A DNA stretch of 14,367 nucleotides from Candidatus Heimdallarchaeota archaeon B3_Heim (GCA_003144275.1 NJBF01000063.1:1-14367); one strand, 5' to 3'. Counted from the first letter of the stretch, positions 1 to 14,367 are shown. Translations and numbers: made by a program. The notes: generated by a model from the letters alone, not told the origin.

Positions 1-126
1 GGCGGTAAGACCTGCATCTGAGCAGGCTCGCGTCGATGAATCAGGAAGAACAGCTCCAAGGACTGTTTGTAATAATTATTCCTAATTATTTTTACCAGTC
101 CTCTTTGGGTAAGTCTTTCAGAACGG
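1..126 (+). mobile_element. IS607-like right end / TnpB omegaRNA scaffold, copy 1 (5' part lies outside the window)
   Basis: 54/59 nt identical to 1677-1735 and 23/23 identical (104-126) to 1770-1792. Carries the tnpB-3'-end-like motif GTAAGACC...TCGATGAATCAGGAA, hairpin CCTGC/GCAGG and a large hairpin at 60-101. Ends in AGAACGG, consistent with IS607 GG ends. Similarity to the other copy stops right after GG. Confidence 0.75.
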
Positions 127-432
127 GCCTAAAGAATCTCCAGAGGTTCCTAATGTAGTAAAGAATTCAATCTTTTGGACTGTTCCTGGGAATTTAATAA
201 ACCGATGAAATATTCCAACATGATACAATCCTTTCTCATAGACCTTATCTTCAATTTTTTGACCTTTGTGTCTTGATTTAGACCAAATTCATTATATCTA
301 ATCTGTTTAAAAGCTAAAAAGAAATATCCTACGAGGAGACTTGCTAAAAAAAAGTTCTCCTATTGTGAATCCACCTACAATTTTTACTTTTTTATCAATA
401 TTATATTTGGAATTATTATCTCTTGAAGTCAC
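127..432 (-). pseudogene. Disrupted SPFH/band-7 (prohibitin-like) membrane protein, N-terminal part, truncated at the element
   Basis: Manual translation from GTG 432, correcting +1 at the A8 run (346-353) and -1 at the T6 run (255-260), gives MTSRDNNSKYNIDKKVKIVGGFTIGELFLASLLVGYFFLAFKQIRYNEFGLNQDTKVKKIEDKVYEKGLYHVGIFHRFIKFPGTVQKIEFFTTLGTSGDSLG. This is a TM helix followed by an SPFH-like 'G-L-Y...I-K-F-P-x-T-V-Q' segment. Family call is by eye. Confidence 0.6.
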
Positions 433-640
433 TGTTCTTCTGAGTATATTTTAATTAATTTCATTTTTAAATCATGGATTCCAGAACCTGAACCTTTAAA
501 ACTGAAAACACAAGAAATAGACTAGTTTCGATGGGGTACAACCAGGGTAATTCAATAAAATGTGTGGTGAGGAAAAAAATATTCCCCCCTCTCAGATCCT
601 ATATTTGGTGTCACAAGGAGATTAGTTGTGGAAATCGTGT

Positions 641-853
641 TTATCTCTGTCTCAGTATCTTAAGCATGGTTCCAGGAGCAATAAATAAAGCGATTAGGAA
701 AAGACCTAATGCAGATAATAGGATACCAATTATAACCAGAAAAAACATGTCTCCAGTTTCAAAAACCACAGTACCAAGATAGATACACCCTACACCAATA
801 ATAAGGCTCAATAAACCTACTAGTAAGAACTTTCCTAAATCTCTTCTGCCCAT
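641..853 (-). CDS. Small hypothetical membrane protein (70 aa, 2 TM helices)
   Basis: Two hydrophobic stretches with basic termini; GAGTGA SD-like motif upstream of the ATG. Confidence 0.7.
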   Translation of the reverse strand: MGRRDLGKFLLVGLLSLIIGVGCIYLGTVVFETGDMFFLVIIGILLSALGLFLIALFIAPGTMLKILRQR

Positions 854-1233
854 AAGATATCACTCTCAAAGGAATAGCTGTAAGAAATGAAACTCTGTAT
901 AAATAATTTGTTATCTAGTTGGAAATCTCAAAGAAAAAGTGAGCGTAAACAACTAGGAGGACATCAATGTATAGATACTAGCCTAATGTTGGTGGAAGTA
1001 TTTTTTATTATAGGAAAATCATTTAGCTTATCTAATGCCAGTTCCATCGACGTTGTTTTAGTTCCTTTGAAGAAATTTTTGGCTCTTTGCCATATTTACG
1101 CTCTAAATAATCATCAGAGTTCGAACGCGATTCATCCATCACGTTTTGGGATTTTTGTTCAGAGGGAACCATACATACTTCAATAAGTTATGTAACATTT
1201 AAATTTCAAAGAGACAGAGGTAGTCGAATACGG

Positions 1234-1792
1234 CCGAATCTGTATATTCTAAGTAAATTTTAGAAAAAGTGTAAGAGAAGAATTAATACAAGTAAGTCTT
1301 GTAATATAAAATTAAGATAAAGAAAAATAGTTTGTGAAATCATGCCTCGAAAAGGGATAGGGGTTGACAATAGTCAATATTTCTGTGGATAAATAGAGAC
1401 AAATATGAACAGATATCCCAGGGAAAAGAGAAGAGAATAAAAGCAATAATGCAAAGGAAAGGGGAAGAGAACAGAAAATATGGGAAAAATAGAGCAGTAG
1501 ACCGAACTCATGAGATGCTGTTTAAAACGAGAAACTATTTGACCTCTTGATCCTGGAATAACAGGAAAAAAGCAACTTTGATTTAGATCAGAGAGTTACA
1601 TAAGTTTAAAAGAAGAAACGCTCCTAATCAATCAGGTCGCCGAGAGTTCCGCGGAGACCTTAAACGCCTGTGGAGAGGCGGTAAGACCTGCATCTAAGCA
1701 GGCATGCGTCTATGAATCAGGAAGAATAGCTCCAAAGATGGTTGGGAATCATTGTTCTTAGCTGTCTTATTTGGGTAAGTCTTTCAGAACGG
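1234..1792 (+). mobile_element. Putative non-autonomous IS607-like element (~560 bp); right end firm, left end tentative
   Basis: Right end identical to copy 1. Candidate left end follows ACGG at 1230-1233. The right-end subterminal 9-mer GTAAGTCTT recurs exactly at 1292-1300, with a 7/9 variant at 1253-1261. No intact transposase or nuclease ORF inside. Confidence 0.4.
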
Positions 1793-1812
1793 TCCAACGG
1801 ATATTACGTGAA
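1634..1812 (+). ncRNA. TnpB-type omegaRNA: ~159-nt scaffold (1634-1792) plus predicted ~20-nt flank-derived guide (1793-1812)
   Basis: Hairpin AGGTC/GACCT (1634-1660). Translates as VAESSAETLNACGEAVRP then SMNQE in a shifted frame, typical of tnpB 3' ends that overlap the omegaRNA. Also a CCTGC/GCAGG hairpin, a 13-bp stem 1736-1748/1755-1767 with 5 G.U pairs, and possible pseudoknot pairing AAGAC with GTCTT. Confidence 0.72.
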
Positions 1813-1905
1813 GAAAAACGTTTCCAAGAGAAAAAAAAACAGGGGAAAAAGTCCTGGCGATTGAGAAAAGATAAATCTGCAAATGATGAAAATCATGAGA
1901 CTTGA
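1792..1905 (+). pseudogene. C-terminal fragment of a small basic, possibly winged-helix protein, interrupted by element copy 2
   Basis: Open 37-codon frame VQRILREEKRFQEKKKQGKKSWRLRKDKSANDENHET*. It begins at the element end and its stop (1903-1905) overlaps the likely tlyA ATG at 1895. Confidence 0.45.
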
Positions 1906-2617
1906 CGAATGGCTTGTTAATAAAGGTTTTATCTCTTCACGATCGAAGGCAAACCGCTTTATCCGAAATAAGGGAGTACGTGTGAATACGAAGCAATGTA
2001 TGAAACCAGCTTACATAGTGAAGAAAACTGATGATATAATATTAGATAAATCAATATTAATTAAATTCACTAATCCACTTGGATATCAAAAACTCGATTT
2101 GTTTGTTAATCAAGCTGAAATTCCTTTTTATCCTAATGATCAAGTTTTAGATATAGGAGCGAGTGCTGGAGGCTTTTGTAAGTATATCCTTGAGCAAAAT
2201 ATCGAATCGCTCTTCGCAATAGAAATTTCTCCCCAATTTAAACCATTTCTTTATTTATTGAAAGATGAGTACCCTAATTTTTCTTACCATATCGGCAATG
2301 TATTTACTCTACCTACACCTCTAACGGAAAAACGGTTCAATCTAGTCACAATAGATCTTACAATCGATCCTATATTTCTCTTAGATAACATCATTAACCT
2401 ATTACTCCTAGTAACATCAAATGAACATCCTGCACGAGTCCTTTGCATTATAAAAATTGAAAACCCAGATGATGCAGATATCATAATTCAAAAATATACC
2501 TCCCATATTAAAAACAGTGTACCTAACCTTCAGAAGTTAATCTTTCTAGATTCACTTCCCGAGAAGAATGAAAAAGCCATGTATGTAGAATTTTGGTCAC
2601 AAATTAGAGAATCTTAA
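1895..2617 (+). CDS. tlyA: TlyA-family RNA methyltransferase (S4 domain + FtsJ/RrmJ-like SAM domain); ORF can extend to 1883
   Basis: N-terminal MRLDEWLVNKG..SRSKA S4 motif and VLDIGASAGGF SAM-binding motif. Candidate catalytic K (QKL), D (TIDL) and K (IIKIE). Confidence 0.85.
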   Translation: MRLDEWLVNKGFISSRSKANRFIRNKGVRVNTKQCMKPAYIVKKTDDIILDKSILIKFTNPLGYQKLDLFVNQAEIPFYPNDQVLDIGASAGGFCKYILEQNIESLFAIEISPQFKPFLYLLKDEYPNFSYHIGNVFTLPTPLTEKRFNLVTIDLTIDPIFLLDNIINLLLLVTSNEHPARVLCIIKIENPDDADIIIQKYTSHIKNSVPNLQKLIFLDSLPEKNEKAMYVEFWSQIRES

Positions 2618-3167
2618 CAAATTCTCCACTCTGAGTATCGTACACAAATCCACTTACATGAACACCCATAGGGGAAATAAGCGGGTGATTTTTAACTAAA
2701 GAAACAGTTTTCATGACTTGTTGGGAAACATCCTCAAAGCCTAAGAAAGCTTGGCTAGCGTTCTTTACTCCAAGAATTTCTAAAACTGTCTCAGGGGGAG
2801 AATGGGCCTGTTTTGATATCTTATTGATTGTCTTATCCATTCTTCGCTGTGACATTTGCCCACCACATTGAGTATGACCACACACGAAAATATTACGTAC
2901 ATGAAGTTCATAGATGGCAATCAAGAGGGAACGAAGGCTATCAGGAGTTAAGAGCGCTCCTGCATTACGAAGAATCGTCATTTCACCTGGATCTTCGACT
3001 CCGAATACATTGGAGGTTATACGGCAATCCATACATGTCAAGACAGCAGTTCGCCATTTTGGAACTCCTGTTAATTCTTTGTAGGGGAAATAAAACTTGA
3101 TATTTTTCCAGACCTTCAGTTTTTTTTCGACTTCGGTAACTTCTATTCTATTCAAGGAGAAAAACAC
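2604..3167 (-). CDS. Beta-class carbonic anhydrase (clade D/Cab-like)
   Basis: Zn-ligand motifs CMDCR and GHTQCG, plus RNAGA and the C-terminal GFVYD..SG. GTG start; 14-bp convergent overlap with tlyA. Confidence 0.9.
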   Translation of the reverse strand: MFFSLNRIEVTEVEKKLKVWKNIKFYFPYKELTGVPKWRTAVLTCMDCRITSNVFGVEDPGEMTILRNAGALLTPDSLRSLLIAIYELHVRNIFVCGHTQCGGQMSQRRMDKTINKISKQAHSPPETVLEILGVKNASQAFLGFEDVSQQVMKTVSLVKNHPLISPMGVHVSGFVYDTQSGEFVKIL

Positions 3168-3208
3168 CTTAGAAAAGTTAAATTATAAGAATAAAAAGGG
3201 AATACTTG

Positions 3209-6199
3209 TCAGAGATCTGGTTTAAGCACAAACCCTTCACGTTTACGTCCATCAATTCGAACATAAAAGGGATTTTGGACTCGGACATGACGAAAATAAA
3301 CCATATCCTCGACAACAGATTCTTGTTCTAAAAGCCACTGCCAGTCAATTGTATCTTCCTTTGACTTATAATTGATGAATAAATAACCTATATTGGCTGT
3401 GGTGATATTCTGGAAGAAATGACTTCCTTGAGAATGTTCTACTTGAAAATCCTTTAAACCAGCTTCAATGATAACCTGTACTCCGGATATATGATGCCAT
3501 TTAACAGGTATACCTAATGATGAATCGAACGTTCCCCAGCGACCAAACCCAATCAGAATATAGGGTGTTCCTTTCCTTTTTAACCTTTTGTTAATTTCTC
3601 CGATCTCTGAAACCATTTTTTGAGTTTTTAACTTGTCAAATGCTTCAGGTTTAACATACACAATATCGTGAATATCGGAAATAATTCTATTACCTGAGGC
3701 AAGGCAAGATTTAATCAGAATTTGATTTTCTAGGACATCCTCTTTTTCTTCATCCAGAATGACCTCATATTGGGTATAAGGACGAATCTGTAACAAGTAA
3801 AATGTTGTTTTCTTACCTCGATCCTGTTGAAAATTCCCTGCAAACTCAATCTCAACAGAACTACCCATGGTCTGTTCTCCTAATCGTAAGATTTTTGTAA
3901 ATAATTTTGCAAAAGGAACCCCTCCATACCTTAATTGATTACTAAAAGCAATAACTGGAGCTCCATCCCCTCTATACCCTGGTTTAATGGCTTGATCATT
4001 ATAGTCAAAAGTATCTGCAATATTTTGAAGTGTCTCTGGATCTAAATCGAAAATACTCGAATTCACGAGAAACGAGTCTTCTCCTCGTTCAAAGGAAGTA
4101 GATTTAGAATCAAGGTCTATTGCAAAGAACTGTTTCTGACTGTTCGCAAACATTTGATCTTGAGTAGAATAAAAACTAATTTCTGGATATTTAGGAGAAA
4201 ACCTATAAGTTAATCCGCCATCTACAATCGTTTTACCTAAACCTGCAGCCAAAAACACAATTCTATCTTCTGGTAACATATAATCCCCAATAGGATAATA
4301 ATTATAAGAGGTGGCTACTCCAGAAAAACATGGATAAGATAAATTATTTGGTCTTATTCTTCCTACAACCTGCTGAATGACTACAGCCATTTTAGATTCG
4401 TCTACTGACTGTCCAGTTGATTCTGCATAGCTTTTGGCCTGTTTTAAGAAAGAAGACGCAAAAACCAATTTGATAGCATTACATAGAAGTTTCACTCGGG
4501 TCTTCAGGTCCTGATTATTTGGAAGCATGTAAGTCTCGAATACTCCTGCAAAAGGCTGAAACTGTGAATCTTCCAATAAACTGGAAGAGCGAACCGAAAG
4601 AGGGGCTACAAGAGTTCTTAATATAAATCGAAGATCCTTAACTAGTTTAACATCTAATTTGGCCTTAAGAAAACTCTTTTTAATATCCTTATCAGAAGCA
4701 TCGGATAAAGCAACATCATAGAGCTCCTCATTGTCATCCATAAAATGGTCAAACTCATCGGTACCGATAACATATGTTTTAGGTATCCGAATTGAAATGG
4801 TTTCGGATAATTCGTCAGATAAGAGAAATGAGTTTAAAAGAAATTGAAGGAAAGCAATCCCACGTCCTTTACCTCCTAGAGAACCGGGTCTAAGTCGAGT
4901 AAAACGAATTGAAGGATGAAAAGAATCTCTTGAGAAGTCATTAATAACTCCTCCAGTCTTTTCTATTAAGATAGAGTTAACCGCTGAGAGTAAGAACTCA
5001 CGTAATTCCTCAGGTTTCGAAAACTCAGATACCTTACGAGGTTTAATTCTCTGAGCAATTTCAAATTCTCCCCGATTCATTAACCAGCCTGAAAAATGGT
5101 CATTTGATCCATGATAAATCAATGATTCTTCGGGAACAGCAGCTATCGCTCTTTCAAGTTCCAATATATTTTTTGCTCTGCTGACTTCTGTTCCATCGCT
5201 TAACCGAAATTTAAAATCTCCAAATCCAAGATAATTGAGCATAAAGCTACGGATCGTTTTGAGTAATTTCCTGGAGAATTTATTAATGAAAAACACTTCT
5301 AAACTTTCGGCACGGATCCGATTCTTTTCGTTACTAGATTGTAAAGCAATTGGAAGAGTGGGATTATCTTTCTTGATTATTTTAATAAAGGTCAACCCTG
5401 CAGATTCATCTAGTATTCCTTCACGAGGAAATCTGGCATCAGTAATAATTCCGATAGCATACTGCTTGTAGTCATCATAATATCTCAAAGCATCCTCAAA
5501 ATTCGAAGCTAACAATATTTTCGGTCTTGTTCGCATTTGTAGTAAATGGTAATAATCATTAACTCCTTCAGAAATTAACCTATGTGTTTGTTTCATAATT
5601 TCACTATAGATATTAGTAAGAAAAATAGAATAATAGCGGATAGAGTCTTCAATTACAATTATTACTCGAACTAAACCCACACGGGTATCGTGCTCCACAT
5701 TCATTTTATCTTCAAGGTGTTTAATGATAGCAACAAATACCGTGGAATCTCCATTCCATAGGAAGATTTTATCGATTCCTTCTCCTGAAGTAGCATCTGG
5801 TAAGTATGGTACATCCGCAGGGTTATTCAATAAGAGGATGACAGGTATCTTTTGTATCTCTTTTACTTGTGAACCAAAAGAAAAAGCATCAATGTCTCCC
5901 AGCCGTCTCATGGTAATAACTAGATCAAAAGTCTGTTCTTTCAGTAGACTTAACGCCTCACTCGCAGTTGCCACCCGAGTAATTACAGGAAGAGTTCGGA
6001 GATTTAAATTATGAAATTCTTCAAAAATTTGATCAGAGAGCCTTCCATCCTCTTCTAGGATAAAATTATCATAATAACTTGAAACGAGCAAAACGTTATT
6101 TATCCGTTTGATCATGAGTTCATGGAATATTTGATATTTAGGTTTGTAATCAAATTTAACTTCATCTATGTTAGAATGACTAGGGGGAGGAATGGGCAT
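3209..6199 (-). CDS. Receiver-domain-fused PEP/pyruvate-binding (PPDK_N, ATP-grasp) protein with a C-terminal putative His domain
   Basis: Two REC-like folds (FDLVITM; IGIITDARFP...ALQSS...FINK), ATP-grasp motifs GSLGGKGRG, SVRSSSLLED, AGVFETY, MAVVIQQVVG, IEFA and LLQIRP, and a C-terminal SQGSHFFQN. No PEP-utilising C-terminal barrel. Confidence 0.85.
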   Translation of the reverse strand: MPIPPPSHSNIDEVKFDYKPKYQIFHELMIKRINNVLLVSSYYDNFILEEDGRLSDQIFEEFHNLNLRTLPVITRVATASEALSLLKEQTFDLVITMRRLGDIDAFSFGSQVKEIQKIPVILLLNNPADVPYLPDATSGEGIDKIFLWNGDSTVFVAIIKHLEDKMNVEHDTRVGLVRVIIVIEDSIRYYSIFLTNIYSEIMKQTHRLISEGVNDYYHLLQMRTRPKILLASNFEDALRYYDDYKQYAIGIITDARFPREGILDESAGLTFIKIIKKDNPTLPIALQSSNEKNRIRAESLEVFFINKFSRKLLKTIRSFMLNYLGFGDFKFRLSDGTEVSRAKNILELERAIAAVPEESLIYHGSNDHFSGWLMNRGEFEIAQRIKPRKVSEFSKPEELREFLLSAVNSILIEKTGGVINDFSRDSFHPSIRFTRLRPGSLGGKGRGIAFLQFLLNSFLLSDELSETISIRIPKTYVIGTDEFDHFMDDNEELYDVALSDASDKDIKKSFLKAKLDVKLVKDLRFILRTLVAPLSVRSSSLLEDSQFQPFAGVFETYMLPNNQDLKTRVKLLCNAIKLVFASSFLKQAKSYAESTGQSVDESKMAVVIQQVVGRIRPNNLSYPCFSGVATSYNYYPIGDYMLPEDRIVFLAAGLGKTIVDGGLTYRFSPKYPEISFYSTQDQMFANSQKQFFAIDLDSKSTSFERGEDSFLVNSSIFDLDPETLQNIADTFDYNDQAIKPGYRGDGAPVIAFSNQLRYGGVPFAKLFTKILRLGEQTMGSSVEIEFAGNFQQDRGKKTTFYLLQIRPYTQYEVILDEEKEDVLENQILIKSCLASGNRIISDIHDIVYVKPEAFDKLKTQKMVSEIGEINKRLKRKGTPYILIGFGRWGTFDSSLGIPVKWHHISGVQVIIEAGLKDFQVEHSQGSHFFQNITTANIGYLFINYKSKEDTIDWQWLLEQESVVEDMVYFRHVRVQNPFYVRIDGRKREGFVLKPDL

Positions 6200-6435
6200 C
6201 AGAATCTAGTCAGGATCTAGTTTTTTCCCTTTGATTAAATTTTCCCTACCTTTACCAAAATATACTTCGAGCTCTTTTTTTTTTGATAGAGATTTTTTAC
6301 TAATTATTCGCATTTATACGTGAAATCTGGGATTACATTATACCAGAGAGTATAAAATTGTATTACGAAGGTTCTTAGAGGAGACTTAAAGAGTAAAAAA
6401 TGGTTTAAACCTACATTTTCCTCCGGAAATCAGAA

Positions 6436-6458
6436 CAAGTTTCCAAGACAGAAACTTG
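6436..6458. promoter_or_regulatory. Perfect 8-7-8 inverted repeat upstream of gdhA (candidate operator or 5'UTR hairpin)
   Basis: CAAGTTTC-caagaca-GAAACTTG, ending 75 nt before the gdhA ATG and ~27 nt downstream of a TTTAAA box (6404-6409). Confidence 0.4.
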
Positions 6459-6518
6459 AAAAGGGCTAATTCCTCCCAAGTCAACATAAAAATCGTTCGA
6501 TGAATAAGAACTCGATAG

Positions 6519-7871
<1,353 letters not shown>

Positions 7872-7892
7872 ATAAATATCAAAATCTCTTAG

Positions 7893-7924
7893 AATACGGT
7901 ATTTCCGTATTTCTTTCTTTTTTC
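7893..7924 (+). terminator. Intrinsic terminator-like hairpin plus U-tract after gdhA
   Basis: AATACGG-tattt-CCGTATT (7893-7911) followed by a T/C-rich run, lying between convergent genes. Confidence 0.65.
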
Positions 7925-10594
7925 TTATTCATTTGATGAAACAAGAATTGAGGGAAAGAGTAATTGAAATTCATTCCCTTTATTTACAAGGGGAAGAATC
8001 TTAAGTTTTCCACCATAATGTTGCATGATTACTGAGCATAATGAGAGACCGATGTAATGGCCTTGATATTCCCAATTATCGGTTATCTTACTTGAAAGCC
8101 GATAACTCACTTCTTCTGAAATCGGGGGAGAGTAGGAATCCTGAATAACAATGCGATAATAAGCAGCGAGCAATCCTCCTTCCATCTTAATGGGGAATTT
8201 TTTAAGGTTTTCTTTTTCACCTGTGATTTGGATGAATTGGAGGATTTCTACTAAAGCAGTCTTCAGATATTTATCACATAATAGGAGTCTATCAAGACTT
8301 GACTTATCAATTGTGATATCGGGTTCTAATTCTGGTATTTCTTTGAATATTTCCGAAATTACATCTAAGATACTATATAAGGATTTAAATTCCTTCACTG
8401 GTGATTGAAGAACATCAAAGATTTTATTAACGGTATCAATAGTTCGAGATGATTGATCAGCTATATTTATTATTTCTTGAATATTTTCAGGATCTATATT
8501 TCCTTCACGTTGCATTTCAAGGCGAATAAAATCTAAATTATTGACGATTTTCTGTAAATCATTGTTTACAAAATGGCTCATCATAGCATGATAGCGTTCT
8601 TCTTCTAATTTTACTTGTTTTAGAAGTCTTTCAGTTCTTTTGCGATCAGATACATCACGAACGAAAGCTAATTCAGCAGGAGAACTTTGATAAGTTGTCA
8701 AGCCTACATTAAGTTCCACTTCTAGCTTAGACCCATCCTTTTTACGTATCAGGGAATCATAAATATTGGGGACATCTTCTCCAGCCATTCGACGACGATA
8801 AAAATCCTCAACCTCAGATATCACATCTTCATGGAGGAAGTTGACAAAATATTTCCCAATTAATTCTGGGATTGAATACCCACTAATTTCTGCCACGCTC
8901 TGGTTAACATAGACAACTTTACTATCTTGGATTATAACAATTCCATCATTTGCTCTCTCAACCAAATTACGATACTGTTCTTCTGACTCTTGTAAGGAAT
9001 ATTCAATAGATTTCTGAATGGTTATGTCTGTAAACACACCAAAAGATCCAACAACTCTTTCATCATCATCTAATAAAACAGTACCAGCTATACGCGTTGT
9101 ACAGGTTGTTCCATCTTTTTTAATCCAAGTTAACTCATACGTAGAGGATAGTGATTTTTTTTCAAATCGTGATTTCACCACTTCTTCAAATTCTTTCCAT
9201 GAATCAGGAGCAAGAAAATCAGTTACTAGTCTCCCCATAAGTTCCTCTTCAGGGTAACCCAACATATTTTCTAACGCATTATTTACAAAAATTGTCCTAT
9301 CTCTACTATCCGTCACCCATACCCCTTCACCCATAGTAGTGATTAAAGTACGAAATCTTTTCTCACTTTCTTCTAATTCTTTACTAATACGTTTTCTTTC
9401 TGAAATATCACGAACAAAAACGAGATCCGCTGGATGATTTTGATATGTAATGATTCCAGCGTTTAATTCAACCTCAATCTTTTCACCATTTGCAAGTACA
9501 AGAGATGTTTCGTAAATTGGAGGGACTGCAATACCCTGCATCCGATCACGATACCTTTGAACAACTTCTTTCATTGCATCAGGATGAATATTTTGCTCGA
9601 AAGGAGTGCCGATAATTTCCTCGATTGGTTGACCTGACATTTTTGCCAATGAAGTATTAAGAAATTTAACAATACCATCTTGAATAATTGCAATTCCGTC
9701 AGTGGCTCTTTCCACTAACGTACGATACTTTTCTTCAGACTCTACGAGAGCTTGATTTGCTTCAATAATGTTGGTGATATCACTTGCAAAAACAGCAATC
9801 CTTACGACTTCATTTTGATTGTTTAGTATCGGATAAATCCAATTTTCAAAAACTATTCCGTTTCGACTATCACTGAATCGGATTGGAACCTTTTTAATTA
9901 TTGCTTCATTAATAAATTTCTCCCGATTCTCACGTACCATAGGAGAAAAGTATTCATAGATGCTTGTACCTATCATCCTATCCACGGTTCCCCCAAGCCG
10001 TTTTGCAGCCACTTCATTGAGAGTGATTATTTTACAATTTTTTTCCAAAAGTAAAGATGATTCAGGAGAGACACTAAGTAAGGAATCAATGTCAGTTAAG
10101 GCTCGTTCATGCGCAGAAAGAAATTCATCTTTACCAATCAGAGATTCAACAATTGTAAGAATATATTGAGGGATTTCATTGACTATGAGAGGGATTTTTC
10201 TAATTATGGAATGAAATTCCTTCCCGTGAAAAATGGTTACCTCTTCATTAGTGATAGGTGCACCTGTTGAAAAAACAGCCTGATAATCGTTACGGGCCGA
10301 TTCAGATAAGAAATTCAAAGCGTCAAAGATCGATTTATCAAGTACGTTTGGATCAACTGAAAATTCTTCCAGCATTTGGGTGTAAGCACCATTGATTGCA
10401 ATAAATACAAAATTTGTATCAATTATTTGCATAGGTTTGTCTATCGAATCTAGAATCTCTTTGAAATAAACCTTCAATGGTTCCGAACTATCTGTTACGG
10501 GCCTTAATTGTGTGAATTCTTCTCGAATGGCATCTTTAACATCCTCGGGGACATCATCTCGTGATAATATTGATTCCAATTTCATATTGTTCAC
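7925..10594 (-). CDS. Cytoplasmic multi-PAS (5 PAS) histidine-kinase-like protein with a degenerate HATPase domain
   Basis: Repeated PAS/PAC units (SEEKYRTLVE...VRDISERKR and similar), H-box SHFVNNDLQ and terminal IGLSLCSVIMQHYGG..GNEF. Start is GTG 10594 or ATG 10585. Confidence 0.88.
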   Translation of the reverse strand: MNNMKLESILSRDDVPEDVKDAIREEFTQLRPVTDSSEPLKVYFKEILDSIDKPMQIIDTNFVFIAINGAYTQMLEEFSVDPNVLDKSIFDALNFLSESARNDYQAVFSTGAPITNEEVTIFHGKEFHSIIRKIPLIVNEIPQYILTIVESLIGKDEFLSAHERALTDIDSLLSVSPESSLLLEKNCKIITLNEVAAKRLGGTVDRMIGTSIYEYFSPMVRENREKFINEAIIKKVPIRFSDSRNGIVFENWIYPILNNQNEVVRIAVFASDITNIIEANQALVESEEKYRTLVERATDGIAIIQDGIVKFLNTSLAKMSGQPIEEIIGTPFEQNIHPDAMKEVVQRYRDRMQGIAVPPIYETSLVLANGEKIEVELNAGIITYQNHPADLVFVRDISERKRISKELEESEKRFRTLITTMGEGVWVTDSRDRTIFVNNALENMLGYPEEELMGRLVTDFLAPDSWKEFEEVVKSRFEKKSLSSTYELTWIKKDGTTCTTRIAGTVLLDDDERVVGSFGVFTDITIQKSIEYSLQESEEQYRNLVERANDGIVIIQDSKVVYVNQSVAEISGYSIPELIGKYFVNFLHEDVISEVEDFYRRRMAGEDVPNIYDSLIRKKDGSKLEVELNVGLTTYQSSPAELAFVRDVSDRKRTERLLKQVKLEEERYHAMMSHFVNNDLQKIVNNLDFIRLEMQREGNIDPENIQEIINIADQSSRTIDTVNKIFDVLQSPVKEFKSLYSILDVISEIFKEIPELEPDITIDKSSLDRLLLCDKYLKTALVEILQFIQITGEKENLKKFPIKMEGGLLAAYYRIVIQDSYSPPISEEVSYRLSSKITDNWEYQGHYIGLSLCSVIMQHYGGKLKILPLVNKGNEFQLLFPSILVSSNE

Positions 10595-10716
10595 TTATTA
10601 GGGAGGGCTAAATTAGCATTACTCTCAATCTCACAATGTTGTCTTTTATAACAATCTGTTTCTCATCTTTGAACAGTAATAATTGTTCAAAATTCGCTTT
10701 TTATGGTAGAGATATC

Positions 10717-11349
10717 TTGGATAAAATAGAATTTGTTATTTTTGACTTAGACGACACATTGATTCACTCAGGAATAAATTATGCTGCTATTCGTGAAGAG
10801 ATTTGCGAATTTTTTCCAACTCGAGCTCTTATCTCGAACCTAGATAGAACACCAATCCTAAACCTTGCCTCTCAACTTAAAATGATCGACGAACAGCTCT
10901 ATAAGCAGGCTAAACAACTAATAGAGAAAAGCGAGGAAGAATCTGTTGAAAGAGCCGAAATTATGGAGGGTGCAGATAAAATACCAGAAATTCTTGAGCA
11001 GCACAAGACAAAAAGTGCTATCTATACTAATAATACACTAAAAACAGTTCAGCTCTATTTTCAAAAACCAGAATTTCAATTTTTAAAATATTTTGAATTC
11101 CTGACGAGAGATGATGTTATAATTCCAAAACCAAATCCAGAAGGAATTTTAACCCTACTACACAAGTATAACGCTTCAAAAGAAAATTCTGTGTACATAG
11201 GCGATTCATTTATTGATGCAGGTGCAGCTCGAGAGGCTGGAATCAGATTTGTTCTATTTGATTCACGCCAGTTAGATCTTGCTTCATTTGGAATTACTCC
11301 CTTTGCATCATTAGAGAAATGGTCAGAATTAGCCCGACTACTGCAATAG
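10717..11349 (+). CDS. HAD-family hydrolase (phosphoglycolate phosphatase-like); likely TTG start at 10717, ORF track begins 10636
   Basis: Motifs I-IV: FDLDDT, YTNN, KPNPEG and YIGDSFID. Confidence 0.9.
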   Translation: MDKIEFVIFDLDDTLIHSGINYAAIREEICEFFPTRALISNLDRTPILNLASQLKMIDEQLYKQAKQLIEKSEEESVERAEIMEGADKIPEILEQHKTKSAIYTNNTLKTVQLYFQKPEFQFLKYFEFLTRDDVIIPKPNPEGILTLLHKYNASKENSVYIGDSFIDAGAAREAGIRFVLFDSRQLDLASFGITPFASLEKWSELARLLQ

Positions 11350-11381
11350 AATACAGTTAAAACATCTGGAAATTACTAGTA

Positions 11382-12080
11382 ATGCCAAAAACAAAAATTA
11401 TAACTCAATTAGCGAAACAATTTCAATTGTCAGAGGAAGACCCATTATTTAACTCTGCTATCTATCCAAAATCATGTGGTGGTGGAGAAGAGTTTAAATA
11501 TTTGGCATTATATGGTGATGCTATTCTCAATTTACTACTTCTCGAAAATATATCAAGAAATGGAAGAATGAATTCAGGCCATATTACCGTAGCCCTTCAT
11601 TCATTCCATAATGACGATACTTTGTACCATATTTCCAAGAATCTAAGAATTCAAGAGGTAATGGAAGGACAATACAAAACAACTTCTATGACAAAAAATG
11701 ATCTAAAGGAAAGCGTTGAGGCATTATTAGGAGCAACCTATCAAAAAAATGGTTTAGAATCCTGTAAAGAAATAGTTACTAATCTTGTTCAAATAGCAAT
11801 AGAAAAAAATTTCCTTAATCCTAACCCAAAAGGAATTCTTCAAGTCATTTTCCAAAAGAAAAACCTTACAATCCCTCAGTATGAATCCACTCGAGTAGGC
11901 GGACCTGATCATCAGCAATTATTCCAGTGTACTGTTACAGGAAAGGATGAAGGAAAAAACTACAAACACCAAAGTGATATCTTTACAAGTAAGAAAGAGG
12001 CAGAAAAAGACGCAGCAAAAAAATTTTTGGCTGAATTAGGGGAACTAAAATTATTAGAGAATTCATTCTTCAGAGTTTGA
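11382..12080 (+). CDS. rnc: Ribonuclease III family protein with C-terminal dsRBD
   Basis: LALYGDAIL signature variant and KESVEALLGA. dsRBD motifs NPKGILQ, GGPDH and SKKEAEKDAA. Confidence 0.85.
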   Translation: MPKTKIITQLAKQFQLSEEDPLFNSAIYPKSCGGGEEFKYLALYGDAILNLLLLENISRNGRMNSGHITVALHSFHNDDTLYHISKNLRIQEVMEGQYKTTSMTKNDLKESVEALLGATYQKNGLESCKEIVTNLVQIAIEKNFLNPNPKGILQVIFQKKNLTIPQYESTRVGGPDHQQLFQCTVTGKDEGKNYKHQSDIFTSKKEAEKDAAKKFLAELGELKLLENSFFRV

Positions 12081-12213
12081 AGAATATTTTGAAAAATACT
12101 CAAAAAATATTACAGCGGTTATACGAAGAGTATCTGATAGAAAAGGCAATACCAAGTATTAATATACAAGGAATTTTAAGATCAATTTAGGAAAAAAAAC
12201 TTAACGAGTTTGG

Positions 12214-12435
12214 TTGAAGACAATGAGGAAATTTGCCTTCCAAGAATTAATGTATGCTATAGTAGTCGCGAGCAGCTACGGGCTGTTGTTAGGTTTACTT
12301 TATAATGATCAATCAGATTACTGGATCTTTTTTGTTTGGATACTTGTAATAACCTTACACATTGCTGGAATCTGGTTAATTGAATATCTTGAAACAAATA
12401 AACGCGAGAAGAAGAAAAAAGACAGTATCGATTAG
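12214..12435 (+). CDS. Small hypothetical membrane protein (2 TM, Lys-rich tail)
   Basis: Two hydrophobic segments and a basic C-terminus; co-oriented with the HAD and rnc genes. Confidence 0.65.
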   Translation: MKTMRKFAFQELMYAIVVASSYGLLLGLLYNDQSDYWIFFVWILVITLHIAGIWLIEYLETNKREKKKKDSID

Positions 12436-12533
12436 TTAAGGTTATTAACTTCATCAATTGTTAATCTACTATATACAAAAACTCATCCTTACATTTAGAT
12501 TTAATTTTTGGTTAATCGAGATGGTTATACACG

Positions 12534-14367
12534 CTATCTCGATAACTTGAGAGAATTGATAACTGTTAATAGAGTAACTCCGACATCCCCAAACACAGCA
12601 ACCCACATAGAAGCTAATCCAACTGTTCCTAGGACAATAAAAATCGCTTTTATTCCAAGAGCCATAATGATATTTTGTTTGGCAATTTTATTTGTGTGCT
12701 CCGCAATAAATATAGCATCATTCAAACGATCAGGATTATCATCCATTATAACTAAATCAGCAGCTTCAATAGAGGCATCAGAACCAATGGCACCCATAGC
12801 TACTCCAACATCGGCACGAGCTATTACTGGAGCGTCATTCATCCCATCACCAACAAACATAACTGCTCCGCCATGGTCTGATGCTTTTTGAAGGTACTGT
12901 TCAAGAATTTCTAGCTTGTTTAAGGGCATCAAACTGGCGTAGATATCTTCCCGCTTTATGCCTATTTCCTCCCCAACTCGTTCTGCGATATTTTTTGTAT
13001 CGCCTGTTAGTAATCCAATGTGAGGTACGCTATTTTTTCTTAAATTACTGATAGCCTCAAAAGCTGTAGGTTTAATCTTATCATCAATAATAATATATCC
13101 AATATAAGTATCATTGAGGACAACATATACCGCAGTCTCATCAGTAATGCAAGCCGAATGTGGACAATCAATCTCATGAACCATTTTGTCATTTCCAACA
13201 ATAATAGAATCCCCCATTTTTGTTTTCATCTTGATGCCTAATGCGGGTAGTTCCTCATATTCGTCAACTAGTGAAAGATCCACTTGTTTATTATATACTT
13301 TAAGAATAGATTTGGCAATAGGATGATTAGAATGAGCTTCCGCTAGTGCAGCATAGGCAATAACCTCCTGAGGAGTATAGTTTTCAGTAGGAACTACCAT
13401 GACAACTTCGAATTTTCCAATTGTCAATGTACCTGTTTTATCGAAAAGAACAGTTGATACTTCATTTAATGAATCAATAACATTGGCTCCTTTCAATAAC
13501 ACACCATATCGAGAACTTTTTCCGATTCCTGCAAAATAAACGAGGGGTATAGACACCACAAGAGCACAAGGACAGGAAATAACTAGCACTACAAGGGCAC
13601 GGTAAATCCATATCTCCATAGGTTCAACTAACAGGAAAGGAGGAATCGTTGCAATCATTATAGCAAGGATAAGTACAAAGGGAGTATAATATCGTGCAAA
13701 ACGAGTAATAAACACCTCTTTTTCTGATTTATGTTGAGTGGCATTTTCTACTACATTCAGAATTCGACTAACGGTTGATTCAGAATAATCCACAGTTACT
13801 TCAATTTTAATGCTCGAACTGGTAATTGCACCTGAAAGCACGTTATCACCCTTAACAAGTGAAACGGGACGTGATTCTCCAGTTAAAGCTGATAAATCGA
13901 GATTAGCATTAGAAGTGACTAGGATTCCATCTAATGGAACACGCTCTCCTGGTTTCACTAAAATTTTATTACCAGGAGTGATATTCTCAACTGGTACAGT
14001 TGTTACACCCTCCATAGTGACCAAATGGGCAACATCTGGACGAATATCCAATAATTCACTGATTGATTTTCGAGATTTGTTCACCGCTCTCGATTGTAAA
14101 TATTCCCCAACAGTGTAAAATACCATTACAGCCGCAGCTTCTGGAATTTCATCTATAATTATTGCACCTAATGTAGCTATAGACATAAGAAAATATTCAT
14201 TGGCAATATCCAGAGATCTAAGACGATAAAGAGCTTTTCTTAAAACATGAAAACCCGAGATGAAATAAGCTCCAAATAATACCAAAAATCCTCCAGTGAC
14301 CACTAAGGAAGGTAGTGATAAAGATGTGATCAACACAACAACTAATAAAATAAAAGTAGACACAATA
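12534..14367 (-). CDS. cadA: Heavy-metal P1B-type ATPase, Zn/Cd/Pb (P1B-2, CadA/ZntA-like); 5' end beyond the window
   Basis: TGES, CPC, DKTGT, SNHPIA and VGDGMNDAP motifs; TM7 Lys (GIKAIF) and TM8 DxG (FGDVG). The frame stays open to the window edge. Confidence 0.93.
   Translation of the reverse strand, partial: IVSTFILLVVVLITSLSLPSLVVTGGFLVLFGAYFISGFHVLRKALYRLRSLDIANEYFLMSIATLGAIIIDEIPEAAAVMVFYTVGEYLQSRAVNKSRKSISELLDIRPDVAHLVTMEGVTTVPVENITPGNKILVKPGERVPLDGILVTSNANLDLSALTGESRPVSLVKGDNVLSGAITSSSIKIEVTVDYSESTVSRILNVVENATQHKSEKEVFITRFARYYTPFVLILAIMIATIPPFLLVEPMEIWIYRALVVLVISCPCALVVSIPLVYFAGIGKSSRYGVLLKGANVIDSLNEVSTVLFDKTGTLTIGKFEVVMVVPTENYTPQEVIAYAALAEAHSNHPIAKSILKVYNKQVDLSLVDEYEELPALGIKMKTKMGDSIIVGNDKMVHEIDCPHSACITDETAVYVVLNDTYIGYIIIDDKIKPTAFEAISNLRKNSVPHIGLLTGDTKNIAERVGEEIGIKREDIYASLMPLNKLEILEQYLQKASDHGGAVMFVGDGMNDAPVIARADVGVAMGAIGSDASIEAADLVIMDDNPDRLNDAIFIAEHTNKIAKQNIIMALGIKAIFIVLGTVGLASMWVAVFGDVGVTLLTVINSLKLSR

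Follow-up and report, generated by a model that had tools for sequence, protein, structure and literature searches.

Two repeats on an Asgard archaeal contig as probable right ends of one tnpA-less, IS607-type TnpB family that includes a 429-bp gene-less mini-element

Why does the same short block of DNA occur twice near one end of an Asgard archaeal contig, each time stopping at the same base and each time followed by a different flank? The contig (C68), analysed here over its entire length of 14,367 nt and referred to below as the window, is one of 103 contigs in a 3.95-Mb, 94%-complete assembly. The host is a Hodarchaeota/Heimdallarchaeota-type Asgard MAG, the relatives of which are labelled Candidatus Hodarchaeota or Heimdallarchaeota; its 16S is archaeal, in agreement with the archaeal host supposed from the sequence alone. 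A repeat search aligned window positions 1-126 with 1677-1792 on the same strand at 84-85% identity, with a single 10-nt indel (blocks 1-84 versus 1677-1760, 85%; 85-129 versus 1751-1795, 84%), and the resemblance of the two repeats (BLAST E = 7e-27) is far beyond chance. Copy 1 is truncated at the contig start because the window is the whole contig. Both repeats terminate in ...TTTCAGAACGG (...GGGTAAGTCTTTCAGAACGG), copy 1 at position 126 and copy 2 at 1792, and the flanks beyond them, GCCTAAAGAATCTCCAGAGG (127-146) and TCCAACGGATATTACGTGAA (1793-1812), are unrelated. Both observations had been made in the sequence-only reading, which placed the end of the similarity at ...AGAACGG, and both were confirmed, with 19 copies in the genome stopping at that same base. 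Searches of the window with Rfam (gathering thresholds) and with ARAGORN gave no match in either. The analysis described below makes it very probable that the two repeats mark right ends within a single IS607-type, tnpA-less TnpB family that inserts precisely at GG and is served in trans, copy 1 being the end of a full-length-type element and copy 2 that of a 429-bp mini-element.

The repeat spans the last ~46 tnpB codons plus 44 nt. TnpB omegaRNAs lie across the tnpB 3' end, and at other loci of this genome the repeat sequence indeed overlaps the 3' ends of intact tnpB genes; it also has a covarying structure (see below), which bears out the original identification of the repeats as right ends with omegaRNA. 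Six right ends lie 44 nt downstream of intact TnpB ORFs of ~426 aa (a few of them slightly different in length); the nuclease had been assumed to be encoded elsewhere, and these six genomic copies supply it. The protein carries the Pfam domains HTH_OrfB_IS605, OrfB_IS605 and Cas12f1-like_TNB, scores 262 bits against the NCBIfam model guided_TnpB (cut-off 100) and can be aligned over its full length to ISDra2 TnpB (E 2e-47). Residues D199, E283 and D365 align to the RuvC residues D191, E278 and D361 of ISDra2 and, together with a CxxC...CxxC zinc finger, are kept in all six intact copies. These features are found in the full copies, the window itself holding the last 27 codons in copy 1 and a relic in copy 2. 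The suggested connection to Fanzor was not upheld, the TnpB scoring 165 bits to ISDra2 TnpB versus 39 bits to L79, a TnpB-like protein of mimivirus; judged by these matches, the family protein is a typical ISDra2-like TnpB and not a Fanzor-like one.

BLAST recovered 19 right ends in the genome, every one finishing AACGG, and a covariance model (see below) also gives 19; the similarity ends at the same AACGG in all of them, so that the count and the end conservation asked for by the sequence-only reading are both in place. An intact tnpB precedes 6 of the 19 modules, and 3 others, copy 1 included, are tnpB-linked but truncated by contig ends. Approximately 10 modules are without tnpB linkage: at least 6 are complete gene-less mini-elements, 2 are mini-type junctions truncated by contig ends, and for the modules on contigs C93 and C92 a left end was sought upstream but not detected. 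The gene-less modules fall into at least four differently deleted lineages, namely, the window type, the type found on C54, C64, C24 and C62, the C101 type, and the 'mini' type of C82 and C96. The full element measures ~1.63-1.65 kb and is composed of a left end of ~270 nt that includes a TATA-like box, the 426-aa TnpB and the overlapping omegaRNA scaffold, its right end reading ...CAGAACGG. RGGG immediately precedes the element at 11 of the 11 left-end junctions in the genome, and the right ends all finish GG. On C96, a full element is nested inside a mini-element, for which an intact mini-element on C82 provides the comparison; the junctions (marked here and below by a slash) are GTAGGG/TTG...AACGG/TTTG in the filled state versus GTAGGGG/TTAATG in the empty one, and follow the same insertion rule.

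At 93.7% identity, copy 1 is closer to the right ends of intact elements (on C96, C82 and C61) than to those of the mini-elements (78-85%), and the covariance-model match within it covers positions 32-119. The Band-7/SPFH gene next to it is split: the rest of the protein (aa 99-328) is encoded on contig C100 (31712-31023), and the 330-aa gene is intact in three relatives. C100 also carries the matching left end (31714-31970), which is 89-90% identical to the full-length left ends, and finishes with ...TTTAAGGG/TTGTTAAC.... The reconstructed empty site, TTTAAGGG/GCCTAAAG, can be set against the intact gene of the relatives, TTTAACGG/TCCCAAAG; the junctions of copy 1 are TTTAAGGG/...AACGG/GCC, with the GG core kept. 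Thus, the right-end similarity, the left end on C100 and the split Band-7 gene identify copy 1 as the end of a full-length-type element that disrupted this gene on insertion. By its similarity to the intact copies, this element probably carried a full tnpB, its body corresponding to the unassembled gap between C100 and the window. The earlier statement that at least one repeat lacks any nuclease or transposase holds for copy 2, which is without either gene, but cannot be carried over to copy 1.

For copy 2, the sequence-only reading had the family homology begin at 1634 and treated the repeat as a bare right end, or guide cassette. In fact, copy 2 has its own left end, and the homology to full-element left ends therefore extends back to ...GGGG/TTGACAATAG at 1364. 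In the sister species G013, the flanks of which are 93-97% identical, window position 1364 joins 1791 with a 3-nt overlap, so that the filled allele, ATAGGGG/TTGAC...CAGAACGG/TCCAACGG, is matched by the empty AAAGGGG/TCCAACGGATATTACGTGAAG. The empty site of G013 and of two metagenomes is precise, AGGGG/TCCAACGG... (in G013, ...GGGAAAGGGG/TCCAACGGATATTACGTGAAG), with no target duplication. The site is also empty in G020, G003 and G018, where the bases just ahead of the insertion point are AAAGGGG (G003 and G018, as in G013) or AAAGGTG (G020), and metagenome contigs from two studies contain a joint from 1361 to 1791 that skips 429 nt. Taken together, the empty-site joints and the family homology define an element of 429 bp (1364-1792), the boundary of which slides only by the shared GG. 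As in MITE/PATE-like elements, both ends of the parent are present, the 429 nt hold no ORF, there are multiple copies, including two at other loci of G013 (93-94% identity), and four relatives lack the insertion at this site. No ORF of at least 50 aa with TnpB or TnpA similarity precedes the right end, as had been noted. Copy 2 is an internally deleted mini-element in which only the left end and an entire omegaRNA scaffold remain, that is, a complete mobile mini-transposon and not a cassette. The downstream TlyA-like gene begins 91 nt past the mini-element and is syntenic in relatives without the insertion; it is context and not part of the element. On the other side, synteny with G013 is lost upstream of window position 585, and no element lies at that point. 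The features of both copies are collected in the table.

Table. Features of the two repeats and their surroundings in the window.
Feature	Position	Strand	Basis
Right end of copy 1, with the 3' portion of the omegaRNA scaffold; truncated by the contig start	1-126	+	Right-end identity, tblastn, covariance model
TnpB residues ~400-426 still encoded in copy 1	2-82, stop 83-85	+	tblastn, 96% aa identity to TnpB 400-424
Predicted copy-1 guide	127-146	+	Similarity among all copies ends at 126
5' part of Band-7/SPFH gene (aa 1-104)	121-435	-	tblastn with intact 330-aa G020 orthologue; Pfam Band_7 91.9 bits
Target-site/TAM-like motif AGGGG, last GG being the shared recombination core	1359-1363	+	RGGG rule, empty sites
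Copy 2, gene-less mini-transposon (MITE/PATE-like)	1364-1792	+	Empty site in relatives and metagenome joints
Mini-element left end, 271 nt	1364-1634	+	Homologous to left end and tnpB 5' leader of full elements (10 to 11 left ends aligned)
TATA-like box TTTAAAAG	1605-1612	+	Block conserved in every left-end copy
Remnant of the tnpB 3' end (~46 codons)	1621-1758, relic stop 1759-1761	+	tblastn to TnpB 381-426, 72%
Copy-2 omegaRNA scaffold, ~158 nt, ends AACGG	1635-1792	+	R1, consensus structure, fold, tblastn
Predicted copy-2 guide TCCAACGGATATTACGTGAA	1793-1812	+	Identical to the sequence after AGGGG in the empty allele
Host gene downstream of copy 2, TlyA-like RNA methyltransferase (S4 + FtsJ)	1883-2617	+	Pfam S4 50 bits, FtsJ 27.6 bits

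Across the 17 complete copies, a conserved block extends from ~115 nt inside tnpB to AACGG. The consensus fold of this 17-copy alignment comprises seven helices. A covariance model derived from the alignment (R1) detects the same RNA downstream of tnpB in further Asgard lineages, as well as at one bacterial (Omnitrophota) IS607 locus. Over positions 1625-1792 of copy 2, the model scores 194.7 bits, and the single-sequence fold has a z of -2.8. In a wider set, in which several Asgard lineages and the bacterial phylum Omnitrophota are represented by 33 distinct sequences, 92% of the cells were paired versus 79% in shuffles, slid controls being paired in at most 51%, and compensatory changes were present in 23 of 35 pairs; 0 of 500 shuffles reached the observed values, in an alignment that was fitted to the model and so favours the structure. 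OmegaRNA expression, the RNA ends and loading onto TnpB are predictions, and a search for RNA runs containing the locus found none.

By analogy with the TnpB systems in the literature, the flank past the right end would serve as the guide of this RNA. The predicted guides all differ, as did the two first compared in the window. Every predicted guide matches its own flank alone, with no second genomic target bearing a TAM, and would thus target its own empty site; that of copy 2 is identical to the target in the empty allele of G013 (AAAGGGG/TCCAACGGATATTACGTGAA versus window 1793-1812) and is without another good match in the genome. The C24 guide matches C44 at 19/20 positions; this match was considered as a target and taken as chance, as it has neither RGGG upstream nor extended homology.

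The ends described above are of the IS607 type, as originally proposed, with a GG core at both junctions and RGGG as the target motif. Both junctions of the filled site carry GG, the empty site has it a single time, and no target is duplicated; this holds for copy 2 (filled ATAGGGG/TTGAC...AACGG/TCC versus empty AAAGGGG/TCC), for the nested C96 case and for copy 1. Among 80 related loci (TnpB identity 41-96%), an IS607 TnpA of ~190 aa directly abuts tnpB upstream in 23, at 42-51% TnpB identity, and is the only recurrent upstream gene; the NF033518 scores of this upstream TnpA are 214 and 179 bits (cut-off 110). The TnpA that defines IS607, a serine recombinase with an N-terminal HTH and a resolvase domain, is thus encoded in relatives and not in this genome: within the 94%-complete assembly, IS607 tnpA is absent from every copy and genome-wide. 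Two candidates were rejected. The sole genomic resolvase, on C2, reaches 28.8 bits with NF033518 versus the cut-off of 110 and is of the invertase/resolvase type, and, where other members of the genus have an intact IS607 tnpA (five genomes), the gene adjoins unrelated tnpB lineages (~30% identity, partial) and is not the cognate partner. The same genus also holds a 62%-identical tnpB with decayed tnpA fragments upstream. The cognate intact tnpA-tnpB pair that had been expected did not materialise, the genome being without either an IS607 or a Y1 tnpA. With TnpA absent from every copy, the elements are non-autonomous derivatives and not canonical IS607 elements; the junctions and the related loci support the assignment of the family as IS607-derived and non-autonomous. 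Given that there is no resident tnpA, the family may be immobile in its present host.

The behaviour of such a family can be outlined as follows. The elements would be cut and pasted at GG by a serine-recombinase TnpA supplied in trans (absent from the assembly), with insertion directly 3' of RGGG and the last GG serving as the crossover core. The left-end promoter would transcribe the scaffold together with ~16-20 nt of flank, and TnpB from at least six intact copies would load this scaffold-flank RNA. TnpB would then cut the empty allele, in which RGGG is followed by a guide match, and recombinational repair would restore the element. This corresponds to the published homing model, in which TnpB cuts the vacated site through TAM and guide match and repair restores the element. 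Because TnpB would be supplied by other copies, the mini-element would be a parasite of the TnpB-bearing ones. The TATA-like block precedes the scaffold by 23 nt in copy 2, by 22 nt in the 'mini' type of C82 and C96 (TTTATAAA) and by 43 nt in the C54 type; from archaeal promoter geometry, we infer that the tnpB promoter may now directly drive the scaffold in copy 2.

Two other accounts of the family as a whole have to be set against this outline. One assigns the elements to IS200/IS605, moved by Y1 'peel-and-paste', with RGGG as a Y1-type target/TAM read by a DNA guide in the left end. IS200_TnpB stands above IS607_TnpB in NCBIfam (271 versus 224 bits, both under their own cut-offs), the closest natural solved structure is that of ISDra2 TnpB, an IS200/IS605 protein, and duplication-free insertion 3' of a short motif fits both families. 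However, a Y1 transposase (PF01797) has no match in the whole genome, no Y1 TnpA lies upstream of tnpB among the 80 relatives, 23 of which have the IS607 serine transposase in that position, and the left ends, compared by eye only, have no conserved or consistent subterminal hairpins. Together with the GG that marks both junctions and occurs singly in the empty sites, and an NGGG motif as in the characterised IS607 element, this renders the Y1 assignment highly improbable. Still less weight, indeed hardly any, falls to the account given by the sequence-only reading, in which orphan cassettes would form a dispersed multi-guide system at the level of the host and the tandem right ends could also mobilise the intervening ~1.6 kb. 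It draws on the ~10 of 19 omegaRNA modules that are unlinked to tnpB and on the diversity of their guides. Yet the guides match only their own flanks and point to their own empty sites, a pattern that fits homing and not a host multi-guide system, and the unlinked modules resolve, apart from the two truncated by contig ends and the two (C93, C92) without a detectable left end, into six complete transposons. As for mobilisation, a separate left end belongs to each of the two right ends, copy 1 pairing with that on C100 and with nothing that would carry 127-1792, and positions 585-1363 are conserved host DNA, syntenic in relatives without the mini-element.

Within the favoured reading of an IS607-derived family served in trans, the status of the RNA in the gene-less copies has itself two interpretations. 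Tentatively, the mini-elements could be working stand-alone guide-RNA genes, a parasite-of-parasite layer held by selection on RNA structure, a possibility to which we attach something short of even confidence. Here, the internal deletion would have brought the scaffold start to within ~23 nt of the TATA-like box, the primary transcript would start at the omegaRNA 5' end, without TnpB processing of an mRNA, and ~10 loci would safeguard their insertions with TnpB from the ~9 copies that carry tnpB. Alternatively, the omegaRNA of the mini-elements would be a dead relic, kept only as right-end DNA for the transposase, with no RNA made or loaded. Mini-elements need transposase-binding ends anyway, the family may be decaying in a genome without tnpA, and the C92 module is degenerate (34.6 bits with R1). 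We consider this unlikely, because the differently deleted gene-less lineages, at least four in number, all retain the TATA-like block and the entire ~158-170-nt scaffold beginning GTCGCCGAG, compensatory changes of their own maintain the stems (CCUGU/ACAGG and CCGGC/GCCGG versus CCUGC/GCAGG), and the R1 scores of gene-less copies (181-206 bits) are near those of tnpB-linked ones (188-218 bits). The whole scaffold and the compensatory stem changes thus argue that the omegaRNA in the gene-less copies is still under selection.

Compared with characterised systems, the locus is a clear example of an already known kind of element and not a new kind of system. In the IS607 element CboIStron, CboTnpA_S (integration) and CboTnpB (TAM) both use 5'-TGGG, with an obligatory GG core (bioRxiv 10.1101/2023.11.20.567912). 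Like this Clostridium botulinum IStron, the Asgard elements have a GG core at both junctions, a precise, duplication-free insertion and an NGGG motif (RGGG here, TGGG there), a predicted omegaRNA that ends at the right-end boundary and takes its guide from the flank, and related tnpB genes with an NF033518 TnpA upstream. Unlike it, they have no tnpA (tnpB-only, 'IS1341-like') and no group I intron, reside in an Asgard host and are known from sequence alone; tnpB-only elements and a polyphyletic association with tnpA have been documented (PMC10691335). Gene-less omegaRNA mini-elements served by TnpB in trans were proposed by Meers 2023 (PMC10055086), and the PATE-like IS200/IS605 elements of Geobacillus stearothermophilus in that work resemble those described here in being gene-less, in having both ends and an omegaRNA and in their proposed trans TnpB/TnpA. 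They are, however, Y1-type with hairpin ends, whereas the Asgard element has IS607-type GG ends and, through its deletion, a scaffold that begins 23 nt after a TATA-like box. The RuvC D/E/D residues, the zinc finger and an omegaRNA overlapping the tnpB 3' end are shared with ISDra2 TnpB (PDB 8EXA/8BF8/8H1J), whereas ISDra2 has a Y1 TnpA and a TTGAT TAM, and the RNA sequence is unrelated, without a match in Rfam.

Gene-less omegaRNA mini-elements, described for the bacterial Y1 type, thus exist for the serine-recombinase type in archaea, and the filled and empty alleles, along with the nested insertion, document the behaviour of an IS607-type TnpB family in Hodarchaeota-type Asgard archaea. Sequence alone yields exact boundaries, six intact nucleases, RGGG as the TAM candidate and, from four independent deletions, a minimal scaffold of ~160 nt, and these suffice for designing a cleavage test. 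Separately, one run labelled 'RNA?', which is probably DNA, contains a single 162-nt contig across window positions 1532-1693.

Neither an IS607 nor a Y1 tnpA was found in the source genome (G000; 94%-complete assembly), although it holds 19 element ends. Intact IS607 tnpA genes are present in 5 of 22 genomes of the genus (G012, G016, G004, G007 and G013), and the tnpB genes adjoining them represent distantly related lineages. Copies of the element family form the break points of many G000 contigs, and since these contigs are broken within the elements, G000 copy numbers and tnpB-linkage counts are minimum values. Upstream of two right-end copies, on contigs C93 and C92, neither a left end nor tnpB was detectable; both may be genuine orphans or the remains of decayed ends.

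On contig C96, a 'mini' element is interrupted by a full-length element. The predicted guide of the nested element, TTTGATGATTTTATAAAGAA, matches, beside GTAGGG, a paralogous mini-element on C82, which is still empty at the site occupied on C96. The two mismatches are both TAM-proximal, and the guide otherwise fits, so that the C82 paralogue is a near-target inside the element's own genome.

Features located in G000
Feature	Location	Strand	Detail
Right-end/omegaRNA copy	C93:25251-25418		141 bits
Right-end/omegaRNA copy	C92:279-454		35 bits
Contig ends inside element copies	C68:1, C100:31970, C59:2, C61:3, C25:24305, C24:1, C62:15228
Nested elements	C96:23420-25300	minus
Mini-element paralogue	C82:8636-9094
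RNase III-like protein	window 11382-12080	+	Ribonuclease_3 and dsrm domains
Multi-PAS-domain ORF	window 7925-10594	minus	889 aa

In the window, an S4/FtsJ (TlyA-like) methyltransferase gene lies 91 nt downstream of the mini-element (window 1793-1883) in the same orientation, and its expression could be altered by read-through from the mini-element's putative promoter. On the Band-7 gene side, synteny of the sister-species contig G013:C176 with window 127-584 is lost upstream of the point matching 585, where no element sequence was found.

This Asgard archaeal contig also carries a gene for an RNase III-like protein. An 87-nt direct repeat (8904-8990 versus 9657-9743; 75% identity) within the multi-PAS-domain ORF stems from the repetition of PAS domains and not from a mobile element.
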